In this document: positions 1 through 64,000 of the stretch, in pieces | How the letters are laid out: the number at the start of each line of letters is the position of its first letter | How positions within the stretch are numbered: the stretch's first letter is position 1 | Source: a virus | DNA: 64,000 bases | Strand: one strand, 5' to 3' | IMG/VR virus record: IMGVR_UViG_3300048997_000353 | Coordinates: 32,001 to 96,000 of that record | The notes under the pieces: generated by a model | Database searches by the model: none | Told to the model about the DNA's origin: nothing | Seen by the model: the letters and a program-made list of their open reading frames with translations, nothing else | Translations under genes and position numbers: made by a program

Positions 1-1232
1 GCGCCGGTCTGCGACGCAGTTGCGCTCGCGGACTCGAGCGAGGCAATTTTTGACTCAGTTTCTAAAGTGAGGACCTGTTTCTTGGCTGTTGCCCATCTCT
101 CCGTGGCGGCTGTGACTGCATTCGAAGCAACGGCCTGCTCTTGGATCGAACCGGATACAGTCGCGTCCATTAAGGCTGTGTTTGCTTGCCGCACGGCGAC
201 TTCGGATGCTGTCACTTCCTCATTGGCAGCAACCAGCCGTTGTTTTACGGTCGTAGCTTCGTTCGTCGATTGCTGGAGAGTAGCTGACGCGGTCGTCGCC
301 GCTACCGCTGATTGTGCTGAAGTGTTTTGCGCGTCAGCCAGAGCCTGTTCTGCCGTTTGTAAATTGGCATCGGCATTGGCTTGATTGGCCCGTGCGACCG
401 CGAGTGCCTCTGCTGCGGGAGTGGCCGTAGCTCCAGTGCTTGGTGATTCCTGGCTCGGTGGTTGATTTTGCGGGAATATTTTAGCGAAATTGGTTGCTTC
501 CCAATCTTCCTTGGCCGCTTCGCCTGTCATCCACGCAGGCCTATTGGCGGACTCAGCTGCGGCTAGCTGTTCGGCTTCTGCCAATCTCGCATTCATTTCA
601 ACGAGTCGTTCCCTCGCAACCGTTACGTTATTCGTTAGGGTTTCGAGATTTACGAGTGTCGCTGTTTCCGCTGTTTCGGTAGTAACAAGAGACGATTCTG
701 CAAAGGCTTGGGCGTCAATATCCTCGGCCACACCGGGTCCGCCGCCAGCGAACACTGCTCTCGGACCTGCGGAGAATGGATCTCCACCGCCGCCACCGCC
801 GGGCGGAATGGGCGGAATGGATGGGATTACTGGCTTGACAATTTGCGGCGCGGCCGCAACCTGGTCGAGCAGAGCCCTATATTCTGCTACGGCTTCATTC
901 AGTTGTTTTTGGAGAACTGCGCCCCTCAGCCGTTCTTCGTTGTATTGCCTGAGCATCGAGGGGCTCGGCTCATCGGTTCCGATATTTTCTCTGCTTTGTC
1001 TTACGGCAAGCTTGGCGGCAGCAACCTGATTTTCCAGATCGAGTTGTTTGGCGGCGGCGAGTTCTAATTTTTCAACGAAAGCATCGGAGGCCAACCCGGC
1101 GGTGGCAAAGACATCGCCCATCCGTTCGGTGGCTTGTGTCGCGGCGTTAGCCAGCCGATCAAAGCCAGGAAGAATCTGGCTGAGATCAATGACGGCTCCG
1201 ACTTCAAGAATTTGTTGCGGATCTTCGGCCAT
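1..1232 (-). CDS. Tail tape measure protein, N-terminal part (runs off the window)
   Basis: Open frame from ATG 1232 (MAEDPQQILEVGAVIDLSQILPGFDRLANAATQ...). Ala/Gln-rich helical composition; lies directly after the tail chaperone pair. Confidence 0.75.
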   Translation of the reverse strand, partial: MAEDPQQILEVGAVIDLSQILPGFDRLANAATQATERMGDVFATAGLASDAFVEKLELAAAKQLDLENQVAAAKLAVRQSRENIGTDEPSPSMLRQYNEERLRGAVLQKQLNEAVAEYRALLDQVAAAPQIVKPVIPSIPPIPPGGGGGGDPFSAGPRAVFAGGGPGVAEDIDAQAFAESSLVTTETAETATLVNLETLTNNVTVARERLVEMNARLAEAEQLAAAESANRPAWMTGEAAKEDWEATNFAKIFPQNQPPSQESPSTGATATPAAEALAVARANQANADANLQTAEQALADAQNTSAQSAVAATTASATLQQSTNEATTVKQRLVAANEEVTASEVAVRQANTALMDATVSGSIQEQAVASNAVTAATERWATAKKQVLTLETESKIASLESASATASQTG

Positions 1233-1553
1233 TTATGATTTTCTGTTGAGCAATCCTTCCGCCCAGCGGATCTTTTCCCGGATCGACTCCGGCATATTGG
1301 AAGTTTCCATGCCAGGCATTTCCATCAATCCACTGAAGTTCTTTTCTGTATCTGCGGATTCTTCTTTTTCAGTTTCGGCTGTTTTCTTTGATCCCGTTGC
1401 CGCTTCCCGCCAATATTCCAAGAGATCAATGATTCGGCACAGGCTGGCATCATCGATTTGTTCGAAACTCCAGCCGACGCGCGTGATGATGAGCCCATAG
1501 ATTGTTCGCCAATCTATTGAGTTGGATTTTGCGTCGCGGTCGGCTGCCCCCCC
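1233..1553 (-). CDS. Tail assembly chaperone, -1 frameshift extension (gpT/GpE-like)
   Basis: The -1 frame after the G GGG GGG run at 1547-1553 reads ...IDWRTIYGLIITRVGWSFEQIDDASLCRIIDLLEYWRE...LNRKS. Its stop abuts the tape measure ATG. Confidence 0.75.
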   Translation of the reverse strand, partial: GGAADRDAKSNSIDWRTIYGLIITRVGWSFEQIDDASLCRIIDLLEYWREAATGSKKTAETEKEESADTEKNFSGLMEMPGMETSNMPESIREKIRWAEGLLNRKS

Positions 1554-1906
1554 GGGCGTGCGATAAATCCTGATTGCTCCGCAACCTTGACAACGAGATC
1601 TGCCAATTGCGAGACAGAAACCAGATCGGCCAATTCATCGACCGTCAGTTCTGGAACATTTCTTGAAATGGCTGCATGCAAAATTTGCAGCATCCGTTCA
1701 TTGCGCTCAGGCACGTTCTCGACGGTTACCCCTTGATTGATGGTGATCAGTTCCGGCCAAAGCTTTTTCGCCTGCGATGTCGAAAGTGATGGAATCACAA
1801 ATGTGCGATTTCCAATCTTAACTGGCTCGCCTTCATAGTTGGGTTGGCCGTTCCCATTTCCTTCTGACACTCGAAACCTCCTTTGAAATCTGCGTTCTTC
1901 CCGCAT
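1514..1906 (-). CDS. Tail assembly chaperone (gpG-like)
   Basis: Position between tail tube and tape measure; slippery G7 run near the 3' end. Confidence 0.75.
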   Translation of the reverse strand: MREERRFQRRFRVSEGNGNGQPNYEGEPVKIGNRTFVIPSLSTSQAKKLWPELITINQGVTVENVPERNERMLQILHAAISRNVPELTVDELADLVSVSQLADLVVKVAEQSGFIARPGGQPTATQNPTQ

Positions 1907-1955
1907 GCGCAGCCCGCGTCAATCAAGATCACTCACTTAGGGAGTGAGGAAGGTT

Positions 1956-2696
1956 TTAGAAAAGATCAGCCATGATTTTGCCGATGTTGCCGCTGGCATC
2001 GGCGTTCGCGGACCCGTCAAAATCAGAGATCCAAAAATCCTCGAGCTTCGTTGGAGCGCTGATTGTGCCCAGGGTGACATCGTTCAGCTCAATGGCTAGA
2101 TACTTGCTGCGGAACTTGTTGAAAAGCAACATTGACAGTTCCGGGGCATAACCCATGAGCTGGTTGATGATGGAGATGGTCGCGCCACTGTTGACGAAGT
2201 AGTTGTAGGAAATCGCAACCACGTTCGTGTTGTCACCAGCGTTGAAGGTGTAAACGCCAGTGCTGAGGTTGGGGCCGCTGTACTGACCCACACCAGGAGC
2301 GCCCGCTACATGGACCAGAGCCTGCCCGGTGGACTTGTATGTAACGCCCCAATCTTCAACGATGGGTACATTGCTTACCGTGGCGGCGGCGGTGGTGACG
2401 GTTTGCGATTCGCTGTCCACCTGCAGGTTGTATCCCTGCGTTTGGGTTTGCGCGAAGTAAAGCTGGTTGAGCATCGCAATGTCATAGACTGCGAGTTTTC
2501 CTTTGATGGTGCAGTCCAGCTTGCCGCGGGCCGTCGCGACAGCGAATTGGTTCTGCCCATAGAGCTTTTTCAAATCGCCCTTGAAGGTAACGTCGCATTC
2601 CTGCAGCACGTTGAACTTAAATGCGGACGGATTCGTAGGCTGATTTCCGGCGGATGGCTTTCCATAAAGCACACCAGACCCGAACTGAATATTCAC
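1956..2696 (-). CDS. Major tail (tube) protein
   Basis: 246 aa beta-rich protein (QFGSGVLYG...KKLYGQNQFAVATARGK); position upstream of the chaperones. Confidence 0.7.
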   Translation of the reverse strand: MNIQFGSGVLYGKPSAGNQPTNPSAFKFNVLQECDVTFKGDLKKLYGQNQFAVATARGKLDCTIKGKLAVYDIAMLNQLYFAQTQTQGYNLQVDSESQTVTTAAATVSNVPIVEDWGVTYKSTGQALVHVAGAPGVGQYSGPNLSTGVYTFNAGDNTNVVAISYNYFVNSGATISIINQLMGYAPELSMLLFNKFRSKYLAIELNDVTLGTISAPTKLEDFWISDFDGSANADASGNIGKIMADLF

Positions 2697-2756
2697 AAAT
2701 TCCTCCTGGCCGGCTTACGCCGGATTATTGCGGCCGGAAAACTTTCTGGCTCACGA

Positions 2757-3254
2757 TCATACACCGTACGGACCTGGCAAAATGAGAACAGGAATTGCGA
2801 TTGTGATCTGTTCGTTCACCACTTCCGTATGGACGTTGCCCTCGATCCACACATGATAGACAAGGCCGCCGAGCGTTTGCTTCTCATAGGGCGGAAAAGT
2901 GGTATCGAGCACTCTCGCAATTCCCCACACAAAATAATTGGCCGCTGTGGTGGGCAGCGGATTGGGATTGGCGCTGGCATCCGCTCTCAGATAAATGACG
3001 ACCAACGCGGAAAATAACCATTTGGTTGGCCCCAACAATGCATTCTGGGCAGAACCATGTTCGGCCAGAAGGGGTCCGGGTATCACACGAAGCGCTGGCT
3101 GATCCGAAACCGGAACGTCGTCGGGAGGATCCGCGAGCCGCTTCATTGACTTGAACGTTAGCCCGCTTGGGAAAGTGGCTTGTCCCAACAGCGCAAACAA
3201 CGCTTGATAGACGGCTTCCAGATATGTTGGATCTTCAAATGGAGTAACTGGCAT
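2757..3254 (-). CDS. Tail terminator/completion protein
   Basis: 165 aa with a C-terminal QTLGGLVYH motif typical of tail terminators; synteny. Confidence 0.6.
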   Translation of the reverse strand: MPVTPFEDPTYLEAVYQALFALLGQATFPSGLTFKSMKRLADPPDDVPVSDQPALRVIPGPLLAEHGSAQNALLGPTKWLFSALVVIYLRADASANPNPLPTTAANYFVWGIARVLDTTFPPYEKQTLGGLVYHVWIEGNVHTEVVNEQITIAIPVLILPGPYGV

Positions 3255-3257
3255 GGT

Positions 3258-3707
3258 TTAGCTACCGACGACTTCGTCTGTGCCCTCCCAAACAAATTCA
3301 GAAACCGGCAAGTGTTCACGGCAATGGCAGCAGAACGTAGCCCCGTAATAGGTATTGTCGCGCGCATAGGTTTCAGCGAGCGCGCGGCCCATGGTTGTGG
3401 TTGTGCCACACTTTGGTTTCAGTTGTTTCTCCGCCCAGAACCGACCTCGGATGGAATTGGGATTTTCCGGATAAGCTTCGAACGAAACGTACTGATATGC
3501 CGCGTACCGTACCTTTTCTTCTTCGGTGAGATCGCGAAGCGGATACTTTGGCCGATCGCCAACATGCCTATAGGATTGCCGGACTGGACGGATGAAGCCT
3601 TTGTCACGCTCGCTTTGCGGCAGCACAGCGTAGCTGCGGTATTGCCCGTCGGGACCAATGGGGCCATTGTCAAACGGTTCATGCTTCGGCTTTTCAACAG
3701 TGCTCAT
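3258..3707 (-). CDS. Hypothetical Cys/His (Zn-finger-like) protein
   Basis: YRH...KCG...FCCHCREH motifs; tightly packed in the operon. Confidence 0.55.
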   Translation of the reverse strand: MSTVEKPKHEPFDNGPIGPDGQYRSYAVLPQSERDKGFIRPVRQSYRHVGDRPKYPLRDLTEEEKVRYAAYQYVSFEAYPENPNSIRGRFWAEKQLKPKCGTTTTMGRALAETYARDNTYYGATFCCHCREHLPVSEFVWEGTDEVVGS

Positions 3708-3709
3708 AG

Positions 3710-4306
3710 TTACCCCGACAGCGCATCCGCTGCAGACCTGAAAATCCTCGACGTCATCATTGCTCTCATTTCGTTGAGCGCGCTCCGCATGTACGATCGC
3801 TGCGGCAACGGAGGATGAACGACATGCTTCACGACGATTCCGCCCAAGCCTGCAAAGGCGGAGCTCGTGCCAGGCTTCAATGTGCCCGCGCGCTGGCCCT
3901 GTTTGTAATACAAACGTCTGCCGAAAATCCGGCCCGCGCCGGCCCCTTCCGAACCGCCTGGGAAAAATGCCAGGGCCAATTTATTTTTCGGGTAGATGTC
4001 ATAGGTGCGCTTGCCGCCTTCCTCTTGTACCTGGGCGTAGGCTCCCGCAGCGCCTCCACCAGCCTGCACGCTTCCCGTGATCGTTGTGCCCGTGGCAACC
4101 GTGGGCCGCTTGTTCACTGACCGGAGAAGCGCGCTCCCGCGCGCCTGCAAGACTTCTCCTGAAAGTTTTTCCTGGATCCGCTTCATGAGAGCGAACATGA
4201 GCTCGTCCATCGTTTTAGTTAAGGTGGAAACAAGCTGCGGCCCCTTGGAACGGATGGCGGCGGCGACACGTTTATCCGACTGGCGAGGAAATGTAATTTT
4301 GATCAT
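3710..4306 (-). CDS. Neck/tail completion protein (HK97 gp10-like)
   Basis: Basic protein with YAQVQEEGG and HPPLPQRSYMRSAL motifs. Confidence 0.65.
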   Translation of the reverse strand: MIKITFPRQSDKRVAAAIRSKGPQLVSTLTKTMDELMFALMKRIQEKLSGEVLQARGSALLRSVNKRPTVATGTTITGSVQAGGGAAGAYAQVQEEGGKRTYDIYPKNKLALAFFPGGSEGAGAGRIFGRRLYYKQGQRAGTLKPGTSSAFAGLGGIVVKHVVHPPLPQRSYMRSALNEMRAMMTSRIFRSAADALSG

Positions 4307-5268
4307 TCGATGATCGCCTCACGCTTGTACATGAGAAAAATATTCCAATATTCTCGAGGAAAGTCCCAGGACTGATAGCTTGTGGTGGCCATGGACTCCT
4401 TGGCCGAGGTTGTCCTCGATCGCTGGTCCTGCCAGCCTTTCCGTTTGTAATTGAGGGCCACGATGCAACGTACTCCGTACTCCAGATCGGAAGGAACATC
4501 CGGATAGCCCGCCGTGTATTGAACTTCAATGTTCCCCTCACCGCGTTGAAACACAGGGCCCCGCGAAGAAGATCCGAACCGGTACGATAAAACTCCCCCT
4601 CCACCATTGCGGATCCCGATGTACCTTTTGGACTGGCCCACGTAGGCGCCAAGGCTGAGCGGTCCGGTAGACAAGGGAATCGCAAGTCCTGATTGCGTGA
4701 CAGCGATGAGGGAGCGGATGGGCCCACTTCTCAGCATGAGCCTGTTATTTCCGTTGCCGTTATAGATTTCATCCAGAGTGGCAATTGAATTCAGGCTGGC
4801 TTGACCAGACCAATTAAGAAGCCACTGGCTAAATCCCGTGACCGCACTTTGAATTTCAACATCGTCGCTATCGGATGCGATCTCGGCGCGGTTCTTGACG
4901 GCATCGACCGTTGTCAGGTCCACTGTCGATCCGGCCGTCTCAATGACGACTGCCTGTTCCTTGTGGTAAATAGGAGTCGAGCCAACTAGCCCATCAATGA
5001 CCAGCACATACCCTGTTCCATCTAATTGCGGATCGAGAGTGCCGGGCACGGTGGCTGAATACTGCCCAGCCGAAGCGGCGATGTACGGCAAAGGCAAATT
5101 GTTGATGGGAGAAACCGGTGTGCCCGGGATGTTGTCCGGGTCCCTCGTCGATCGGCCCGCATAGAGGGTTGCAGTGACGGTGGCGTTATTGATTGGAGAT
5201 CCTGATGTATCCGCCAACGTCCAGGCCAGCACAAATGAAGTGCGTACAGGAATGGTTAATGATGGCAT
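4303..5268 (-). CDS. Head-tail adaptor with an extra N-terminal beta domain
   Basis: C-terminal part DLTTVDAVK...NIEVQYTAGYPDVPSDL is gp6/gp15-like; about 115 extra N-terminal residues. Confidence 0.7.
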   Translation of the reverse strand: MPSLTIPVRTSFVLAWTLADTSGSPINNATVTATLYAGRSTRDPDNIPGTPVSPINNLPLPYIAASAGQYSATVPGTLDPQLDGTGYVLVIDGLVGSTPIYHKEQAVVIETAGSTVDLTTVDAVKNRAEIASDSDDVEIQSAVTGFSQWLLNWSGQASLNSIATLDEIYNGNGNNRLMLRSGPIRSLIAVTQSGLAIPLSTGPLSLGAYVGQSKRYIGIRNGGGGVLSYRFGSSSRGPVFQRGEGNIEVQYTAGYPDVPSDLEYGVRCIVALNYKRKGWQDQRSRTTSAKESMATTSYQSWDFPREYWNIFLMYKREAIIE

Positions 5269-6794
5269 CAGTTGATCTTTCCTTCGCCCGTAATGGGAAT
5301 TGCAATCCCACTTCCACTGTTCACGTACGCTCTCCCAGCGCCCGACGTGAAGAGTGCCACAAAACTTCCTTTGGTCCCATCTAATTTGACTATAGTTCCG
5401 AGGCTGGATGTCAAAGAAACACCCGACACGACAACCACTGCGTCGCCAGAGATCATTGCCGGATGGACCGAAGCGACAAGTTGACTTCCCGTTGCCTGGA
5501 CATTCACGTCCCCGGAAAGAGTGACGGTTCCCTGGCTCGCGCTGAGCGCCAAACCAGTCACATGAACGGTGACGTCGACGCCTTGACTGACGGTGACGTT
5601 GCCCACTGTGGCCGTCACGCTGTTTCCGGTCGATGCGACGGCGGCCGATCCGCTCACTGAAACTGTGCCGATGGATGAGGAAAGAGTCTGCGCCGGGGCC
5701 TGAACGCTCGCGCCCGCCGACGTTGAAACGTTTCCTGCTGTCGCGCTGGCCGAAAGTCCTGTGGCCTGGACGGAGGCAGAAGCAGAGACTGACGGATTGC
5801 CCACGCTTGCAGCGATGGCGACGCCGGTTGCAGCAACAGTGACACTGCCTCCCGCTTGAACGCCGACGGTGCCTTCTTGTGCTGACAACGAAAGCCCTGT
5901 TGCGGCCACGACTGCGCTGCCTGTTTCCGAAACGGTACCAACGGCCGCAGTGATCGAAACTCCGCCGGGAGAGACATTCGCGCTTCCTGCTTGAGTGGTC
6001 GAATGAACACTGGACGTGATGGCGTTGCCCGCTGTTGCAACACTGGCGCTTCCAGTTGTGGAGATTGAGCCTTCCTGCGCGGCCAGCGCATTGCCCGTGA
6101 CAGCAACGCTAGCGCCTGCAGATGGCGTGACCGTGCCTTCCTGCGTGGTGAGCGTATTCCCGGCTGCTGCGACGTTCGCGTCCCCGGTTACGCTCACAGA
6201 TCGGACCGAAGCGGCCAGAGAATTTCCCGTAGCCGCGACTCCCGCACCGGCCGTTGTCGTTACCGAACCCTGTTGCGCAGAGAGAGAGTTACCAGTGACG
6301 GATACAACCGCAGCCGCCGAGACTGTCGGCGTGCCCTCTTGCGCGGCCAGCGAGTTTCCCGTTGCTGCGATATTTGCTGTTCCGGTTACACTCAGGGACC
6401 CGACTGAAGAGGTGAGCGAATTCCCGGCAGCCGCGACGCCAACGCCAAGGCCGAGAGTTACGGATCCCTCTTGCGCGGCTAGAGTATTACCAGTGACCGA
6501 AAGACTCGCGGATGCCGCTACTGTTGCCGTGCCTTCCTGTGCGGCGAGAGCGTTGCCCGTTGCGGCCACGTTCGCGTCCCCGGTCGCCGAGATACTGCCA
6601 GCAGATGAAGTAATCGTATTCCCGGCAGCCGCCACACCGGCGCCTGCGGCTGGCGTGACAGTTCCAACGGATGAGGTGAGCGATACACCCGTCACAGCGA
6701 CAGAAATATTTATGATTTGGGCTGGTGTCAGTCCCGGATTAAAGAACTCCTGCGGCGGAAATACGTGACCGAGCGATTGTCGTGGGAAGGGCAT
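5268..6794 (-). CDS. Repetitive Ala/Ser/Thr/Gly/Val-rich virion protein (fibre/beta-solenoid-like)
   Basis: About 20 imperfect ~22-aa repeats such as VAATGNALAAQEGTATVAASASL. Confidence 0.7.
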   Translation of the reverse strand: MPFPRQSLGHVFPPQEFFNPGLTPAQIINISVAVTGVSLTSSVGTVTPAAGAGVAAAGNTITSSAGSISATGDANVAATGNALAAQEGTATVAASASLSVTGNTLAAQEGSVTLGLGVGVAAAGNSLTSSVGSLSVTGTANIAATGNSLAAQEGTPTVSAAAVVSVTGNSLSAQQGSVTTTAGAGVAATGNSLAASVRSVSVTGDANVAAAGNTLTTQEGTVTPSAGASVAVTGNALAAQEGSISTTGSASVATAGNAITSSVHSTTQAGSANVSPGGVSITAAVGTVSETGSAVVAATGLSLSAQEGTVGVQAGGSVTVAATGVAIAASVGNPSVSASASVQATGLSASATAGNVSTSAGASVQAPAQTLSSSIGTVSVSGSAAVASTGNSVTATVGNVTVSQGVDVTVHVTGLALSASQGTVTLSGDVNVQATGSQLVASVHPAMISGDAVVVVSGVSLTSSLGTIVKLDGTKGSFVALFTSGAGRAYVNSGSGIAIPITGEGKIN

Positions 6795-6829
6795 GGTTGG
6801 TTACTCCAGTGCTCGTGGAGCAACCTCCC

Positions 6830-7573
6830 TTAATTCAATGACTGCATCGCTGTCCATGTCACGGACAGTGACCCAGCCACTGAAAACGTGACAAAAAAGT
6901 TCAACGCACCGTAGGTTCCAAGGGTTCCGGCTCCGGTTGTATCGACCGAGACCGCGGCAGTGCTCCCAAACACTTGCGTCCAACCAGTGCTGGCCGTGGC
7001 TGCCGTTCCCTGCACGCTGAAGATTCCAGTGAGCCATGCCGTTGAAGTTGTGGCGACTTGAGAGATAGTGCGATAAATCAATTCGCCTTCTAGGCGCCAT
7101 GGGGCGTTCGTCAAGCTCGGAGTATAAGTTTGCGCGACGGACGTGCCCATGTCCGTACCGCCCGCCGTGGCACTGCTTCCAGGGCCGTGGATGGGATCGA
7201 TAATACACGTGCCAGTCAGCCCGGTCGTTAGAATCCCGCCCAAAGCAAAACGGAAAACCTGTGCAGCGTTCGGGCCGCTATTCACACCGTAAGGAAGAGG
7301 TAAACATTGGTTCGCTTGAGCCTGCGTCAACATCAACGTCTTCGTTGTCGTCGAGGAAATGTTGGCAGCGGTTACGATCAGTGGATCGGCAATGAGCGAG
7401 TTGAAATACTGCCGAGCCATCGCCTCCGCGCGTGGCCCCTTGTAAAATGGGTCCGCAATCGTTTTCTTTAGGAGTCGACCCGTCCTGATATCCCGCACAA
7501 CCTCGCTATAAACCGGTTGCCCGAGTTCTGGGTGCAAATACGGGTTTCTATCCCTGCCCGCTAATATCAGCAC
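6830..7573 (-). CDS. Putative virion structural protein
   Basis: Thr/Gly-rich beta protein within the structural block. Confidence 0.55.
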   Translation of the reverse strand: MLILAGRDRNPYLHPELGQPVYSEVVRDIRTGRLLKKTIADPFYKGPRAEAMARQYFNSLIADPLIVTAANISSTTTKTLMLTQAQANQCLPLPYGVNSGPNAAQVFRFALGGILTTGLTGTCIIDPIHGPGSSATAGGTDMGTSVAQTYTPSLTNAPWRLEGELIYRTISQVATTSTAWLTGIFSVQGTAATASTGWTQVFGSTAAVSVDTTGAGTLGTYGALNFFVTFSVAGSLSVTWTAMQSLN

Positions 7574-7582
7574 GGTGTCTCC

Positions 7583-8311
7583 TTATGCCAAGCCCAAGAT
7601 TGCGTTGCCAGCCGTTTGCGCGGGAAACGTAATTGAGAACGTACCGTTCGTTGAGGTCTGGTCCGAACCGAAGTTCAGGACAAAACAAGCCGCGCCGCCC
7701 GCCGCGTTCAACACTTTCGAGGAGTTGTAGATCAGCGCGCCACGAGCGGCGATCGTTGCGCTCGTGAATGAGAGCGTGTTGAACAGGCAACAGGATGTAT
7801 CCGTCGATAGCACTGGCGTCGTAGACACCAGCGCGCCCCCACCCGCCGCGTAGGAGCCGGAGTTTCCCACTTCGTTCGTCGCCGAATAATTCGTGGTCGT
7901 CTTGTCGAGCGAGGCTGAGGAAGTGTACAGGGCCAGCTTGAAGGTGTCACCAAGCGTGCAGGTCCCCATAGCGCCGGAGTTGGCACTGTTGGTATTCGTG
8001 GTTGTGACGGTCGTGGCGTTCGAAGCGGTAATCGAGTAGGTGCCATTATTGGCAGCAGTACCGAATCCGGCAGCGACCATCACCTGTCCAGCCAGTCCGT
8101 TGTTTGCCCCTCCGGTCAAGGTAACGGTATATACACCCGTGCCCGCCGCTACCGATCCGGCAGTCGCGGAGATATTCGAGAAATTGTGGACACCCTGAAG
8201 AATCTGGGTCTTGAAGCTATTGCAAACGGCTTGCGTGATGACGCCAACCACGGGGAGCACGTACCAACAGTGGTGAAGCAGGAACAAAACAAGCATGTGC
8301 GCGAGCTGCAT
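7583..8311 (-). CDS. Conserved phage virion protein (ITQAVCNSFK...FKLALYTSSA...ARGALIYN type) with an internal insertion
   Basis: Recognisable widespread phage structural family, usually next to the repeat protein seen at 5268-6794. Confidence 0.65.
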   Translation of the reverse strand: MQLAHMLVLFLLHHCWYVLPVVGVITQAVCNSFKTQILQGVHNFSNISATAGSVAAGTGVYTVTLTGGANNGLAGQVMVAAGFGTAANNGTYSITASNATTVTTTNTNSANSGAMGTCTLGDTFKLALYTSSASLDKTTTNYSATNEVGNSGSYAAGGGALVSTTPVLSTDTSCCLFNTLSFTSATIAARGALIYNSSKVLNAAGGAACFVLNFGSDQTSTNGTFSITFPAQTAGNAILGLA

Positions 8312-8322
8312 TTTTTATTCTC

Positions 8323-8622
8323 CTAGAGGCTCGTTTGGCCGGCGAGCATTTTTGCCATGTACTCTTCGCTGACCTGCACATTACAATCCCTGCGGACCAG
8401 AGTGCCGTCCTCAGAGAAATATTCAGTGGTAACGATTTTCCCGCACTCCGCGTCCTTAACAGTTTCGACTTTTCGGCATCCTGTGATATCGGCGACTTCA
8501 GACATTCTGGCTTGACTCCTGTCTCCGTGCATAAGGCAGCGAGAGATTCCCCGCTGCCCATACACACCCGAGAAGAGGTTCCCGTCCGGCCAACGAGTTG
8601 CCCCCTCAAGATCGTCGTTCAA
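8323..8622 (-). CDS. Hypothetical protein
   Basis: ATGA overlap with the upstream gene; operon packing. Confidence 0.5.
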   Translation of the reverse strand: MNDDLEGATRWPDGNLFSGVYGQRGISRCLMHGDRSQARMSEVADITGCRKVETVKDAECGKIVTTEYFSEDGTLVRRDCNVQVSEEYMAKMLAGQTSL

Positions 8623-9500
8623 ATTTCGCCAGCTACAACGGTCGCAGGCAAATCACCCTGGTAGACGTGGGCGCCCATGTGCGTCGTCCGCACCCATGGG
8701 CACATCCAGATCTTGAATCCTATCGCTTTGCAGTCCATGCAAAACCAATAGTCCTCGGAATCGTATTCCCGCGTGTCCGGATTGATACCTACCCGAAAAA
8801 AGTCGTGGATGGGACCTGGCAAGAATGATGGGTCGCTACGCGGTTCAAACCACCGGTCCGGGTATTCCTCTTTGAACTTCAAGAAGACTTCCCGTTTAAT
8901 CATGAGCATGCCCGTGCCCATGTTCCGCATTTCCTGCATCTCGCCCATATCAATCTGCCGGATACCGTCGAATTTTTCGAAGTTGAAAACGAAATCGCCG
9001 CCGATCCTGGCGAGCTCGTCCGCGGTGAATTCCTTGTTATGCTTTCGGATGGCACGTTGCACCCGGTCCCACCGGATGCTTTTCTTGGAGCACGGAACGC
9101 CGACGATATCCCGGTCCATTTCGAGCATGCCGAGCACATCGATCGGATCAAACCCGATGTCCGCATCGATAAACAGGGCGTGTGTGCAAGTGCAGGATTT
9201 AAGGAACTGGTCGACGAGCCTGTTGCGCGCGCGGGAAATCAGAGACTCGTTGTAATTCAGAGAATATTCAAACTCGACATTCAGGGCGGTACCGCGCGGC
9301 GGTGCGGGCGGCGGCGGAAGCTGGGCGCCGGCGGCGAGCGCGGCCTCGTGGAACTTGAGCAGTTCATCGTGGTGCTTTTTATTGAGATTAATCGCCTGCA
9401 TCCACAACAGCAAACGATTGAAAGATTGGAAGAAATTCTGGGTGTTCACGCCGCCGTACATGGGCGTGAGAATGTGAAGGCTCTTACCTTCGAGACTCAA
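8619..9500 (-). CDS. GT-A fold glycosyltransferase (phage type)
   Basis: ILTPMYGG, NESLISRARN, LFIDADI (DxD), GTGMLMIKR and SEDYWFC motifs. Confidence 0.85.
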   Translation of the reverse strand: MSLEGKSLHILTPMYGGVNTQNFFQSFNRLLLWMQAINLNKKHHDELLKFHEAALAAGAQLPPPPAPPRGTALNVEFEYSLNYNESLISRARNRLVDQFLKSCTCTHALFIDADIGFDPIDVLGMLEMDRDIVGVPCSKKSIRWDRVQRAIRKHNKEFTADELARIGGDFVFNFEKFDGIRQIDMGEMQEMRNMGTGMLMIKREVFLKFKEEYPDRWFEPRSDPSFLPGPIHDFFRVGINPDTREYDSEDYWFCMDCKAIGFKIWMCPWVRTTHMGAHVYQGDLPATVVAGEI

Positions 9501-9880
9501 CTATTCGATTCCGTGCCTTCCTGGTCCACTGCTAAGGATGTACTGACATTTTCTGCGGCCGGATCGCTGACTGAGTTTCCTTCCAGTAATTCGGGTGCTC
9601 TGTGCTTGAGCGCCCACCGAAGCGTGAGCGAACTCATGGCAAAGTCGTCCAAGGTTCCCTCCTGGGAAGATTCAGCGTGCTGCAACACATACTCGCCGCG
9701 CTCCATGCCATCGGCGAGTTTTCGGATGGCCTCGATTGCCAATTTCGTATTCAATCCAAACTTAAAGGATGTTTTGGCAGTTCCAATCGCGGTTGAAAAA
9801 TCATAGGACGTTACGTCTACGGGGAACTGGCTGTCCGGACCTCGAAGTTGCTTCATAGGTTCGCCTCTGAGTTGCTTCAC
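9497..9880 (-). CDS. Hypothetical protein
   Basis: ATGA-type overlaps on both sides. Confidence 0.5.
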   Translation of the reverse strand: MKQLRGEPMKQLRGPDSQFPVDVTSYDFSTAIGTAKTSFKFGLNTKLAIEAIRKLADGMERGEYVLQHAESSQEGTLDDFAMSSLTLRWALKHRAPELLEGNSVSDPAAENVSTSLAVDQEGTESNS

Positions 9881-11112
9881 AGGGCCGCGGCCCCTGCTTC
9901 CGTCGAAATTTGTTGGACGACTTCCTGCACAATGCCCATCGGATCGATCAAGACTGTATCATGAGAGATACAAATTTTGCGATACTCCGGCCAATCACAC
10001 GCCACAATAATTGTTGGACAATCCAGAACCTGAGCCATGCTGTGCGTGTGGACGGCCATCACATCATGCGCGCGCACGCGGCGCCCGCGGCTCTGCAGGG
10101 CTTGTTTCCACCATTGCCCGGGCGAATCATCGGAGATGGGCGTACCTGATTTGTAAGCCAAGCCCAGAATGCCCACATCGCCGTGCGGCTGGACCTGTTC
10201 GAGCACCGACCGGAGCATTCTCTTGTTCATGATGTCGGTGGCTTCGGCCATGGGAGACCGCTCGCCCACCATCGTTGCTACATACTGAAACATGCGGTTG
10301 TCGCGCGGAAAGCACGGACCGCCAAAGGGCAACCCCGCCCTGAGCGCGAGATGGCCCACGCGCGGATCCGCTCCGATCGCATCGAGAATCTTCTCCTGGC
10401 TCGCGCCCATCCTCTTCGCGACCAGTCCCACCTGGTTGGCAAAACTGATTTTCATGGTGATCGCGCAGTTGAGAGAGATCTTCGCGAGTTCTGCTTCGAC
10501 AAGAGACATATGCTTGGCCGGCGGATTGTGACAGACCATTTGCCGGTAAAGTTCTTCGACTTTCCGGCTGGCCGATTCACTGTCAGCGCCAATGAGCAAC
10601 AGCGACGGATGATGCAGATCCCGAATCACCGTGCCCAGCGCGATGAATTCAGGTTTGTACGCGAGGCCATAATGCTTGCCGAGCAGCCGGTCCAGGAGCG
10701 GTGCCGCCCGGCCCGCACAAAATCCTGGCGTGACCGTCGAATTCACGATGAACAAATAATTGCGTCGGCCCTGCCTGGCAACTTCCCGCGCCACGGCCGC
10801 AATTGCCGTGAGCAGGTGTCCGTGATCGAAACTGCCATCGCTCAAGCTGGGCGTGGCTGTGACGAACAAACATGCATCGCTCAACTGCACTGCGTCCTGT
10901 ACATTGATCGTAGCGGATAGATTATTTCTGACAGTGGATAGGTCCAGGTAATCCTGCAGATCAGGTTCCGCCACGGGAGCCTGGCGGGCGTTGACGAGCT
11001 GCACTTTCTGAATGTCCAGATCGAAGCCAACCGTCGGAACATCGGACGCCGCGAATACGGCCGCAATGGGTGCGCCCAATTTTCCCAAACCACACACTGC
11101 TATTCCGCGCAT
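9877..11112 (-). CDS. UDP-glucose/GDP-mannose dehydrogenase family nucleotide-sugar dehydrogenase
   Basis: GLGKLG Rossmann motif, STVTPG, PEFIALG, catalytic FGGPCFPRD, LGLAYK. Confidence 0.92.
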   Translation of the reverse strand: MRGIAVCGLGKLGAPIAAVFAASDVPTVGFDLDIQKVQLVNARQAPVAEPDLQDYLDLSTVRNNLSATINVQDAVQLSDACLFVTATPSLSDGSFDHGHLLTAIAAVAREVARQGRRNYLFIVNSTVTPGFCAGRAAPLLDRLLGKHYGLAYKPEFIALGTVIRDLHHPSLLLIGADSESASRKVEELYRQMVCHNPPAKHMSLVEAELAKISLNCAITMKISFANQVGLVAKRMGASQEKILDAIGADPRVGHLALRAGLPFGGPCFPRDNRMFQYVATMVGERSPMAEATDIMNKRMLRSVLEQVQPHGDVGILGLAYKSGTPISDDSPGQWWKQALQSRGRRVRAHDVMAVHTHSMAQVLDCPTIIVACDWPEYRKICISHDTVLIDPMGIVQEVVQQISTEAGAAAL

Positions 11113-11651
11113 TTTCGGCCGCCTGTCAAGAAGTTGAACGGCTTCCTTACACCGCCACTGTTATGTTCCGCAGCTTGGAGCGCGAGTTTTAAGCGATGGA
11201 TCGGTTTCATACGTCCGGTTGAGAACAGGGATCCGCGCGCCGCCATTTCAGCGCAGCCGCAGGCGTCGTAGCCATCCAGATTCTCGGCCACTTGATAATC
11301 AGAATCAATTCTAAACAGCCGGCCAGCGTATCCAACTAGGAACGTGCCGCCTGACTCTTGTTCCTTTTCCCTTGTTGCCCAACCTCCATCCTTAAAGACT
11401 TTGCGGATTTCTTCCACGACCACACAGACCATGTACGGAAAAACGCCCATGGCCGTCGGCCGCGGAGTGAAAGGCGGCGCGTAGCGAAGTAACTGGCCCA
11501 TCCTGAAACTCGACGTAAACCCCATAATGAATCGGCCCGCCACAAATATTTTTTCATCTGATCTCAGTGACAGATCGTAACCACCGAGAGCAGCGGAGTC
11601 GGCTCCCATATGAATACGGTCCTTGTCTATAATTCCTACAATGCAGGTCAT
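11100..11651 (-). CDS. HslV/proteasome-beta-like Ntn hydrolase
   Basis: Start at ATG 11651 (ATGA overlap): MTCIVG...MGADS...KIF...ACGCA...A.G, with an N-terminal Thr nucleophile position. Confidence 0.75.
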   Translation of the reverse strand: MTCIVGIIDKDRIHMGADSAALGGYDLSLRSDEKIFVAGRFIMGFTSSFRMGQLLRYAPPFTPRPTAMGVFPYMVCVVVEEIRKVFKDGGWATREKEQESGGTFLVGYAGRLFRIDSDYQVAENLDGYDACGCAEMAARGSLFSTGRMKPIHRLKLALQAAEHNSGGVRKPFNFLTGGRKCAE

Positions 11652-12454
11652 GCTCTCCTCGCAACGATGAGCAAATGCCAGCCCAACAGTTTCTCCAAAA
11701 GCTGGAATAGCGGCTTCGGCATCCAGCGGTAATACCAGCACTTTACATATCTGTGCTCGATGTAATCTGAAACCTTCCATGGGAAGATGTGTGTTTTTCT
11801 AATGCTCACAACTTCAAACCCGCAGGCCCGCAAAAGTTCTCGTGCTTGCCGTCCGGAATAAACGCGCGCGATCGGACAGCCGGCCTGCGCTTCGGGCTGG
11901 TGTTCCAAGAGATTTTTGATGGACCATTTCGCGTAGAGCATGATGCGCAGTTCGCCGTCATCGCGAAGGCAGGCTCTCATGTTCTTAAGGACGGCGCCTG
12001 GGTGGGGTGTGTGATGCAAAACTCCGAACGCGTAGGCCAGATCAAATCCTTCATTGCTGATTCGCGGTGGCAGCGGATCTTCTGCATTGGCACAGAGGAA
12101 TGCTGCGTTTTTATAACCTTTGTTGGCAACTCGATTGAACGCGAGCGTAATACTCTGCGAAGACAGATCAACGGCATCGATGTGAAACACGCCCGCCCGG
12201 CAGAACTCCAACGTGTCGGTTCCGATTCCGCAGCCGATTTCCAGCACGCGCTTATTTCTCCAGCGGGGATTGCGGCCGATACCGGACCAGGCTCCAAATT
12301 GAGCGAATATCGGAATATGCGGCTCGACTAAATATTTGCGGTTTGTTACCTCACGTGACCACAAATCGCTGCCGGTAGGGGCCTTGGAGTGGCGCACGTT
12401 GCACGGGCGCTTGTCCCAAAAGGCTTGGACCTGCTCGATCACGAACCGCCCCAA
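11648..12454 (-). CDS. Class I SAM-dependent methyltransferase
   Basis: VLEIGCGIG motif I; FDLAYAFGVLHH. Confidence 0.9.
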   Translation of the reverse strand: MGRFVIEQVQAFWDKRPCNVRHSKAPTGSDLWSREVTNRKYLVEPHIPIFAQFGAWSGIGRNPRWRNKRVLEIGCGIGTDTLEFCRAGVFHIDAVDLSSQSITLAFNRVANKGYKNAAFLCANAEDPLPPRISNEGFDLAYAFGVLHHTPHPGAVLKNMRACLRDDGELRIMLYAKWSIKNLLEHQPEAQAGCPIARVYSGRQARELLRACGFEVVSIRKTHIFPWKVSDYIEHRYVKCWYYRWMPKPLFQLLEKLLGWHLLIVARRA

Positions 12455-13833
12455 GTCTTACCGCACTGTTGGCATCTCCTGCCATTTGAAAAAATAATCG
12501 TGCACTCTGCGCTGCAATGGGGACAGATGGCGAGAGGCGCTGGCTGTGGAATGTCCGCCGCCGCCCGGATCCGGCGGTGCGTCACATCGTCCATCTTGTT
12601 GGACCTGTAATAATAGTGGTACATCACTTCGGGAACATAGTGTTCCAGTTTTACAACATTCAATTCCCGCAACGCATCGGACCAACGGTGATCCTCGCCG
12701 AAACCGCCGTCCATGGAAACCTTGAGTGCGAGCGACGTCAGGATCGGATTGACGTGCGAGATGTCCCGGTAGTGACCGTCCTGATCTGAATTCCAACCAT
12801 CGTATTTCAGGGAATGATAGGTAGGCTTCATCGCGTCGCCATCGATATAGCACTGCAATTGGAAGCCGACATAATCAATGCCATCAAGCAAGGGCAGAAT
12901 ACTTTCCACATAATCCGGAGCGACAATATCGTCGTCGTCGACGAAGCAGCTATATTCTCCGACCGCTTGCTCGCGCATGGCCTGGCGGTTTTCCCCGAGG
13001 CCCATATTTTCATCGAACAAGCGAATGTCGATTTCCACGCCGGGCGCGCGATCGACTTGCGGCTGCAGGACAGCCAGCAGCTTCTCCAGAAAATCGGCGC
13101 GCGACGGCTGCGTCAAAATCATGATTGTCCATTTTGTCGGCACTTTGACTTCTCCCCTGATTGCTTTTTTTAGTTTTTCCACGTCAGCCTTTCTTCGAAG
13201 AGTAAGCGCCTGATAGGTTCCTTCCACCCAATCGCCCTCGTGCCTTTCCAGCCGTTCCTGGGTGGTTTTGTCGATCTGCGCTTTACCGAAGACGTGATGC
13301 ATGTGCTCGATCACAACGGTGGGCAGATAGCGGCGGCGACCCAATTGATTTGCAAGAAAATTGATCCACGTATCGCCAAAGTCAGAGCTGAAATAGGGCG
13401 GCACGAAATACCCGACAGCTTCGACCCAGCGGCGGTGCACGAACGGATGGGCGCCGGCCTTGTCTGGAGCTGGCCCTCCATCGTTTCCATGGACCATCAG
13501 GATCCGGTCCAGGCAGGGAGAAAATGCTTCTTCGACGAGCCGATTCCAGCCTGGCGTGTGGAAGATCACGTCGTCATTGCATTGCATGACGATATCGCCC
13601 TTGGCTATTTTGAAAAGTTCATTCCAGGTCTGCGTGAGCAGAATTCGCGGACCCACGATATAGCGGATTCCGAGCTGCTCTGCCATCGTCGCAGATGGTT
13701 TGTCGTCATCGTCCACGTAGACAATAATTTCGACTGGATGAGTTGAATCCATCTCAACGGAGCGCCGGATTGACTCGACCGTGCGTGCTAGTCCGGCCGG
13801 CCGGCCGCGGGTGGGAAAGAGAACAGAGATCAT
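12439..13833 (-). CDS. Two-domain GT2 glycosyltransferase
   Basis: ISVLFPTRGR...VDDDD...NDDV first domain; second domain with CFVDDDD; C-terminal CPHC/CQQC Zn ribbon. Confidence 0.85.
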   Translation of the reverse strand: MISVLFPTRGRPAGLARTVESIRRSVEMDSTHPVEIIVYVDDDDKPSATMAEQLGIRYIVGPRILLTQTWNELFKIAKGDIVMQCNDDVIFHTPGWNRLVEEAFSPCLDRILMVHGNDGGPAPDKAGAHPFVHRRWVEAVGYFVPPYFSSDFGDTWINFLANQLGRRRYLPTVVIEHMHHVFGKAQIDKTTQERLERHEGDWVEGTYQALTLRRKADVEKLKKAIRGEVKVPTKWTIMILTQPSRADFLEKLLAVLQPQVDRAPGVEIDIRLFDENMGLGENRQAMREQAVGEYSCFVDDDDIVAPDYVESILPLLDGIDYVGFQLQCYIDGDAMKPTYHSLKYDGWNSDQDGHYRDISHVNPILTSLALKVSMDGGFGEDHRWSDALRELNVVKLEHYVPEVMYHYYYRSNKMDDVTHRRIRAAADIPQPAPLAICPHCSAECTIIFSNGRRCQQCGKTWGGS

Positions 13834-14036
13834 TCGCCTCTCCAGATTTGATTGACTCGATCCCTCGTGGTTTCCTTGAATAAAACAGCGCCACTCGGAA
13901 GATCGTCACAATGTTCAAACCAGAAGTTAGCTCCCTCCGGATCCGAGAGAATATTGAAAACATCGGGAACCAACTGGTTATCGCTAATTTCTAGAAACTG
14001 TTCCGCGCCGTTCGTGAATTTCAAAATCAGTTTCAT
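13830..14036 (-). CDS. Hypothetical protein
   Basis: ATG 14036 overlaps the upstream stop; its TGA overlaps the next start. Confidence 0.45.
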   Translation of the reverse strand: MKLILKFTNGAEQFLEISDNQLVPDVFNILSDPEGANFWFEHCDDLPSGAVLFKETTRDRVNQIWRGE

Positions 14037-14572
14037 GCAGGCCTCTGGAAAATGGCCAGCCCCACGATGCTGGGAAAGACCAGGTGTGGCCAATGGAGCT
14101 GCTGAAAATAATCGTAGAGTTCTGCGCAATCAAAACCCACGTCGTGCATGGCCACAATGCCAAGCGGGGCGACGTTGTGATTGCCCAGAAGTTCTAATTC
14201 TTCTAGACGGACTGGTTGTATTCCTGAATCGATAAAAACGAAATCAATGTCCGTGAGCGATACCGACTGAATCAAAACCTTGCCCTGTGATTCCATGACG
14301 GTTACTGGAAGGCCCTGCAGCCGGATCGAGGCGGCTTTGACAGTTTCCGGATCCACGTCGCAAGTCAACAGCCGTCCAAACCCATTTTTAAGCAGAGCCT
14401 TGCCGATCTGTTCCGCGCTATCCCCGACATACGTGCCGGTTTCGAGGCAGAGTCGCGGCTTCACCAGCCGCACCAGCCCATGCAGAAACTCACCAACCTC
14501 GACTTCCACTCCCTTCTGTCTTATGTATAGGTCTTTTCGATTACAGGCTGGGATCTGCGGGTAAAGTCTCAT
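14033..14572 (-). CDS. Class I SAM-dependent O-methyltransferase (Methyltransf_24-like)
   Basis: LETGTYVGDS, DFVFIDS, GIVAMHD motifs. Confidence 0.85.
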   Translation of the reverse strand: MRLYPQIPACNRKDLYIRQKGVEVEVGEFLHGLVRLVKPRLCLETGTYVGDSAEQIGKALLKNGFGRLLTCDVDPETVKAASIRLQGLPVTVMESQGKVLIQSVSLTDIDFVFIDSGIQPVRLEELELLGNHNVAPLGIVAMHDVGFDCAELYDYFQQLHWPHLVFPSIVGLAIFQRPA

Positions 14573-15615
14573 ACGCCAACTTTCGCTGTGACCGGGGCGA
14601 GTAATTTCTCAAGCATTTGCTCCAAGGTGAATTCCCGATGGACGAGTTCGCAGCCGGCGCGCGCGATCCGTTCGCGGTCCGCATCATCTTCCATGAAATG
14701 CAGAATGTCCTTGGCATTTTGTTTCAGGTAGCCCGGATCGTAATAGACCAGGTGCTCGTTATTTTTGAAGAGCACATTATTTTTCGAGGATCCACCCGGC
14801 ATCCTGGGATACATGACGAACGTTCCACAGGCCATCACTTCGAACACCTTGCAGACGAGCAGCCTCGACATGGGCGGCAGACAGAAAAACACTTTGATCT
14901 GGCGATAGTTTTCCGCGAGCAGTTCCGTGCTTTCGAGTTCCAGCACGCCGCCGATGTCCTGCACGAGAACTTGGCCGTGATGAAACGTCACCGAATCCGG
15001 TAAAAACGGTGCGAGCTTGGAGAGATATTCCTGCCGCAAGGGGTACAGTGAACCGATGAAACCAAGCGCGTACTTCTTTTCATTATACGCGCACGTTTTC
15101 AGCCATTCCTCGCTCGTGTCCGGAAAAGCATGTATCCCTGTGAGTTTTTTAAGTCCCGGCTTGAACATTGTTGTGTCGGCACCGAACGGTAGCCAATCAC
15201 CGCCATACTTGTCGGCATCCTGCGCCGCCGGAAAAGAATAAAAATTGGCCCAGCGTTTGAGCTCATCGAGCCGTGCCGGCAAACCCAGGTCCGTACGGTC
15301 CATCGTTTCATCGAACCTGGCAATCACTGGCACTTTCAAATCCTTCCAGCGACCCTCGTACACATCCGCAAGCCAAGCCTGCGTGTATTCATGAAACGCG
15401 CTGATCACCACGTCACAGGAATTCAGATCCTCGATCGACGGCATTTTGTTTCGAAGAAACTGGATCCCCGGAAGCTGCACACCCGGATGATTCCCAGGGA
15501 ACGGACAATCCAAAACTTCGTGTCCCATTCGTTCAAGTGTGAGGCGGTAGCCGCCCAGGGTAAACCAAGATGCTAAAACATTGCGGGGGTAGAACAGAGC
15601 AATTTTCACAGGCAA
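14569..15615 (-). CDS. GT-B glycosyltransferase (CgeB/Glyco_trans_1_2-like)
   Basis: WLPFGAD, LGFIGSLYPLR, KVFEVMACG, ERIARAG motifs. Confidence 0.85.
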   Translation of the reverse strand: MPVKIALFYPRNVLASWFTLGGYRLTLERMGHEVLDCPFPGNHPGVQLPGIQFLRNKMPSIEDLNSCDVVISAFHEYTQAWLADVYEGRWKDLKVPVIARFDETMDRTDLGLPARLDELKRWANFYSFPAAQDADKYGGDWLPFGADTTMFKPGLKKLTGIHAFPDTSEEWLKTCAYNEKKYALGFIGSLYPLRQEYLSKLAPFLPDSVTFHHGQVLVQDIGGVLELESTELLAENYRQIKVFFCLPPMSRLLVCKVFEVMACGTFVMYPRMPGGSSKNNVLFKNNEHLVYYDPGYLKQNAKDILHFMEDDADRERIARAGCELVHREFTLEQMLEKLLAPVTAKVGV

Positions 15616-15635
15616 GACTCTACCATCAAACGGGA

Positions 15636-15785
15636 TTATTTCTGTTTCGATTTTTGGGGTTGCTGTTTCTGCTGTTGTTCCTGCTGCTGCTTAGTAAGCT
15701 GTTTCTGTAATTCGATTTTCAGGATTTCGTTTTCAACATAGAGCTGCCCAATCTTCCCGTATAGAGTTGCAACCGTGATTTCCAT
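15636..15785 (-). CDS. Small coiled-coil protein
   Basis: MEITVATLYGKIGQLYVENEILK... after an AAGGA SD. Confidence 0.55.
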   Translation of the reverse strand: MEITVATLYGKIGQLYVENEILKIELQKQLTKQQQEQQQKQQPQKSKQK

Positions 15786-15795
15786 GATTTTCCTT

Positions 15796-16452
15796 TTAGG
15801 AAGTGCTGTCCGTGATGAGTCCGTATGCGGCGAGAGCGGTGAGCAAACTGGCGAGCGCGGCGTTCGCGCCCTTCGATCCGCTGACGGTTTGTTTCGCTGC
15901 GGGCGTTGTGGAGAAGAAGCCGACATCCCCATTTATCTGAAGAGCATTATCCGCTTGAAGATTACCTCCAAAACGCCACAGCGACGCTGATGCATTCCAT
16001 CCCAATGAACCGCCAGAAACAGCTTCGTCGGCGTAAATAGCGAAATCGCCTGACTGGAAAGCATTGATTGCTGCGAACCTGCTAGGGGCGGCCTTGTCAT
16101 AAAAAACTACGTTGAACACAGCGTTACTATTACTGTCCGTTCCCAAAGCTAGCAGCGCATGTTCGCCGTCAAAATTACCTACACCTTTCCCCGAGATGAC
16201 GATCTCGCACTCGTCAAATTCCAAAACATGCCCACCCATCGCAAACGTCTTATCCGCCGTGGGATCTAGGATCTGATCGAGCGTGGGAAAGCTTCCGCCC
16301 CCGCCACCACCGCCGATAGCTGCGCCAGCCGCATAAATCTGGCCTGTTACATCGTCGATTTCCAGCGATGGAATAATGGCTCCGTTAGATTGCTGTTCAA
16401 AAACTGGCGAGGAATTGCCAACAGGAATTGCGACCAATCTTCGCAGTGCCAT
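15796..16452 (-). CDS. Putative head fibre/decoration protein
   Basis: C-terminal GFFSTTPAAKQT...ALASLLTALAAYGLI resembles head-fibre ends; follows the capsid genes. Confidence 0.6.
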   Translation of the reverse strand: MALRRLVAIPVGNSSPVFEQQSNGAIIPSLEIDDVTGQIYAAGAAIGGGGGGGSFPTLDQILDPTADKTFAMGGHVLEFDECEIVISGKGVGNFDGEHALLALGTDSNSNAVFNVVFYDKAAPSRFAAINAFQSGDFAIYADEAVSGGSLGWNASASLWRFGGNLQADNALQINGDVGFFSTTPAAKQTVSGSKGANAALASLLTALAAYGLITDSTS

Positions 16453-16937
16453 TATTTTCCTACCCAGCCCGAAGAAGTAGATCCTCCGGATTCCTTGACA
16501 TAGAGCGTAGTGCCAGCTCCTCCACTCAAATTCAGATAGATCGATCCGACTGGTGCCGCCACCACGCCCGCGGGACTACCAATTCCGCTCATCGGGAGAA
16601 TCGTGCCACCTTGAAAACTTGCACCAGGCCCCGAGCTGCTCACGGTCACGCCAACGCTCACGCCCGCGCCGCCAGTCCACGTCGCAACCAAAATGAAATT
16701 GTCGTAGGTATCGCTGAGGGCAATGACCCGCTTGGCATTCGTCAGTCCCGCGTACGTGTCGAGGATCGCGACGTCGCCATTGTTCTTCACGCCCTGCACA
16801 ACCAGGTTCACCGTGGCGGGCGCGCCCTTAATTACGTAATCGAATTCGATGGAGGTGCTGTTCTGCAGAGCGTTTGAAATGGTGACGAGCTTGCCGGATT
16901 CATCGACCGTGAACTGCTGCTGCTGAACTTGGCTCAT
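16452..16937 (-). CDS. Putative virion decoration protein
   Basis: C-terminal GSPAGVVAAPVGSIYL...LYVKESG...GW motif, common in virion proteins. Confidence 0.6.
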   Translation of the reverse strand: MSQVQQQQFTVDESGKLVTISNALQNSTSIEFDYVIKGAPATVNLVVQGVKNNGDVAILDTYAGLTNAKRVIALSDTYDNFILVATWTGGAGVSVGVTVSSSGPGASFQGGTILPMSGIGSPAGVVAAPVGSIYLNLSGGAGTTLYVKESGGSTSSGWVGK

Positions 16938-16961
16938 GAAATCTCCTGTGGTACTCTGCTG

Positions 16962-17047
16962 CGCACATCACGTAGCGGCATGTTCCCACTGGTCATGACA
17001 CGACGCGACATGTCCGCACACGACGGGACGTTACGGAGCAGCAAAAC
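16962..17047 (+). repeat. Orphan pentamer-repeat unit
   Basis: AGCGGC(16974) ATGTT CCCAC TGGTC ATGAC ACGAC GCGAC ATGTC CGCAC ACGAC GGGAC GTTAC GG AGCAGC(17037) AAAAC; spacing 63 = 8+5x11. Confidence 0.85.
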
Positions 17048-17060
17048 TAAACCAAGACAA

Positions 17061-17091
17061 TGGCGGGAGCGATTCGTAGTCGCTCCCGCCA
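17061..17091. terminator. Intrinsic terminator after the capsid gene (possibly bidirectional)
   Basis: Perfect 12-bp hairpin TGGCGGGAGCGA/TCGCTCCCGCCA with T-rich flanks on both strands. Confidence 0.75.
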
Positions 17092-17102
17092 CCTTTGTTT
17101 CC

Positions 17103-19019
17103 TTAGCTTTGGACCGGACCGTACTTGGCTTCGGCCTTTTTCAAGATGCGGGAGAACAACGCTTTCACTCCGGCCTTGAGGAAGGAAGATTTCTCAACCA
17201 CACGCGCAGCGCGTTCGCCGTATGTGCGATAGAGATCCATAACCAACTTGGCAACTGGTCCCGACTTTTCGTAGTCGTTGACCAGCCAAGTGCGGCACTT
17301 GCTGACCCGAGGTCCGGTGAAGAAATTCTCATCGAACGCGACTGCTGCCAGCCAGCACGGAGCCACAAAAGGACCGATTCCGGTTCTCACAGCAGTAATC
17401 CACGGCATGTAGTGAGCCAATACTTGGTGGATGTACGTGCCGAAGGTCCACTGCCGGGAAACCGTGGGCCACTCGATCGCGTAGTAATCCCGTTGAGTCA
17501 GGAACTGCCGCACGGCCGGGATCCGGCTATGCGGGTAGGGATTGGTGTTGATGTCGTACACGATCGTGCCGGCGGGAAACATCGGATGGAGCCGGATGGG
17601 AATGACGGCGGAACCGGTGGGGCTGATGGAGTATTTGGATTTGTACCCCGTCACGGCGAAGCCGGCGGTCAAGCCGGAATCCTGGCCCGCTTTGTCGTAC
17701 CCGAACACGAAGCTGTTGGTGCCCGTCGACGAGTAGATCACTGCGGACTCGAGTGAGGCGCGGACGTCGGACGAAACCCAGATAGCATCGGGTTGGGCTT
17801 GGTAGTTATTCCACATGAAGGCGAGGTCGGCTTCGATTTCGGCGACTTGGCCATTGCCGGCGGGGGTCAAGCTTCCGCCGTTCATGTCGGTCCAGTTTCC
17901 GTTGAGGAAAGTGTAAGTACCGAGGCCATCGAAATCGGTGGTCTGGTAGCTGTTGTCAACGTTGAGGCCAGCGGCGGCACCGGTTTGTGTTCCTGCAGCG
18001 GCAGCGACGATGGTGTAGCTGGGCCATGCGGTGATGGCGCCGAGTTTCACGTTGGCGGCGGATGCGGATACGTTCACACCCCAGAACCAGGCATAGGCGA
18101 CAGCGCCCTTCATGGCGGGGATGGAGACGTTAACTTTTTGTGCCGCTGCGTTTGTGGTCACGAGGGCGGCCACGTTGGAAATGGCGCTGCAGCCGCAGGC
18201 CACGTTCGTGGTTGTGCCGTCCGCGTTGGTCCGAACGTAATTGGTGGTGAGACCGTTTACGACGGAAGGGGGAGCCGCATAGCCGGCCTGTCCGCCCGGG
18301 TTCATGCCCATGCCGGTGATGGCGACAACCGCCACAACGACGTTGGCCGAAGTTCCGAGCGCGCCCGTTCCTGTTGCCAGGGCAGACGTCACGTTCGTGG
18401 CTTGACCGAGAGCGAAACCCAAGTTGCCGGCGTTGAGCGAATTGGGACCGGAGTTGCCCCAGATCGTCATCATTTCCTCTTGGAGCCGGAGGCGCGCCAA
18501 GTTGCGGAAATGTTCGTCGGCCAGGTTATCGGTGTAGCCTTCCCCGGCAAACTGCGCCGTGAACGTTTCTCCACCGTCCATGCCCATTTCCTTGTAAGTC
18601 GCGAGGTAATCGACTTCGTTCGGCGTGGCGATGGCGTTGCGTTGCCCTTCGAGCAAACCGGAATAGACGAACGTGGAGTTCGGATTCCGCGTGGCCTTCC
18701 AGTGCGCCGAGGTGCCGACGCCGGCATTCACTTTTCCGGACTTGCCGATCATCTGGATGAACGGCGTGAGCAACGGGAAAATGAAATAGGCGGGCCCGCG
18801 CAGATCGTAAAAATTGAAGCCGAGGGCGGTGGTGACGCCGGCCTTGATCAGCGCGCGGCCGGCACGCTTAACCAGCGGATGTTCGGGCGACCAGTCCTTG
18901 AGGGGGATGGCTCGTGCCTGCTTGCAAAGGTCGGCAATTTGCGGATCCGACATCGCCTTTGCCATCTGCCCGCGGCTCATCATGGTAGCGGCCGCGTACA
19001 TTTCTTGCGGAACTTTCAT
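17103..19019 (-). CDS. Major capsid protein with a C-terminal CFI-box-CTERM-like domain
   Basis: Follows portal-protease-scaffold and is followed by a strong terminator. The last 84 aa start CWLAAVAF...LYRTYGERAA. Confidence 0.75.
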   Translation of the reverse strand: MKVPQEMYAAATMMSRGQMAKAMSDPQIADLCKQARAIPLKDWSPEHPLVKRAGRALIKAGVTTALGFNFYDLRGPAYFIFPLLTPFIQMIGKSGKVNAGVGTSAHWKATRNPNSTFVYSGLLEGQRNAIATPNEVDYLATYKEMGMDGGETFTAQFAGEGYTDNLADEHFRNLARLRLQEEMMTIWGNSGPNSLNAGNLGFALGQATNVTSALATGTGALGTSANVVVAVVAITGMGMNPGGQAGYAAPPSVVNGLTTNYVRTNADGTTTNVACGCSAISNVAALVTTNAAAQKVNVSIPAMKGAVAYAWFWGVNVSASAANVKLGAITAWPSYTIVAAAAGTQTGAAAGLNVDNSYQTTDFDGLGTYTFLNGNWTDMNGGSLTPAGNGQVAEIEADLAFMWNNYQAQPDAIWVSSDVRASLESAVIYSSTGTNSFVFGYDKAGQDSGLTAGFAVTGYKSKYSISPTGSAVIPIRLHPMFPAGTIVYDINTNPYPHSRIPAVRQFLTQRDYYAIEWPTVSRQWTFGTYIHQVLAHYMPWITAVRTGIGPFVAPCWLAAVAFDENFFTGPRVSKCRTWLVNDYEKSGPVAKLVMDLYRTYGERAARVVEKSSFLKAGVKALFSRILKKAEAKYGPVQS

Positions 19020-19114
19020 CGATTATCTCCAGTCAAAAAAGAAGTGCTCGCGCAGTGCGAGTGAAACTCTTCTTCGTCTGACCGGGAACGAAGGATGATT
19101 TTTGTTACTGCCGT

Positions 19115-19789
19115 TTAGACGCCGAGGGCGTCTGCGAATTCCGGGGGAACTTTGCTCGAATCGATCGGAGCACCGCCGGGACGCGGAACCATCGTGGGAC
19201 CCTTGGGCCCATCGGGCAACGCGCCGTGAACGGACGTGGGAACCAGTTTGTCGCCAAGCTGCTCGGCAACCTGGGCCATGACCGCTTTTTTGAACATCTC
19301 CTTGAATTCGGGAGAGTCCTTGATTTCCTTGACGGCCGATGTGAGTGCTTCTCCCATGAGACCGCCCACCGTCGCCTTCACGTCGGCACTCTCCAGGAGT
19401 TTTGCCGCATTCGATTCAGCCGGAGCTGCTGCTGGATCGGCCGTTGCGCCTGCGCCGGCAGCCGCTGCCTTTGCAGCCTTGCCGTCACCGTCCATCGCGG
19501 TCTGGCAAGCGCCCATGTGTTCGCTGTGTGCCTTGTGAAGAGTGGCTGCCTCTTCGTGATGTGCTGCCAACGCTTTGTGCATCTCGTGGGCGGCGCCGAA
19601 GTAAGCCTTATCCACATGATCGTTTTCCAACGCCTCGTGCTTGGCCTTGGCCAGAGCCGCGTGATCGGTGTGGGCCTTCGCCATGGCTGTGTTGCACTTG
19701 TGCAACGCCATGTGATGTTCGGCGGATTTGCCGAAGTGCGTTCCCATCCCGCCCATCGCTTTCACGATGGCTTCAACTGTCTTGTCCAT
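19115..19789 (-). CDS. Scaffold-position protein with a His/Met-rich helical region
   Basis: GGAGG SD before ATG 19789; lies between protease and capsid. Confidence 0.6.
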   Translation of the reverse strand: MDKTVEAIVKAMGGMGTHFGKSAEHHMALHKCNTAMAKAHTDHAALAKAKHEALENDHVDKAYFGAAHEMHKALAAHHEEAATLHKAHSEHMGACQTAMDGDGKAAKAAAAGAGATADPAAAPAESNAAKLLESADVKATVGGLMGEALTSAVKEIKDSPEFKEMFKKAVMAQVAEQLGDKLVPTSVHGALPDGPKGPTMVPRPGGAPIDSSKVPPEFADALGV

Positions 19790-19843
19790 GCCGTTCCTCC
19801 TGAGATACAGATGCCGCTTGACCGGAGCGGCTGATTCCAAAAA

Positions 19844-21334
19844 TTAGGCCGTGACGTGAATCCGTTCCTTGATATCTTCCTTGAGCTCCTGACTTTCCTC
19901 CTGGACCATTTCGACCAGGATGTCGACCAGGTCATTCACGTTTTCCTGTAGATGCGCTGGCAGCGGGGAATCGGTGTCCTCTTCCCATTCCTGTTCGGAC
20001 ACGACGCTGAACAGGATATAACTCAGGCCTTGCACATATTCCGCCAGGCGGGAGACTTCGTACATTCCCTTGGCCAGTTTTCCCAGATCGGAATCGAGAA
20101 ATGAAAGTGTGTGGCCGACGTCGCCTTTTTTTCGCGACAGCTTGTTGACGCTGATCCGCGCCTGCTTCCGCAGGTAGGAGTGGATGGAGGCTAGTTTTGC
20201 CTTATCCAAGGCCACATCGATTCCCTGTTGCTTCGCGGCGGCGACGACCCGCGCATACGTTTTATCTTTTTCGCCTGCCGGAATGGCCTTGGTTTGATTG
20301 AAGCGCGCCAGGGCTTTGCGGACATGCGATTTGGTTTTGCTGTCGCTCGAAAATTTAATGGGCAATTCCCAGGTCGCCGGATCGTTCTTGTTGCCGACGT
20401 AGGCGAACGCCGAGGAAGCGAGATCTTCGCTGGCCACCCGTTTCGTTTTCACCTTGGCGATATTGGGATCGGCGGCTTTCAGCAGGGCAACTTCCCTCTC
20501 GACTGCGGCGCGGACGAGTTTTTCAATCCGGCCCTCGTCTCTGAATGTTGGTTCCACTTTGGAGAACTTGCGCAATTCCAGAGCGCCATCGGATTTCACG
20601 TAGGCAAAGTGGGCTGAGGCCAAACAGGGATTATCGACGAGCGAACATTCGCTGGGATTGGCGACGTACCGCATGCAGTTCTTATAAACCGGATCTGGGA
20701 CCATCTCGCCCACCTTGCGGCCGCCCTGCGAAAATCCGGTGTACACATTCTTCTGCACTTTTTTCCAGGCATCGTCGTCGACCACTTCGAAACCCATAAA
20801 AATTTCGCGGTCATTATCGCGGAAATCGAATCCGATGCCCTTGCCCACAGCGTCGAGCTGGTGCATGGCACGAAGAGGAAAACAATTATCGCCGCCCGCC
20901 GGGTTGGCTTGGCTCGCTTTCTTCATTTCGGCAATGACAGCTTCGTAGTAGGGCTTGGAGCCAGCATAATCGCAGACTTCATCGTCTTTGTCCGGGACCT
21001 CGGCCGTGACGATGCCCCATACCTGTCGCTTGGCCTCGTCGATTTTGACGAAGGGAATGAATTTTCGAAATTCACTTGGCATCGCTTTCTCCTTTTTTGC
21101 TGGCTCGTACTCGTTGCAGCAATCGCCGGCCGCCACGGGAATCAGACCTGTATCATCAACGAAAACTTGCAAGTCTGGATCAGTAATCACATCAAGGTTT
21201 GAACAATGTGCCTTCTCCATAAACCTGCAATGACTACACCGGAACGGTCCATTCTTGGCTCGGGCAAACCCGGTTGCGGCAGTTCCAATCGCCTTCTGCA
21301 ACTGTTCCACCTCATCACACACACAAAAGCCCAC
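19844..21334 (-). CDS. Prohead maturation protease (XkdF-like) with accessory domains
   Basis: KIDEAKRQVWG, LRAMH, YTGFSQGG, ECSLVDNP motifs. Alternative start at ATG 21082 with a strong SD. Confidence 0.8.
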   Translation of the reverse strand: MGFCVCDEVEQLQKAIGTAATGFARAKNGPFRCSHCRFMEKAHCSNLDVITDPDLQVFVDDTGLIPVAAGDCCNEYEPAKKEKAMPSEFRKFIPFVKIDEAKRQVWGIVTAEVPDKDDEVCDYAGSKPYYEAVIAEMKKASQANPAGGDNCFPLRAMHQLDAVGKGIGFDFRDNDREIFMGFEVVDDDAWKKVQKNVYTGFSQGGRKVGEMVPDPVYKNCMRYVANPSECSLVDNPCLASAHFAYVKSDGALELRKFSKVEPTFRDEGRIEKLVRAAVEREVALLKAADPNIAKVKTKRVASEDLASSAFAYVGNKNDPATWELPIKFSSDSKTKSHVRKALARFNQTKAIPAGEKDKTYARVVAAAKQQGIDVALDKAKLASIHSYLRKQARISVNKLSRKKGDVGHTLSFLDSDLGKLAKGMYEVSRLAEYVQGLSYILFSVVSEQEWEEDTDSPLPAHLQENVNDLVDILVEMVQEESQELKEDIKERIHVTA

Positions 21335-21412
21335 CGGCGATTAACCACTGGCCGGTGGGCTATTTCAAGGCTCGTAATCGTGAGCAAAAGTACCTTGTTT
21401 CATTCTCATGCG

Positions 21413-23872
21413 TCAAGAAACTTCAGCCTCATCGCTAATGACTAGAGCACACAGGCAATTCACATGCGCTGGATAGGTGGGCACGGATGCGATCGAATAG
21501 GGCGAGCCCGCCTCGAGTTCGTCGCACTCATCATCCAGGTCGTGATTGGAACTCATTTGCCAATCCACGAATTTGACGATTCCTGATTTCCGCCAGGACT
21601 CTAAATTCCCGTTTACTTGCGCGCTCGAGATCTCCGTTCTGGCAATCATGGCGGCGCGCTGGTCGTTGAAGATTCCGGACTTGTCGATCCGCGCTTCGAT
21701 ATCCGCGAGCTTGGGCGTTTTTTCTTCCGCGAACAGTTCCGTCACGATGTCGTGGATTTTTGTTCTGGTGGTTTCACTGATGGCCCACTTCGCATCCGGA
21801 TTGGCAATGAGCTTGCCAGAATTGGTGACTTTCATTCCCACCATTTCGGCGGCGCGCGCCGAAGCCCATTCCTGCGCTGCTTCGTTCATTCCGGAAATCA
21901 TGTCCTCATCGGAAATGTCGAGCTGCAGGATCCCGTTGGACACGCCGGCAATGGCGGCGTCCTGAAAATATTCTTCCGTCTCTTCCGCAATTTTGCGCCA
22001 GTCATCCGCGATCGATCGCAAAATTGCTTTCACTGTATCGTCCGCGGCCGCTTTGTGCAGCGTGGGTTCCATCGTTGCGGCCATGTGTCTATCCGGAAGA
22101 CCGAGAGACTTGGCCAATTGCTTTTTGGTTTTCCGCTTCATGGTCGCAAAGTGATCCTTCACAACTTTTTCCACGGCGTTTTTGGCAATGATGGATTGTG
22201 GCGCCAATCGATCGGGCGTGATTTTGATGCGTGCGCTCTTGCCGAATTTGAGAGAACCGGCGGCTTTGCCTTTGCCTTCTTTGCCTTTACCCGGAGGCGT
22301 CTGCTGTGCGCCAGCGCCGCCCTTCCCAGGTTTCTCCCCTCCTTTGTCACCGCCGGTCTCTTCTTGACCAGGAAGTCCGATTTGTCTGCGCGCTGTACCG
22401 TTTACCGCAGTTGCTTGCTGGTGTCGCTGCAATTCCATCTTGGCCTGCGATTCCAGCGCGGCCTGGCCCAGCAAAACAAATCCAGTACCGGTAATGATGC
22501 CAAGTTGCGAGGCCTCCGGTTCGTTCCGATCGTCCTCACCCAGCCGTTCGCGGCCTTCGTTCGGCGTGATAATTCCGCCGCCCACCAAAATTTTAATCGT
22601 TTCCGCATTTTTTTGCGGATCAGGTTCGGTGAAGGGCTGGAACGCCATCTCATAATCCGGCAGATTGAATTTCTGCTGGATTATGTAATCGATCAAGCCT
22701 TTGATGAAATCGACCCAGGGCAGCGTGCCTTCTTCGACCGATGCTTCCTGCGATTGCTCGGCCGACGCGCGGTTCATCGCGCGGATCAGTCGTTGCGCCG
22801 ACGTGCCAAATCCGAAAGCAATCTTCCGGATATGCATGTCGTCGAATTCGTCCTTGAGCAAGGGCTCTTTGGTGAAAATAATTTGGTCGGGTTTTTCAGC
22901 ATCATTGAAGCCTTGTACCATCCGCCACTGCCGGCGCGCGGCTAGATTGCCCGCCAGTTCCGAATTCATCCAGGTCATCGCTTCCGCGATTTTGTCGGGC
23001 GGCGTGCCCTTGGGCACAACCTGCACAACGCCTGGCGTCGAGCCTTCCGTGTAATAGGCCAAGGTAAAAGCCAGCCGCTGCGCGCCAATTTCAATTTCCG
23101 TTGCGAGCTGCTCGACAGGGGACATTCCGTAGAGTTGGGAAGAAATCGTATTCCGCGGAACGATGTTGCGCGGCTTGTAAATGAGTTGGTCGGTAGTCAG
23201 ATTGACAAGCGGAATGCCCCACCAGTTTTGCGCGTAAGCAGGTTGCGGCGGCATCGGCGTCCAGCCATTCACGTCGATGTACCGCACAATGGAATCGCCG
23301 CGAAGAACGGGCAACTCCACAATTTCTCCCTTGAAGGTTTTGCGAATCAAAATGGCGACGGCATCGAGCACCAGCAGATCGTCCATCAGTGGCCGAAGCC
23401 ATTCCTGCCAGTTGTGTTCCCGGTCCGGGCGTTCGAAGAATTTACTGAGCTTGACGATTTGCGCATCGCCCTCAGCGCGCTTCTTCGCTTCTTTCTTGGT
23501 TTCTCCCGGTTTGCGGCGTAGTTGAACTTCCCAGGGAATTTTCGCGACGGAATCTTTGACATTCTCGATACAGATCCTCGCGAGGGGATACATCGCGAGC
23601 GCCTTGAGCGCCGCCGCCGAATATTCAGCATCCGCGCGCGGCGTATACAGCAAGTTCTGGCCAGCCCAATATTGAAACCCGCGTGGCTCGGTTCCTTCCG
23701 GCGCAATGGGTTTGACAGGTTGAAGGGGAGAATACCAAGTGCCGGCATCGATACCACGGATGGTTTCATCGGGCGGTTGATAGAGCTGACGGCCGTATTG
23801 CTGGAGCGCCTGGACAACAGGGCCAAGGTTGCGGACAGTGATCCCGGAACCGGACCCTGGAGAATTAGCCAT
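21413..23872 (-). CDS. Portal protein fused to a MuF-like head morphogenesis domain
   Basis: Portal motifs (YGMSPVE, ITPNEGRERLG) followed by RAAMIARTE...PAHVNCLC. Confidence 0.88.
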   Translation of the reverse strand: MANSPGSGSGITVRNLGPVVQALQQYGRQLYQPPDETIRGIDAGTWYSPLQPVKPIAPEGTEPRGFQYWAGQNLLYTPRADAEYSAAALKALAMYPLARICIENVKDSVAKIPWEVQLRRKPGETKKEAKKRAEGDAQIVKLSKFFERPDREHNWQEWLRPLMDDLLVLDAVAILIRKTFKGEIVELPVLRGDSIVRYIDVNGWTPMPPQPAYAQNWWGIPLVNLTTDQLIYKPRNIVPRNTISSQLYGMSPVEQLATEIEIGAQRLAFTLAYYTEGSTPGVVQVVPKGTPPDKIAEAMTWMNSELAGNLAARRQWRMVQGFNDAEKPDQIIFTKEPLLKDEFDDMHIRKIAFGFGTSAQRLIRAMNRASAEQSQEASVEEGTLPWVDFIKGLIDYIIQQKFNLPDYEMAFQPFTEPDPQKNAETIKILVGGGIITPNEGRERLGEDDRNEPEASQLGIITGTGFVLLGQAALESQAKMELQRHQQATAVNGTARRQIGLPGQEETGGDKGGEKPGKGGAGAQQTPPGKGKEGKGKAAGSLKFGKSARIKITPDRLAPQSIIAKNAVEKVVKDHFATMKRKTKKQLAKSLGLPDRHMAATMEPTLHKAAADDTVKAILRSIADDWRKIAEETEEYFQDAAIAGVSNGILQLDISDEDMISGMNEAAQEWASARAAEMVGMKVTNSGKLIANPDAKWAISETTRTKIHDIVTELFAEEKTPKLADIEARIDKSGIFNDQRAAMIARTEISSAQVNGNLESWRKSGIVKFVDWQMSSNHDLDDECDELEAGSPYSIASVPTYPAHVNCLCALVISDEAEVS

Positions 23873-24215
23873 TTACTTTTGCCGCCCCCTGCATCGCGCC
23901 CAACTTCAAAAGCTGATCTTCGGTCTTTTCGAGTTCGGTGCGGGGCGTTGCCGCTTCGGCCATGCCCGGCTTCTTGTTCACGTCCACGACAGGTTCCTCA
24001 TAAAACTTCGCACCACAAACACGGCAGGTGTGCTGACACAAAATTTTTATAGTTGTGCCAGAAGAGGCTCTTGCCACACATCTTAAATTTCCTTTGGACG
24101 CGCCGCAGACCGGGCAGCGCGAGTCAGGCCGGATTCGCGCGATGTCACGTTGAGTAACAGGCTTAACTAACCACAAAAGTTGTAGCAGTGCAAGCCTGAT
24201 CCAGTAGAAAAGCAC
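23865..24215 (-). CDS. Hypothetical Zn-ribbon protein
   Basis: CPVC and CRVC pairs. Confidence 0.5.
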   Translation of the reverse strand: MLFYWIRLALLQLLWLVKPVTQRDIARIRPDSRCPVCGASKGNLRCVARASSGTTIKILCQHTCRVCGAKFYEEPVVDVNKKPGMAEAATPRTELEKTEDQLLKLGAMQGAAKVNG

Positions 24216-24279
24216 GGACGGATTCTACGCGAGAAAAAAAGCAAATACTAGCGTGGGTGTTTGAAGCTGTACCAGAAGG

Positions 24280-24366
24280 TCAGGTTGTGTGCTTTGCTTT
24301 TTCCAGCAGCAACCAGGAAACAACACTGGAAAGAGCCATGAAAATGAGCCCGTCGACGTAAGCCAT
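24280..24366 (-). CDS. 28-aa hydrophobic peptide, type I toxin-like
   Basis: GGAGG SD, then MAYVDGLIFMALSSVVSWLLLEKAKHTT*. Confidence 0.5.
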   Translation of the reverse strand: MAYVDGLIFMALSSVVSWLLLEKAKHTT

Positions 24367-24491
24367 GATTCCTCCAAACCTCTGGTGGACGACTGAAAGC
24401 AACGTTGCCGCCCACCAGATCAGATGCTCGTGGAGAGTGGCCGGACTCTCCGATACGAGAATTGTCCGCCGCTGTAGGAATTAGGGGAATC
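24367..24491 (-). ncRNA. Structured leader that sequesters the SD of the small peptide
   Basis: 5' GATTCCCC can pair with GGAGGAATC; internal helices CTGGTGG/CCACCAG and GGAGAGT/ACTCTCC. Confidence 0.5.
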
Positions 24492-24800
24492 AGGCAAAAG
24501 CCGTATTTTATTATCGCTTAAAAGTTGGAGCGCCCGCATCGACGATCACACCAGGTTGCGGAAGGGGCGCGTGGTTTTCGTGGTATGGGACAAGGCTTCC
24601 ATCGGCGAGTCTTACGAACTTCTGGTAGCCCTGGCAGGTCTTGAGAACGATTACGTGTGTTTGGTTCATGCGAACCTCCTTGCTGTGATTGTGATTACGA
24701 ATGCGGAGTTTTCTACGATTCGGCGCGCCTGTCCATACCATTAACGCCTGAGTTAGAGAAAATATGGTAGTTTTTCACAGCTTGTCCACAGATTTTATTT

Positions 24801-24875
24801 TGGAGCGCCTGGCGCGATTCGAACGCGCGACCCGCCTCTTTAGAGAAGGCTACTCTACCGCTGAGTTACAGGCGC
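24801..24875 (-). tRNA. tRNA with CUA anticodon (amber suppressor), Gly-like acceptor
   Basis: GCGCCTG TA ACTC AGCGGTA GAGT A GCCTT CTCTAAA GAGGC GGGTC GCGCG TTCGAAT CGCGC CAGGCGC T CCA. Confidence 0.9.
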
Positions 24876-24908
24876 CCGGTGCAAAAACCATGTCAAATCG
24901 CGTGCATA

Positions 24909-25388
24909 TTATTCCAACGATTCGACCAAGCTGGTGCCCGGTCCGCACTCAAGCGCAGTGAGCTGCCGCCCACTACCGGGCAGAGAATTGGTGCGGACGG
25001 TAGGATTTTCACCCACACTTTCAGCTTTAGAGGCCGACGTGCCTGACACCGCGTCCGCAGTGTATTTCCAAAGTCGGTAGTTCTTCAGCGCCGCGCGCTG
25101 TTCCCCCGTGATCGGAGCCGTGGCAATCGCCGTAAATCCAAAGTTATTATCCGGTTCGGTCCAGAGGTAGTGCGGGATGTAGTTGGCTTGCAGCTTCGCC
25201 ACGACGCGGCGCAAAGCGGCCACACCGGGCAGGCCGACGACGATGATATTGGGAACGAGATCTTCGTTGGGGTGCTGGATGGCGGCGAGATGGAAAACTG
25301 CATGATTGGCTTGAACGATTTGGTGAGCGACAGGAATGTCCTGTCTAACGAAAACGTACACTGCATGGTCAGTGGGAATCTATGTCAT
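24909..25388 (-). CDS. PTH2-like peptidyl-tRNA hydrolase with an in-frame TAG at codon 3
   Basis: YVFVRQDI..AHQIVQANHA..WTEPD..TAIATAP is PTH2/PTRHD1-like. ATG ACA TAG at 25388-25380 is in frame with GTG 25361. Confidence 0.75.
24932..24981 (-). ncRNA. 50-nt mini tRNA-like element with acceptor stem and ACCA end
   Basis: GCCCGGT...ACCGGGC-A-CCA encloses the hairpin AGTGGGC-GGCA-GCTCACT and a short second hairpin. Confidence 0.6.
24989..25058 (-). tRNA. Atypical 70-nt CUA tRNA (small D-arm, tRNA-Pyl-like T-loop)
   Basis: GCGGACG CG GTGT CAG GCAC G TCGGC CTCTAAA GCTGA AAGT GTGGG TGAAAAT CCTAC CGTCCGC A CCA. Confidence 0.75.
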
Positions 25389-25395
25389 GGCGAGC

Positions 25396-25424
25396 ATTCT
25401 CTGCGTGAACGATGGTGAAGTCAA
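25396..25424 (-). promoter_or_regulatory. Sigma70-like promoter giving a leaderless transcript
   Basis: TTGACT-17 nt-GAGAAT-7 nt-ATG (25388). Confidence 0.55.
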
Positions 25425-25425
25425 C

Positions 25426-25458
25426 AAAAAAAAGGGCGAGCGTTTCTCGCGCCCGCCC
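25426..25458 (-). terminator. Intrinsic terminator
   Basis: GGGCGGGCG/CGCTCGCCC 9-bp stem followed by T8. Confidence 0.8.
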
Positions 25459-25483
25459 TAAACCAACACCCCATTTTCGAAAG

Positions 25484-25768
25484 TTATGCCGAGGCTCCCC
25501 TAGCCTTGGCTCGCAGTTCTTGCTCCGCGTGGATCGCTGGCTCCGCGTCCTGCAGTGGCCGAATAATCCAGAGCGTGCGCTGTCCGGCGGGAACGAAGCT
25601 CGCGATCGAATGGCCTTCCTTGCAGCCAACCGTGAAAGCCTGGCTGCCGTAGACAACTTCGAAATTGCCTTGTTCACCGTCCAGGATGTCGGCCAAGTTT
25701 GGATTGTTGCTGACGTAAATTCCTGTCCGTTGCTGCTGTTGTTGCAATGGGGTTTGTCGATCTAACAT
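25484..25768 (-). CDS. Hypothetical protein
   Basis: GAGGTG SD; ends just before the terminator. Confidence 0.55.
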   Translation of the reverse strand: MLDRQTPLQQQQQRTGIYVSNNPNLADILDGEQGNFEVVYGSQAFTVGCKEGHSIASFVPAGQRTLWIIRPLQDAEPAIHAEQELRAKARGASA

Positions 25769-25877
25769 TGGTGTTCACCTCTCAGTTTAGGCTGCGCAAC
25801 CCTCAAGGCTGCCTACGGGAAAGATGGCACAGTTCCATATGCAAGGGAATCGGGTGCCTGTTGAAACGCTGTGGAAA

Positions 25878-26240
25878 TCAGTGGAAAAGTTTTGCGGAAA
25901 GTTTAAGTGGCGGGAATAATTTTGGCGAGCGCAGTAGTTCGATGATTGGCTTGTCTGCCTCTAGCACGTGCCATGTATCAGGCACGACTCCGTAATTCTT
26001 CCATGCCTTTTCCACCATGATGTTCAAATCCCTGATCGTGATCGTGGCTACTTCAATCGGACTCTTTCCCCACTTCCCACCGGCAAAAGTATAAACACCT
26101 CCGGAATCCACCGAATAATTCCCAGGTTTTATTTCGCTCGGAAAACTGAAGATCCGAAACGGCCAGGAGCGCGCAGCGGCCGTAGCTGCCACGCCGCCTA
26201 CGATCATGCCCAAGAATCCGCGTCTTGAAAGATTACTCAT
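25878..26240 (-). CDS. Protein with a twin-arginine-like N-terminus
   Basis: MSNLSRRGFLGMIVGGVAATAAA. Confidence 0.55.
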   Translation of the reverse strand: MSNLSRRGFLGMIVGGVAATAAARSWPFRIFSFPSEIKPGNYSVDSGGVYTFAGGKWGKSPIEVATITIRDLNIMVEKAWKNYGVVPDTWHVLEADKPIIELLRSPKLFPPLKLSAKLFH

Positions 26241-26485
26241 AGAGTTTCTCCACGCGCCGCAAGCAGGCGACGATTTCAGGTTCAACTTGTTGCAGCTTGA
26301 GTGTGCCCATCACCACGCGTTCGATATGACGGTTGGCGACGCCCAGCTCCGTCCAACATCGCGCGCCATCGCCTCGCGTTTCGGCGCGCAACTGGATTGT
26401 GTTCCGTCGTTGAATGTAATCTTCAAGAATCATGAATTTTAATGGGACGGTTGGTCACCAGTTATTCCCCGGCAGGGGTGACTCC

Positions 26486-26533
26486 ACGGTACGCCTTCAC
26501 AAGCAGCGTTTCGTCTCACGACTCTTCAGCCGC
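26486..26533 (-). ncRNA. Hammerhead ribozyme (type I)
   Basis: GCGG CTGAAGA GTC-GTGA-GAC GAA ACGC...GCGT A CCGT: full catalytic core, three stems and a GUA cleavage triplet. Confidence 0.85.
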
Positions 26534-26609
26534 TAATAACGCCGGGCCAGATGTCAGCAAGACCGTCCCGTCGCTGACCCACGGATCGTACTGCAACATG
26601 CCTTAAATT

Positions 26610-26685
26610 TGGTGGACCTGACCGGCTATGATCCGGCTGCCTCCTGATTGCAAAACAGGCGCTCTCCCAATTGAGCTACAGGCCC
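26610..26685 (-). tRNA. tRNA-Ala(UGC)
   Basis: Cloverleaf with G3:U70, anticodon TGC and encoded CCA; non-canonical T-loop ATCATAG. Confidence 0.88.
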
Positions 26686-27561
26686 ACAAGAAATTCTACG
26701 CTACTTCCGGCAAATAGATGATCCATTGGTGGCCCTGACTGCACCGCGCCGTTTTGTTTCCGAGATCGACGGTGGTCGCGAGATCAAGTGCGTGGCAAGT
26801 TGGGCAAACAATTTGCTCGGCTGGAATATCCTTGCCGGCCACGGTCACATATTGAATTTCCCGGTCCATCGCTTCCTCCACTTTCTCGACTTCTTCCGGA
26901 TCACACAGAAATGCTGAGTCTCCAATGTAAATAATTTCACGGTCGGCATCAGCGGCGTCGAACGTGAAAACTCCGTAGCGATCTGCCACGACGATTTTCA
27001 TGTTTCGGTGAACACGATTCCCTTGTCTTGCTCGTACCTGCAACGAATTGTTTTGTCGTTGTGCACAAAAACGACTGACAGAATTGCGTATCGCCCGATT
27101 TTGGTTTCAAGTGGCGTTCCCTCTCCCCACACCGGGAGCGAACTCTTCACGAGCATATTGGCAGCCAGCTTGCAGCGGTCGAGATCATCGCCCGGCTCGC
27201 ACTCAAGACGTAAAATCATGTGATTTCTCTTTTCCACTGGACCGACGTTCCGGATTTTTCCGGCAATGGGCGGATGCCATTCGTTCCCGTAATAGGTGCC
27301 GTTGCACACGACTAGCTTGGTTCTCATGGCGACACATCCAGGTTGATTGCTCTTTTGGGAAGCGGCGGCACTTCTTTTCTGAACACGCGGTCCCAATATT
27401 TTTCTTCTGGGAATAACGGCCACCAGCCCCCTGGCGTTCTTTCCCCAACCACTTTCCAAACGATGCCGCACTCGCAGGTTATCGCATCGCCTTTTTCAAG
27501 GCGGGCATCATCGACTGGCATGAGCCGTATACAATCCGGGCATTGGATGTAGGTATTCATG

Positions 27562-28563
27562 TTAAACCTCGAAACCAAATTGCAGATCAGCCAGCCCGGT
27601 TGCTGGAGTTGCTGACCAGGGAAACGGCCACGGTATCCAGGTGATGCCATCCGCGCTGCACTCAGCCGCACCGTCTCTAAAAACGGAATCCGTGGGGAAT
27701 CCTTGCTGCAATCCTTTTCGCAATGGATAACACAAACCATCGCACTGGACGTGCACCACGTCACCTGGCGCCATCACCAGGGGGGTTGCAAACTCCATCC
27801 GTGGTAGCCAGCCGTCCTTGTCCGATATCCCCGAGAATGTGAAGAACTGCGCCACGCCATTGATTCCGACCGTGATCTTCGCGGGCGTGTTCCGGATGGC
27901 GCGGAACCAAAGCGCATACGCAGTGATCGGACTCGATGGCTTAATCACTTCGCGCCCGTGAAACAAGGGATTGCCGACCCACGCTTCCATGTAGCCGATG
28001 CCATCGGCGCATAGCGGCCCCGACAGTCCGAGAATGGGAACGTAGCCAAATCGTTCGGTGCGGTTACCCAATGGGCTGACATACACAACTTTTCCGTCCG
28101 AGGGAAGAATCAACGGTTGCGGCGCATCTTCGTTTGGCGCATTGATGTACAGAGAATCCAGAGAGCAAAAGTTTAGGTCGGGCGCAGGATCAATATTTGT
28201 GAACGACAGCACGTACTGCTTGCCAGCTTCAAACGTGAACAGGTAGGGCAGCCTGAGAACGGGCCAGTCACCAAGAGCCGTGCCCTGCAGGGTCCACGCG
28301 AGATTCGTTCCAATGAGGATGATTTTGATCTGGCCGTTGGTCCCAGCGGCGTACCCTGGCTTGCTGACGATCAGAAACGGCCGCATGGTATCGACCACTA
28401 AAGAATTCTTCAGCCGGAAATGCATTTCAACTGTTTTGTTGCCGTGACCAATCGTGGTGTTGGCGAGCCCATCGGCTGCGAGTGATCCGTAAAATCCGCT
28501 TCGTTGAATCATGGTCGGTTCGTTCTCCTTTGACAAATGGCAGAGCATGGAACTTACCTGCAT
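27562..28563 (-). CDS. Hypothetical beta-rich protein
   Basis: 333-aa ORF packed in the operon. Confidence 0.55.
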   Translation of the reverse strand: MQVSSMLCHLSKENEPTMIQRSGFYGSLAADGLANTTIGHGNKTVEMHFRLKNSLVVDTMRPFLIVSKPGYAAGTNGQIKIILIGTNLAWTLQGTALGDWPVLRLPYLFTFEAGKQYVLSFTNIDPAPDLNFCSLDSLYINAPNEDAPQPLILPSDGKVVYVSPLGNRTERFGYVPILGLSGPLCADGIGYMEAWVGNPLFHGREVIKPSSPITAYALWFRAIRNTPAKITVGINGVAQFFTFSGISDKDGWLPRMEFATPLVMAPGDVVHVQCDGLCYPLRKGLQQGFPTDSVFRDGAAECSADGITWIPWPFPWSATPATGLADLQFGFEV

Positions 28564-28584
28564 AGCAGGTTAAAGGTCAAGTTT

Positions 28585-28788
28585 TTATTTTTCGTCCTTC
28601 TCGTCCCGCGGGATGCAAACAATCCCCCGGGTCCTGCCAAAATCGTCTTTGATTCTATGGACGCGCAAGCCAGCCGCCTCGCACTTCTTGATTTCGGCGA
28701 TGGTTTCTTCGTTGGTAAAAACATGCGGACCTAATTCCTCGCAGCCCGCTAATAATACTAGCACCAGGAATAATAAAAGTAGCTTCAT
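28585..28788 (-). CDS. Small lipoprotein
   Basis: MKLLLLFLVLVLLAGC lipobox. Confidence 0.6.
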   Translation of the reverse strand: MKLLLLFLVLVLLAGCEELGPHVFTNEETIAEIKKCEAAGLRVHRIKDDFGRTRGIVCIPRDEKDEK

Positions 28789-29135
28789 GGTTTGTACTCC
28801 ACCAAAGCTGGCAGACGGCTCATGATCGACGGAAAAAATTGTGTGGCGAGCTCAAGGCCTTCGGCGAAAGTGTACGTTCCTTCGAGCAGGAATGTGCTGT
28901 TGGAACCGGGACGAGAATCTACACTTTGATCCCAGCACGAAATTGCCGTCCAACCGTCTTTGTGATGCAACGCGGCAACTCCTTGGCTTTGCCCTTTCGG
29001 AGCGAGTATCCCGTCCGGATACCGGCCCCATGGTGACACGAAATCGTGCGGCGCCGATCTCGGTCCCCACGCGCCGCCCGGCTCCCACATGTAATGGCCC
29101 GCTCGTTCGAAGCAGCCGAAATAATAGGCTTTCAT
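28785..29135 (-). CDS. Hypothetical phage protein
   Basis: ATGA overlaps on both sides; YYFGC...GWTAISCWDQSVDSRPGSNS. Confidence 0.55.
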   Translation of the reverse strand: MKAYYFGCFERAGHYMWEPGGAWGPRSAPHDFVSPWGRYPDGILAPKGQSQGVAALHHKDGWTAISCWDQSVDSRPGSNSTFLLEGTYTFAEGLELATQFFPSIMSRLPALVEYKP

Positions 29136-29962
29136 TTTGCCTCCTGCGAAGCTTCCGGGGTTGGCGGCTCTGGATACCTGCGTTTAATTTCCTCTTTCTG
29201 TTGCCGGATGCGCTCGTCCATCTCAGGCGTCCGAATGACAACATGGGGAGTGGACGCAGTAACTTTACTTGCCGACGAAGTTGGCTGCATTGCTTGCTGC
29301 ATTTCCTCGGCCGTCATCGGCGGTCGTGTGCGAATCGAGTTGGCTTCGGGCAACTGCCGAACTGGCTCATAAAAACGCTCGAGTATTTTCTGGGCTTCCG
29401 GTCCGCTGATTAAATTCTGGTCACGCTCGATCTCTTCCTGATGCGCGTAGTTCTCCAGGAAATCTTTTTTGCGCCACACGAGGTCGGCCGTTGGACACTC
29501 CCACAAGAAAGCCATCCCGCCGGCAGCCTTGATGGCGCGCACAATTTTTTCATCCAAGGCGGGCGCCCGACGATCGACTCCAAGATCCGGATGAAAATAC
29601 TGCCCGATCCACGCGAGTCCCTCTTGCCAGGATTTTTCAGCGAGAAGGGCCTGCGCGGCACCGTTGGCGGTATCCACGAATTCAAACAGGTGAGCTGGCG
29701 TGGGAAACTGGCAAGCCGATGTTGGCTTGAAGGTGCTTTTCAGTTTCGCGAAGGCTGTTCGCAATCCCTCTTCGGAGAGATCCTTCGTCCTGCGATCCGT
29801 GAACAGGGTTTCAATCCAAAGATCAAAAACTGGCGCGCCCACAATTTTTTCAGTGAGCGTTCCGATCTTTAAGAGTTCCGTCCGAATTAAGGCCTGAGTT
29901 TTCGAGGTTCTGTCGAAGGACTTCGTCTGCATCTGGTCTGCCATTGGTTCTCCTTTTGCCAT
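29132..29962 (-). CDS. Putative helicase loader/inhibitor following the replication initiator
   Basis: Position; FPTPAHL and RAIKAAGG motifs. Start uncertain. Confidence 0.5.
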   Translation of the reverse strand: MAKGEPMADQMQTKSFDRTSKTQALIRTELLKIGTLTEKIVGAPVFDLWIETLFTDRRTKDLSEEGLRTAFAKLKSTFKPTSACQFPTPAHLFEFVDTANGAAQALLAEKSWQEGLAWIGQYFHPDLGVDRRAPALDEKIVRAIKAAGGMAFLWECPTADLVWRKKDFLENYAHQEEIERDQNLISGPEAQKILERFYEPVRQLPEANSIRTRPPMTAEEMQQAMQPTSSASKVTASTPHVVIRTPEMDERIRQQKEEIKRRYPEPPTPEASQEAK

Positions 29963-30746
29963 TCGTTTGGGCGGGTGGTTTATCTTCCCATTGATGGCCG
30001 TTCAAAAAAGTGGTGGGATGTGGAATGAATTGGAGTGTGCCGTCCGCGATGCTACTCGACCATTGCTCGGTCTGGCACCAGAGCTCGACCGCTTCGACCA
30101 CCTCGGGCCAGCGGTCGTCGGCCTTTACCTGGGACAGCCAGGCCTTGAGTGCCCGGCCCCGGTGGACCTTCCTCGGGTAGCTGTGCCAGAAGATCGAGAA
30201 CCCTGGCAAGTCAGGCTCGTTTCGGACACTTCTGTCGCCCGGGTTTTGGGCAATGGTTTTAGATTCTAATTCTTCATTCTTACTTCTTAATTCTAGAATA
30301 GGTGCGTCCTCAGTACAGTCCACAGTGCGTCCTCCATGCGTCCTCAGTGTCACGTCAGTACCGTCCTCAGTACACGGCTCATAAATTGGGTACTGCCATG
30401 ACGTTGAAGCATCAGCATTTAGGCGTTGTCCGATGAGTGCGCCGAATTCCGGTTCATACTTGTTGACCAAACACCTGTAGTTCCCCCTACATCCCGGTGT
30501 CCTAAACCTTTTTATGTACGCTTTTTGTTCGATACTCTCAAGGCTCCTCTGGATGTCCCGGAGGGTCGTTCCTCGGGGTGCCGAGGCCAAAAGCTTACCG
30601 GCCGAACCGGTCCAAATCCCGGTCTTGAAGTCGGCCTGCAGGTGGATCACGGTGTACACACCCAGGTCAAAAAAACCCATCTCCCCCTCTTCTAAATGCT
30701 GTTGGATACCGCGGCGGATTTTAATGAAACCCCTGGGGTGTGCCAA
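29850..30746 (-). CDS. Phage replication initiator protein
   Basis: N-terminal GFIKIRR wHTH-like region; C-terminal FWHSYPRK...KAW...FIPHPTTFLNGHQWED. Confidence 0.8.
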   Translation of the reverse strand: MAHPRGFIKIRRGIQQHLEEGEMGFFDLGVYTVIHLQADFKTGIWTGSAGKLLASAPRGTTLRDIQRSLESIEQKAYIKRFRTPGCRGNYRCLVNKYEPEFGALIGQRLNADASTSWQYPIYEPCTEDGTDVTLRTHGGRTVDCTEDAPILELRSKNEELESKTIAQNPGDRSVRNEPDLPGFSIFWHSYPRKVHRGRALKAWLSQVKADDRWPEVVEAVELWCQTEQWSSSIADGTLQFIPHPTTFLNGHQWEDKPPAQTNGKRRTNGRPDADEVLRQNLENSGLNSDGTLKDRNAH

Positions 30747-30963
30747 ACGAACGCCCTCCCTTAAAGAGCGAGGCGAGAAAGGCCGGTGTTAAGGGCACCG
30801 GCCTGGGGCTCGCTTTGAAACCTGACATGGAACCGGACTGAACGATAACTGCGGCAGGGGAACAGGTCAAGTATGCATTGTTGACCAGATGGACAAACTC
30901 ACAACATTCTGCGGATTTCCTGTGAGTTTGCCCTGTGGAAATACTGTGAATGTGTGAATTAAC

Positions 30964-31401
30964 TCAAACAGAACCAGTTGACAAGCCTTCTTTGGCATTC
31001 GCCGAACCCTTACTTAACAGAGACGCTAGATCGTTTCTGTCGCGGTCGGCGATTTCTTTTTCGATCAATCGCTGAAAAATCGCCTCTGCTTCCGGGTGCA
31101 GTTCGAGCCAGGCAATATTTTCTTGCAATTGCTGGCCCTTGAGCTGGACCGCGCGCAATTCGTCATTCATCCGCTTCTGGATCTCGACGATTTGATCCTT
31201 CACGACATCCAGTTCCTGTTTCTGCTTTCCCAGAAATGTAACGGGAACTTTTGCCGTGAACGCGCCAGGCCAATTGCCAGAAGGCTGCGGCAGTCCGCGT
31301 CCTTCCGAAATACCGCCATCGGGCAACGGTTGTTTCTGTGTTGGTTTAACCACTGGTTTGATCCTCCATGTGTGAATGTGAAATAAATCAAGAATGCTCA
31401 T
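30964..31401 (-). CDS. Hypothetical coiled-coil protein
   Basis: ORF with heptad pattern; operon packing. Confidence 0.5.
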   Translation of the reverse strand: MSILDLFHIHTWRIKPVVKPTQKQPLPDGGISEGRGLPQPSGNWPGAFTAKVPVTFLGKQKQELDVVKDQIVEIQKRMNDELRAVQLKGQQLQENIAWLELHPEAEAIFQRLIEKEIADRDRNDLASLLSKGSANAKEGLSTGSV

Positions 31402-32095
31402 AGCACGATCCCGGTTTCCCTTTTGGGCGGCTCGGGAATGACAGGTTTGCGATCCACGGCGTCGGCCAGCTCGCGCAGAAGTTGCGAGAAGCCAGTCGTG
31501 CGATCGTGTTCATACACCTTGCCCGACCACACCACTTTATCGCTGATAAACACCGTGGCTTCGTAATCGGAAATGTTACTGGCGAGGGGCTGCTCGGAAA
31601 GATTCCGAACTCGGATGGTCATCATTGAATGATCTCGCGCGCGTGGTGCAACCGCCGAAACACATTGCCCGCCGCGACCCATCCGTAGGCCATGCCAGTG
31701 TCCCTTGTCAGGATCAGGACTGGCGTGAAGCAGTTCGAACATCCAAGAACCAATGCGTGACGGCCCTGCTGCTGTTGCCTGTAAACGTCAATCGCTTCCT
31801 CGATCGTCAGTCCGTACTTCCGGACGATGATCAGAGGTCCCGGCAGTTTTTGTTGGTTGTTCAAGTCGGGGCGCCCTATCGAAAATTTCCACGCTGATCA
31901 GGTCTGGCCTCAGTACATCGACGCCTTGACGCTCGCAACGCGGATTCGTGCAGCGGATCAAAGTTAAAATCCGCGGTGATCGTTCGAGTTTATTACCACA
32001 CAAAAGACAGTAGAAATTCCTGCCTTCCGTGATGAGCATGCGCGCTTCGGTGCCGTGTGATTCTAGGCCCATGGGCGCGATCACGATAACACGGA

Positions 32096-32548
32096 TTACA
32101 ATTTTGGTTTCAGAAATCCCCAGCACCAGTTGCCAACTTTGTAAATCTTCCGAATGCCTTCGCGCTCACTGAACAGTAACGGGTGAACGGCGGCTAGATC
32201 AGGCAGAACTGTCGCCGCGTCCGCCACGCGCAAGGGATGCTGGAATCTCTTCGCGTGGATGCCATACCCGTAAATCCGAAACCACCACAGCCCAGGCTCG
32301 CGATAGCCAGAGAATGGCCGGCGCAAGTTCCTGTCGAGATCCGCGCGGAGCTTGCCCTGTTCGATGTTGGCGAATAGCGGGACCGCTTTCGGTGGACCCT
32401 CATCATGAAGCGGGCAATTGACCAGGTCGTGTTCCTGGCAATAGGAATTTAGAGACGCCCACAGTGGACCGTGGTTGCAGAGTGTCCACTGTTCCGCGTC
32501 GTCATACAGCCGGTTGCAAACGGAACATGTGACGATCATTCTTCCCAT
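32096..32548 (-). CDS. Hypothetical Cys/His protein
   Basis: GGAGG SD; CSVC, CNH and CPLH motifs. Confidence 0.5.
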   Translation of the reverse strand: MGRMIVTCSVCNRLYDDAEQWTLCNHGPLWASLNSYCQEHDLVNCPLHDEGPPKAVPLFANIEQGKLRADLDRNLRRPFSGYREPGLWWFRIYGYGIHAKRFQHPLRVADAATVLPDLAAVHPLLFSEREGIRKIYKVGNWCWGFLKPKL

Positions 32549-33008
32549 TCCTCCAATTTTAATTCCATAGGTTCAGGAACACGAACACCCAATGTAACCG
32601 TAAGGCGCAAAATCACCCTGCGGAGAATGGCGTGCCCTGTACTCCACTGGAAATTGTTTGTCCTCAGCAGGAACGAGCCCGTATGTGTTACCCAGAGAAT
32701 CAGTCACGAACAAAACGGGATGATTCAACTTCACGCGGATCTGGTTGTCGACCGTGACCGCGTAAGGCAATGAAATCGAATAACACGTAGCATCCGTGGT
32801 TGTTACGTGCCATGTCATCCACTGTTTCAAGTTCATGTTTGCAGACTCCGTCCGACGGCCGCGATGACCTGTTTTTGAAGCATAGCCGTCAGTTCCGGGA
32901 TGGGCACAAAAACGCCACTGCACGAATCTATTTTTGGCTCTGGCATAAATTTTGCGGCCAGTGCGCCGCTGAATATGCCAGCGAGGCGCGCGAACAAGGC
33001 CCGCCGGT

Positions 33009-33227
33009 TCATGTGGGCTCCTTTACGTCGGACTTGGGTTTCCCCTTCACGGCTTGCGGCCGCTCAATGAGATCGGCCAGGATGCCGATCGCTTCGAGGA
33101 CGCGCAGTTGGCCGCGAACCATGTCGACCTGCAGATCCCGGTCATGCGTGCGCGGCATTGAGGAATTTTCCAACTTCGAGACTGTCTGCTGCTGTTGCTC
33201 GATCAGTTCTTGGATTGTTTCTGCCAT
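33009..33227 (-). CDS. Small helical protein directly downstream of array 1
   Basis: AAAAAGGAG SD; 72 aa. Confidence 0.6.
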   Translation of the reverse strand: MAETIQELIEQQQQTVSKLENSSMPRTHDRDLQVDMVRGQLRVLEAIGILADLIERPQAVKGKPKSDVKEPT

Positions 33228-33256
33228 TTCTTAGAGCTCCTTTTTAGATTTGTACT

Positions 33257-33999
33257 GCCGCTAGCTTCAGTCCTGGTTTCGTCGTGTAATATCTAGTGAT
33301 GCCGCCTCGTGCAGTCACGTGAAGTGTGGTGATGCCGCTGCATCCTGTTTTGCCTGACTCAGTTTCGCCGTTAGATGGTGCCGACCGGCTCCGCTTTGTC
33401 GTGCCGCTAAGTCGAGTCCGAAATTGTCTCGTCATGTCATGCCGCTACATTTCGTTTCGTCCGGTTTGCAAATTGCCGCCCCCGCGATGCTGCGTGATGC
33501 GATGTCCTGTCAAGCCGCTCGGTCTGGCGGTGCGAAGTGGAATCGAGTAACGCCGCTCTGTCCGGTCAGGTATGGTTCAGTGGGGTAAAGCCGTTTCGTT
33601 AAGTTTTGTCCTGTCACGAAATGTCCTATCAGGCCGCTGTGTTCAGTTCTGTTCTGTGGTGTCGCATACGGCCGCTGCATCGAATTTTGTAAGATTTAAT
33701 CTGGCGTTGCCGCTCCGTGGGATCCAGTAGTATCAAGTAAAGTCTGGTCAAGCCGCTGTGTATTTGTCATGTCACGTCCAGTCGGGCCGCTCGGTCAAGT
33801 TGTGCCGTGTGCGGTCTAGCCCGGCCGCTCCGTGGAGTTCAGTTTCGTTCAATTGCGTCCTGCCGCTACGTGACGTAAAGTTCGGTGAAGTGGTGCCGCT
33901 GAGTCACGCTTGGTGAAGCGGTGCCGCTCCGTGGTGTCATGCCGCGCCTGGTTGAGCAATGCCGCTATGTGGTGTGGCGTGATGTTAAGTGACGCCGCT
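33257..33999 (-). repeat. Pentamer-periodic repeat array 1 (21 motif copies)
   Basis: GCCGCT-like motif (+ strand) at spacings 44,33,33,36,38,34,39,38,38,43,38,38,43,34,38,38,33,28,38,33. The intervening DNA is made of GTNNN pentamers. Confidence 0.92.
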
Positions 34000-34179
34000 C
34001 GGTTTTTGGAAAATGAATGGGAACCGCTGAACATTGGAGTAACAGTCCAACTCTTTGCGGTTCCCCTTGAAACGGCCACGGCTCCGAGGCTAATCGCGGG
34101 TTGATCGTAAGCAGTTACGATGCTTCGTATCCCTATCGCCGTCCTCCGCCTATAGCTCCACTTGGTCACTAGGGCCGTT

Positions 34180-34371
34180 TCAATTACCAATCTTGGCGCG
34201 GACAAAGCAGTCTTTTGCCTCAAGCAGTTTGCGGAGTCCAGCCGATTTCTCAGGCCCATCAGGAAGTTGCGCGTCCATCGAGCAGGCGAGCGCGAATACA
34301 TCTCCGCTCACGCCCCTTAGGTGCTCTGGTAAGTGTGCGAAGTCGAAATATTTCATAATCGGTGATGGCAC
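34180..34371 (-). CDS. Small conserved phage helical-hairpin protein (possibly Acb2/Tad1-like)
   Basis: GGAGG SD and GTG start; YFDFAHLP...PDGPEKSAGLRKLLEAKDCFVRA. Confidence 0.65.
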   Translation of the reverse strand: MPSPIMKYFDFAHLPEHLRGVSGDVFALACSMDAQLPDGPEKSAGLRKLLEAKDCFVRAKIGN

Positions 34372-34439
34372 AGTGTTCCTCCATTTCGAGTTGCGATTAT
34401 AAGGGGCCGGATTCGGCGCTCCGGCCTGCGCTTCGTGAT

Positions 34440-35255
34440 TTAAGCCGTCGCCGCCTTGGCTGTTTCCGCGCCGTTCGCCTTGGCTGGTGCCTCGATCACT
34501 GGCTTCTCCCGCTTCTTCTGCCGGTCGCCCATCTCGATCTCGGCTTCGTCGACCCGGAAGCGGCCGCGGCCCAGCGATCGGCAACTGCCCAAACCGCACA
34601 TCATAATCATCGCAGTGACGTCGGTAAGATCAACCTCCTTCACGTTGGTGGTCAAGAATCGGAAGTTGAACGAAAATCTCGAGCCCGACGCCACACACTC
34701 GGAATGCTGGTAAATGCTCTTGGGTCCCTTCGGCGTATTCACCGAACCCATGAACGCACTCCAATAAGTTTTGGCCGGGCCTGTCATGTCCTCGTTCAGC
34801 ATGTACACCTTGTCCGGGGAATCAGCGTCGAGCAAACTAAATCCATCGGCCAAGACGCGCGCTGCTTCCGAGAAATCACCCTTCGTTCCCCGCAGATCGG
34901 AAAATATTTTGAGACGCGATGCGGCCTGCTTTATGCAGGCCTGCACCATCCAGTTGCCGATATACGCTCCGCGCTCCGTGCGCCGGAGAGCGTTGACTCC
35001 ATACACTTGCTCGGGCTGCAATTCCCCGGTTTCGCTCGGAAGTTCCTCCTGCCCAACCTCTTCGTGAAGGATTCTCTGGACAGCCTTCTCGGCATCATCG
35101 CCGGTCAGTTCCAAATGATGCTCCACGAACGCGCGAACACCACGTTCATCCGCTGGTTGCCCGCCCACAAACTCGGTTACGAAAGTGGCTTGCACTTTCA
35201 CAACTCCCGTTAGTTTCTGGTAAATCGCTTCTAGGTCTTTTGCGTTGAATTTCAT
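34440..35255 (-). CDS. Stand-alone RAMP (Cas7/Csm3-like) protein
   Basis: 271 aa. Beta1 followed by GG; YIGNWMVQACIKQAA helix; SE strand; C-terminal Gly-rich loop GLGSCRSLGRGRF. AAAGGAG SD. Confidence 0.8.
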   Translation of the reverse strand: MKFNAKDLEAIYQKLTGVVKVQATFVTEFVGGQPADERGVRAFVEHHLELTGDDAEKAVQRILHEEVGQEELPSETGELQPEQVYGVNALRRTERGAYIGNWMVQACIKQAASRLKIFSDLRGTKGDFSEAARVLADGFSLLDADSPDKVYMLNEDMTGPAKTYWSAFMGSVNTPKGPKSIYQHSECVASGSRFSFNFRFLTTNVKEVDLTDVTAMIMMCGLGSCRSLGRGRFRVDEAEIEMGDRQKKREKPVIEAPAKANGAETAKAATA

Positions 35256-35329
35256 TTTCTGTTCTCCTTTGTGATCTGCGAACGAATCGATCATTGCTCG
35301 CTAGATTTCGTGCCGAAAAGTTTCGTTTT

Positions 35330-36062
35330 GCCGCTATGTGGTGTCCAGTAGCGTGTGGTCATGCCAAGTACAGTAGCGCCGCTCTGTGCGGTCGAGTAAC
35401 TGTCGAATTGGGTCCGGTCTTGTCGTGCCGCTCTGTGACGTATAGTAAAGTCTTGTCTTGTCCCGCCGCTCTGAACGGTTGAATGGAGTTGGGTGCCGCC
35501 GCTGGGTCGCATCGTGTAATGTTCTGTCATGCTTCGCGACGCCGCTGGATACTGCGATGTCGAGTGTAGTCGAGCCGTTGCGTGGAATATGGTGAAGTGG
35601 CGTACTGCCGCAGTAGTGCCACGCGCTGTCCAATGCGGAATTGCCGCTCGGTCGAGTCCGGTGCAGTAGGGTCTTGTGGTATGGAGCCGCTGCGTAGAAT
35701 CGAGTCCTGTGACATCATGGGTTGCCGTTTTATTCTGCTCGGTTTGGTCGAAGTCAAGTTTGCCGCTCCGTCATGCCGCTCTGTCGTGTCGAGTTCAATG
35801 GTGTGCGGTCGTGTAAAGTCCTGCCGCTCCGTGCTGCCAGGTTGTGTCGTGTGAGATGGGGTATAGCCGCTCTGTTGCATAGAGTTATGTTGTGTCCAGC
35901 CGCTCAGTCTTGTCGTGTCTGGGCATGTGGAGTTTGGCCGCTGTGTAAAGCTCAGTTCGAGTGCGCTTTGCCGCCTGCGTGATGCCGTGCGCGATGGTGT
36001 AATGCCGCTGAATCGGGTGCCAACTTGTGAAGTGCTGTCAAATGGCATCTTGTCGAGCCGCT
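35330..36062 (-). repeat. Pentamer-periodic repeat array 2 (20 motif copies)
   Basis: Spacings 48,49,38,33,43,33,33,36,43,38,38,13,48,43,33,38,33,34,53. Confidence 0.92.
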
Positions 36063-36065
36063 AGA

Positions 36066-36398
36066 TTATTTCTTTCCGGTTGGAGTTCCGCAGTTCGAAC
36101 AGAACTTCGCACCTGCGATTTGCGTGTTACAGGTTCCGCAGATCAAGTCCTCCGGTGCAGGCCCCGAAATGAGACGGATCTCCTTCTCGGGCCGCTTACC
36201 GCGGTTTAATCGTTGGTTTTGAATCATCAAATCGCCAATTTTGCAAAATATTTTGGCATTGCCTTGTTTGATGCGCGCGACAGCTTCCGTCATGGAGCCA
36301 TCGTCGATCCCTTCTCCGATCTGGTTGACCAGGGCCACAACATCCCCTAGATTTTCAACCTTGATTGTCTTTCTTGCCGCCGGCGGTTGGTCGGTCAT
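36066..36398 (-). CDS. 110-aa protein with a C-terminal double Zn ribbon, between arrays 2 and 3
   Basis: AAAGGAG SD; CGTC...KFCSNCG. Confidence 0.7.
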   Translation of the reverse strand: MTDQPPAARKTIKVENLGDVVALVNQIGEGIDDGSMTEAVARIKQGNAKIFCKIGDLMIQNQRLNRGKRPEKEIRLISGPAPEDLICGTCNTQIAGAKFCSNCGTPTGKK

Positions 36399-36457
36399 CT
36401 TTTCTCCTTTAAGAGTTTAGTTCTCTCGCATTTTTGGGCTTCGTTTTGTTTTGTGTT

Positions 36458-36981
36458 GCCGCTTTATCGAGTAGAGTCACGTACAGTGCTGTCGAGTAAC
36501 GCCGCTGTGTCGCGTACCGTCGAGTCAGGTGACGGCCAGTAGCGCCGCTGAGTAAAGTCGAGTCGGATCGGGTCCCGTATTGCCGTTCCGTAAGGTCACG
36601 TTGGGTTGAGCCGCTGGGTAAAGTCCAGTCTTATCCCGTCGAGTCGCGGAGAATACTGCCGGGTCATGTGGCGCCGCTGCGTTGTGTAAGGTCAAGGATT
36701 GTCGGGTCGAGTGGGGAAAGGCCGCTCGGTGGTATAAAGTTGCGTGCAGTCGGAGCATGCCGCTGCGCAGAGCTGTGTGAGGGAATGTGGCAAATTGCCG
36801 TTCGGTGTGGATAGGTTTCGTCATGTCATGCCGCATTATCAAGTGGAGTCTGGTGGGATCGGGCCGCTTGTCTTGTTGAGTGCGGTGTCGGAGGGTCATG
36901 CCGCTATATTGAATTGGGTCGGGTCGGAGCATGGAAAGTGGGGCCGCTACGACTTGTGACGTTCTGGTTGGTATCGCCGCT
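36458..36981 (-). repeat. Pentamer-periodic repeat array 3 (14 motif copies)
   Basis: Spacings 43,43,38,28,63,48,38,38,33,33,37,43,33. Confidence 0.92.
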
Positions 36982-36999
36982 TGGTAAAGGTTATGTGTT

Positions 37000-37174
37000 G
37001 ACTGACCTGTTACAAGGACACCCGCAAGGATTGGCGTGTGCCGACGCCTACGTTTTATGCCCCACTCCTGCGTTAATTCGCGACCTTGGCTAGTGTCAGT
37101 CGCTCTTACGAGCGGGTTTTCCCCAGCGGCAACCTGTGGAGCCTCCCTGTGGGTGCCCATGTAACAGGTCAATC
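37000..37174 (-). ncRNA. Structured RNA leader upstream of array 3
   Basis: About 31-bp closing stem GATTGACCTGTTACA-TGGGCACCCACAGGGA / TCCTTGCGGGTGTCC-TTGTAACAGGTCAGTC with inner hairpins. Confidence 0.65.
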
Positions 37175-37180
37175 GTGTGT

Positions 37181-37321
37181 TCATATTTTCTTCTTCTTGG
37201 CTGCTGACTTAACAATGGACTCCAGGGTTTCGTACTGCCGCTTGCCCGCCATGGCGGCGAGAATCCGCAACAGCCGAAGCGTTTCTGGTGTGACTTTGGT
37301 GCTTACCAGAGGTTCCCGCAT
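37181..37321 (-). CDS. 46-aa ribbon-helix-helix-like regulator
   Basis: MREPLVSTKVTPETLRLLRILAAMAGKRQYETLESIV... Confidence 0.55.
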   Translation of the reverse strand: MREPLVSTKVTPETLRLLRILAAMAGKRQYETLESIVKSAAKKKKI

Positions 37322-37564
37322 TTATTTCCTTGGCGCGCGTGCCAAACCAATTTTGCGCTGGAGTGAACTAATATGAGATTGCGAGCAATCTAGAACGCTT
37401 GCAATCTCGGCCTGGGTAAATCCTTTGCGGCACAGTTCCCGCACTCGCTTATGAGTCACTGCAACCCTCCTGAGTTGTTCACTGTGGCTGTAGTAGGTTT
37501 TCCACATCTCCAAAATAACTAAGAGATTGTGCTGTAACCTTGTCACTTTTCGTTCGAGGGTCAT
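37322..37564 (-). CDS. HTH DNA-binding protein
   Basis: GFTQAEIASVLDCSQSHIS. Confidence 0.7.
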   Translation of the reverse strand: MTLERKVTRLQHNLLVILEMWKTYYSHSEQLRRVAVTHKRVRELCRKGFTQAEIASVLDCSQSHISSLQRKIGLARAPRK

Positions 37565-37574
37565 GGAGGCAAGT

Positions 37575-37603
37575 GTTATACGCCTAGACGTAAAAAGAGT
37601 CAA
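37575..37603 (-). promoter_or_regulatory. Sigma70 promoter driving the HTH-RHH-array-RAMP unit
   Basis: TTGACT-17 nt-TATAAC. Confidence 0.75.
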
Positions 37604-37638
37604 ATGCTATTATTCGCGCTCACACGGAGGACCGATTC

Positions 37639-38201
37639 GTGCCCAAGATCAAGTACAGAGAATTCAAGTTCCGGCCCGCCACGCTCGCGATGATTAAGAA
37701 GGCGAACGAAATTATTGCGGAGTACGCCGCGCAAGGCTTTGATTTGACGCTCCGGCAAATGTACTACCAGTTCGTTTCATGCAGAACACGCGCGGCGGGC
37801 AGAAGCCAATCGTGTTTCATTTCGGGGATATGGACCCAAGCGGACGAGATATGAGTCGAGATATTGTCGATCGACTGGAACTGTTCACGCGCAGCGAACT
37901 TAGGTTCGAACGCCTGGCGCTCAACATGGACCAGGTGCGGCAGTATAATCCTCCACCCAATCCTGCGAAGATCACTGATTCGCGGGCCAATGGCTATATC
38001 GCTGAATTCGGCGGTGAGTCCTGGGAACTGGATGCGCTGGAACCGGCCGTGCTCGAAGCTTTGGTGCGCAACGCGATCGAGTCCGTCGTCGATCAGGATT
38101 TAATGGATGAAGCGATGGAAGAACAAACCAAGCACCGGAAAACATTGGAGCTGATTGCTTCGAAATTCCAGAAGGTCGAAAGGTTGGTGAACCGGCCATG
38201 A
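37639..38201 (+). pseudogene. Topo VI-A/Toprim-like phage protein with internal deletion and frameshift
   Basis: The N-terminal LTLRQMYYQFVS joins out of frame to HFGDMDPSG...ERLALN...WELDAL; the central EK-containing Toprim segment is missing. Confidence 0.65.
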
Positions 38202-38947
38202 AAATTTACTTGGTAACGCAAGGCGAGTATTCGGACTATCAGATTCTTGGCGCGTTCAGCACTGAGGAAAAAGCTCAACAATTTGCTGCTGGCCACGGAA
38301 CCATCGAACCATTTGAAGTGGATGACCCAGAGAATGATCTTCGGGGATTCCGCACGATGTGGTGTATTAACATTTATTTGGAAACCGGGAACATGCATCA
38401 CCCGTTTGGTGGTCCACAACAAGGCGCATGGGAGAGAGTCTTTAGAGAAGTATAGTGCCCGTGGCATGGTGGAATTCTACATGGGTTGTCTTGCGCCAAA
38501 TGAACCCCCAATAGCTAAGGCCTATTCTTTTGTTTCGGCAGACCATGCCAAAAAACTTGCCGCAGAAGCAAGGCAAGCATGGCTGCGGATGGGTTCACCA
38601 AAAGCAGTCTGGGACAAGCACGACAATGGAACGACTGTTTACAACGGAGTAAAAACCCAGGCAATAACAGACGAACTCAGACAAGCCATGCTGCCAGTGA
38701 TTCTCACAGATTAGGCAGGATCAGGCGCAGGATCTGGCGCAGTAATATCGCGCACGTAGACAACCTCACTGCCATTGAACGACATTCTGCCGACTTCTTT
38801 TAGACACACCTGAAACTCTCGCATTGCGATTCTCCTTTGAAGGCTTCTTGCATTTGTGGGATTGGCCAGATGTGACGAGGACGCCACACAGCGGGCAGTT
38901 CATGTCCATACCGAGAATCGTGAGGACGCAGGTTGCGTACTTTATTT

Positions 38948-39373
38948 TTACTCGCATAATCCCAATTTTCGGATGGCCAGCTCGACATTGGCCGACGTGA
39001 GTCCCGTGGCCCATTTCGTGAGAACCAGGTGTCCCATGAGCGGCTCCATGCACTGATCATCGTCGAGGATGGCGAAGCGTTCGATCTCGAGCTTGGTTTC
39101 CAGTAGCCATTCGTGGATCTCGATCCCGCGCGCAAGGCCGTGAGGATAGCAGGTCTTGCCCATCACCGGAGCCGTCACGCCCCACTCGACAAGGATTTTC
39201 TCGATATCGTCGAACACGCGCCAGGTCGAGCTCACCACAATCTGGGCGCCGGTCGCATGTGTGATTTGATTGAGCAGCTTGACCAGTTCGGGATCGGCCT
39301 TGCGCACGCCGTACTTGCGCGCGGACGCATTACTGATGAGCACCCCGTCGATATCGAGAAATAGAATTTTCAC
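38948..39373 (-). CDS. HAD-superfamily protein (HAD_SAK_2-like)
   Basis: ILFLDIDGVL, VVSSTWR, RGIEI, AILDDD. Confidence 0.85.
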   Translation of the reverse strand: MKILFLDIDGVLISNASARKYGVRKADPELVKLLNQITHATGAQIVVSSTWRVFDDIEKILVEWGVTAPVMGKTCYPHGLARGIEIHEWLLETKLEIERFAILDDDQCMEPLMGHLVLTKWATGLTSANVELAIRKLGLCE

Positions 39374-41091
39374 GGCATGAACACCTCTGGATGATGCAAG
39401 GCAACCACTCTTCTTTTGTGGCCACAGCGCAGACACTTGGTTCCATCCATGTCGTGCCTGATGAAATTGCCCACCGCACTCATGCACCTGCGTCGCTTGG
39501 CGCGAAACTGTGCTTTGCCGCCAGGCAGCGGCCGGCGAGCCTTTCTTGCAGCGATTGCCATACGTTCAACGTAGCGCATCATTCCTCCCGAAAGTTAGAT
39601 CCACCGGCCGCGCGGGCCACGCGCAAACGCTTCCCATCTTCGGCGCTCCGCGACAGCCAAGGGCTCGTCATGATAAAACGCAAGCAATCCTCCACACTCC
39701 CCGCATTCCCAGCCCAACGCGGCAAAGCTGCCATGGAATTTCTGTTGCCATGTGTCGCACTGGCAGAAGCAACAAAGATGCCTGCGGCACTCTGTCCGGA
39801 ACGTCATGGTAAAGCGTACTCAAAAATAAGCCTCTGCATTTCCATGTAAATTGCGACTGGAACCAAAACGGCAAGCGGTTCCTGCCTGTATAAAATCAGC
39901 ATAGGTTCATCGAGTTGGCGAAGCCGCTGCGCGTTCATCACTTGCAGCACCGAAACAGGCAACGTCCGCTTGGGAATGAATCGGAGATGATCTTTGTCCG
40001 ATGATTCAGTTTGGTCCATTCAATCCCCGATCTCTGCGATGTGCTCGCAGAGCAGAGTATCATTATCGGCACGTCTGAAAACTCGCCCATTACAGAACCC
40101 GCTCAGTTCCGGAAAATCTTCTTGTCGGAGAGGTTCAGGAATAATAGGAACCAGCTTGCCAGCGTTGTGAATAGCCCAGCGCCTGGCATGGTCGTCAACG
40201 CTATCGTGGTGCTCGTGTTCGATGGCGTGCAAGATTTGTGTGGCAGAGCGGAGTTTCACAAGCACCGTTTTGATTACGGTGTTTCCCTCGGCATGGGCAT
40301 CCACGCAGGTCCGTCCTCTCCCACCGTTTGGACCATGGTGAACTGAATCCCGCCTCGATCGTTCTTGAAAATGGCTTTGGCGCCGCGGCCGCATTGCTTG
40401 CAGACCGCGCCGGCGGTGTACGCTGCTTCTGTTTCGAGCACGCGATGGACGAGGAAATCAGGCTCGGCGCAAAATGGACACGGCACATGACAAGTTGTCT
40501 CGGCACCGATGCCGGAGAGCTTCTGATTGCTAAAAAACTTGGCTTCGTATTCTTCCCTGGAGGTGCAATCGCTCATGGTTTCACCCGCTTGGTCTCTCGC
40601 TCCACGATCTTTGAAACGCACGCCTTCTCCCCGAGTTTCCTTAAGCAAAATTTGCAAGTTACCCCTTCTCCGATATTCATGCCGTCTGAACCCGTTTGCA
40701 TTCGACCACAGAGCGTGGTTGTAAGCGTCCCGCCGAACGGACCTTTTCTAACGATTGACTTGTGGAGCACTACTCGGCGCTTAGCATAGGTCATCATTTC
40801 ACAGCCTTCTCTCTGTCATCGGTTATGCACCTTGGGCGTTGTGAAGACCCGATACTGCCCCCAGCATTCGCGCGGCCACTCAATAAGTTCCCCTAGTTCG
40901 ACCATCCGGTCCACGCACGCGACTTGCTCCCATGCGCAAATGCCAGCCTCCTCCAATCTGAAGGCCCCCGCCTTTTTCAGCAGTTCGTTCACCTGATCGC
41001 GTACCCTGATAAATATTCTTTGGCCCGGCTCGGTGAAAAGATACTCGCGCTCTGCTTTGTAGTCGTAACTCATTTTCCCTCCACCTGTTTC

Positions 41092-41661
41092 TCATGATTG
41101 CGCCCTGACCGGCGACAGCTTGCCCCGCTGAAACGATTCAATCCACTCCCGCACTTTACTCTTGCCCGGCGGCAGAGGAACGACTGCAACAAAATAAAAG
41201 AAGATCACTACCCCAAGACACCACAGCACGTTCTCGGTAAATACAGCCAGCCTGTGCTCTGTTACCCAGATTAATTTCACGGTGTACCGTGCCGTGAAAG
41301 ATATCCACAGCAGCCGCCAAAACAATCCGTAGCGTATTGATGCTGCAATGCCTTTGGGTAGTGTGTCCGCTCCCGATTGGACATGCCGGTCGGCCTCATC
41401 GCAAAGCTTGCCGTCATGTGCCAGAAGAACAATCACAAAAGCAGTAAGCGCGGCATTAATGATGCTGGGCCGATCCGCCGACAGCTTTAGGAAATAATCG
41501 GCAAGATTGAACACGCCAGAACAAAACGTGATGAATCTTCCTTGCTTGGCGATGAAATAAGTTGTCCGTCCGGTCAACCGCTGAAACCAGTGCGCGAACG
41601 TGGTGCATCTGGCAAGGATCCAATTATCCGTAACACGGAAAGGATTCATCATTCGTCCCAC
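41092..41661 (-). CDS. Membrane protein
   Basis: Several hydrophobic segments. Confidence 0.55.
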   Translation of the reverse strand: MGRMMNPFRVTDNWILARCTTFAHWFQRLTGRTTYFIAKQGRFITFCSGVFNLADYFLKLSADRPSIINAALTAFVIVLLAHDGKLCDEADRHVQSGADTLPKGIAASIRYGLFWRLLWISFTARYTVKLIWVTEHRLAVFTENVLWCLGVVIFFYFVAVVPLPPGKSKVREWIESFQRGKLSPVRAQS

Positions 41662-42447
41662 TCATTCAGCTTTTTTGAGAGTTGGCGTTCGAGCTTTTGC
41701 ATTTGCGCGATTTCGGGAACCAAATCTTCTTCGTAATGAAGTTGAATTACTGAAGCTGCTGTTGACCATCCGTGAATCTTTGAATACTCTCGCGGTAGAA
41801 ATTCGGTCATTTTCATGATTCTCCTTGTGGAAATGCTGTTCCAATTCCTTGGGCTCAGGATTGGACGCGAAATAATGCCAGTTCGCTAGGACAGCGGCCG
41901 CGGTGATCAGATGGTGCATGAACTTGCCATCGTCGCCGGCGCGCTGCGCGTGCAATGCTTTCCCGGCAAGATAACCGATCACCCAGAACCATTCTTCCGG
42001 CCCTTTCGCGCGGTCCTGTTCGATCCCCCAGCGGGTGAGTTGGTGTGCGGCCTCGATCTTGACGCCTGCCAGGAAGTCGTTAATCTCCGGTCGGTTGAGT
42101 AACTCGCGAAGTGCCTGGCAATCTTCCCGGTCACAAGGATACTTGCCCAATTTTGGAATCATCTGGCGCCTGCGAGTGAGCGGGTCATTTCCCTCGTTAA
42201 TCGTATTCCGTAAATCGCTCGCCTCGTTACGCGCATCGGCAAGAGAAAGCTCGGGATATTTTCCGATGGTGTACCGGCGTTCGCGCTGGTTGATGCGATA
42301 GTTCAGCACGAAGGAGATGGCACCGCCGGCCGTCACTCGCACAGCGAATCCGCGCACAGAGTCCTTCCCGTCATAGAAATACAATTTATTTCCCTTCGCC
42401 GGACGCGGCAATTTCGGGATTGTTTTTTCACTTATGAGAACGCTCAT
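41662..42447 (-). CDS. Integrase Arm-type DNA-binding domain fused to an unrelated helical domain
   Basis: GFAVRVTAGGAISFVLNYR...RRYTIGKYPELSLADAR...GNDP; no tyrosine recombinase catalytic motifs follow. Confidence 0.75.
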   Translation of the reverse strand: MSVLISEKTIPKLPRPAKGNKLYFYDGKDSVRGFAVRVTAGGAISFVLNYRINQRERRYTIGKYPELSLADARNEASDLRNTINEGNDPLTRRRQMIPKLGKYPCDREDCQALRELLNRPEINDFLAGVKIEAAHQLTRWGIEQDRAKGPEEWFWVIGYLAGKALHAQRAGDDGKFMHHLITAAAVLANWHYFASNPEPKELEQHFHKENHENDRISTARVFKDSRMVNSSFSNSTSLRRRFGSRNRANAKARTPTLKKAE

Positions 42448-42713
42448 ACAACCTCCCGTCACGGACCGTTAGCATCGCGGCAAACCGGACACATCCCGTC
42501 CACGCCAGGCAGTAAATTCCGGGGCAAGATCGTCCATTCCGTGTGCGTCAAAAAGACAAAAGGGAAATGGGTTTGGGAGGTCCACCAGTGAGAGGGAGAC
42601 ACATCCCCATCTGTATCGAGCACAATCTTCCGTTGAAGGTCCGGCACCGCACCCGATACCAGCGACCGTCTGCCTCGCGGCCGGCCAGGGGAACGGTTCT
42701 CCGCTCATCCTGA

Positions 42714-43691
42714 TTATTCCTCCAGTTTCATCGCGCGCTTGCCGCCGATCACCGGCCCAGGCGCACTCGGTTGTGCTTTCTGTTGCGGTTCGGCCTTCGT
42801 AGCGCACACAACACACATGTACACCACGGCGGGATCTGTTCCAACTGGCACGTTCAGCATGACGCCACACTTGAAACAGTTGGCGTTATACTGCGGCACT
42901 GGCATTGGCCGGTTGTATGCCCCATTTTGCCAGGGATTCCACCGCTTCTGTTCGCATTCCGGGCATACGAAGTTCGCGCCCGAGGTCCACCAAGCCGGTG
43001 CGGGTTGCGGTCTCTTACATTCGACGCAGTAACAGTACTGTGGATAGACCGTAAAGTTTCCGCTGGTCGGATACACCGGATCGGTCGGACCAGGCCGGTT
43101 GTCAACGGTCACCGAACCGTCTGGGTTTATATACCATGTTCTGCTTGGGTACACTGGCTCACTTGCTACGACTGTAACAACTCCAGTGGACCTGGATAGC
43201 TCCTGCAGAAGATTACCGGTTTCACTCAGTTCCTCTGGATTCCAAAGAATTAAACATTTTGTTTCGAGGGACGCTATTGTTGGTAGAAGTCCCCAACCGG
43301 GAGACCTCAATTGTGGGCGCAAGAAATCCGAGATCACACTCGGGTCCATCCTTTGAGTTTCATCAAAAATCAGCAAACCGGGCGGCGCCGTGCGAATCAA
43401 ATCGCAGATATCACGTGCATTTTGGACCCCGACGAAACGGAATTGGTTGATCCAGTCGGTGGTACTGGACGCCAATTGCGAAAGCTGCCACTTCATTTGC
43501 TGCACCATGTTAAAGCCTGAAGGTAAATACCAAACGGGCAGACCATCAGAAATTCGGCTGAGAGTTTGAGCCGCGGCGACCCAAGTCTTTCCCGATCGAC
43601 GTGGGCCCACAAACATGCGTAGGGCAGACTGAGACACCAGGATCTCAGCTTGCTTGAGCGTGGCACTGCTTAAATTGAGATTGAACATCAC
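42714..43691 (-). CDS. P-loop NTPase with C-terminal Zn ribbons
   Basis: GPRRSGKT Walker A, LIFDE Walker B, four CxxC motifs. Confidence 0.7.
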   Translation of the reverse strand: MMFNLNLSSATLKQAEILVSQSALRMFVGPRRSGKTWVAAAQTLSRISDGLPVWYLPSGFNMVQQMKWQLSQLASSTTDWINQFRFVGVQNARDICDLIRTAPPGLLIFDETQRMDPSVISDFLRPQLRSPGWGLLPTIASLETKCLILWNPEELSETGNLLQELSRSTGVVTVVASEPVYPSRTWYINPDGSVTVDNRPGPTDPVYPTSGNFTVYPQYCYCVECKRPQPAPAWWTSGANFVCPECEQKRWNPWQNGAYNRPMPVPQYNANCFKCGVMLNVPVGTDPAVVYMCVVCATKAEPQQKAQPSAPGPVIGGKRAMKLEE

Positions 43692-43775
43692 TGGTCTGAT
43701 TCTCCGGTAGTCGTGGCGGCCGCAATGGGGGTAGAGACCGCCACGTTTATTCCCAGACGCGCCATTTGCGCGAGA

Positions 43776-44924
43776 CTAGCACATTTCTAAAACAACCGCG
43801 TGCATAACTCGTCCGTCCAGTTCCACGACTTCACCGACAAAGCGATCGGCCGTAACCCCGAAGATGCTGACATGCGGTTCGCCGTTGGACGATTTGTGGT
43901 TATAAATCAAATTGGATTTGAAGGGAAGCCCCAGAACTTTTTGCACGGCTGCGATGGCGTTGTCTGGCTTGTACTGGAACACACTCGCCTCATCCTTGCC
44001 CCGCAACAGTTCTGTTCCCATCCGTTTGACCGAATCCTTGTGAATGGCTTCCCAAGACAATGGCAGATCGAATAGCTCCACCGTCTTGCAGCCCTGTTCG
44101 GTAATGAGTGCCAGGCCCGCCTGATTTTCGTGCAACCGCGCCTTGGACAGCACGGCATCGAAACTCTTGGCGAACGCGTCGAAGTTCTGTTTGAGATTGT
44201 CTGATTGGAATGCAGACCCAGACGGCGGAATGGAATCTTCCACCGGAGGGATATATGGTTCGTCGCCAAACCGGATGCCGCGGTTGCTGCCCATGGCCAC
44301 GGGACGCGTATGGCCTGACAACGATCGCGTTGGAGTTGCATTCATCATTCTGGTTCGCATGCGTCCCGGAAGGTCCGGAAGGCGGGATTTCTGATAAACG
44401 CCCGTGGTTGATCCAAGAGGCATGGACACAGAACCCGTGTAGGTTTCCACGGCGTCCCACATGGTTCGTTGATCGGAAGAGGCGTAGCCACTCGTGTAGG
44501 TTCTCGAGTCCAAGTCGAGCGGCGTGATCCCACCGTATTTGAACTCGGCGCCCGGATGAATTCCATGCGTGGCATGAATGCACCGCACGTTCAGGCCAAC
44601 TTCCATTCCAGGATACAGAATGGCAGAACGGGTAAGCGCACGCGTCTGTGTGCCCTTACCTTCAAAGATGGTGCCGGAACGGACAAACACGTTTTTCTTT
44701 GACGTGTTTTTGAGATTCACTTTGTTGATGCTGCCAGAGTCATGAATCAGGACTTCTTCAGTTTCCGGCATGGTGATGTACTGCCGTTCCTGGGACGTGA
44801 CCCGCAGAATGGGAAGGATGCAAACGAGTGAATTATCGGACGGCCGGTCCGGTTCACCGAATTTGAATCCAAACTCTTGTTCAGAAACAGTTTTGAAAAT
44901 GGAATCGACAGAAAGGGTGAGCAT
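43776..44924 (-). CDS. DUF6569/ARPP-1-like protein
   Basis: N.SKKNVFVRSG.IFEG..QTR...VRC and QRTMWDAV motifs. Confidence 0.65.
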   Translation of the reverse strand: MLTLSVDSIFKTVSEQEFGFKFGEPDRPSDNSLVCILPILRVTSQERQYITMPETEEVLIHDSGSINKVNLKNTSKKNVFVRSGTIFEGKGTQTRALTRSAILYPGMEVGLNVRCIHATHGIHPGAEFKYGGITPLDLDSRTYTSGYASSDQRTMWDAVETYTGSVSMPLGSTTGVYQKSRLPDLPGRMRTRMMNATPTRSLSGHTRPVAMGSNRGIRFGDEPYIPPVEDSIPPSGSAFQSDNLKQNFDAFAKSFDAVLSKARLHENQAGLALITEQGCKTVELFDLPLSWEAIHKDSVKRMGTELLRGKDEASVFQYKPDNAIAAVQKVLGLPFKSNLIYNHKSSNGEPHVSIFGVTADRFVGEVVELDGRVMHAVVLEMC

Positions 44925-45288
44925 CAGGTTCTCCTGTTCCGAGGATTCTTCCCCGGTTAAATTTGAGTACGCCGCGCAGCGTATCAGGCTTTGACAGCTT
45001 TGTCAGTAGGAAATAATTCGGGATGGGCTAGGCGCACCTTGGCAACCTGAATGGCCAGCGCTGCAATAAATTCTTCGAGCGGCCGTTCAAAATCCTTCTT
45101 ATCCAAGAAAAATGTTTGGCAGAAGTCCAGATTCGGATCAATCCACAGGTGTAACCCGAGCCGGTCCTGCCATCCGTCATGGTCATTGCCGTACTGATTA
45201 TAGGTAATGGAATGATGACGAGTTTCGAGGCGTTCACCGGGCGGAAATGCCAGTTCAATTCTTTTCATGAATTCCAACAGCTTGTCTC

Positions 45289-45621
45289 TCATCGGTCTCC
45301 TTGTGTGATCCAGTGTTTGATTCCTACAGCGTCGTGGATACCCAGCTTTGCAAAAATGTTTTGCTTGTGATTCCGGACGGTCTGATAGGCGATGCCCAGC
45401 GTTTCTGCGATATGTTTTTCCTGCATCCCATCGGCCACAAGCTGAGCCACCTGCAACTCGCGCGCGGTCAGTTTCCGGTTGGATTGGACTTCGCCATGAT
45501 TCTGGTGATTCCGTATAGTTTCAAACGTGGTATCCAGCAACTGGTTGAATTCACCAATCCCACGCGCCCGGGACCGACGATCCTCCGTGGCGCGTGTCTT
45601 GGCGCGACGACCGCTACTCAA
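45289..45621 (-). CDS. LuxR-type HTH regulator
   Basis: LTARELQVAQLVADG...IAETLGIAYQTVRNHKQNIFAKLG. Confidence 0.85.
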   Translation of the reverse strand: MSSGRRAKTRATEDRRSRARGIGEFNQLLDTTFETIRNHQNHGEVQSNRKLTARELQVAQLVADGMQEKHIAETLGIAYQTVRNHKQNIFAKLGIHDAVGIKHWITQGDR

Positions 45622-46001
45622 TTAAGCCGCCGTCGTTGTCTGTGCGACGCATTCACCGCACATCGCATCTGGTTCCTGTGGACAGTTCTCTGTGTGACAC
45701 GGCAAACGCCGGCAACAGCGCGGGCAGTGGTGATAATGGGTTTCAGGTGGAGCGGCGTGTAGATCGGGAGTGAGATTCACGTCCCCTCCAATCGCTAAAC
45801 CCGTTGCGGCAACGCTGACATCCTTTTGATCTTCCATCTCTTCCTCCTTTTAGTGGTACTATCCGGACCGTCGATTGTTGAACAAAACTTGGCAGTTCTG
45901 GACAACAAAAAAAACGACAAAACACCATTCGCATTGCCGAAAGCTGCCTAACAACAGCGAGAGGGGCCGGATTCAAACCGGCCTCTTCGGTTTCCCACAG
46001 T

Positions 46002-46077
46002 GCTGCCGTAGCTCAATTGGTAGAGCCGACGATCTGTAATCGTCCTGTTTGGGGTTCAAGTCCTCACGGCAGCCCCA
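46002..46077 (+). tRNA. tRNA-Thr(UGU), atypical anticodon loop, opposite strand to its neighbours
   Basis: GCTGCCG...GACGA TCTGTAA TCGTC...TGGGG TTCAAGT CCTCA CGGCAGC C CCA. Confidence 0.8.
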
Positions 46078-46566
46078 CTTCATTGAGACACCTTGATTTC
46101 CTTTTGGAATCCGCACTCGTTGCAACGGTAAACCGTACCGATAAAAACCGTGCAACTCGAACTGCATTCCGGGCAAGCGGGCAGCAGGACAACCGGAATA
46201 TCTGACACCATCGGTGCGCTGGCCATCCAGGCAGTGCGTGCTTTCCATGCTCGCACAGCCTCGAGATGTTCTTCCTTCTTTCGGATTTGGCTGCGCGCCC
46301 ACCGCATTTTCTTGAGACAAGCTGGCGAACAATATTTGCGACGATTATCTTTCCGCTTATCGCAGATGGGACACAGACTGACCCAGATGGCATCCGGCGC
46401 CGGAACGTGCGGTTCCCATTCTGGCCAGAGTGGTTCGCCGCCCAGGAGCGAACGATCCGTTTTCAGCTCCCACATTTTTACCGGACAGTCGCTCAAGGTT
46501 TCATGCGGAAAGATTTGACCCCTTCGATCTCGTGGATGGCGGTGGCGAGCCGTTCGTATTCTTGGA

Positions 46567-48390
46567 TCATTTGCGTAGCTCGTGCGCAGCGCGGCCGCCG
46601 ACAGGATGCGTGCCATTTGATTTGGCCTTATTCCACTGCAGACCGCACTGCCGGCACTTGAACTGTGAGCCCAGGTCCGCGAGCAACACGGATTTGCATT
46701 CTGGACACTTCGGCGTGTTGTCCGACAGCATGATCTTCGCCAGTTCCAGTGGGTCCATATCCTTGGCTTTCTCTGCGGCGATGAGTGCTGGCGATTTCGG
46801 CGGTGTGTTTAGAATCTTCATCTGTCTCTCGATTCCCCCGGCTTTGTAAAACTCAACTAAACCCAGGACTCCCGGCTTGGCGCCTAACGCATCTTCGGCC
46901 AGACAATAGGCCCAAAAGTGATCGGCATGACCATACGTCGCGTCGTGATCGGCGTCAAATCTACTTTGTCCGGTAAGCGATGTGCTTTTCTTGACGGAGC
47001 GGAACGCATACCGAATCTTGTCGGCATCAGGGATGCGAACCTTCCCTTCGAGCATGCGGTTCTTGGCATGAACGGCTAGGGCTTCTTTGGATTTGAGCGT
47101 GAAGTCCACGCCCTCGATGCGGCTACCGAATTCCTCGTGCAAATCTTCGTACACAGCCAGGCCCATGCCGGTTTTATCAATGCTCATCCGGGCGCACATG
47201 GGCATCAGCGCACGCGCCTGGCGTTTCTGTTCCGGTAGCGGCAAGTTTTCAAACTCAATGACTCCGCGTGTCCAACTGACGTCGCCCACCTCTTCGATAA
47301 TCCACAACACCGAAAGGTCTCGATTGCGGGCCACGTCCCAGCCGGCATACAGCTTTTGATTCCACTGACCCATGGGCGGGCCTGTCACCGCGCCGGCATC
47401 TACGCAGGCCTGAAACAGTTCTGGCGGAATCCACTGCGCATTAATGGCCACAAATGCGCACATGTATTCCTGCATCCACGTATCTTCGTCGAGACAATCC
47501 GCGCGAATCTCGGCCAGATCAAGCACTTTGCCAAAACGGTCTGTGCAGCCCTGCGCGATGGCTTCGACGAGCGTACAGCGATGCGGGGACCAGGCCGGAT
47601 TCCGGACAACCCCGTCCACCAGCCCGGCATCATTCGCAAGTTCGTAATAGGTGCCCTGCTGGCCATTCGGCGTGGAAATAATCTTGATGCGATATCCGCG
47701 CGTGATCGACGGTGTAATGGCAGCGTAAATTTCTTTGGGACTTAACTGGAATCCAAATTCGTCCAGCGTTACATCCCCCTCATATGAACGCGCGGTATCC
47801 GGATTGGCCGGCAGCGCAATAATCCGGAAGTTGTCCCCAAAGCGGACTTCGTGCGTCATGATCGACGTGCCTGGCATGTAGGCATCCACGTATTGAGCAA
47901 TTACGCCCAGGGCTCGTACATGCGGCGCAACCGAATCTGTGATGAACTCTTTGGCCTGGCGCTCTCCGCGAGACAGCACAATGCCCATACTCTTGGACAA
48001 GCCGTTTTGTTTTTCTTGCAGACGACTGAGGATTTGATCGAAGCCTTCCGCGAACGAGAAACCAATACGCCGGGATTTATTCGCTATCTTCCGACGGCTC
48101 CGGTCCTCGATCCACCGTTTCTGGTAAGGATAAAGTTGCAGAAGATTCTTCGGCAGTTCCCGCGCCGGCTTCACTTCCACTTTCGGCGCAGTCGGCGTCG
48201 GGGGTAACTTCGATGACTTTGTTGTCCCGCTGGTCGTAGATGCGGATTCCGTAGATGGTGGAGATGGCGGCGACGAGATCGCCGGATCCCCCGAGCTTCG
48301 CTGAGATTTCGAGTTGCTCTTGTCCGTCCGGACTTTGGAAGCTGCGGATGACGGGCGGTCCTTCGACTCGGTCGGTGATTTCTCGGGCAA
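46567..48390 (-). CDS. terL: Terminase large subunit (Mu gp28-like); true start probably near GTG 48180
   Basis: LYPYQ, KSRRIGFS Walker A, LDEFG Walker B, ISTPNG, GWDVAR nuclease, HADHFWA. Confidence 0.93.
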   Translation of the reverse strand: MPEKSPTESKDRPSSAASKVRTDKSNSKSQRSSGDPAISSPPSPPSTESASTTSGTTKSSKLPPTPTAPKVEVKPARELPKNLLQLYPYQKRWIEDRSRRKIANKSRRIGFSFAEGFDQILSRLQEKQNGLSKSMGIVLSRGERQAKEFITDSVAPHVRALGVIAQYVDAYMPGTSIMTHEVRFGDNFRIIALPANPDTARSYEGDVTLDEFGFQLSPKEIYAAITPSITRGYRIKIISTPNGQQGTYYELANDAGLVDGVVRNPAWSPHRCTLVEAIAQGCTDRFGKVLDLAEIRADCLDEDTWMQEYMCAFVAINAQWIPPELFQACVDAGAVTGPPMGQWNQKLYAGWDVARNRDLSVLWIIEEVGDVSWTRGVIEFENLPLPEQKRQARALMPMCARMSIDKTGMGLAVYEDLHEEFGSRIEGVDFTLKSKEALAVHAKNRMLEGKVRIPDADKIRYAFRSVKKSTSLTGQSRFDADHDATYGHADHFWAYCLAEDALGAKPGVLGLVEFYKAGGIERQMKILNTPPKSPALIAAEKAKDMDPLELAKIMLSDNTPKCPECKSVLLADLGSQFKCRQCGLQWNKAKSNGTHPVGGRAAHELRK

Positions 48391-48613
48391 ACGCTATGTT
48401 TCCCTTCTGAATCGCCTGGATCAACCCAGCCTTTGCAAAAGCCACGGCGATTGTATCCCGATTTAAGTCGATTTTCAGCGCACTCAGTTTCTTTTTGAGC
48501 AACCGATGATACTGCTTTGTAATGGGCCGGCCCTTCAGGTTACCCGATTGACCTGGCTTCCACATACGCGCTGGATTTGCTGATTTACCCTTCGTCCAAT
48601 CGGGATTCGCCAT
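48077..48613 (-). CDS. terS: Terminase small subunit
   Basis: WKPGQSGNLKGRP, GNIAFAREITDRVEG; upstream of terL. Confidence 0.8.
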   Translation of the reverse strand: MANPDWTKGKSANPARMWKPGQSGNLKGRPITKQYHRLLKKKLSALKIDLNRDTIAVAFAKAGLIQAIQKGNIAFAREITDRVEGPPVIRSFQSPDGQEQLEISAKLGGSGDLVAAISTIYGIRIYDQRDNKVIEVTPDADCAESGSEAGAGTAEESSATLSLPETVDRGPEPSEDSE

Positions 48614-48733
48614 GGCCCTGTTCTCCGCAACAAGAATTCCTGATGCTATTCCTGTTCAAATTTGAGTCTAACCGAAAAAAAGCGGGCGACCCATACTAAG
48701 ATCGCCCGCGTGGACCAGCGTGTGTGGAAGCGA

Positions 48734-48835
48734 CTACCCGCCCCCTCCGCCTCCGCCGCCCTTGCCTTTCTTGCCGCCACCAGACTTCTTGGCACCGCGG
48801 GCTTTCAGTTTCTTCGCTGCTTTCCTCTTGGCCAT
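48734..48835 (-). CDS. 33-aa Lys-rich peptide ending in poly-Gly
   Basis: GGAAAGGTG SD; MAKRKAAKKLKARGAKKSGGGKKGKGGGGGGGG*; followed by a hairpin plus T-tract at about 48675-48708. Confidence 0.6.
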   Translation of the reverse strand: MAKRKAAKKLKARGAKKSGGGKKGKGGGGGGGG

Positions 48836-49015
48836 AATCACACCTTTCCTCTGATCAGAGCTTCAAGGCCGGAACGCTGAGCGAAATCATACGCTGGCAC
48901 ACTCACACTCACAACGAAAAACACGCGCAGAGGTACACAGGCGTGCAAGGTTTAGGCTGCGTTGACTCACATACATTGTTGTGCTTTCATTTACACGCGC
49001 AAGGAGCGCACAAGG

Positions 49016-49390
49016 ATGCTTTGCTTATCACTGCGAGAACCGTGGGTCACAGCGATTTTCAAGCTGGGCAAAAACGTAGAGAACCGGACGTGGCGCACGA
49101 ATTTTCGCGGACAATTAGGTATTCACGTTTCGAGCACAATCGACACAGAACAGATGATGCGGCTCGGCCTAAAACGCGCTGACCTGTTTCCCCTGGGCCA
49201 CGTGGTGGGATTCGTGGAACTGTACGATATCGTGTCGGCCGCCAATAGCAAATGGGCAATAGAAGATCAATGGCATTGGCTGATTCGCACGCCCATCAAG
49301 ATTCGGCCGGTCCGCTGGCGGGGACAGTTGAATTTATTTCAGGCGCAGGTAGCGGCGATTCCGTTGCGCTTAAACGGCCCTTTGCAATAA
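49016..49390 (+). CDS. ASCH domain protein
   Basis: LSLREPW...GKNVENRTW..RGQLGIH...RGQLNLF. Confidence 0.85.
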   Translation: MLCLSLREPWVTAIFKLGKNVENRTWRTNFRGQLGIHVSSTIDTEQMMRLGLKRADLFPLGHVVGFVELYDIVSAANSKWAIEDQWHWLIRTPIKIRPVRWRGQLNLFQAQVAAIPLRLNGPLQ

Positions 49391-50081
49391 GCTGCCTGAA
49401 ATCCACCCCACTCTGATAGCGATTCTCCGGCAAGCAATTCTCCTTCAAGAAATTGTCACAGTCCTGGGCATTGCGAAACACGACAACCACATAATAATCC
49501 TCGCGACTGGCCTCCTTGATCTTGGCATCGAGCGCCGTGTAGGAGTCGGCGAGCATACGTGCTTTGTCGGCGAGCTCGTCCAGGCGGTCGGTGCCATCGA
49601 GCCAGATATCTTCGCCGAAGGTGTGGAACATATCGTCGCGCTCAAATCCGGCTGATTCCAGATCGAAACCCTCGGTGAGCAACAGGCCTTTTAATTCGGG
49701 CAAGAGCCAGTCGCCCTGGGCATTGGGATTGTTGAGCAGGACGTTTAATTCCTTCTCGCGCAACTCTTCGACGTCGATGGCAGCGACGCGCAAGCGATAT
49801 TTAGACGTGCCGGCCAGGGTATCCAGCGCAATCAGGCGCTGATGCCCGCCTACAACGCGGCCGGTCCGACGATTCCAGGTGATAGGAGAGACCATGCCGT
49901 GCCGTTTGAGTCCTTCGCGCAGCTTCCGCTTTTCCTGATCGGTCATGACGCGCGGATTGTACTCAGCGTTGGAGATGGCGGAGCGGTCCACTTCCACGAT
50001 TTCATAATTCTCTAATCCCAGGCTAGCGAGAGTCTTGACCTGCTCTTGCTCGGATTCGGCAGACTTTTTCTTTTTCGACAT
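49296..50081 (-). CDS. ParB/Srx-like protein
   Basis: YNPR, GMVSPITWN, VVGGHQRL, EKELNVLLN. Confidence 0.85.
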   Translation of the reverse strand: MSKKKKSAESEQEQVKTLASLGLENYEIVEVDRSAISNAEYNPRVMTDQEKRKLREGLKRHGMVSPITWNRRTGRVVGGHQRLIALDTLAGTSKYRLRVAAIDVEELREKELNVLLNNPNAQGDWLLPELKGLLLTEGFDLESAGFERDDMFHTFGEDIWLDGTDRLDELADKARMLADSYTALDAKIKEASREDYYVVVVFRNAQDCDNFLKENCLPENRYQSGVDFRQLIAKGRLSATESPLPAPEINSTVPASGPAES

Positions 50082-50770
50082 CACGGGCGCCCTCCTGGGC
50101 TTGGCACACTGTAAAACTTGCGTTTCCAAATGGCCGCTTCCGCAAACGGAAAATACTGGCACAGCTTTCTGAAATCGTTGGGGAACGTGTCATGGAGCCA
50201 GAACAAGGACCGGTCCGTGAGATCGATCCCACTCGTATCGCCGGCGGACGGCGGCAACGGAATATTGTGCAGCCGTAGATAATTGAGCACATCGAAACGA
50301 TTCCAGTCGGCCAGGGGATGCACAACATCGCTGTTGCGGGCGATGGTCATGAGCCAGCGGCGTGACGCGGAATCCGATTTTTTCTGGCCGGTCATAATCA
50401 GGCGCGTGTTCGTGTCCGACATGGCCAGCACGTACACGTCCCGCAACTTGTATTCCTTAATGGCATCGCGGCGAAAGCTGGGATGGCAATAGATGCCGTT
50501 GCTGATAAACCGCGAAGCATTCCAGTGCGGATACAGGCGAATCTTGATGCCCCACTTCTGCTCGGCTTGCTGCATGGCCACGTCCACGCATTCGAGTCCG
50601 GGAATCAAATACATGAAAAAGGCCTCGACCCGCTTAAATGAACGCAGGCACAGATCCATGACGGCGCGGCTGTCCTTGCCGTCACTATAGGAAATCAGGA
50701 CGGACTCGTAGCGGTCGGCATAGCTTTTGACGTTTGCAATTGCATCGTTAATGACGGTGGTGGTGGCCAT
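50081..50770 (-). CDS. PAPS-reductase-family PP-loop protein
   Basis: SYSDGKDS PP-loop, GQKKSDSASRR, HPLADW. Confidence 0.85.
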   Translation of the reverse strand: MATTTVINDAIANVKSYADRYESVLISYSDGKDSRAVMDLCLRSFKRVEAFFMYLIPGLECVDVAMQQAEQKWGIKIRLYPHWNASRFISNGIYCHPSFRRDAIKEYKLRDVYVLAMSDTNTRLIMTGQKKSDSASRRWLMTIARNSDVVHPLADWNRFDVLNYLRLHNIPLPPSAGDTSGIDLTDRSLFWLHDTFPNDFRKLCQYFPFAEAAIWKRKFYSVPSPGGRP

Positions 50771-50991
50771 GCGGGCAGTCTACCTGAAATTAAAACGCCC
50801 TGCGATGGTCAAACCACCGAAGGCAGGGCGTTTGGGTTGTGTCCTAAACTGAGGGTTCTCTCTGGAACGCCGGAAGTATCACACGAATATTTAAGCAAAG
50901 AAGAGAATATTTCCGGGGCGGTTCCCAGTCCGATACCTCATTCCGCCCCGGCTCGGCAATCCCTCTAGCTAAGTGCACCGGACTATACAGC

Positions 50992-51309
50992 ATGGTTGAG
51001 ATGAAAACAACTCAACGGGAAACTGATATATTCTGTCCGCAAATGGACCTACACATTTTGCAAGCGCAGTTAAGACGCACCAGACAAGCAGGCGCAAAAT
51101 GGAGGGCACACCACCCTCAACTCGCCTTCTCTGCTCGAAATGCTGTCCGACGTGCCCGCGATTCCGGGCGATTGAAACCTAAACTGTGCGCTGTTTGTGG
51201 CGAACAAGGCACGGTTGCCCACCATGCCGACTATTCGAAGCCACTAAAGATCGTTTGGCTGTGCGTCAAAGACCATACACAGGTTCATCACGCCGTATCA
51301 AAAAGATAA
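50992..51309 (+). CDS. Small HNH-like protein
   Basis: CAVCG...AHHADYSKPL..WLC..DH...H. Confidence 0.7.
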   Translation: MVEMKTTQRETDIFCPQMDLHILQAQLRRTRQAGAKWRAHHPQLAFSARNAVRRARDSGRLKPKLCAVCGEQGTVAHHADYSKPLKIVWLCVKDHTQVHHAVSKR

Positions 51310-51407
51310 CAATTTCAGCCATTTGGCCGTACATAGTTAAGCAACGAAACAAAGGCGAAGGCTTGGCTAGACAGTGCTCCAAAACATGCTTGGCAGGAAA
51401 ATAAGAC

Positions 51408-51436
51408 TTGCTCCGTAACATGGCCTGTAGGATAAT
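51408..51436 (+). promoter_or_regulatory. Sigma70-like promoter of the rightward (early) region
   Basis: TTGCTC-17 nt-GATAAT. Confidence 0.6.
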
Positions 51437-51480
51437 TACGTTAATGATATGCGTTAACTATATGAGAGAAAACATATAGG

Positions 51481-51920
51481 GACTTAAGCCGGACGCCAGC
51501 AGGGACCGGAACAGGGGTTCAACGCATTAGATTCCAGAGCAAAGTTAGGATGTGGCCTTGAGCCGATGATTCCTACTAACTTCCGCGATGTGGCCCCGCG
51601 CCGAATTCGGGATGGTCCTCTGGAGTTGATTAGGTTCCTACAGAATAGCTCTATGGTTTGTTGTCCTATCGCTGACCATAGTGAAGGAAAGCCAATTCCT
51701 CTACCTGTACACAATCCACGGACGAAAGAAGATGCCTAAGTCAGATGAAGCGCAATCGGATAGCGCGGAATTATCCGTCCGACGCGTAGAACGGTAAGTC
51801 TACGCCACAACAGATTTTGCAGATGGACTCCGGTCAGGACCGCCGAGAAAGCGGAACCCGCAGGCTACACGCTAGGCAAACCGGAGTTAATGCACACGGT
51901 CCGTCCAAAGTCGGACCAAA
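51481..51920 (+). ncRNA. Long structured non-coding leader
   Basis: No credible ORF; at least seven visible helices (e.g. GACTTAAGC/GCCTAAGTC, ACTCCGGT/ACCGGAGT, GCGTAGA/TCTACGC). Confidence 0.5.
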
Positions 51921-51952
51921 TTTTGGTGGTGGACGCCAAGGAGAATCAGACC

Positions 51953-52354
51953 ATGCAATCGCGACACGTCAAGGATCAAGGTATGAACTGGATTCGCAAG
52001 GAAAAGCGCCTGGCTATTTATCTGCGTGACGGTCTGGCCTGCGTGTATTGCGGCCAGAGTGTTGAGGATGGCGTGCAATTAACGCTCGATCATCTGATCT
52101 GCTACAAGCACCGCGGCACCAATCACGAATCCAATCTCGTGACGGCTTGCCTTCAGTGCAATTCCTCGCGCGGTGCACGGCCCTGGAAACTGTTTGCCAA
52201 GAAAGTGGCCGGATACATCAACCACGGCGTCACAGCCAAGCAAATCGTTAGCTTCATTAGCAAAACGATTGCGCGGCCGCTGGACGTGAAAGCGGCCCAG
52301 AAACTAATTGCAAGGCGCGGGGGATTCGTCAAGGCTGTGTACGGCAAGCGGTAG
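51953..52354 (+). CDS. HNH endonuclease
   Basis: RDGLACVYCG...LTLDHL...NHESNLVTACLQCNSSRG; AAGGAG SD. Confidence 0.85.
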   Translation: MQSRHVKDQGMNWIRKEKRLAIYLRDGLACVYCGQSVEDGVQLTLDHLICYKHRGTNHESNLVTACLQCNSSRGARPWKLFAKKVAGYINHGVTAKQIVSFISKTIARPLDVKAAQKLIARRGGFVKAVYGKR

Positions 52355-52792
52355 GGTTGACAACGTAACTCAAATCTGATTTAAAGGAGCTACGCCAATG
52401 CACAACGAAACGCAACGGCAATACCGGGAGCACCGCCGACAACTGACGATGGCGGCAATCCTGATTCTGACTGCCGGATTTTCCCTCTTCATTACCGTGC
52501 ACCATTCGCAGGACGCAGTAATGCAGCACATCGCAAAAATCCTCAAGTAACCAGTCTGCCCGTAACTGGCACGGCGAAGCCAGTTCAATAGGAGAATGAC
52601 CATGACCGCGACCATGACCGCGAGCACTGGTGTGACCGTGAACGGAATGCCGCTCCAGCAATATCTCGGAATTGCCGAACGGGCCGAAGTGGATTTTGGC
52701 GATGGCAAGAGCCGTGAGATTCAGAAGTTTTTCCGCGACGAAATCAGGATGATGCGGCGCCCTGGGCTGCGGCTCCAGAAGGCGGTGCAATC

Positions 52793-53230
52793 GTGACACC
52801 TGAACTGCCGAAAGACATACTGGCTTCCGATCTGGAACGCGTGAAGGCGCCACAGTCTGTGTACAAAACAAACCGGGCCTACAAAGCATTCTTCGGCAAA
52901 CCGGAACACAAGATCGTGGCCGAATTCGAAATGTGGTATTGCAACGGCATGGGCTGGGTGATCCCGACGCTGTTGATCCGCACGACGCGGCGAATGGACC
53001 GCGCAAACCGAACCTACGCCACTTCCCTTAACGGCCATCAGTGCCGCGTGGGAATGGGGCCGCATGTGCTCCGGCAAGTGACGGTGTATGTCCGCGCAAC
53101 ACGGCAATCTGCCTTGCAAAAGTATCTGGACCTGAAACTGAAAGGCGAGCAAGACTCCAATCAGATCAGGGACAGAATCTCTACCCGCCGTGCGATGGGG
53201 ACGATGCGGCGTTCAATCTACGGTTTCTAG
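52793..53230 (+). CDS. Hypothetical protein
   Basis: GTGA overlap with the upstream 66-aa ORF (52596-52796). Confidence 0.55.
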   Translation: MTPELPKDILASDLERVKAPQSVYKTNRAYKAFFGKPEHKIVAEFEMWYCNGMGWVIPTLLIRTTRRMDRANRTYATSLNGHQCRVGMGPHVLRQVTVYVRATRQSALQKYLDLKLKGEQDSNQIRDRISTRRAMGTMRRSIYGF

Positions 53231-53615
53231 GGTACAGGCTAGACGTTAGGCGCTTGGGACACTCTCAAAACAGGCTCAAAACACAGTAAAAACCCAATGA
53301 ATTAGGGCTGTTTTTGAGGGTATAGGGCAAAGGTAGCAGGATTGCTGCAAGATGGCTGTAATAGGCTGCAAACGGGCATAGCTACAGGCTAGGTTATGGC
53401 ACACGACAAGGAGAATACATGCAGACTACAGGCAAGGCGAGCAAGAAGCCAGTCGGACAGAGGGTCCGCGAGACGCTGATTCAAATTCAAATCCTCTGCG
53501 CACGCGGCGCACCGCTCGACAAGATCTGGGAAGTGGCAGAGCAAGGCATCGAGAAAAGCAATTCGCGACACTGAAAGTCGTGGTGGACGAACATTCGCAA
53601 AAGGAGAATGGACCA

Positions 53616-54125
53616 ATGGCTATCGGAACGTGGGACGACTTCACCGACAAGTTTGGATTCCAAGATGGCGCTGGCGTAGAGGATACCGACTTCCGCGCTC
53701 GCGCCGTGCTGGTCAAGAAGCTGAACGATCACCCGGTCATGCAGAAAGCGAAAATCACGGCGGTCGAATATGATCGGCCTGGAATGCACAACCCCTGCAT
53801 GATCCTACTGTTCAAGAATCCGAATCGACTCACAGCCAAGCAATTGCTAAAGAAATTCCTAGTGGAAGCGGACTTCATCGAGACTGAACTTCCCGAGGAC
53901 GACGTGGACGTGAACGAAATGATTTCGGAAGCCTACGCTTCGGTCATGCCTACCAACCCTCAACTTTCCGGCCGCGAACTGGCAACGGTCCTCGCGGCGC
54001 TCCGCGCTTGGCAGCGGATTAAGGATTGCAATTACACCGTGAAAGATTTCGCGGATTATTTCCACGATCACAAGCCGCTGTCGCCAAAACAGATTGACCG
54101 CCTCTGCGAACGCATCAACCGATAA
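53616..54125 (+). CDS. Hypothetical protein
   Basis: Extended SD AAAAGGAGAATGGACC before the ATG. Confidence 0.6.
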   Translation: MAIGTWDDFTDKFGFQDGAGVEDTDFRARAVLVKKLNDHPVMQKAKITAVEYDRPGMHNPCMILLFKNPNRLTAKQLLKKFLVEADFIETELPEDDVDVNEMISEAYASVMPTNPQLSGRELATVLAALRAWQRIKDCNYTVKDFADYFHDHKPLSPKQIDRLCERINR

Positions 54126-54180
54126 CCGATACGCAACGGACCGCGTGGAAGGGCCGGGGACAAAAAGGAGAATCGAGACC

Positions 54181-55314
54181 ATGAAAAGCATAAGCCTGTA
54201 CTACTCTGACCTAGCGATGGGTGGGAGTTCAGACAAGGAATATCACCTACAGATCGAATTGATTTTGGGAAGCGGCTATATGGTGAACTTCCAATATGGC
54301 CGGCGGGGCGGCACCATGCAGCCGGGCACGAAAACTCCGAGACCTGTCCCCGAGGCCGAGGCCAGGCGCATCTTCGATCGACTCGTGGCCGAGAAAACCG
54401 GAAAGGGTTACGCTCCGGGTCAATCAAGGAACACAGCCGTGCAGCCGTCGCCCAGCCGTCTCAAGGATGATCCCGACGCAATGGAAGCGGCAATTACAAC
54501 TGCGCAAGCGATCCGCACAAAGTATCCCGTCGAGAAGCTGGGCGAGATTGGCCTGAACGACGTGGAGCGGTTCTTGACGTCTGCCAATTACTTCATGCAG
54601 CGGAAAGAAGATGGCGAACGCAGGCAGATTGCCAAGACCGAAGCGGGCGTCGTCGGCTACAACAAGCTGGGCAACGCCGTTGAACTGCCGCGCGTTCTCG
54701 TGGCGGAAATTAATCGCCTCAACATGCGGACACTGTTTCTGGATGGCGAGATCATCGGAGATCGGTACATCGCGTGGGACCTGCTCATGGCCGATGGCGT
54801 CAGCATCGCGTCACAGGCCTACGAAACCCGGCTCGCCAAACTCACGAAGCTGATTCCCGCGAAAAATAAACTGCTGTCCATCGTGCCGACCTGGGACAAG
54901 ACAGCGCAGAAGCAAGGTGCCCTCGCATTGCTCAAGAAAAACCGTGGCGAAGGCGTGGCCTTCAAACTCAAAACAGCGCCGTATCGCGCTGGGATTGGTT
55001 CCCACAAGAAATTCAAGTTTCTCAAATCCGCAAGCTGCTACGTGTCCGCGGTTGGCATCAACGGCAAAAGCAACGCGGAACTTTCCTTGCTGGACGACCG
55101 CACCGGCGAGTGGGTGGAAGTGGCGCACGCATCCACGATCGGCAAAGGCAAAATCGAGAAGGGCATGATCGTTGAAGTAATTTTCCTCAACGCTACAGCC
55201 GGCAGGCGGCTCTACCAACCTCGGATTAAAGAAGTCCGGGAAGACGTGGACCTATATGACTGCACCATATCCCGTCAACTCAAACCGGAAGTATTCAAAG
55301 AAGGCGTGCAGTGA
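54181..55314 (+). CDS. WGR domain + ATP-dependent ligase-like nucleotidyltransferase
   Basis: SDKEY..YGRRG..EKTGKGY (WGR); KEDGER motif I, LDGE, AWDLL, EGVAFK, K.K; OB-like YQPRIKEVRED. Confidence 0.85.
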   Translation: MKSISLYYSDLAMGGSSDKEYHLQIELILGSGYMVNFQYGRRGGTMQPGTKTPRPVPEAEARRIFDRLVAEKTGKGYAPGQSRNTAVQPSPSRLKDDPDAMEAAITTAQAIRTKYPVEKLGEIGLNDVERFLTSANYFMQRKEDGERRQIAKTEAGVVGYNKLGNAVELPRVLVAEINRLNMRTLFLDGEIIGDRYIAWDLLMADGVSIASQAYETRLAKLTKLIPAKNKLLSIVPTWDKTAQKQGALALLKKNRGEGVAFKLKTAPYRAGIGSHKKFKFLKSASCYVSAVGINGKSNAELSLLDDRTGEWVEVAHASTIGKGKIEKGMIVEVIFLNATAGRRLYQPRIKEVREDVDLYDCTISRQLKPEVFKEGVQ

Positions 55315-55438
55315 AGGCCGTCCTTCTACTTCTCGTGCTCACGCCAGCCGATGATGTGATCGTGCTGGCCCTGCTGTGGCTCGCCAAACATTTTTTGCAT
55401 CACTGAAAGTCGTGGTGGACCAAAAAGGAGAATCGACC

Positions 55439-55726
55439 ATGTGCAGCAACTGCGATTACGATTGGGAGCCAGACTTCGATAGCCAAGTCGAAGAGGAACG
55501 GTTGGTCGTGCTCGACCAGCAAAATCTGTGCGTCTGCGAACAGCCCGGACACTTTAATTCCGGTGTCCCCGGCGTGCTGGCGCATCTTGAGAATGGGAAA
55601 CTGGCGGGCCGCGTCGAGCGGTGCGACCAGTGCAAAAGATATGACACCGATCAGGATGCGCGGTATGCTTTCTTCTCCGCGTACAACAATCCCCTGTTCT
55701 ACGGACATAACAAGGAGGCCGCATGA
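55439..55726 (+). CDS. Small Cys-rich protein
   Basis: Extended SD; CSNC, CVC and CDQC motifs. Confidence 0.55.
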   Translation: MCSNCDYDWEPDFDSQVEEERLVVLDQQNLCVCEQPGHFNSGVPGVLAHLENGKLAGRVERCDQCKRYDTDQDARYAFFSAYNNPLFYGHNKEAA

Positions 55727-56094
55727 CATTTCGGGACCCGCTATCGCAGAAAGCCGAATTGCACTGCGACTTCTGCGATGTACCGAACCCTGAACCCAGC
55801 AAAACCTACGCGTGTCAATCCTTCGACACGATGGCGGTGCTTACTGGCGCACGCGTGATTGAGCCGGCAAGGTTCGCCGGAACGCCAATCAAACTCATGT
55901 CGAGCGTTGGCTCATGGCTCGCGTGCCAGACCTGCGCCGCCTTGATCGACGCCAACGATATAGACGGACTCACAGACCGCGCCGTCGAGCACCTGTCGAG
56001 TCCAACCGAAACGCCGGAGCAAACTGAATTCCTCCGGCAGTTCATGCGGCGTCAGAATGAACAGTTCATGAAACTCAGACTCGCGATTCAGTAA
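55723..56094 (+). CDS. Zn-binding hypothetical protein
   Basis: CDFC...WLACQTCAALI. Confidence 0.6.
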   Translation: MTFRDPLSQKAELHCDFCDVPNPEPSKTYACQSFDTMAVLTGARVIEPARFAGTPIKLMSSVGSWLACQTCAALIDANDIDGLTDRAVEHLSSPTETPEQTEFLRQFMRRQNEQFMKLRLAIQ

Positions 56095-56136
56095 AAACGG
56101 GCCGGTACGTCAAAACTAAAAAGGAGAATCAAGACC

Positions 56137-57630
56137 ATGACCATGACATTCCTCGACCAGTTCAAGGCAGCACGCAGAGTATCTACTCCACTGATTGTTG
56201 TTCGAACCCCAGATCCAGCAGCCACGATTGGTGCCATCGGTTCCCTTGCAAATGGCGTTCGTCCTCCCCTCTTGCTGTGGGATATCGTTCGCGGCTTGGT
56301 CGGAGTTGGCAGGGAAGGCGAAGAAGTCGTGCGGCAAATCTGCGGACAAGAAGATCCTTCGATGATGACCAATCCAGTGGAGGCACTCAGCAAGGTAACG
56401 CGGATGCCGAAGAATTCCATCCTGCTGTTTGCGAACGCCCAGCGGTACATGGGTGAGGCGTCCGTGATTCAGGCGGTGTGGAATCTGCGGGACCTGTTCA
56501 AACAGGACTACCGGGCACTCGTCATGCTGTGCCCCATGATTACACTGCCGCCTGAGCTAGCGAATGACGTGCTCATTCTGGACGAGCCGTTACCCGACCT
56601 GGCTCAACTGACGGTGATCGTGAACGACACGTACACGGCGGTGAATCTGCCGCTGCCGAAGCCTGATATTGCCGCGCGGGCGGTGGACGCAATCTCTGGC
56701 CTTGCGGCGTTTCCAGCCGAGCAAGTCTGCGCCATGAGCATCACGAAACAAGGTCTCGATCTCGAAGCGCTCTGGGAACGCAAGCGCCAACAGATCGAAC
56801 AAACCCCGGGCCTGTCGGTGTGGCGCGGCGGCGAACGGTTCTCCGACATTGGCGGATGCAAAAACATCAAATCGTTTTCCTCCCGCGTCCTCAATGGCGA
56901 AGAACGGCCCCGGTCTATCGTCTTTATCGACGAAATCGAGAAGGCTCTGGCCGGAGCGGGCGGCGATACCAGCGGCACGTCACAGGAAATGCTGGGCACG
57001 CTGCTTACCTTCATGCAGGACAAGAACGCGACGGGCATGCTGTTCATCGGGCCCCCAGGCGCAGCCAAAACTGCGATGGCCAAAGCGGCTGGCAATGAAG
57101 CGGGCATTCCGACCATCGCGTTCGATATGTCCGGGATGAAGGGTTCCCTCGTTGGCGAATCCGGCGCAAACATGCGGACCGCGCTCAAGGTGGTCGAAGC
57201 GGTTTCGCAAAACCGGGCGCTGTTCATCGCAACCTGCAATTCCATCAGCGCACTGCCGCCGGAACTGCGGCGTCGGTTCTCCTTCGGCACATTCTTTTTT
57301 GATCTGCCGGACACAGAAGAACGCGAAGCCATCTGGAAGATTTATCTCGCCAAGTACAATCTGACCAACGGCAAGGCGCGACGCCCAGCCGATGAAGATT
57401 GGACGGGCGCGGAAATCAAACAGTGCTGCAACTTGGCCTACCGGCTCAAAACGTCGCTCGAAGATGCAGCGACCTACATTGTGCCCGTTGCCAAGAGCGC
57501 GGCCGAACAAATCTCCACCCTCCGCAAACAAGCGTCTGGCCGATTTATTTCTGCCAGCTATTCCGGTATCTACCAGGGCGCTTCCACCCTCCCGGCATCG
57601 GACGGCAAGCGGAAAGTGTCAGTCCAATGA
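56137..57630 (+). CDS. Ycf46-like AAA+ ATPase with permuted-looking motifs
   Basis: FIDEIEKA precedes GPPGAAKT; ATCNSISALPPELRRR; WTGAEI. Confidence 0.85.
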   Translation: MTMTFLDQFKAARRVSTPLIVVRTPDPAATIGAIGSLANGVRPPLLLWDIVRGLVGVGREGEEVVRQICGQEDPSMMTNPVEALSKVTRMPKNSILLFANAQRYMGEASVIQAVWNLRDLFKQDYRALVMLCPMITLPPELANDVLILDEPLPDLAQLTVIVNDTYTAVNLPLPKPDIAARAVDAISGLAAFPAEQVCAMSITKQGLDLEALWERKRQQIEQTPGLSVWRGGERFSDIGGCKNIKSFSSRVLNGEERPRSIVFIDEIEKALAGAGGDTSGTSQEMLGTLLTFMQDKNATGMLFIGPPGAAKTAMAKAAGNEAGIPTIAFDMSGMKGSLVGESGANMRTALKVVEAVSQNRALFIATCNSISALPPELRRRFSFGTFFFDLPDTEEREAIWKIYLAKYNLTNGKARRPADEDWTGAEIKQCCNLAYRLKTSLEDAATYIVPVAKSAAEQISTLRKQASGRFISASYSGIYQGASTLPASDGKRKVSVQ

Positions 57631-58112
57631 GTCCCAGCAGGCTCCTTCCGGCGAAAGCCGGATGGGATAACCGATGGGAAATCATCAGCGACGCCAGCGG
57701 TGAGAAATACACCGTTGGCCAGCGGTCGTTCGGCACGTGGTCCTGCTCGTGCAAGAAGTGGATTTTTTCGAAGGCGCCGAAGCCAGATTGCAAGCACATT
57801 CTCGAACTGAAAACCGAACGCGCCCGAACGGACCGCACGCCCACACCAACCATTGACCGCGATATTCCACGCGACTCAATCCGCCTTCTCTACCACTGTT
57901 TCGGGTGCGACAACGACGTCGAGCCTGAAATGCGACGTGACGGCGCAGCGTTTTGCCCGCTCTGCGGCTCATTCGCCCTTGGCGGCGGAGGCAGCGAGAG
58001 ATTCCGAACCAAACCGGCCGAGTACATGGCTGAACTCAACAAACCAAAACCGGAACCCAAACCGTCGCCGTTTCCCAGCAAGACGCGGCGCGCAATTCGA
58101 CTGGAGGATTGA
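57627..58112 (+). CDS. SWIM Zn-finger protein
   Basis: WSCSC...CKHI plus CFGC/CPLC. Confidence 0.75.
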   Translation: MSPSRLLPAKAGWDNRWEIISDASGEKYTVGQRSFGTWSCSCKKWIFSKAPKPDCKHILELKTERARTDRTPTPTIDRDIPRDSIRLLYHCFGCDNDVEPEMRRDGAAFCPLCGSFALGGGGSERFRTKPAEYMAELNKPKPEPKPSPFPSKTRRAIRLED

Positions 58113-58151
58113 AAATGGCCGCACAACAACTCAGAAAAAAGGTGGTGGACG

Positions 58152-58493
58152 ATGCCCTGTGACACAATCCAGCGCAGCAGTATTAGTCTCGAACTGAAAG
58201 CCGACAACAAGACGTTTTTAATTGCGGCTCTCAAGGCCCTCGGCTACACAGTGAGCGAATCGGGCGAAGTGGTCCGGTTCGTCGTCAGAGAAAATTACGA
58301 AACGCTCACTGGCAGCTTCATCAACGGCAAACTCAGACTCGAAGGCGATACCAGCACGGTCAATCGCTTCAACGTCAACGCCGTCAAACGCGCTTACTCA
58401 TTCCAAGTCGTGCAGTCCCAGGCCAAAAAACACGGCTGGACACTGAAACAGACGAAAGACAATAAATTCGTCGTCCAGAAAAGAGGAATGTAG
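58152..58493 (+). CDS. DUF1257-like protein
   Basis: LIAALKALGY...VKRAYS..VQSQAKKHGW; next to the Ycf46-like AAA gene. Confidence 0.65.
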   Translation: MPCDTIQRSSISLELKADNKTFLIAALKALGYTVSESGEVVRFVVRENYETLTGSFINGKLRLEGDTSTVNRFNVNAVKRAYSFQVVQSQAKKHGWTLKQTKDNKFVVQKRGM

Positions 58494-58496
58494 ACC

Positions 58497-58703
58497 ATGA
58501 AAAACGACGAAATGACTATCGAAATCCTCGAAGATGGCACGATCAAAACCACGACCAACCCGATCTCTGGAGCCAATCACCAGAACGCCGAAGAATTCTT
58601 GAAGTCCATGGCGCGTCTGGCGGGCGGCGAGACAACCCGCGTGCGGCGCAACGATCGCCACGAACACGGCCACACGCATACCGACGAACGGATCAAGCAA
58701 TGA
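58497..58703 (+). CDS. DUF2997-like protein
   Basis: IEILEDGTIK; standard partner of DUF1257. Confidence 0.6.
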   Translation: MKNDEMTIEILEDGTIKTTTNPISGANHQNAEEFLKSMARLAGGETTRVRRNDRHEHGHTHTDERIKQ

Positions 58704-58954
58704 AGGTCCGGTACCACAAAGCGGAAGAGATTATCGCCAACATCCGGAAGTATCACGGCTTCCGCTCTGCGAGTATCACGCACATGGCCCGGCTGAATTC
58801 AGAAACAGAACTCGAGATCGTGCCGGTGCCACATCCGCCCGATCCTGAATCAGCCGGAAAATGCAGTTTGCCCCGGTTCCAATCCGTAGACGGTTTGCGT
58901 TGGGTATGCGGCCACTTTGCCGAGATCGACTAATTCAAAAGGAGAATCAAGACC

Positions 58955-59878
58955 ATGGCAACCAAAGCTACTATCGTAGAACAATCCCTCGGAGATCAGC
59001 TACAGGAACGCGCAGTCGGATTGATCCTCACATTCTCCGGCATCGGCAACCGCCGGAAAGTGAGCATGTCCGATGTGGAAGTGGACGCCGACAAGGAACT
59101 CTTGGCGATGTCGAAAAAACTAATCGACGCGGAAGAGTTTGAGGCCATCCAATCGCTCGACGGCGAAGCGCGCCGCTATATCGAAACCCGCGCTCTGCCC
59201 TCGCAATTAAAGAAGGGAATCTATTTACTTCCCAACGCGCTCGTCACCGAAGTGGAAGAAAAACTGTCCGAGTTTGCTGCCAAGCGCGGCACGCTGGTCG
59301 AAGCCTTGCTGCTGCGCTACAGCGAACTGGTTGCCGAATCCCGCCGGCGACTCAAATCACTCTTCGATGCCACTGACTATCCCAACGCTGACTACATCCG
59401 CAACGCGTTCAAGCTGTCCTGGCGCATCATCGGATTCACAACGCCGACCAGCCTCAAGGAACTCGACCGGGCGCTCTACGACCGCGAATGCAAGAAGGCC
59501 GCGGAACAGTGGGCCGAATCGTGGAAAAACATTGAGCAACTTCTCGCGTGGAATCTGGCCGATCTGGTCGAACATTTGATCGGCCGCCTCGAACCCGACG
59601 AGAAAACCGGGAAAAAGAAAACGTTTAAGGACTCCGCCGTGACTAAAATTCAAGATTTCCTCAACACGTTCGACGCGCGGAACATCGGCAATTCAACCGA
59701 ACTCAAGGCGCTGGTCGACAAAACCAGAGTTTTGATTGCGGATGTAAACCCCGAGCAACTCCGCACCAGTCCCCGCACGCGGGATACGGTTGCCAAGGGT
59801 TTCGAGAAGATTGCCGACCTACTCGATCCAATGCTCGTCGAAAAACCAACTCGCGCTATTTCGTTTGAAGAGGATTGA
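58955..59878 (+). CDS. DUF3150-like protein
   Basis: SKKLID, GIYLLP, FDATDYP, LRTSPRTR motifs. Confidence 0.6.
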   Translation: MATKATIVEQSLGDQLQERAVGLILTFSGIGNRRKVSMSDVEVDADKELLAMSKKLIDAEEFEAIQSLDGEARRYIETRALPSQLKKGIYLLPNALVTEVEEKLSEFAAKRGTLVEALLLRYSELVAESRRRLKSLFDATDYPNADYIRNAFKLSWRIIGFTTPTSLKELDRALYDRECKKAAEQWAESWKNIEQLLAWNLADLVEHLIGRLEPDEKTGKKKTFKDSAVTKIQDFLNTFDARNIGNSTELKALVDKTRVLIADVNPEQLRTSPRTRDTVAKGFEKIADLLDPMLVEKPTRAISFEED

Positions 59879-59914
59879 GTTTGGCGGAGTCACCGGCCAC
59901 TTGGCTTCGCCAGG

Positions 59915-59961
59915 CAGGGCGCGCAGTACGTCATGGTCCTGCGCGCCCTGTTCTAACTTTT
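59915..59961 (+). terminator. Intrinsic terminator-like hairpin
   Basis: CAGGGCGCGCAG/CTGCGCGCCCTG followed by TTCTAACTTTT. Confidence 0.7.
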
Positions 59962-59967
59962 CGGTTT

Positions 59968-60022
59968 GTTTTTGCCGCTGGATTTTGTCTCGTGATGTCA
60001 GGTCATGCGGGGTGTCGCCGCA
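59968..60022 (-). repeat. Orphan pentamer-repeat unit
   Basis: + strand: GCCGCT(59974) GG ATTTT GTCTC GTGAT GTCAG GTCAT GCGGG GTGTC GCCGCA(60017); spacing 43. Confidence 0.85.
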
Positions 60023-60034
60023 AAGGAGAATATC

Positions 60035-60700
60035 ATGCTACCGATTATTTGCTTGGGATTTTTGTTAGGCATGAGGCACGCGACTGATGTGGACCATGTG
60101 TTTGCCGTAACGACGCTGGTTTCCCGCTATCGCAGCGCGGCGCGTGCGGCCATCGTCGGCGCGTTGTGGGGTGTTGGACATACGGTCATGGTGATGATCG
60201 TCGGCACTGGAATCATTTTATTCCAGTGGGTGATTCCAGTCCGGGCCGGTTTGGGAATGGAATTTTCGGTTGCCTTGATGCTGGTCGTTCTTGGGATTCT
60301 GAATTTAACCGGAGTCCCAGGCCGACAGGTTGAAGTGTACGATCACGCGACCGATGAATTCGTTCCACGTCCGCAACCACGGCTTGTGGCAACAATCAGG
60401 CCGGTGGTGGTCGGATTAGTTCACGGCTTGGCAGGGTCCGCAGCAATCGCGCTCATGGTTCTCAGTACAATCCACGAACCGCGCTTGGCTGTCGCGTATC
60501 TTGCATTGTTTGGGACCGGAACACTGGCCGGGATGATGCTGATTACAGCGGCGCTCGCGTATTCCTTCACGAAGATGCCAGCGCAGTTACTCCGCATTGG
60601 TTCTGGCATCCTGTCTCTCGGCTTCGGTCTTTTCTTGATCTATCAAATCGGAATCGTCGGTGGGCTCTTTACAAGCCATCCGGTCTGGAGTCCACGATGA
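60035..60700 (+). CDS. NiCoT/HoxN/HupN-type nickel/cobalt transporter
   Basis: LGMRHATDVDH signature, WGVGHT, GLVHGLAGS; about six TM segments. Confidence 0.88.
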   Translation: MLPIICLGFLLGMRHATDVDHVFAVTTLVSRYRSAARAAIVGALWGVGHTVMVMIVGTGIILFQWVIPVRAGLGMEFSVALMLVVLGILNLTGVPGRQVEVYDHATDEFVPRPQPRLVATIRPVVVGLVHGLAGSAAIALMVLSTIHEPRLAVAYLALFGTGTLAGMMLITAALAYSFTKMPAQLLRIGSGILSLGFGLFLIYQIGIVGGLFTSHPVWSPR

Positions 60701-61909
60701 AACTACAAAAGATCATTTACGTGCCGGAAGCAAGAGTAGAATTTTCCGCCGAGGACGTGAACGCGCTGTTCGCGGCATCGAGGGAGCACTACGATACGCT
60801 GTGTCGGCAACAGTCGGAGCCAGGTGGAATGCTTTGGGGACTCCGTAACCGGATTGAATATCCGCCTGTTGAACGGTGTCTGACGACTCACGACATTGAC
60901 TTGCTTTCGAAGATTTCCGAACGCATCAAAAACGTCCTAAATGACGACCGTCGCGATGCGGTCATTTCCGGAATCCGTTCTGAGTTACATAGGATTTTCA
61001 GAACGCTCAACGATGAATACAAGAGGCTAAACCCATGAAACTCAACTGCGGCGAGTGCCTCGACAAACACGTAACGGTGATTCGGCTGTGGCAAGACGGA
61101 ACTTGTCCATGCTGCCTCAGCGGGCACGATCTGGTGACGTGGACAACTTCAAACGGAGAAAAACGCCACGGAGTGCGGAAATTCGCGAAGGCTGGCTCCG
61201 ACACGTATGTCCTGTGGATAAATCCAAGCGGAGCCGTCAACGGCGGCGGTTGGGTGGACCCGGCGCAACTCACCGAGGGCCACACATGAAATCCAAACAG
61301 GATTGGGTTGTCATTCGTGATGCCGGCGCGACGGCGCTGTGCTTGCGGTGCGGCAAAATGGCGTCCGTCAAATTGCCGATGCCGTTGATGATGTATGTCG
61401 CGGCGATGAAAAGAATTCTGCAAACTTCACCGCAGGTGCAAACCGAAATGACGCGTCTATTCGTGGTGCCCACAAAGCAAACTTTCCAAAAGCGCCGAGC
61501 GACCACAGTGCAACTCACACTGGCACAGCGCATCCTGCTATCCGAACTCCAGTTGAAGCGCATGACGGCTGGCAAACGGAAGCCGACTATCACGCAGATG
61601 GTTAGCGAAGGCCTCGCGTTGCTGTTCCGGCGAGAGAAAATCAAGGAGAACCCATGAAGGAATTCATCGTCAAAGTGCAATGGCCCATTTCGACCAATGA
61701 GCCGCAACCGCTTGTTCTGGTTTACAACCGAGATCGGTCAATCCATCAAAAGTTTCCTGCAACCACGGAACTTCGAGAGCGGATGAACAATCGCCCGAAG
61801 GTTTATTTTTGGGCGGTTGTCAATCAACTCAATGGCAAGCTGGAACTCGGGAGAAACGCTCCCGATCAAAACTGGTAGGAAAGGCCGGGAATTGCTCCCC
61901 GGCCCGAAT

Positions 61910-61958
61910 GTTTTGCCGCTGTGTGACGTAATGATCCGTGGTGTCTAGTCCTGCCGCT
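61910..61958 (-). repeat. Orphan pentamer-repeat unit
   Basis: + strand: GCCGCT(61915) GT GTGAC GTAAT GATCC GTGGT GTCTA GTCCT GCCGCT(61953); spacing 38. Confidence 0.85.
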
Positions 61959-62014
61959 TTGCAAAAGCATATCACGCAACCGACGCGTAGAAGTCGCAAA
62001 AGGAGAATCGACCA

Positions 62015-62857
62015 ATGGCCACAAAAGTTTGGAAGGGATTTTTGAACTTCGGCCTTGTAACCATTCCAGTATATTTGAATACAGGCGCACGCGGCGAGAG
62101 CGTGAGCCTCAACACGTTCCACGAACCCTGCGGCTCCCGCGTTCGGATGCCGAAGTTCTGCGACACCTGCAACAAACAGATTCCCCCGGAAGAGATCGTG
62201 AAGGGCTACGCGAACGGCGATTCGTATGTGCCCATCACAAAAGAAGAATTGGAATCCATCGCGCCGGCTTCGGACAGGACGATGGAAATTCGCGAATGCG
62301 TCGAAGCCGACAAAGTTGATCCGATTTATTTGGCTGAATCCTTCTACTTGCTCCCGGACGATGCGGGCAGGAAAGCCTATTCCCTGCTGGTCCAGGCGCT
62401 CGCGGATTCCGGGCGCTGTGCCATCGCACAACTCACAAAGAGTAATCGCGAACACATCGTCCTGCTCAGGCCGCGCGAGAATGGCCTCGTGGCGCATTTC
62501 CTTTACTTCGAAAACGAAGTCAACCGCGTGCCTGAGTTTGAATCTCTCAAACAGATCGAGCTGTCGAAGGCGGAGCACAAGATGGCCGCGCAGTTGGTGG
62601 ACGATCTAGCCGCGCCGTTCGAACCTGGCCAGTACGAGGATGGATACTCGATGCGACTCAACGCCTTAATCGCGTCCAAACTCGACAAGAACACACCAGC
62701 ACCGAAACCCATCAAGTCCCAGGCACCTGCGTCAATGGATCTATCGGCGGCGCTGGCGGCTTCGCTGGGCCGACCGAAGCGGAAAATCACGCTCGACGAA
62801 GAACCGGCTGCCCCGAAAAAAGCTGGAGCTGGCAAGAAGGGACGCCGAGTAGCGTAA
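62015..62857 (+). CDS. ku: Ku DNA end-binding protein
   Basis: WKGFLNFGLVTIPV, EIVKGY, IYLAESFYLLP, FEPGQYEDGY, DLSAALAASL. Confidence 0.93.
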   Translation: MATKVWKGFLNFGLVTIPVYLNTGARGESVSLNTFHEPCGSRVRMPKFCDTCNKQIPPEEIVKGYANGDSYVPITKEELESIAPASDRTMEIRECVEADKVDPIYLAESFYLLPDDAGRKAYSLLVQALADSGRCAIAQLTKSNREHIVLLRPRENGLVAHFLYFENEVNRVPEFESLKQIELSKAEHKMAAQLVDDLAAPFEPGQYEDGYSMRLNALIASKLDKNTPAPKPIKSQAPASMDLSAALAASLGRPKRKITLDEEPAAPKKAGAGKKGRRVA

Positions 62858-62868
62858 GGAGAATCGAA

Positions 62869-63306
62869 ATGTCGTGGGAAACTGCAAAAGATAAGCTGAT
62901 CTGTTTCATGCTGGTTGACGATTCCCTTGGCATAAAAGTGTGTGGACCCAGCGCCAAGGGAATCGCCTTCTGGCGAGCGTTCATTCTTGAGGATCGTCAA
63001 ACCGGGGAAATCCATGCGGTTTGGCGATTCAAATATCCGGACGGCAATACTAGCTGGACGGAAATCACATGCACGAACGGACTATCGGGGGACGCGGCAA
63101 AGAACCATCTGCGCTGTGCCCTTGAAGATGTAATCAACAAGGCCAATGACGTTTTTGGATTGCCGCAGAAGGTCGAGTGCTTCTATCCACCGGACGACGG
63201 CGGTGATCCAGGAAAAACTTTGCTGTGGCTCGACGAGCACGACTTGATTGAATTCAGGGTTGAGAAAATCGATCCCAAGAAAGGAGATGGCGGACATGGA
63301 TCGTGA
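62869..63306 (+). CDS. Hypothetical protein
   Basis: TAAGGAG SD. Confidence 0.55.
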   Translation: MSWETAKDKLICFMLVDDSLGIKVCGPSAKGIAFWRAFILEDRQTGEIHAVWRFKYPDGNTSWTEITCTNGLSGDAAKNHLRCALEDVINKANDVFGLPQKVECFYPPDDGGDPGKTLLWLDEHDLIEFRVEKIDPKKGDGGHGS

Positions 63307-63508
63307 AGGAGACCAAACTACATGGCATATTCGCCTGTCTAGAAAAGTGGGTGATATTGAAGTGTGGAGATTATGGAAAGGAGACGAACCACAATCCAGC
63401 GAAATGCCTAAGTCTGTAGTTCAGAAATGGCTTGGTGAAGAGATTGCAAAAAAGACAGGCCTAGATTTCCCGCAGCACAAATCAAAACTAAAAAGGAGAA
63501 TCGACCGC

Positions 63509-64000
63509 ATGACTCAGAAAAAGTATGTAATTCATCCTCTCGCATTGCTGTTCCCGGCTGTGGCGGGCAAGGCGTTCAACGATCTGGTCGCCGATATCAA
63601 GGCGCACGGCTTGCTGAATCCCATTGTCCGACAGGGCCACACGATCATCGACGGCCGCACGCGCTTGGAAGCATGTAAGCAAGCGCGTGTGACGCCGAAG
63701 TTCGTGGAGTTTTCTTCGCTGGGCCAGAAGTGCACAGTCGAGAACTACATTTGGTCCTCGAATGTGGAACGCCGTCACCTGACCGAAGATCAGCGGGCCG
63801 TTGTGGCGCACGAATGGGCCAACGCGCTCGCGGAACAGGCTCGGGCCCGGCAAGTCGCGGCGCTCAAGAAGGGCAAGGTCGTGCAGATGAAATCAAAATC
63901 TGCAGGACCGGCAAAACCCAACGCGACCCGGCGTGCTGTGGCCGAACAGGGCCAGGTATCGGTGCATAAGATTCAACAGGTCGAAATGACCAAAAAGCAT
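63509..64000 (+). CDS. ParB-like N-terminal domain protein (runs off the window)
   Basis: HPLALLFP...LVADIKAHGLLNPI...IIDGRTRLEAC...NVERRHLT.DQRA. Confidence 0.8.
   Translation, partial: MTQKKYVIHPLALLFPAVAGKAFNDLVADIKAHGLLNPIVRQGHTIIDGRTRLEACKQARVTPKFVEFSSLGQKCTVENYIWSSNVERRHLTEDQRAVVAHEWANALAEQARARQVAALKKGKVVQMKSKSAGPAKPNATRRAVAEQGQVSVHKIQQVEMTKKH

Follow-up and report, generated by a model that had tools for sequence, protein, structure and literature searches.

VIPR, a relative of CRISPR, was described in 2026 as a system in which a minimal RAMP protein, Vipr, polymerises on a vrRNA composed of GGY/NN repeats (bioRxiv 10.64898/2026.04.26.720920, 10.64898/2026.04.26.720927 and 10.64898/2026.10.15.759431). 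Within each repeat the GGY is buried and the NN base-pairs with DNA, one base of the target, usually a codon wobble, being skipped; the outcome is transcriptional silencing of rival mobile elements (10.64898/2026.04.26.720920). Vipr is a minimal RAMP that has a single RRM, a G-loop and a thumb, and the repeat tract of the vrRNA is capped by a structured, invariant 3' tail, which in the SUSP1 clade is a pseudoknot. Non-canonical scaffolds have been reported in the literature. Type II VIPR targets DNA on either strand; the authors call natural targets at 80% NN and found no self matches of at least 80% (10.64898/2026.04.26.720920, 10.64898/2026.04.26.720927). A few systems, from enterobacteria and Pseudomonas, have known natural targets, and no mismatch tolerance has been published for VIPR. 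The solo vrRNAs carried by SUSP1-family phages and F5 satellites are a better match to rivals than to self (10.64898/2026.10.15.759431).

We analysed a window of 64,000 nucleotides, bases 32001-96000 of the 108,441-bp single-contig genome of a soil phage (IMG/VR record IMGVR_UViG_3300048997_000353), and the coordinates of the features discussed here are collected in Table 1. The phage encodes a Vipr protein with a RAMP fold: CRISPR RAMPs (Csm3, Cmr4, Cas7 and gRAMP chains) account for almost all of the 50 best structural matches of its AF2 model (pLDDT 79.4), the highest score being that to Csm3 (Z 12.5, rmsd 3.9, 154 aligned). It carries a glycine-rich motif, GLGS.RS.G.G, with invariant glycines. 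Pfam and PDB sequence searches returned nothing for this protein; it has 27 sequence homologues, and relatives are present in 8 IMG/VR contigs, several of which contain same-strand AGCGGC/NAY arrays beside the gene. The longest vipr ORF (34440-35294, minus strand, 284 aa) begins 13 codons upstream of the 271-aa database start, and the 271-aa form aligns with all homologues. Elsewhere in the window we observed an Rfam match to the type-P5 twister ribozyme (51818-51915, plus strand, 39.5 bits for a gathering score of 37.6), which overlaps the start of ORF 51890-52354, and, within 24801-25058 on the minus strand, a tRNA with anticodon CUA, called tRNA-Pyl by ARAGORN, adjoined by a second weak tRNA match. 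The CUA anticodon gives this tRNA amber-suppressor potential.

The vipr gene sits between arrays 1 and 2 of the three vrRNA arrays. Of their 183 scaffolds, 85% have A at position 2 and 100% a pyrimidine at position 3, the following two bases being variable. We took the AGCGGC strand as the RNA strand because the pyrimidine of NAY lies directly 5' of the NN, as does Y3 of GGY, and because of the orientation of the genes in all relatives. Like the type II VIPR of Escherichia phage SUSP1 and of a Pseudomonas fulva prophage, the system is phage-borne, has a Vipr of RAMP fold and uses 5-nt repeats, each with a 3-nt scaffold ending in a pyrimidine and two variable bases, with a 1-nt skip on the wobble. 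Unlike in type II, the scaffold is NAY instead of GGY and the guides are shorter (4-11 scaffolds); the 6-nt AGCGGC punctuation is closer to the 'staggered' arrays mentioned in the VIPR preprint. We identified neither a vap homologue nor a conserved pseudoknot tail in this phage, where the conserved AGCRGC and A-rich end of the three solo units described below is followed by an unrelated terminator-like GC hairpin. Judged by these sequence features, the system is a divergent VIPR, a distant NAY-scaffold branch from soil, and thus already of a known type. When the array guides were compared with the phage's own genome, no enrichment over shuffles was detected under any decoding rule. Contig L127 (IMGVR_UViG_3300030385_002690, 10545-11900) encodes a distant relative of Vipr, with 29% identity, and behind it lies an array with about 30 runs of NAY pentamers, very densely packed, in which the AGCGGC delimiter is absent; the same family thus also has a different punctuation.

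Table 1. Coordinates, in the window, of the solo guide units, of the capsid region and of the vipr region.
Feature	Position	Strand	Basis or remark
Next late gene, 161 aa, function unassigned	16452..16937	-	RBS AGGAG sits just beyond unit A
Candidate promoter of unit A, extended -10-like TGGTACTCT	16949..16957	+	Putative; motif derived post hoc from three solos
Unit A 5' delimiter AGCGGC	16974..16979	+	Identical to the 6-nt punctuation of the arrays
Unit A guide body	16980..17036	+	NN: AT CC TG AT AC GC AT CG AC GG GT GG
Unit A 3' delimiter AGCAGC and A-rich tail AAAACTAAACCAAGACAA	17037..17060	+	Array-like AGCRGC-AAAAC end
GC-rich hairpin and T-rich tracts, bidirectional intrinsic terminator common to unit A and the convergent capsid gene	17061..17102	.	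Terminator scan, folding
Major capsid protein gene, 638 aa, HK97 fold with inserted domain and C-terminal helical extension	17103..19019	-	phrog_13692, AF2 model
Own near-cognate site, capsid codons 538-549 (MPWITAVRTGIG), 21/24	17374..17408	-	Guide decoding, in frame
Three vrRNA arrays, AGCGGC-NN-(NAY-NN)n, interleaved with small genes	33262..36981	-	Array grammar
vipr, RAMP/Cas7-like, 271 aa; protein that would use the unit A guide	34440..35255	-	AF2 model, structural matches
Solo A	16974-17042	+	Best match 21/24 at 17374-17408(-), capsid codons 538-549, about 330 bp away
Solo B	61958-61915	-	Best match 13/14 at 62057-62076, ku codons 15-21, about 100 bp away
Solo C, starts TGCGGC	about 60012-59960	-	Best match 15/16 at 59825-59847, about 110 bp away

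An earlier note on this DNA had pointed to a unit with the exact array grammar, with 11 pentamers of which 8 end in AC and an AGCAGC AAAAC end, and our re-reading of the sequence agrees: the observation is real. Unit A (16974-17047, plus strand) reads AGCGGC ATGTT CCCAC TGGTC ATGAC ACGAC GCGAC ATGTC CGCAC ACGAC GGGAC GTTAC GG AGCAGC AAAAC, and in the alternative phase, after AT, its pentamers are GTTCC CACTG GTCAT GACAC GACGC GACAT GTCCG CACAC GACGG GACGT TACGG. The core is composed of 12 variable NN dinucleotides and 11 three-base scaffolds, 8 NAC and 3 GTY, in the order GTT CAC GTC GAC GAC GAC GTC CAC GAC GAC TAC; position 3 is thus a pyrimidine in 11 of 11, matching the 100% of the array scaffolds. 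The unit occupies most of the 165-bp spacer between the stop of the capsid gene and the start of the next late gene. Both of these genes are on the minus strand. The AGCGGC strand of the unit is, as the note had claimed, antisense to the late mRNA, and it runs into a 14-bp GC hairpin (17061-17091; -29.7 kcal/mol and z -5.6 on the plus strand, -27.4 and z -4.9 on the minus strand) with T-rich tracts on both sides, which scores in a terminator scan as an intrinsic terminator for both strands. The nearest array is 16.2 kb away from the unit, and vipr 17.4 kb. Megablast of the unit A region against GenBank phages gave no match.

We observed that the regular expression AGC[GA]GC(...[AGT][CT]){4,12}..AGC[GA]GC, which describes the grammar, has two matches outside the arrays, unit A and 61915-61958 on the minus strand, and none in 300 Markov-1 simulations of the window without arrays, so that the pattern exceeds its simulated controls. 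The analytic chance expectation for unit A is about 1e-7 to 1e-6 per window; a model with two delimiters at 5n+8 spacing and at least 8 of 11 A-Y scaffolds gives about 1.5e-7 per window. A caller that ignores delimiters and looks for runs of at least six NAY pentamers returned the arrays and unit A only when applied to the complete genome of 108 kb, while 363 kb of relatives' capsid loci yielded no such run. A resemblance to the array grammar by mere chance, for which nothing speaks beyond the shortness of the delimiter, is already refuted by the expectation of about 1e-7 per window, by the 300 empty simulations and by the target matches reported below, which are an independent functional signal; we give this reading practically no credence.

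Two further solo units were found in the window. Solo B (61915-61974, minus strand) consists of AGCGGC, 7 NN, AGCGGC-AAAAC and a hairpin, and it lies 57 bp upstream of ku, with divergent transcription. Solo C, invisible to the AGC[GA]GC expression owing to its TGCGGC start, lies in a region (59825-60035) where a terminator hairpin is common to the solo and to gene 58955-59878, in a convergent layout like that of unit A. The three solos have the same layout, that is, delimiter, guide, AGCRGC, A-rich AAAAC-type run and GC hairpin. AGCRGC with such a run also terminates arrays 2 and 3, the exact AGCRGC-AAAAC form being that of array 2 and of solos A and B.

A standard sigma-70 scan found no promoter at unit A. 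Upstream of it lies the extended -10-like sequence TGGTACTCT, itself preceded 17 nt upstream by TTGGCT (16929-16934). The motif TGRTAYNCT has six matches on the two strands of the window; three of them (16949, 60027 and 61966) lie 4-16 nt upstream of the three solos and the other three are at 23729, 40054 and 44978. Derived post hoc, this motif is only a promoter lead, and the promoter of unit A would be a weak, extended -10-like candidate.

We then read the unit A guide against the whole genome with three choices of informative bases and skips of 0-3, that is, 12 combinations. The sole rule with a signal was the published VIPR rule (NN after the scaffold, skip of 1), which gives 21/24 at the near-cognate site in the phage's own capsid gene, 330 bp from unit A. 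The maximum among 100 shuffled guides was 19, and in a larger set 0 of 500 shuffles reached 21 (null mean 16.6). The alternative codes (NN one base later, all three variable bases, skips 0-3) gave no excess over the shuffled background, trivial self-alignment aside, and were rejected. At the own site every skipped base falls on a wobble position. Guide A reads as M P W I T A (I/M) R T G V G, and the own allele MPWITAVRTGIG differs from it by Val/Ile, Ile/Val and a synonymous Arg (AGA versus CGN); these three mismatches are neutral or conservative for the capsid protein. This decoding predicted that a natural allele MPWITAIRTGVG exists in relatives.

Solos B and C behave in the same way: their best matches are in frame, with the skips at wobble positions, and each has one protein-neutral mismatch. 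For solo B, whose match is in antisense orientation to ku, it is a synonymous Leu (TTG versus CTN), and for solo C, which matches the last codons of gene 58955-59878, it is Val versus Ile/Met. The best genome-wide match of each solo adjoins the unit (70-400 bp), a closeness with a chance of about 1% per unit.

We assign gene 17103-19019, downstream of the portal gene (21413-23872), to the major capsid protein on the basis of its structural matches to phage capsids and encapsulins. The AF2 model (pLDDT 63.8) gave VIA Z scores of 11.1 with Pa223, 11.0 with SPO1, 9.4 with SU10 and 7-8 with HK97, and further capsid and encapsulin structures match over residues 73-552; a Foldseek search of the model against PDB was weak, and Pfam and PDB sequence searches returned nothing. 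The 12 targeted codons lie at the end of the HK97 core. The idea that they form the most conserved capsid stretch was rejected, since they rank 201 of 627 windows, which is moderate conservation. The capsid matches of some relatives (L024:3001-4827, L013 and L036) are interrupted in frame by stop codons close to their 3' end (TAA/TGA, TAA and TAG, respectively), which probably reflect tblastn extension past the true stop of a short-form capsid rather than recoding.

Guide A has the same sense as the capsid mRNA and can therefore pair only with DNA, in keeping with VIPR. This orientation also bears on another proposal, a conventional cis-antisense RNA or terminator element acting on read-through late mRNA and unrelated to VIPR. 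In its favour, unit A is antisense to the late transcript and directly adjoins a terminator that works in both directions by its scan; however, the decoded guide is of the same sense as the capsid mRNA, and the delimiter grammar, the 5-nt periodicity and the gapped 24/24 capsid matches described next would be left unexplained, which makes the proposal very improbable in our view.

A search of IMG/VR with the 24-base pattern of guide A returned 5 contigs, each at the homologous capsid site HYMPWITAIRTGVGPFV, whereas 596 Gb of prokaryote (bacterial and archaeal) genomes do not contain the exact pattern at all. We compared the site in 86 loci of relatives, which contain 50 distinct site sequences. 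The score of 24/24, with all 12 NN of unit A paired, is reached by four distinct DNA versions from four lineages of related soil phages, which differ solely at the skipped wobble bases; among the other versions, six score 23, fifteen 22, eight 21 and the rest 17-20, so that the self score of 21 is in the lower half of the distribution of the relatives. Guide A was the only guide of this phage to match when all were tested against relatives, namely 614 kb of their capsid loci and three of their genomes in full, and its other guides had no match in the 24/24-matched phages. No Vipr homologue was detectable in those 24/24-matched phages that were examined whole, including one 87-kb contig rated complete. 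For solos B and C no foreign perfect target was found, their neighbour genes being almost without relatives in the collections: ku has none in IMG/VR and gene 58955-59878 has one, with 32% identity. The 23 exact matches of the 16-base pattern of solo C were rejected as targets, as they lie in unrelated contexts and are at chance level.

These matches support the view of the earlier note that unit A is a stand-alone guide gene ending at the hairpin, as do the array grammar and the layout common to the two other solos. Its other suggestion, a cis site through which the RAMP complex regulates late genes, did not hold up, unit A being a guide with cognate sites at 24/24 in the capsid genes of relatives; partial self-regulation through its own 21/24 near-match may nevertheless take place. 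A related idea is that guide A is meant for the phage's own capsid gene, VIPR at the 21/24 site tuning or timing the expression of the capsid and downstream late genes. The best self matches of all three solos do lie within 70-400 bp of the unit, VIPR silencing is a transcription block from either strand, and the self site, at 87.5% NN, is above the 80% at which the VIPR authors call targets, so that self may not be spared. However, all three solo guides are imperfect to self and guide A is perfect to four foreign lineages, although selection for self-binding should favour a perfect match; there is no obvious benefit in blocking the late protein that is needed most abundantly, and the published VIPR guides are without self matches of at least 80%. 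We consider such autoregulation unlikely.

Unit A could also be a relic, a former array guide or an acquisition from another phage that is no longer transcribed or loaded. Indeed, 27% of its scaffolds are not NAY, the promoter scan found no canonical promoter and no counterpart is present in relatives. But 24 of 24 guide bases still match natural targets, both delimiters are intact, Y3 is kept in 11 of 11 scaffolds, and the unit agrees with the other two solos in its upstream motif, its AGCRGC-AAAAC end and the layout of its terminator. Since decay would erode these features, the reading of a silent unit is weakened and appears to us distinctly improbable. The missing counterpart itself says little: we found none downstream of the capsid gene in 96 loci of relatives, but the closest sampled capsid is only 73-75% identical, so that conservation cannot be shown. 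In five whole contigs with the same type of Vipr we found no solo units, the candidates of a loose caller being without delimiters, tail or hairpin, and the solo layout may be lineage-specific.

We think it probable that unit A is an allele-discriminating solo vrRNA of a divergent VIPR, directed against rival relatives, with the phage's own allele escaping. In this mechanism, unit A would be transcribed on the plus strand from the weak extended -10-like promoter and its transcript would end at the hairpin that it has in common with the convergent capsid gene. Each NAY scaffold would be occupied by one Vipr protomer, and the 12 NN dinucleotides would be presented; with one base skipped per unit, these would read positions 1 and 2 of 12 codons in a row, ATnCCnTGnATnACnGCnATnCGnACnGGnGTnGG, which encode MPWITAIRTGVG. 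The complex would then occupy the capsid gene of a co-infecting relative and silence it, and the own allele, with its Arg encoded by AGA, would presumably escape via its three mismatches at guide-defining bases. The guide stays beside this presumably resistant allele, and this adjacency would hold weapon and resistant allele together through recombination. Counted against this explanation are the 3 of 11 scaffolds that are GTY instead of NAY, the weak, post hoc promoter and the absence of a sampled counterpart.

Unit A resembles the published solos in being a single unit away from vipr, with NN and a 1-nt skip, rival elements as predicted targets and a lower match to self (21/24) than to rivals (24/24). 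Unlike them, it is carried by a VIPR-positive soil phage and is built from NAY scaffolds with AGCGGC delimiters, versus GGY and a pseudoknot tail. It also adjoins the near-cognate allele of the phage itself (87.5% NN); the report on solos does not describe this layout (10.64898/2026.10.15.759431). The target here is the major capsid gene of relatives, versus vipr, vrRNAs, satellites and REP decoys for the published solos. VIPR and solo vrRNAs are already published, and it is the placing of a guide beside a resistant allele that is absent from the VIPR preprints.

Such a placing recalls the free-standing homing endonucleases of T-even phages (Seg/Mob), which cause localized marker exclusion, or 'intronless homing': the weapon gene lies beside the phage's own resistant allele of the sequence that it attacks in co-infecting relatives, and the two are inherited together. 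Seg and Mob are protein nucleases which cut DNA and drive gene conversion, whereas guide A would direct a non-nucleolytic silencing filament; we saw no nuclease in the locus, and the analogy is functional only. Viruses of Sulfolobales reportedly carry mini-CRISPR arrays against closely related viruses (Medvedeva et al., 2019). Virus-borne mini-arrays of this kind are consistent with superinfection exclusion or interviral conflict; those of Sulfolobales viruses use host Cas proteins and contiguous spacers and are not beside the cognate gene. Unit A is like them in being a virus-carried guide gene aimed at close relatives.

More tentatively, and with somewhat more doubt than belief, we propose that the solos and the resistant alleles of their targets are linked weapon-plus-immunity cassettes. 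In a mixed infection, the guide would silence an essential gene in the version that the rival carries (for unit A, the major capsid gene), and only genomes or recombinants with the adjacent resistant allele, and hence the guide, would be productive. If so, phages would be engaged in a kind of localized marker exclusion or gene drive that is guided by RNA, and the first-position synonymous switches (Arg AGA/CGN in solo A, Leu TTG/CTN in solo B) would be footprints of escape from a guide that is blind to the wobble.

From sequence alone, the 1-nt-skip code is also valid in the distant NAY-scaffold branch from soil, and the locus provides a clean natural VIPR target, the major capsid gene of rival phages. 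If the three mismatches spare self, it would be a compact natural test bed for the mismatch tolerance of VIPR and for its discrimination of self from non-self, and it would be evidence for RNA-guided silencing as a selfish, linked pair of weapon and immunity in the competition between phages.

What the first reader, a model, noticed from the sequence alone, without database searches (positions are those of the whole stretch)
24801..25458. Amber-gated peptidyl-tRNA-hydrolase module with its own suppressor tRNAs
Seen: terminator, then promoter TTGACT-17-GAGAAT, then 7 nt to ATG ACA TAG ATT CCC..., in frame with a PTH2-like domain. Downstream lie a CUA tRNA-like RNA, a mini-tRNA and a canonical CUA tRNA. 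The first two are inside the ORF's 3' tail, so excising them would leave a non-stop mRNA. Other genes read normally in code 11. Known: two-codon minigenes cause peptidyl-tRNA drop-off that Pth relieves. Inference: a self-contained feedback switch in which hydrolase synthesis requires a charged amber suppressor from the same transcript.
Basis: partly seen in the sequence, partly recalled or inferred. Interest (0 to 1): 0.85.

Follow-up and report, generated by a model that had tools for sequence, protein, structure and literature searches.

The report
Amber-gated phage hydrolase with suppressor tRNAs
A soil phage that uses the normal genetic code puts a UAG stop as the third codon of a small tRNA-hydrolase-like gene and encodes two UAG-reading tRNAs right behind it; 27 of 32 related phages keep this lock-and-key pair, which gives the puzzling suppressor tRNAs of normal-code phages a concrete target.

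Summary
On the minus strand lie, in order:
- a terminator and a sigma-70 promoter;
- ATG-ACA-TAG 7 nt after the -10 box, with no Shine-Dalgarno;
- an ORF with a PTH2 fold;
- a CUA tRNA, a 50-nt CCA-ending mini-tRNA and a second CUA tRNA.

The ORF's stop lies beyond the first two RNAs.

The phage record (108 kb) is otherwise standard code. TAG ends about 19 of 129 roughly called genes, and no other gene opens ATG-NNN-TAG.

- 27 of 32 homologues examined keep an in-frame TAG in the first codons, never TAA or TGA. Four of them are cultured phages (GAP32, Arash, RsoM2USA, ME3).
- 26 of those 27 have a CUA tRNA; none of the 5 TAG-less ones has one in the DNA examined.
- 18 of the 27 have no alternative in-frame start before the invariant Arg, so GTG 25361 is not a conserved start.

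Best reading: full-length enzyme synthesis depends on the phage's own suppressor tRNAs. What the enzyme does, and whether the loop feeds back, is inferred, not shown.

I found no published description. XacN1's authors reported no target for its CUA tRNAs. This scan has already found the same design on other DNA, in at least 25 genomes.

The parts
25433..25459 (-). Intrinsic terminator of the upstream unit: 10-bp GC-rich stem followed by a T-run reaching about 25424
   Evidence: The weak Rfam L20-leader hit is this hairpin.
25396..25424 (-). Sigma-70-type promoter: TTGACT, 17-nt spacer, GAGAAT. The -10 box ends 7 nt before the ATG, which implies a leaderless mRNA.
   Evidence: TTGAC lies 34-39 nt upstream of the ATG in 16 TAG-bearing loci including this window (L022 has it at -41, behind a Shine-Dalgarno). 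The transcription start is inferred, not mapped.
25380..25388 (-). Gate: ATG-ACA-TAG, with no Shine-Dalgarno, in frame with the hydrolase-like ORF. The base after TAG is A.
   Evidence: 22 of 27 TAG-bearing loci read ATG-NNN-TAG; the base after TAG is A in 22 of 27.
25068..25379 (-). Conserved PTH2-fold domain of 104 aa, from the codon after TAG to ...NYRLW
   Evidence: The family has 2338 cluster representatives at E<=1e-3.
25359..25361 (-). GTG, the code-11 start of the 150-aa ORF. It is not conserved as a start codon in relatives and lies inside a small hairpin, CACTG-N6-CAGTG.
24909..25067 (-). ORF tail that is simply tRNA A, a spacer and the mini-tRNA read in frame; stop TAA at 24909-24911
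   Evidence: The shared tail motif 'VGENP' in homologues is the translated T-arm.
24989..25058 (-). tRNA(CUA) A: 70 nt, 3-nt D loop, T loop UGAAAAU, A73, encoded CCA
   Evidence: 41.3 bits. Position-equivalent CUA tRNAs in relatives.
24932..24981 (-). Mini-tRNA: 7-bp acceptor stem, two hairpins (the second with a T-loop-like CUUGAGU), ACCA end
   Evidence: Look-alikes occur in at least 15 related loci with different acceptor sequences; the second hairpin stem covaries.
24801..24875 (-). tRNA(CUA) B: canonical cloverleaf, G1-C72, C2-G71, G3-C70, U73, encoded CCA
   Evidence: 60.5 bits. U73-type second CUA tRNAs in relatives.

Best explanation
This is a phage translational lock-and-key module.

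**How it most likely works**
1. A strong promoter makes a leaderless transcript that opens AUG-ACA-UAG and continues, in frame, into a PTH2-fold hydrolase-like protein. The transcript then runs into two amber-suppressor tRNAs and a mini-tRNA.
2. With host factors alone, RF1 ends translation after two residues.
3. Once the phage's CUA tRNAs are processed and charged, they read the UAG. The UAG sits in a suppression-friendly UAG-A context. It also lies in the unstructured N-terminal tail, where any residue should be tolerated.
4. The full-length enzyme is then made.

The enzyme is therefore produced only when, and in proportion to how far, the phage's suppressor tRNAs are active.

**What the enzyme most likely does**
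It most likely cleans up by-products of suppressor and phage-tRNA activity: dropped-off or stalled peptidyl-tRNA, or N-blocked or aminoacylated tRNA.

**Shown versus inferred**
- Shown: the anatomy, the fold, and the co-conservation of TAG with a CUA tRNA.
- Inferred: decoding of the UAG by these tRNAs, the enzyme's substrate, and the direction of any feedback.
For: **Anatomy:**

**Standard code elsewhere:**

**Conservation of the gate**
- 27 of 32 family members examined have an in-frame TAG within the first 3-10 codons. It is never TAA or TGA, although TGA and TAA are the commoner stops here.
- The ATG and the TAG stay in frame with the ORF even when 3, 5 or 9 codons separate them (L003, L004, L023, GAP32).
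- 18 of 27 loci have no in-frame ATG, GTG or TTG between the TAG and the invariant Arg.

**Pairing with the tRNA**
- A CUA tRNA was found for 26 of 27 TAG-bearing members and for 0 of 5 TAG-less members.
- In TAG-less L008, the position-equivalent tRNA has a shifted loop that reads UCU.
- TAG-less members are scattered in the tree, which needs at least 3 independent changes.

**Start type**
- 18 of the 27 TAG-bearing loci lack a Shine-Dalgarno, 16 of them with a promoter placed for a leaderless start; the other 9 have one.
- TAG-less L008 and L011 show a Shine-Dalgarno before their start.

**Context and placement of the TAG**
- The base after TAG is A in 22 of 27 loci.
- From memory of E. coli context studies (Bossi 1983; Pedersen and Curran 1991), this is the best context for amber suppression.
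- The TAG lies two residues before the first modelled residue, upstream of strand 1.

**Fold:** PTH2, by Foldseek.

**Literature**
- PTH2 genes are known companions of phage tRNA clusters (PMC7824862, PMC5966550).
- No target for the CUA tRNAs of a standard-code jumbo phage could be found (PMC5852040).
Against: - There is no experimental evidence of read-through, charging or enzyme activity.
- In this window a GTG (25361) could start a nearly full-length protein. 9 of 27 loci have some in-frame start close to the TAG.
- The Pfam PTH2 score is below threshold. The catalytic Lys of archaeal Pth2 is not clearly conserved.
- The amino acid inserted at the UAG is unknown. The nearest-neighbour comparison of the tRNAs was uninformative.
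- It is not clear why a phage would need the suppressor at all. TAG-terminated phage genes would be read through as collateral.
- The loci are related to one another, so counts overstate independent events.
Confidence: 0.7

Rival explanations
1. Suppressor homeostat, the same gate used as negative feedback. The PTH2-like enzyme inactivates the suppressor's charged or peptidyl form. In addition, read-through ribosomes run into the tRNA genes, since no stop codon precedes them, and hinder tRNA maturation. Suppression would then be held at a set point, in the manner of RF2 autoregulation at the in-frame UGA of prfB.
For: - The gene product belongs to a tRNA-ester hydrolase fold.
- In the loci of this lineage whose ORF tails were read, and in many database family members, the ORF has no stop before the first tRNA or mini-tRNA.
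- A suppressor is potentially harmful, because TAG is a real stop for about 19 of 129 phage genes.
Against: - In cultured jumbo phages and the SD-led lineage the gene has its own stop and the CUA tRNA lies elsewhere, yet the TAG is kept. The ORF-tRNA overlap therefore cannot be essential to the gate.
- There is no evidence on the enzyme's substrate.
Confidence: 0.2
2. Minigene weapon and antidote. AUG-ACA-UAG, on a strong leaderless transcript, acts like a lambda bar minigene. It traps tRNA-Thr as fMet-Thr-tRNA and damps host translation. The phage supplies spare tRNA-Thr and, after suppression, its own hydrolase.
For: - Codon 2 is Thr in 18 of 27 loci.
- The phage encodes tRNA-Thr(UGU) at 46002-46077.
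- The SD-led relatives carry 2-5 Thr tRNAs whose anticodons include the ones needed for their own ACG, ACC or ACA codon 2.
Against: - L003 and L004 have 5 codons before the TAG, L023 has 9, and GAP32 has 3.
- Arash and RsoM2USA use Leu as codon 2.
- Thr tRNAs may simply reflect codon usage.
- A minigene would not need TAG specifically, nor an in-frame conserved ORF behind it.
Confidence: 0.08
3. Termination-reinitiation that does not involve the tRNAs. The two-codon uORF ends at UAG, and the 70S ribosome restarts at the adjacent AUU, AUC, AUG or GUN codon, or at GTG 25361 in this window.
For: - The codon after TAG is ATN in about 19 of 27 loci and GTN in 4.
- The window has GTG 25361.
Against: - It does not explain the exclusive use of TAG (27 of 27).
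- It does not explain the 26/27 against 0/5 association with CUA tRNAs.
- It does not explain why a gain or loss of the TAG always goes with the presence or absence of a CUA tRNA.
- Ile at that position may reflect protein-level conservation, or the A preference at the base after the stop.
Confidence: 0.05
4. Incipient or partial code change. The TAG is just one recoded sense codon in a phage on its way to code 15, with no regulatory meaning.
For: - Phage suppressor tRNAs and TAG recoding are well known (bioRxiv 10.1101/2021.08.26.457843; PMC9523058).
- A standard-code phage that had acquired a suppressor tRNA is mentioned there as a possible precursor state.
Against: - There is no other in-frame TAG in 108 kb, and TAG remains a normal terminator.
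- The TAG is held at the same start-proximal place across deeply diverged phages of very different hosts. That pattern indicates long-term selection, not a transition.
Confidence: 0.05

Closest known systems
Stop-codon-recoded phages (code 15, TAG read as Gln) and their 'code-change modules' (Borges et al., bioRxiv 10.1101/2021.08.26.457843; Peters et al., PMC9523058)
   Same: - A phage-encoded CUA suppressor tRNA lets in-frame TAGs be translated in a standard-code host.
- A proposed use is as a timing switch.
- The tRNA sits just upstream of late genes; here it lies next to the portal gene.
   Different: - Here a single gene carries one TAG, at codon 3. In one lineage two genes do.
- Coding density under code 11 is normal.
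- TAG still terminates about 15% of genes.
- The gated gene is a translation-maintenance enzyme, not a lysis or structural gene.
Autoregulatory recoding of translation-factor genes: prfB (in-frame UGA, +1 frameshift senses RF2) and infC (AUU start senses IF3). From my own knowledge.
   Same: An early in-frame recoding signal in a translation-related gene makes its synthesis report on the activity of a translation component.
   Different: - The sensed component is a dedicated, co-encoded tRNA, not the gene product itself.
- Whether the product acts back on that tRNA is unknown.
Peptidyl-tRNA hydrolase 2 (PF01981; PDB 2zv3, 1q7s, 1wn2, 3erj, 1xty) and PTH2 genes in phage tRNA clusters (PMC7824862, PMC5966550)
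   Same: - Same fold, at TM 0.73-0.78.
- Shared R-x-D-L and Q..HA motifs near the N-terminus.
- Same genomic company, namely phage tRNA genes.
   Different: - Below the Pfam threshold.
- The catalytic Lys is not evident.
- No published account of the amber codon was found. Database and GenBank gene calls start downstream of it or omit the gene.
Lambda bar minigenes (AUG-AUA-stop). From my own knowledge.
   Same: A two-codon ORF linked functionally to peptidyl-tRNA hydrolase.
   Different: - Here the stop is always UAG.
- It is followed in frame by a conserved ORF.
- It is paired with a cognate suppressor tRNA.
Dedicated stop-codon decoding systems (selenocysteine UGA, pyrrolysine UAG)
   Same: A special tRNA reads an in-frame stop in particular genes of an otherwise standard-code genome.
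   Different: - No PylS was found in the phage record.
- No SECIS- or PYLIS-like requirement is evident.
- The codon lies where residue identity should not matter.

Membership tests
Peptidyl-tRNA hydrolase PTH2 (PF01981) | Sequence match to the Pfam model above its gathering score | tested here: not met
   E 0.016 and 15.8 bits against a cut-off of 23. A profile of the family hits one PDB 'peptidyl-tRNA hydrolase' (24bt_A) at E 0.0047.
Peptidyl-tRNA hydrolase PTH2 (PF01981) | PTH2 alpha/beta fold | tested here: met
   The AlphaFold2 model has pLDDT 86 and pTM 0.80. Ten of the eleven strongest distinct PDB entries found by Foldseek are Pth2 structures or archaeal structural-genomics proteins with that fold (2zv3, 1q7s, 1wn2, 3erj, 1xty, 1rlk) and one (2gax) is a bacterial protein of unknown function, all at probability 1.00; TM normalised by query is 0.72-0.78.
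Peptidyl-tRNA hydrolase PTH2 (PF01981) | Catalytic Lys/Asp pair described for archaeal Pth2 (recalled from memory) | tested here: inconclusive
   Invariant residues are R12, D14, H26 and D77, plus T87 in alignment A2. An Asp is kept in the E-P-D motif. The Lys-rich loop of Pth2 aligns to a gap or to His/Gln. No residue-level structural superposition was available.
Peptidyl-tRNA hydrolase PTH2 (PF01981) | Hydrolysis of peptidyl- or N-acyl-aminoacyl-tRNA | not testable with these tools
   Needs an enzyme assay or complementation of a pth(ts) strain.
Stop-codon-recoded (code 15) phage | Own suppressor tRNA with a CUA anticodon | tested here: met
   Two are present, at 24989-25058 and 24801-24875.
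Stop-codon-recoded (code 15) phage | Many genes interrupted by in-frame TAG; TAG not used as a terminator | tested here: not met
   TAG ends 19 of 129 roughly called genes. There is no convincing TAG-interrupted gene other than this one in 108 kb.
Amber suppressor tRNA | tRNA cloverleaf with a 7-nt anticodon loop: U33, C34-U35-A36, purine 37 | tested here: met
   The loop is CUCUAAA in both. Rfam scores them 60.5 and 41.3 bits against a gathering score of 29. tRNA A has a minimal D loop and an atypical T loop.
Amber suppressor tRNA | Aminoacylation and decoding of UAG in vivo | not testable with these tools
   Supported only indirectly, by co-conservation with the in-frame TAG (26/27 against 0/5).
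Leaderless mRNA | Start codon at the transcription start, with no Shine-Dalgarno | tested here: inconclusive
   The -10 box ends 7 nt before the ATG and there is no Shine-Dalgarno. The same geometry holds in 16 TAG-bearing loci including this window. Neighbouring gene 24511-24670 has AAGGAGG. The transcription start is not mapped.
Autoregulatory recoding (prfB type) | Conserved early in-frame stop in a translation-related gene | tested here: met
   27 of 32 members have it, at codon 3 to 10.
Autoregulatory recoding (prfB type) | The product's own activity changes decoding at that stop | not testable with these tools
   Needs genetics or biochemistry.
bar-type minigene | A free-standing two-codon ORF whose expression is toxic when Pth is limiting | tested here: not met
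   The ORF is not free-standing: a conserved ORF continues in frame. The number of codons before the stop varies among 2, 3, 5 and 9. Toxicity cannot be tested here.

The most novel reading that the evidence does not exclude
The module is a self-tuning translation device, in which one transcript couples three things:
1. A UAG sensor at codon 3 reads the activity of the phage's own suppressor tRNAs.
2. The message has no stop codon before the tRNA genes. Read-through ribosomes therefore collide with tRNA folding and processing, and RNase P cleavage turns the message into a non-stop mRNA.
3. A PTH2-fold enzyme deals with the resulting peptidyl-tRNAs. CCA-ending mini-tRNAs may also act as substrates or decoys.

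If so, suppressor tRNAs in standard-code phages are translational regulators with a small dedicated regulon, not code-changers.
Probability: 0.2. Interest if true: 0.9.

Novelty: new variant of a known kind. Interest (0 to 1): 0.8.

Why it matters
**It names a target for orphan suppressor tRNAs.** Standard-code phages carry suppressor tRNAs whose targets are unknown. The XacN1 authors looked for targets of its two CUA tRNAs and found none (PMC5852040). This module names a conserved target: the phage's own PTH2-like gene.

**It would be a natural orthogonal tRNA/amber-codon gate.** The design resembles what synthetic biologists build by hand. It may also represent a stable state distinct from genome-wide recoding.

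**It corrects annotation.** Current gene calls start this gene downstream of the TAG or omit it, both in cultured phages and in protein databases.

**It can be tested in ordinary laboratory hosts.** The same design occurs in cultured phages: Cronobacter phage GAP32, Salmonella phage Arash, Acinetobacter phage ME3 and Ralstonia phage RsoM2USA.

Tried and rejected
**Readings tested and rejected**
- **Genome-wide TAG recoding.** Rejected. TAG terminates 19 of 129 roughly called genes. The few same-frame ORF pairs split by a TAG are adjacent genes with their own starts.
- **A wider amber regulon in this phage.** Only one ATG-ACN-TAG followed by an ORF exists in 108 kb. In three SD-led relatives a second small gene family does share the ATG-ACN-TAG start. 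Raw motif counts there are no higher than controls.
- **GTG 25361 as the real start.** It is not conserved as a start codon, no Shine-Dalgarno precedes it, and it lies in a small hairpin.
- **Pyrrolysine.** ARAGORN's 'Pyl' label is only its name for a CUA anticodon. No PylS was found in the record.

**Attempts that gave no answer**
- **Amino-acid identity of the tRNAs by nearest non-CUA tRNA.** Uninformative, at 0.65-0.79 identity to assorted tRNAs. tRNA B has a Gly-type acceptor end (G1-C72, C2-G71, G3-C70, U73) but lacks the C35/C36 that GlyRS normally reads. This point is an inference from memory.
- **A 66-sequence alignment for the search for related loci.** Too diverse, so the call failed.
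- **Pattern YTCTAAR for anticodon loops.** Far too unspecific.
- **The look-up of encoding contigs.** As a result I could not check whether database proteins that begin 'MTQI...' carry CAG or a TAG translated as Gln.
- **MAFFT alignment of the mini-tRNAs.** It could not keep the acceptor stems in register. Only the second hairpin's covariation was scored. No covariance model was built.
Full report
**1. What is there**

The window is bases 32001-96000 of a 108,441-bp IMG/VR virus record with 54.5% GC. The finding lies on the minus strand, immediately upstream of the portal/head-morphogenesis gene 21413-23872.

Reading 5' to 3' on that strand:
- An intrinsic terminator, stem 25459-25433 plus a T-run.
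- A promoter: TTGACT (25424-25419), 17 nt, GAGAAT (25401-25396).
- Seven bases later: ATG 25388, ACA, TAG 25382-25380, ATT CCC ACT GAC CAT GCA GTG(25361) TAC GTT TTC GTT AGA CAG GAC....
- No Shine-Dalgarno precedes the ATG, whereas the next gene downstream has AAGGAGG.
- The ORF called under code 11 (24909-25361, 150 aa) continues through a 70-nt tRNA with anticodon CUA at 24989-25058. Rfam scores it 41.3 bits and ARAGORN misses it.
- It also continues through a 50-nt CCA-ending mini-tRNA at 24932-24981, before reaching TAA at 24909-24911.
- A canonical tRNA(CUA) follows at 24801-24875.

**2. The phage is not recoded**

- A rough codon-usage-based gene call over the whole record gives 129 genes. 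They end in TGA (62), TAA (48) and TAG (19).
- The few long frames split by a TAG are adjacent genes with their own starts.
- Only one ATG-ACN-TAG in 108 kb is followed by a long ORF, and it is this one.
- No PylS-like gene is present.

**3. The protein**

- Pfam gives only a sub-threshold PTH2 match, 15.8 bits against a cut-off of 23.
- An AlphaFold2 model built on 15 homologues has pLDDT 86 and pTM 0.80.
- Nearly all its best Foldseek matches are Pth2 structures or archaeal proteins of the same fold (2zv3, 1q7s/Bit1, 1wn2, 3erj, 1xty), at probability 1.00 and TM 0.72-0.78; one of the top eleven entries (2gax) is a bacterial protein of unknown function.
- A family profile hits a PDB peptidyl-tRNA hydrolase at E 0.0047, sharing R-x-D-L and Q..HA motifs.
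- The family is large: 2338 cluster representatives at E<=1e-3.
- Many database members start exactly at 'M(Y)(V)FVRQD'. Many have tails such as 'PVAQ...' or 'VGENP', which are tRNA sequence read in frame. Gene callers therefore skip the TAG and run into tRNAs.

**4.

Two scans of viral contigs gave 26 unique related loci. A tblastn of cultured phages gave 32 records, of which I read five.

The gate:
- Of 32 members in all, 27 have an in-frame TAG within the first 3-10 codons.
- 22 of these read ATG-NNN-TAG, mostly ATG-AC[ACGT]-TAG.
- L003 and L004 have ATG plus four further codons and then TAG. GAP32 has ATG-GCA-CAA-TAG. L023 has ATG plus eight further codons and then TAG.
- The stop is always TAG.
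- The base after the stop is A in 22 loci, G in 4 and C in 1.

Alternative starts:
- In 18 of the 27 loci there is no in-frame ATG, GTG or TTG between the TAG and the invariant Arg of strand 1. Any alternative start there would delete conserved core residues.
- The window's GTG 25361 is GTA, GTT or GTC in relatives.

Start type:
- 16 TAG-bearing loci, including the window, have TTGAC 34-39 nt before the ATG, which is leaderless geometry.
- TAG-less L008 and L011 show a Shine-Dalgarno before an ordinary start.

**5. Lock and key**

- A CUA tRNA was found for 26 of the 27 TAG-bearing members. It usually lies directly behind or overlapping the ORF tail, and often there are two.
- In three SD-led phages the CUA tRNA lies 2.8-4 kb downstream, in arrays with Thr, Ile and Gln tRNAs.
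- In GAP32, Arash, RsoM2USA and ME3 it lies elsewhere in the tRNA region.
- L023 is a fragment and remains unresolved.
- None of the five TAG-less members (L008, L011, L012, L034, RaK2) has a CUA tRNA in the DNA examined.
- L008 keeps a homologue of the first tRNA, but its loop has shifted so that it reads UCU.
- In a maximum-likelihood tree the TAG-less rows are scattered, needing at least three changes forced by supported branches. They sit on long branches.
- The loci are relatives, so the 26/27 against 0/5 split is not a probability. The repeated joint change is still what co-adaptation predicts.

**6. Further anatomy**

Two tRNA lineages recur:
- The first usually has G73 or A73. In this window it is miniaturised.
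- The second usually has U73 with G1-C72, C2-G71 and G3-C70.
- Some second tRNAs have 8-nt anticodon loops (L009, L010) or a ~30-nt extra arm (L004, L014, L019, L022, L026).

The mini-tRNA is a real family:
- It is 45-54 nt long, with a 7-9-bp acceptor stem whose sequence differs between loci.
- It has two hairpins. The second has a loop YUUNARU and a covarying 3-bp stem (GC/CG/AU at each pair), followed by an NCCA end.
- It was seen in at least 15 related loci.
- Its function is unknown.

**7. Mechanism**

Shown:
- The anatomy.
- The fold.
- Standard code elsewhere in the phage.
- Co-conservation of the TAG with a CUA tRNA.

Inferred:
1. The transcript is leaderless.
2. RF1 terminates after Met-Thr unless the phage CUA tRNAs decode the UAG.
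3. The TAG sits in the N-terminal tail before strand 1, where residue identity should not matter. It is in a UAG-A context, which favours suppression in E. coli (from memory).
4. Enzyme synthesis is thereby licensed by suppressor activity.

Further points:
- PTH2 genes accompany phage tRNA clusters in general (PMC7824862, PMC5966550), and RaK2 has an ungated copy without a CUA tRNA. The enzyme probably services phage tRNA use broadly, with the gate added where a suppressor exists.
- Whether the loop is a licence, a negative-feedback homeostat or a timer cannot be decided here.
- The overlap of ORF and tRNAs, with no stop before the tRNA, is conserved in this soil lineage but absent in the cultured jumbo phages. 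It is therefore an add-on rather than the essence of the gate.

**8. Known or new**

- Phage suppressor tRNAs and TAG recoding are known, but as genome-scale code changes (bioRxiv 10.1101/2021.08.26.457843; PMC9523058).
- I found no paper describing a start-proximal amber codon in a PTH2-like gene paired with a CUA tRNA.
- The XacN1 paper states that no targets of its two CUA tRNAs could be identified, although that phage also encodes a peptidyl-tRNA hydrolase.
- GenBank annotations of the cultured members truncate or omit the gene.
- Earlier notes of this scan report the same design in at least 25 other genomes. I used their mention of cultured jumbo phages as a lead and verified it independently.

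**9. Verdict**

The core of the interpretation, suppressor-dependent synthesis, is well supported by comparison. The feedback and non-stop claims remain hypotheses.

I class this as a new variant of a known kind, suppressor-tRNA-based recoding reduced to a single-gene gate. It is readily testable in cultured phages.

Noticed in passing
window 24932-24981 (-); also L003:4366-4417, L004:4393-4444, L007:4384-4435, L014:1876-1928, L020:1894-1946, L021:1996-2048, L026:1885-1937 and others: A recurrent family of ~50-nt CCA-ending mini-tRNAs sits between or before the suppressor tRNAs. Each has an acceptor stem and two hairpins but no anticodon loop. The acceptor stems differ in sequence between loci, the second hairpin covaries, and the discriminator base varies. 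Function is unknown; possible roles are a processing signal, a decoy or a substrate.
   Followed up: partly
L035 (G003:8560-9400), L038 (G001:3430-4270), L041 (G002:39170-40010): In three SD-led relatives, a second small gene family also opens ATG-AC[AG]-TAG. It is ~50 aa, with the motif 'EN..RLAEAV...C..C'. This suggests a small amber-gated regulon in that lineage.
   Followed up: partly
L004:4449-4554, L014:1940-2038, L019:2027-2126, L022:2360-2466, L026:2002-2099; L009:4438-4511, L010:4504-4578: Some second-position CUA tRNAs carry a ~30-nt extra arm that folds into a hairpin with its own anticodon-like 7-nt loop. Others have 8-nt anticodon loops, for which ARAGORN reports 4-base anticodons such as tcta.
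   Followed up: no
window 46002-46077 (+); tRNA arrays in L046-L074: The phage encodes tRNA-Thr(UGU), which reads the ACA at codon 2 of the gate. The SD-led relatives carry 2-5 Thr tRNAs whose anticodons include those matching their own ACG, ACC or ACA codon 2. This could be coincidence of codon usage.
   Followed up: partly
window 26500-26529 (-), downstream of tRNA-Ala(UGC) 26610-26685: A sub-threshold Rfam hit to the type I hammerhead ribozyme, 17.4 bits against a gathering score of 34. An earlier first-reader note of this scan also flags a hammerhead here.
   Followed up: no
L014:2211-2317: A sub-threshold Rfam match to YrlA (Y RNA-like), 41.6 bits against a gathering score of 69. It lies just downstream of the suppressor tRNAs in a related phage, in a stretch with several tRNA-like repeats.
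   Followed up: no
L075 (GAP32), L076 (Arash), L077 (RsoM2USA), L079 (ME3): GenBank annotations of cultured jumbo phages truncate this gene (GAP32_397, Arash gp84c), start it just downstream of the TAG (ME3_195) or leave it unannotated (RsoM2USA), because of the start-proximal TAG.
   Followed up: yes

Follow-up and report, generated by a model that had tools for sequence, protein, structure and literature searches.

A hammerhead ribozyme motif inserted in a conserved pseudoknotted RNA scaffold downstream of a phage tRNA-Ala gene

The window, the whole 64,000-nt stretch of DNA analysed here, is part of a 108-kb IMG/VR virus record that is estimated to be 71% complete. PHROG matches identified portal, large terminase and glycosyltransferase genes in it, mostly on the minus strand. 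Read in the direction of the cassette described below, which is on the same strand, the window runs from the large terminase gene (48390-46567) to the portal gene (23872-21413). A tRNA-Ala gene with anticodon UGC and an encoded CCA (26610..26685, minus strand) was called by ARAGORN and scored 54.6 bits with the Rfam tRNA model. ARAGORN reported three tRNAs in the window, two on the cassette strand and one on the opposite strand; the window holds two tRNAs with a CUA anticodon. At gathering score, Rfam matched four tRNAs and, elsewhere in the window, one Twister-P5 element, and nothing more. The first open reading frame downstream of the cassette, taken from the ORF list, is a putative 66-aa frame (26233..26433, minus strand) with no Pfam match and no evident ribosome-binding site. 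Its ATG, at 26433, lies 10 nt past the 3' edge of the conserved RNA. A promoter and terminator scan around the element gave nothing exceeding chance, and the 115-aa and 333-aa neighbour proteins, used as search anchors, retrieved no relatives.

Downstream of the tRNA-Ala lies a complete type I hammerhead (26486..26533, minus strand), which was found by a strict descriptor and by a local match to Rfam Hammerhead_1. Its sequence reads as stem I 5' strand GCGG (26533-26530), core CUGAAGA (26529-26523), stem II GUC/GAC with a GUGA loop (26522-26513), GAAA (26512-26509), stem III ACGCU/GGCGU (within 26509-26491), A at H17 (26490) and stem I 3' strand CCGU (26489-26486). CUGAAGA supplies the core residues C3 U4 G5 A6 N7 G8 A9; G12 A13 A14 are present, the A15.1-U16.1 pair is A26509-U26491, and H17 is A, not G. 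The pairs next to the core are also standard in this copy: 10.1-11.1 is G26522-C26513 and 1.1-2.1 is G26530-C26489. Both the order of the parts and the Hammerhead_1 alignment give the type I topology, in which loops close stems II and III and stem I is open. Two of the stems are short, with 3 bp in stem II and 4 bp, one of them G-U, in stem I. The initial annotation had reported a complete core with stems I-III and a predicted cut 3' of position 26490, 120 nt from the CCA. We recovered every one of these parts on the minus strand, and the coordinates agree: the predicted cut falls between A26490 and C26489, 120 nt after the last tRNA base at 26610.

The strict descriptor required the core, a stem II of at least 3 bp, GAA, the A15.1-U16.1 pair with a stem III of at least 3 bp, an H17 other than G and a stem I of 4 bp. 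It matched once in the 64-kb window and once in the 108-kb record, both times at this site. Among 200 simulated windows (first-order Markov), a single one contained any match, for a mean of 0.005. The loose pattern CUGANGA-gap-GAAA was found four times in the window against 4.9 expected in shuffles; since it is as common as in shuffles, the full strict descriptor was used instead. The check with Infernal hammerhead models that had been proposed for the site gave a sub-threshold match: in a permissive scan, Hammerhead_1 reached 17.4 bits, below the gathering threshold of 34, with an E-value of 0.23 and a local alignment to model positions 7-39. The Rfam gathering cut-off is a curated value and does not define the structure. 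Rfam 15 families other than tRNA gave only sub-threshold, probably chance matches at the cassette, such as mir-571 at E 8.9, and BjrC68 and BSnc120 beside the L009 copy. Minimum-free-energy folding, with programs that cannot model pseudoknots, did not produce the hammerhead fold and was no better than for shuffles (z 0.22 and -1.65). An exact search of viral contigs with a 24-nt stretch of the window's core had no matches.

A sensitive blastn search against named phages gave matches that cover the region downstream of the tRNA, beyond the tRNA alone. The carriers include Arthrobacter phages Karkharias and Constance; Mycobacterium phage Gaia, in which the element directly follows tRNA-Ser; the M. 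abscessus prophage phiGD24-3, in which it lies between tRNA-Ser and tRNA-Trp; and a T7-like Enterobacter phage, in which it lies between the capsid and tail tubular genes. The copies in named phages combine a hammerhead bearing compensatory changes with conserved boxes outside the hammerhead. We then searched IMG/VR with a pattern of GGAGU, ten free bases and GGGGAAUAACUG, which matched at least 119 stretches; among the matches listed, 101 of 127 pattern instances, duplicates included, had a hammerhead core directly 5' of GGAGU. We built model R1 on 45 copies, leaving the window out. It matched the window over 26584-26440 (model positions 1-146) with 104.5 bits and an E-value of 4e-39, a rough figure given the short calibration, and this was its sole match in the 108-kb record. 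R1 found a match in nearly all of 100 sources, 118 in total. At gathering score, Rfam detected no hammerhead in 20 family loci. Hence, the public models miss a whole group of phage hammerheads.

The same pattern matched 46 stretches in species-representative prokaryote genomes. Because about 70 chance matches were expected (estimated from 17 fixed bases and 596 Gb), all 46 loci were checked with R1: 27 scored 61-128 bits, 4 gave weak matches only and 15 gave none. The strong matches in isolates included Burkholderia anthina, Acinetobacter geminorum, Pseudomonas nitroreducens and Marinibaculum pumilum; others came from metagenome bins assigned by label to many phyla, including one labelled as an archaeon, where the binning may be wrong. 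Among 5426 complete E. coli genomes, 15 contain the permuted form seen in the Enterobacter phage (see below); identity is 90-99%, and 95-99% in all but one of them. By contrast, among 16 phages with related portal proteins (47-74% identity), the cassette was present in none of the flanks examined, some of which were short, so it appears dispensable for this lineage. We conclude that the cassette is patchy among close relatives and widely shared among distant phages. A second pattern, designed for copies that lack the hammerhead, was too loose: about 16 of 112 unique matches were scaffolds, and the rest were chance matches, many of them coding. It did contribute five new copies (L145, L175, L176, L190 and L217), four of which were used in later alignments.

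The whole cassette, a pseudoknotted scaffold with an inserted hammerhead, occupies 26444..26584 on the minus strand, separated from the tRNA-Ala by a 25-nt spacer (26609-26585). The scaffold measures about 95 nt and has many invariant bases and four covarying helices, Pa, Pb, Pc and Pd, two of which are pseudoknots. Pa and Pc are hairpins; each has a loop that pairs with a single strand further away, and these pairings make Pb and Pd. The initial annotation had placed the hammerhead in a larger domain, 26569-26444, closed by GGGACGGU/ACCGUCCC. That pair exists and the 3' edge holds, but the pair forms a pseudoknot, not a plain outer stem, and the element begins further 5', at 26584. That annotation had also missed that the larger domain is by itself a conserved RNA.

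The scaffold begins with the 5' box s1 (26578..26584), where X (C26584) is followed by CGUGGG (26583-26578), which is invariant in 49 of 49 rows of alignment A2. Hairpin Pa (26553..26578) pairs 26578-26573 with 26558-26553 and holds in its loop the Pb 5' strand, GGGACGGU (26562..26569); this pairs with the Pb 3' strand, ACCGUCCC (26444..26451), at the 3' edge of the scaffold. A conserved stretch follows (26541..26553), consisting of CAUCUGG (26553-26547) and the Pd 5' strand CCCGGC (26546-26541). On the other side of the hammerhead is the 3' box s9 (26481..26489), where X' (C26489), the first base past the predicted cut, is followed by CGUGGAGU. Its CG-GGAGU is invariant in A2, and s9 repeats the sequence of s1. 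Hairpin Pc (26454..26482) pairs 26482-26477 with 26459-26454. Within its loop are the Pd 3' strand GCCGGG (26473-26468) and, at 26470-26459, the invariant GGGGAAUAACUG. This 12-mer was part of the search pattern, which by itself makes it invariant in that sample; variants of it were seen among the matches to the looser pattern. Pd, the second pseudoknot, joins CCCNNN 5' of the hammerhead to NNNGGG in the Pc loop. In the window copy, the boxes CGUGGG, CAUCUGG-CCC, CG-GGAGU and GGGGAAUAACUG and the helices Pa to Pd all occur in the family order within 26584-26444.

The scaffold was derived from 78 unique copies anchored on three boxes; all column pairs were scanned and the structures were then tested. 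In 49 hammerhead copies, including the window, 100% of Pa, 100% of Pd and 99.7% of Pc cells were paired, as were 94.9% of cells in stem I, 80.8% in stem II and 98.9% in stem III. Fifteen copies that lack the hammerhead retain all helices and invariant bases, with 98.9% of Pa, 100% of Pd and 98.9% of Pc cells paired. Two-sided changes were seen in 4 of 5 Pa pairs and 3 of 6 Pc pairs in the 49 copies, Pd occurs with G:C, A:U, U:A and C:G pairs, and the N1.1-N2.1 pair of stem I is G:C in 28 copies and C:G in 19. The covariation score for the 49 copies was 0.534, compared with 0.152 in shuffles, and none of 500 shuffles reached it; when partners were slid by 1-3 columns, pairing fell to 35-44%. 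A model-fitted alignment of the 118 matches gave the same picture, with 96.2% of cells paired. Pb aligned poorly in MAFFT columns (52-65% of cells paired). An ungapped Pb helix of at least 6 bp, mostly 7-10, nevertheless connects the Pa loop to the 3' tail in 77 of 78 copies. The short Pb helices in L064 and L067 stem from misplaced anchors. Two single long-range pairs covary as well: one joins base 4 of CGUGGG to the C of AAUAACUG (G:C in 12, U:A in 3), the other joins G26547, the last G of CAUCUGG, to C26476, which follows the 5' strand of Pc (G:C in 46, U:A in 3). As these counts come from related sequences, they speak to conservation of pairing, not to independent events. A further helix of 10-19 bp, formed flank to flank, encloses about half of the copies; the window copy lacks it. 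The identification of the motif as a hammerhead, made initially from the window alone, is thus borne out by a complete core that is unlikely by chance and by three stems that covary in 49 copies.

Two known folds were considered for the scaffold and rejected. An HDV-like fold was discarded on our own helix mapping, as the covarying helices differ in order: we did not find the arrangement P1-P2-P3-L3-P3'-P1'-P4-J4/2-P2' of that fold, in which the cut is at the 5' end of P1, the stretch from the Pb 5' strand to s9 has no local P3 hairpin, and no HDV-family Rfam model matched at the cassette at E up to 10. A tRNA-like cloverleaf made of the outer helix, Pa, stem I and Pc was judged by eye; the Pc loop is 17 nt, and no part looks like a T arm.

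How constant is the hammerhead within the scaffold? The census covered 79 unique copies in the standard order, from a single ascertainment. Between the Pd 5' strand and CG-GGAGU, 63 of them carry a hammerhead-sized insert, 13 carry none and 3 have an insert of 13-20 nt; the hammerhead thus sits at the same point of the scaffold in about four-fifths of copies. The strict core pattern fits 56 of the 63 inserts, one more has the U3/A8 form, and a further three have a canonical core with a long stem III that the pattern missed. The remaining three deviate: L028 has an extra base, L035 a degenerate core and L098 a C at position 4. Damaged cores are found in 1-3 of the 79 copies. Beside the core, 22 of the 49 family members have a non-standard 10.1/11.1 pair, where the window copy has G-C. 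In Mycobacterium phage Gaia, UUGAUAA replaces CUGANGA, and a U3/A8 compensatory pair like the one in this copy is described for natural hammerheads in the accessible text of PMC3088659. In T7-like phages the parts are circularly permuted, with the 5' half placed after the hammerhead and the 3' half.

Genomic contexts were varied. Same-strand tRNAs were found by ARAGORN in the loci of 38 of 104 unique instances, and all tRNAs found in the loci were on the cassette strand, with the window as the exception. A same-strand tRNA lies within 100 nt upstream of 17 of the 104 copies; in five copies the scaffold starts 0-1 nt past a tRNA, and in 15 a tRNA follows within about 100 nt downstream. Some cassettes lie inside tRNA arrays, and the hammerhead-less copy L026 nearly fills the spacer between two tRNAs: one tRNA ends at 3425, the scaffold occupies 3427-3522 and the next tRNA starts at 3525. 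We also scanned flanking proteins, 20 downstream and 10 upstream with PHROGs and eight with Pfam, five of the latter being rescans of unnamed upstream genes. Most had no named function, and those that did point to the packaging and head module. In L012 and L070 a large terminase lies upstream and a portal gene downstream of the cassette; L086 has a small terminase downstream, as does L101, more weakly; and in the hammerhead-less L091 the scaffold lies between a large terminase and the next large gene. In the one E. coli prophage examined, the cassette is flanked by the antiterminator Q gene and the holin gene. The association with tRNAs is genuine but is not a requirement. The role in a tRNA trailer that was first suggested for the window copy must be qualified accordingly: the same cassette also occurs away from tRNAs, and only the 17 copies mentioned have a tRNA close upstream.

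We consider it probable that the cassette contains a genuine hammerhead that acts in transcript processing. As far as sequence can establish them, its anatomy, its improbability by chance, the covariation of all its helices and its family membership are secure. In the scheme we propose, the region would be transcribed together with tRNA-Ala in a minus-strand late transcript that runs from the terminase region towards the portal gene. The scaffold would fold first, and the hammerhead would then cut between A26490 and C26489. The upstream product would contain the tRNA-Ala, the 25-nt spacer, the 5' half of the scaffold and the ribozyme, with a 2',3'-cyclic phosphate after a compact fold; the downstream product would carry a 5'-OH, with seven unpaired bases ahead of the Pc hairpin, and its 5' end would lie 56 nt from the next ATG. 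Acting as an extended, clamped stem I, the scaffold would stabilise the shape of the ribozyme, and through Pb and Pd the two halves would stay together once the cut is made. The scaffold might also take the place of the usual loop-loop contact between stems I and II. Any particular role for the scaffold is much less certain than the hammerhead and its part in transcript processing. Since the cut lies 120 nt from the CCA, the hammerhead cannot make the tRNA 3' end, and the cassette would be a punctuation mark in long phage transcripts and not a maker of tRNA 3' ends. Most likely, the hammerhead punctuates the late polycistronic transcript. The initial proposal, that it processes the tRNA-containing transcript or sets the 5' end of the downstream mRNA, is supported in part. 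Scaffolds without a hammerhead (13 of 79 copies) occur in the same contexts, one of them (L091) at the same terminase-portal junction; this implies that cleavage is not essential to what the scaffold does and indicates that the scaffold also has a function of its own.

Could the hammerhead instead be optional cargo of a scaffold that is itself the primary functional RNA? Under this explanation, a small structured RNA would be released by processing in its flanks, by RNase P and the tRNA 3' enzymes in arrays and by RNase III at the long outer helix elsewhere, and its target would be a conserved component of host or phage. Hammerhead-less copies are intact in their helices and invariant bases and occupy the same contexts (L026, L091). 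Also in keeping with a primary RNA are the five scaffolds that abut a tRNA and the 15 with a tRNA within about 100 nt downstream, the flank-to-flank helix of 10-19 bp that about half of the copies have around them, the circularly permuted order of the parts in T7-like phages, which leaves the fold intact, and the persistence of the invariant bases in phages of many host phyla. Context, however, revealed no target or partner, and the presence of the hammerhead at one fixed point in about 80% of copies indicates that scaffold and hammerhead are clearly co-adapted. We regard this explanation as a serious contender, though we lean somewhat against it. It is compatible with the best explanation for the window copy, and mainly shifts the emphasis.

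Alternatively, the scaffold could itself be a self-cleaving ribozyme of an undescribed class that cuts just before s1 and frees the upstream tRNA, the hammerhead providing a second cut. The five copies that start 0-1 nt after a tRNA resemble theta ribozymes in this respect, as these are described in the accessible text of PMC10879173. Pseudoknots, a buried 5' end, invariant bases and circular permutation are typical of small ribozymes, and the gene neighbourhoods are those of known ribozymes, with a twister match in the window itself. However, the helix order is unlike the HDV fold, as the strands of P2 and P1 have no P3 hairpin between them, and no Rfam ribozyme family matched. Moreover, a long perfect helix encloses the putative site in about half of the copies, and in the window 25 nt separate the CCA from the start of the scaffold. 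We think such a ribozyme unlikely. Finally, that the motif resembles a hammerhead by chance, or is one that has decayed and lost its activity, as the sub-threshold Rfam score, the short stems I and II and the broken cores of some relatives (L035, L098, L028) might suggest, is very improbable given a window core that is canonical throughout, one descriptor match where 0.005 were expected, a full-length R1 match of 104.5 bits, and 56 of 63 inserts that fit the strict core, with three more canonical but for a long stem III.

According to the text of Perreault et al. 2011 (PMC3088659) available to us, the type I hammerheads of phages and prophages (RF00163, clan CL00010) share with the cassette the core, the three-helix junction, the open stem I and an intergenic setting, and were proposed to cut long phage transcripts into gene-length RNAs. 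In contrast to these known phage hammerheads, the stem I of the cassette runs into a pseudoknotted scaffold of about 95 nt and not into a simple loop or bulge, and the Rfam models remain below threshold on the window copy and on the 20 family loci. The available text of Kienbeck et al. 2024 (PMC10879173) places theta ribozymes, which are minimal HDV-like ribozymes, likewise directly downstream of phage tRNAs, and notes that the phages carrying them may have suppressor tRNAs; the two CUA-anticodon tRNAs in the window are a parallel. Theta ribozymes differ in class and fold and, as presented there, cut at most 5 nt from the tRNA, whereas the window hammerhead is 120 nt away; unlike them, the cassette is common away from tRNAs. 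The statement in the initial annotation that the self-cleaving ribozymes described next to phage tRNAs are mainly HDV-like fits this picture: the word hammerhead occurs zero times in the accessible text of PMC10879173. The GOLLD and ROOL RNAs, as covered in the accessible portion of Weinberg et al. 2017 (PMC5737381), resemble the scaffold in being structured RNAs without an assigned function that often lie in prophages next to tRNAs. They are several hundred nucleotides long, are not described there as containing a ribozyme and form separate Rfam families, which had no match here.

We found no report of a tRNA-linked phage hammerhead and no description of the scaffold in the literature searched, which excludes the supplementary alignments of PMC3088659 and the data of PMC10879173; Rfam 15 has no family for the scaffold. 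The ribozyme is of a known class, and the cassette is a previously uncatalogued phage family. Bacterial and phage hammerheads are numerous, and their purpose is still unclear. In the cassette, a hammerhead goes together with a partner structure that is fixed and highly conserved, and with a small number of recurrent positions in phage late transcripts. The question is directly testable, as the carriers include E. coli lambdoid prophages, Mycobacterium phage Gaia and Arthrobacter phages. Because the scaffold is widespread, conserved at many bases in phages of many host phyla, tolerant of circular permutation and without a match in Rfam 15, it may be an RNA class with its own biochemistry. Current hammerhead models overlook this entire group.

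A bolder proposal, and in our judgement a rather doubtful one, is that the scaffold of about 95 nt represents a new functional class of phage RNA, either catalytic or binding a universally conserved partner, with the hammerhead as a frequent passenger, and that its two boxes could form a strand-swap switch. The putative switch relates to the boxes s1 and s9, which are near-copies of each other and not complements; their partner strands, the 3' tail in the outer helix and the stem I 5' strand, are alike too. X before CGUGGG is the same base as the one after the hammerhead cut in 78 of 79 copies, even though it varies (C, G, U, A). With near-identical X-CGUGG boxes and alike partner strands, a swap of partners would be allowed. 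During transcription, the 5' box might first capture the hammerhead's stem I strand, leaving the ribozyme off; the 3' tail of the scaffold would then pair with the 5' box, stem I would form and the ribozyme would fire. Cleavage would in this way be gated on the completed fold. A purine X occurs in 31 of 63 hammerhead copies versus 2 of 13 insert-less copies, a modest contrast (Fisher p 0.03). Direct pairing of the two X-CGYGG boxes through their palindromic core was also considered and was rejected, as it leaves the identity of X in both boxes unexplained; such pairing does fit the pyrimidine X in 11 of the 13 insert-less copies.

Circularly permuted forms of the cassette, in which the hammerhead and the 3' half of the RNA scaffold come first and the 5' half follows, occur at L005 1440-1660 and L298 3501-3708 (L-numbers denote individual loci from viruses and prokaryotes). 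Among 5426 complete E. coli chromosomes, 15 contain the permuted form known from a T7-like Enterobacter phage, at 90-99% identity (95-99% in all but one). In the one chromosome that was opened, it lies in a lambdoid prophage, flanked by the genes for the antiterminator Q and the holin. This recurrence suggests that the cassette passed recently between unrelated phages.

Paired matches to the family covariance model among viral loci are the two halves of such permuted copies. Several prokaryote loci also carry a second match, much weaker (20-32 bits) and 30-150 nt from the main copy: L270 6876-6985, L243 4872-4967, L247 274-415, L256 5561-5637 and L242 1730-1881.

The hammerhead itself varies within the family. 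The 10.1/11.1 pair, which adjoins the core, is usually a conserved G-C in hammerheads. In an alignment of 49 family hammerheads (A2, columns 92/114), 22 depart from standard pairing at this position, most often with A/A or U/U. Three copies have deviant cores: L028 has an additional base after A6, the L035 core is degenerate, and in L098 a C replaces U4. Their scaffold boxes are intact despite these changes. At L027, L048 and L123, inserts of 13-20 nt sit where the hammerhead would be; by eye, they contain either sequence complementary to the scaffold's CGUGG boxes or an additional copy of that box.

Sixteen phages (L282-L297) have a related portal protein, at 47-74% identity; within the flanks that were fetched, none of them carries the cassette. 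The window encodes two tRNAs with the amber-reading CUA anticodon (24801-24875 and 24992-25058). Both are on the minus strand, like the cassette, and lie 1.4-1.8 kb downstream of it. This pair is kept in two of the 16 portal relatives, L287 and L288.

An Rfam scan of the window also returned a Twister-P5 ribozyme match on the plus strand (51818-51915), barely over threshold (39.5 bits versus 37.6; E = 1e-4). On the strength of this match, the phage may carry a second class of self-cleaving ribozyme besides the hammerhead. The match overlaps the start, at 51890, of an open reading frame.

What the first reader, a model, noticed from the sequence alone, without database searches (positions are those of the whole stretch)
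33257..36981. Array unit lengths are quantised at 8+5n nt
Seen: 43 of 52 motif-to-motif distances, counted by hand, are 13, 28, 33, 38, 43, 48, 53 or 63 nt; most exceptions are off by one. Example (- strand, 35871-35823): AGCGGC TATAC CCCAT CTCAC ACGAC ACAAC CTGGC AGCAC GG AGCGGC. Register is held while the triplets vary freely, which neither codon structure nor simple slippage explains. Inference: a 5-nt-per-subunit ruler under selection; units grow or shrink by whole pentamers.
Basis: seen in the sequence. Interest (0 to 1): 0.85.

Follow-up and report, generated by a model that had tools for sequence, protein, structure and literature searches.

The report
Phage VIPR guide arrays, AY-type
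The 8+5n length rule is real: these are three arrays of about 52 short guide RNAs of the VIPR kind (a CRISPR relative first reported in 2026), written in five-letter steps, and one guide spells the phage's own VIPR protein gene.

Summary
Observation confirmed. On the minus strand, 43 of 56 anchor-to-anchor distances equal 8+5n (p about 1e-19). A-C recurs every 5 nt (z 19.7 against shuffles). A parse gives 312 pentamers, 49 junctions and only 8 register slips.

Re-registered, each unit reads GGC-NN, then n copies of xAY-NN, then AGC. The extra 8 nt come from two fixed triplets (AGC, GGC) placed back to back.

The 271-aa gene between the arrays has a Cas7/Csm3-like fold (Z 11.7). Its relatives in 30 of 37 other phage or metagenome loci carry the same kind of array.

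This matches VIPR systems (four bioRxiv preprints of 2026). There, cryo-EM shows one Vipr protomer per pentamer, and the NN pairs read DNA with one base skipped. GAC/NN and CAC/NN variants are already in print.

The 5-nt ruler is therefore supported, but the kind is known. Possibly new: short guides with no structured tail, separated only by AGC-GGC; a conserved small neighbour gene; and one guide matching the phage's own vipr gene 18/18 under the one-base-skip rule only. No expression data were available.

The parts
36440..36985 (-). Array A: about 14 guide units (GGC-NN, then xAY-NN repeats, then AGC), running up to the ribosome-binding site of the next gene
36066..36398 (-). 110-aa gene, candidate vipr-accessory gene. 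Its helical N-terminal part is conserved in 10 loci, always just upstream of the array that precedes vipr. Here it also has a C-terminal zinc ribbon.
35300..36062 (-). Array B: about 18 guide units, ending at the ribosome-binding site of vipr
35333..35382 (-). Guide unit with 9 NN (GC TG TT AT CA GC TG AC AT) that matches the phage's own vipr gene
34440..35255 (-). vipr: 271-aa stand-alone Cas7/Csm3-like RAMP with a G-rich loop at residues 221-233 and a basic disordered tail
34924..34949 (+). Site inside vipr (codons M103-A111, MVQACIKQA) matched 18/18 by the guide above under the NNx rule; skipped bases fall on wobble positions
34180..34371 (-). 63-aa gene directly downstream of vipr (phrog_1761 / phrog_5120, function unknown); not found next to vipr in the relatives
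33257..33999 (-). Array C: about 20 guide units, ending at the ribosome-binding site of a 72-aa gene
37000..37174 (-). Strongly folding leader ahead of array A (-90.5 kcal/mol, z -7.2); role unknown; not conserved by sequence in the relatives

Best explanation
The three blocks are VIPR-type guide-RNA (vrRNA) arrays of a soil phage, served by the Vipr protein encoded between them. Inferred from the published type II system: the arrays are transcribed from the minus strand. One Vipr protomer binds each 5-nt repeat and clamps the fixed triplet (here xAY instead of GGY). This exposes the two variable bases, and the NN pairs together read double-stranded DNA as NNxNNx, one target base skipped per repeat, to silence transcription. 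Unit length is quantised because a guide is a whole number of protomer footprints. The constant 8 arises because each unit opens with a canonical GGC-NN repeat and closes with an AGC triplet that has no NN. Two fixed triplets therefore abut at every boundary, and the register slips by 3. That slip would stop a filament, or a target match, from running on into the next guide, so it acts as punctuation in place of the structured 3' tail of type II vrRNAs. Shown here: the periodicity, the grammar, the Cas7-like fold, the co-occurrence of gene and array across relatives, the hypervariability of NN, and one perfect one-base-skip match. Inferred: transcription, processing, filament formation and DNA binding.
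For: Periodicity and grammar.

The protein is a Cas7/Csm3-like RAMP. AlphaFold2 gives pLDDT 87. Foldseek against PDB gives E 4e-8, with Csm3 and type VII Cas7 on top. VIA gives Z 11.7 over 173 residues, and all top 50 are Cas7-family. A profile hit to Csm3 covers the beta-hairpin and G-loop. The best BFVD hits are phage RAMPs.

No other cas genes or CRISPR repeats lie nearby.

Gene and array travel together. In 29 of 37 related loci (vipr 33-54% identical), co-oriented arrays abut the gene, with 242 of 305 anchor distances at 3 mod 5. In one more locus the array lies 40 kb away.

NN is hypervariable. Phages with 97%-identical vipr genes share no unit. NN entropy is 3.88 of 4 bits.

The code fits. 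One 9-NN guide matches the own genome 18/18 only with a 1-nt skip, wobble-aligned. Near-perfect self-genome matches number 14 against 6.3 +/- 2.5 only at skip 1; 0 of 60 shuffles reach 14.

Published mechanism. Non-canonical GAC/NN and CAC/NN VIPR clusters are already reported.

An hhalign of this family to the SUSP1 Vipr (located in KT454805.2) is colinear from helix 1 to the G-loop. The published pyrimidine-pocket residues are kept (M72=M103, C173=C220, R179=R226), while the guanine readers are changed (D177 to S224, W178 to C225). This fits an invariant Y with an altered first two bases.

The genome is a phage: portal and large terminase.
Against: There is no expression or processing data for this locus. 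Sequence similarity to a published Vipr is weak (hhalign E 0.019, probability 2.4%; BLASTP nothing), so kinship rests on fold and locus grammar. The canonical GGY appears only in the first repeat of each unit, and no structured tail follows the repeats. Guides are short (mostly 5-8 NN, 10-16 informative bases), which gives little specificity. Only one convincing target was found, and it is in the phage itself, whereas the published native guides avoid their own contig. The two longest guides have no exact match in IMG/VR.
Confidence: 0.85

Rival explanations
1. The RNP acts on RNA, not DNA. The Cas7-like filament would use the same gapped guides to bind transcripts, as type III Csm3/Cmr4 backbones do, for example its own vipr mRNA.
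For: The closest solved folds are RNA-targeting Csm3 and type VII Cas7. The one strong match is antisense to the vipr coding strand, so the guide is complementary to the mRNA as well as to one DNA strand.
Against: The published VIPR binds double-stranded DNA and silences from either strand. The acidic residue after beta-1 that Csm3 uses for cleavage is not conserved in this family (alignment; the Csm3 role is from my own knowledge).
Confidence: 0.06
2. The arrays are a protein-coating scaffold or decoy and not guides. The RAMP would polymerise on the long untranslated leaders to protect them, or to titrate a host factor, and the NN bases would be free simply because nothing reads them.
For: The arrays fill the 5' leaders of genes and end at ribosome-binding sites. 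They are C-rich and G-poor, hence unstructured. Almost no targets were found.
Against: A scaffold needs no punctuation into units of 5-9 repeats, nor complete replacement of units between near-identical phages. An 18/18 wobble-aligned match to a gene is not expected from unread bases.
Confidence: 0.06
3. The arrays are DNA-level binding sites (iterons, a centromere or a packaging signal) read by a DNA-binding protein with a half-turn repeat.
For: 5 bp is about half a helical turn; the motif is dense and local.
Against: Strand asymmetry is strict, and the arrays are co-oriented with the RAMP gene in all relatives. The partner protein has an RNA-binding RAMP fold. The 3-nt phase slip at every unit would break any helical phasing.
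Confidence: 0.02
4. The periodicity is a by-product of coding sequence or of replication slippage.
For: Long minus-strand ORFs run through arrays A and B: 36525-37184 (219 aa) and 35527-36048 (173 aa).
Against: A period of 5 with 3-nt slips cannot hold a reading frame. The open frames follow from the scarcity of T and G. Units are all different and TRF finds no array.
Confidence: 0.01

Closest known systems
VIPR systems, type II exemplar of Escherichia phage SUSP1 (Vipr ALH47069.1, vap1, four vrRNAs; bioRxiv 10.64898/2026.04.26.720920 and .720927)
   Same: Both are phage-encoded with a lone minimal RAMP and flanking non-coding arrays of 5-nt repeats made of a fixed triplet plus a free NN. The third fixed base is an obligate pyrimidine. 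The 1-nt-skip match aligns to codon wobble. Helix-1 and G-loop motifs align (ACIK; C-G-x-G; R-x-x-G-R/K-F).
   Different: The fixed triplet is xAY, not GGY; GGC appears only at the first repeat of each unit. Guides have 2-12 repeats (mode 6-8) against 9-16. There is no ~40-nt pseudoknot tail, only an AGC-GGC junction. About 52 guides lie in three arrays against four vrRNAs. The protein is 271 aa against 195 aa. No vap1 homologue was found. One guide matches its own vipr gene.
Non-canonical VIPR-like clusters with GAC/NN or CAC/NN repeats (bioRxiv 10.64898/2026.10.21.760802)
   Same: The same fixed triplets (GAC and CAC are the two commonest here, 68 and 48 of 246) occur next to a Vipr-like fold.
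   Different: That preprint, as far as its text shows, reports the motifs and the co-located fold. It does not report the unit punctuation, the 8+5n rule or targets. Whether this locus is in one of its 21 clusters could not be checked.
Staggered vrRNA arrays (fig. S18 of 10.64898/2026.04.26.720920)
   Same: In both, guides abut directly, the end of one marking the start of the next.
   Different: Only the legend could be read (1-nt overlap between neighbours). The consensus and VIPR type are not given in the text, so identity with the AGC-GGC junction is open.
Type III CRISPR crRNP (Csm3/Cmr4 backbone)
   Same: The backbone protein has a Cas7 fold. Guide length equals a constant handle of 8 nt plus a whole number of subunit footprints.
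   Different: The footprint is 6 nt with 5 paired bases, not 5 nt with 2 paired. Type III has long CRISPR repeats, Cas6 processing and Cas10/Cas5 partners, all absent here.

Membership tests
VIPR | Stand-alone minimal RAMP (RRM core, G-rich loop, thumb) with no other cas genes nearby | tested here: met
   pLDDT 87 model. Csm3/Cas7 top matches: Foldseek E 4e-8, VIA Z 11.7. Neighbours have no Cas families in Pfam.
VIPR | Detectable kinship to a published Vipr protein | tested here: inconclusive
   hhalign of the 32-sequence family against SUSP1 Vipr gives E 0.019 and probability 2.4%, colinear over 127 columns with helix 1 and the G-loop aligned. BLASTP finds nothing. No VIPR structure appeared among the PDB matches.
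VIPR | Adjacent non-coding tandem 5-nt repeats: a fixed triplet alternating with a hypervariable NN | tested here: met
   312 pentamers; fixed positions carry 1.15 and 1.34 bits; NN carries 3.88 of 4 bits. The same holds in 30 of 37 related loci.
VIPR | Fixed triplet is GGY (canonical consensus) | tested here: not met
   The fixed triplet is xAY (GAC 68, CAC 48, TAC 30, AAC 29). GGC occurs only as the first triplet of every unit. The papers allow 'a related consensus', and GAC/NN and CAC/NN variants are reported.
VIPR | Targets follow the 1-nt skip rule (NNx), often with the skip on codon wobble | tested here: met
   One 18/18 wobble-aligned match, at skip 1 only. There is an excess of matches with at most 1 mismatch at skip 1 only, 14 against 6.3 +/- 2.5. 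This rests on a single strong target.
VIPR | Conserved structured 3' tail after each repeat tract (type II) | tested here: not met
   Units are separated by 8 nt only. This is a type II trait, not required of all seven types.
VIPR | A vipr-accessory (vap) gene in the locus | tested here: inconclusive
   A small helical protein family is conserved in 10 loci just upstream of the array (window 36066-36398). Its function is unknown, and it was not compared with vap1-6 apart from visual inspection of SUSP1 vap1.
VIPR | Encoded by a virus or provirus | tested here: met
   Portal and large terminase in the window. The genome is a 108-kb virus record. Relatives are in IMG/VR.
VIPR | vrRNAs are expressed and co-purify with Vipr; the RNP binds dsDNA | not testable with these tools
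   Only a soil DNA run holds the sequence.
CRISPR-Cas type III | CRISPR array of direct repeats of 20 nt or more with unique spacers | tested here: not met
   TRF and a direct reading show no repeat longer than the 6-nt anchor.
CRISPR-Cas type III | Cas10, Cas5 and Cas6 partner genes | tested here: not met
   Nine neighbouring proteins have no such Pfam or PHROG hits. Only vipr is shared with the related loci.

The most novel reading that the evidence does not exclude
This clade uses a tail-less 'punctuated' array grammar. Guides of only 5-9 repeats would be delimited solely by two abutting fixed triplets (AGC, GGC), with a canonical GGC as the nucleation repeat. The phage would also wire the system back on itself: a guide at the end of array B, about 80 nt upstream of vipr, binds codons 103-111 of vipr. 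That stretch is the RNA-binding helix, the most conserved part of the family. The result would be negative autoregulation that also hits rival phages' vipr genes (16-17 of 18 matches in six relatives).
Probability: 0.35. Interest if true: 0.6.

Novelty: new variant of a known kind. Interest (0 to 1): 0.42.

Why it matters
The length rule is not a new principle. It is the expected signature of a system described in 2026, so the main value is correct annotation. Three points could still interest people working on VIPR.

1. A natural Vipr family reads xAY instead of GGY. It keeps the published pyrimidine-pocket residues but has changed the two guanine-reading residues. That is a ready-made test of how the scaffold triplet is recognised.

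2. This is a very compact multi-guide format: about 52 guides in 2 kb, with no tails, ribozymes or long repeats. If it is processed or read as written, it would be a simple way to multiplex guides.

3. A perfect guide against the system's own effector gene suggests autoregulation, or an arms race over vipr itself. Published native guides were reported to avoid their own contig.

Tried and rejected
The contigs of the closest homologues (66% identity) could therefore not be fetched, and no true strain-level comparison of this phage's arrays was possible.
- Sequencing runs: no RNA holder is listed; only the probable source soil DNA run holds the stretch.
- Complex prediction on three copies of Vipr (residues 1-245): no verdict, score 0.27 against a mark of 0.42. 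This counts neither for nor against.
- tblastn of Vipr against 50,697 phage records: no match.
- Pfam, PHROGs and the PDB sequence search give no significant family for Vipr.
- Rfam at gathering threshold finds nothing in the locus.
- The sigma-70 and terminator scan is at shuffle level, with no minus-strand promoter.
- Target searches. In the local set of 37 loci plus the own genome with the locus masked, no skip rule stood out on mean best score. The 12-NN and 10-NN guides have no exact IMG/VR match. The vipr-matching guide has 11 exact IMG/VR matches in two unrelated protein families, none of them vipr, which is about what chance gives for 18 specified bases.
- A second match in vipr (13/14, not wobble-aligned) is treated as possibly chance.
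- The match does not extend across the junction into neighbouring units (read by hand).
- The variable base x of the fixed triplet does not track the skipped target base: 2 of 8 (read by hand from the sequences).
- An 'anti-junction' RNA was sought: GCCGCU is not clustered anywhere; one copy lies in the leader, p about 0.09.
- TRAP-like, Rho-site, nucleocapsid-like and mini-CRISPR readings were considered before the VIPR papers were found. They were dropped because none explains the RAMP partner together with free NN bases.
Full report
**What is there.**
Read on the minus strand, 33257-36985 holds three non-coding blocks: A (36985-36440), B (36062-35300) and C (33999-33257). Small minus-strand genes separate them. 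GCGGC occurs 55 times on that strand here, against about 2 per kb elsewhere, and it clusters nowhere else in the 108,441-bp genome. Laid out from each anchor, the text falls into pentamers ending in A-C or A-T, closed by NNA before the next anchor.

**Is it more than chance?**
- With [AG]CGGC anchors, 43 of 56 distances are 3 mod 5 (binomial p 1e-19). With strict GCGGC the count is 32 of 48.
- AC autocorrelation at lag 5 is 129 against 34.9 +/- 4.8 in dinucleotide-preserving shuffles (z 19.7). Lags 4, 6 and 9 are nearly empty. The peak moves to lags 18, 23 and 28, as an 8-nt junction predicts.
- Position 4 of the pentamer is A in 85%. Position 5 is a pyrimidine in 246 of 246. Positions 1-3 carry 0.05-0.07 bits.
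- A dynamic-programming parse tiles 2,011 nt into 312 pentamers, 49 junctions and 8 slips of 1-2 nt. That gives about 52 units, 44 of them without any fault.
- Units are all different, and the NN dinucleotides use all 16 combinations (3.88 of 4 bits). TRF sees no tandem array.

**A better register.**
Shifting the frame by two bases, every unit reads GGC-NN, then n copies of xAY-NN, then AGC. The junction is two fixed triplets, AGC and GGC, with no NN between them. That gives 5(n+1)+3 = 8+5n. The logo over 237 junctions from this window and 28 related loci shows exactly this. Apparent '20+18' exceptions are in-phase GGC triplets that follow a GC dinucleotide.

**The partner protein.**
- The 271-aa gene 34440-35255 has no Pfam family. 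It has 61 homologues of similar length in metagenomes, with an invariant G-rich loop.
- The AlphaFold2 model (pLDDT 87) matches Csm3, Cmr4 and type VII Cas7 chains: Foldseek E down to 4e-8, VIA Z 11.7 over 173 residues with all top 50 being Cas7-family. In BFVD it matches phage RAMPs.
- The family profile touches Csm3 at the hairpin and G-loop (E = 1).
- The window is a phage: it has a portal and a large terminase.

**Gene and array travel together.**
I fetched 37 loci encoding relatives (33-54% identical). Only vipr itself is shared with the window by tblastn.
- 23 loci carry GCGGC-anchored arrays on the gene's strand, abutting it upstream or downstream. In these, 242 of 305 distances are 3 mod 5.
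- Six more show the same period-5 text with degraded anchors such as GGCGGC or ATCGGC.
- In the 163-kb contig of L007 the array lies at 40.2-40.9 kb and the gene at 81.6 kb.
- L018 and L019 have vipr genes 97% identical, yet their arrays share no unit, and every new unit again obeys the rule.

**What it is.**
An earlier follow-up note of this scan on another phage pointed to VIPR systems, and I read the preprints.
- VIPR consists of a phage-encoded minimal RAMP (Vipr) plus vrRNAs made of GGY-NN pentamers. The NN bases read dsDNA with one target base skipped per repeat, often on codon wobble. Binding silences transcription. Seven types exist with 'a related consensus' and various array layouts (10.64898/2026.04.26.720920).
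- Cryo-EM shows one protomer per repeat. G1 and G2 are read by H17, D177, R138 and W178. Y3 sits in a pocket of E71, M72, C173 and R179 that excludes purines (10.64898/2026.04.26.720927).
- A later preprint lists divergent VIPR-like clusters with GAC/NN or CAC/NN repeats next to a Vipr-like fold (10.64898/2026.10.21.760802).
- The present arrays fit this description. The 5-nt ruler is the protomer footprint.

**Direct comparison with SUSP1.**
I located the SUSP1 locus in KT454805.2 and confirmed that the published residue numbers fall on ALH47069.1. hhalign of my family against it is weak (E 0.019) but colinear from helix 1 to the G-loop.
- Kept: M72=M103, C173=C220, R179=R226.
- Changed: D177 becomes the invariant S224, and W178 becomes C225 (A, C or V in the family).

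This is what one would expect if the pyrimidine pocket is retained and guanine reading is lost. It is an inference from a weak alignment.

**Does the same code apply?**
I scanned each guide's NN series against the phage's own genome with 0-3 skipped bases.
- The 9-NN unit at 35382-35333 matches 34924-34949 at 18 of 18, and only at skip 1. By my arithmetic the chance expectation is about 3e-6 for this guide in 217 kb.
- The site lies in vipr itself, antisense, with the skipped bases on wobble positions. It covers codons M103-A111 (MVQACIKQA), which is helix 1, the most conserved stretch of the family.
- The same guide matches six relatives' vipr genes at 16-17 of 18.
- Matches with at most one mismatch number 14 at skip 1, against 6.3 +/- 2.5 in shuffles (0 of 60 reach 14). 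They sit at the null for skips 0 and 2; skip 3 is slightly above it (10 against 6.1). Eight of the 14 are wobble-aligned, which is only suggestive.
- No other locus has a guide to its own vipr.
- Exact IMG/VR matches of this guide (11 contigs, two unrelated protein families, none of them vipr) are at about chance level. The two longest guides have none.
- Vipr-targeting guides are known from vipr-null phages, and published native guides avoided their own contig. A perfect self-match in a vipr-positive phage is therefore unusual.

**Other parts of the locus.**
- The 110-aa gene 36066-36398 belongs to a small helical family found in 10 loci, always just upstream of the array that precedes vipr. 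It is the best candidate for an accessory gene. Here it carries an extra zinc ribbon.
- The 63-aa gene after vipr (phrog_1761) is not shared with the relatives.
- The 175-nt leader before array A folds very strongly (z -7.2) but is not conserved by sequence in relatives.

**Limits.**
No expression data exist for this soil phage. The oligomer prediction gave no verdict. Transcription, processing at the junction, filament formation and DNA binding are all inferred from the type II system.

**Verdict.**
What may be new is the punctuated, tail-less array grammar, the conserved small neighbour gene and the self-directed guide.

Noticed in passing
window 24801-24875 (-), 24992-25058 (-): A tRNA with anticodon CUA (amber suppressor; ARAGORN calls it tRNA-Pyl) and a second, weaker tRNA-like Rfam match beside it. 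The phage may read some TAG codons through. The genes of the VIPR locus contain no in-frame TAG under table 11.
   Followed up: no
window 51818-51915 (+): Type-P5 twister ribozyme match just above Rfam's gathering score (39.5 against 37.6 bits).
   Followed up: no
window 37000-37174 (-): The leader ahead of array A folds into a long closing stem with a multibranch core (-90.5 kcal/mol, z -7.2, 0 of 200 shuffles). It holds the only nearby GCCGCU, the complement of the AGCGGC junction (p about 0.09). It is not conserved by sequence in related loci.
   Followed up: partly
L018:3248-3530 and L019:4512-4915: Two metagenome phages whose vipr genes are 97% identical have upstream arrays with no unit in common, although the last 30 nt before the start codon are the same. 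Whole arrays are exchanged or rewritten quickly.
   Followed up: partly
L045:2564-3682 (+) and eight other IMG/VR contigs (L040, L042-L044, L047-L050): A conserved 372-aa phage protein (N-terminal HTH-like part, GNHD and GHLHHE motifs suggesting a metallophosphoesterase, no Pfam hit) carries IVQAWIKQA. That motif is spelled exactly by the window's vipr-matching guide. This is probably chance, but it could be a real rival-phage target.
   Followed up: partly
window 36525-37184 (-) and 35527-36048 (-): Long ORFs (219 and 173 aa) run through arrays A and B only because the text is poor in T and G. Gene callers are likely to annotate them as hypothetical proteins. A cluster of such array-born ORFs links seven related loci by BLASTP.
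   Followed up: partly
G001:C1:40170-40950 (contig of L007): In a 163-kb relative, the array of the same grammar (xAY-NN with AGC-GGC junctions) lies about 40 kb from its vipr gene. So absence of an array next to vipr does not mean absence from the genome.
   Followed up: partly
window 34000-34182 (-): The spacer between the 63-aa gene and array C has two predicted hairpin domains (z -2.9 only).
   Followed up: no
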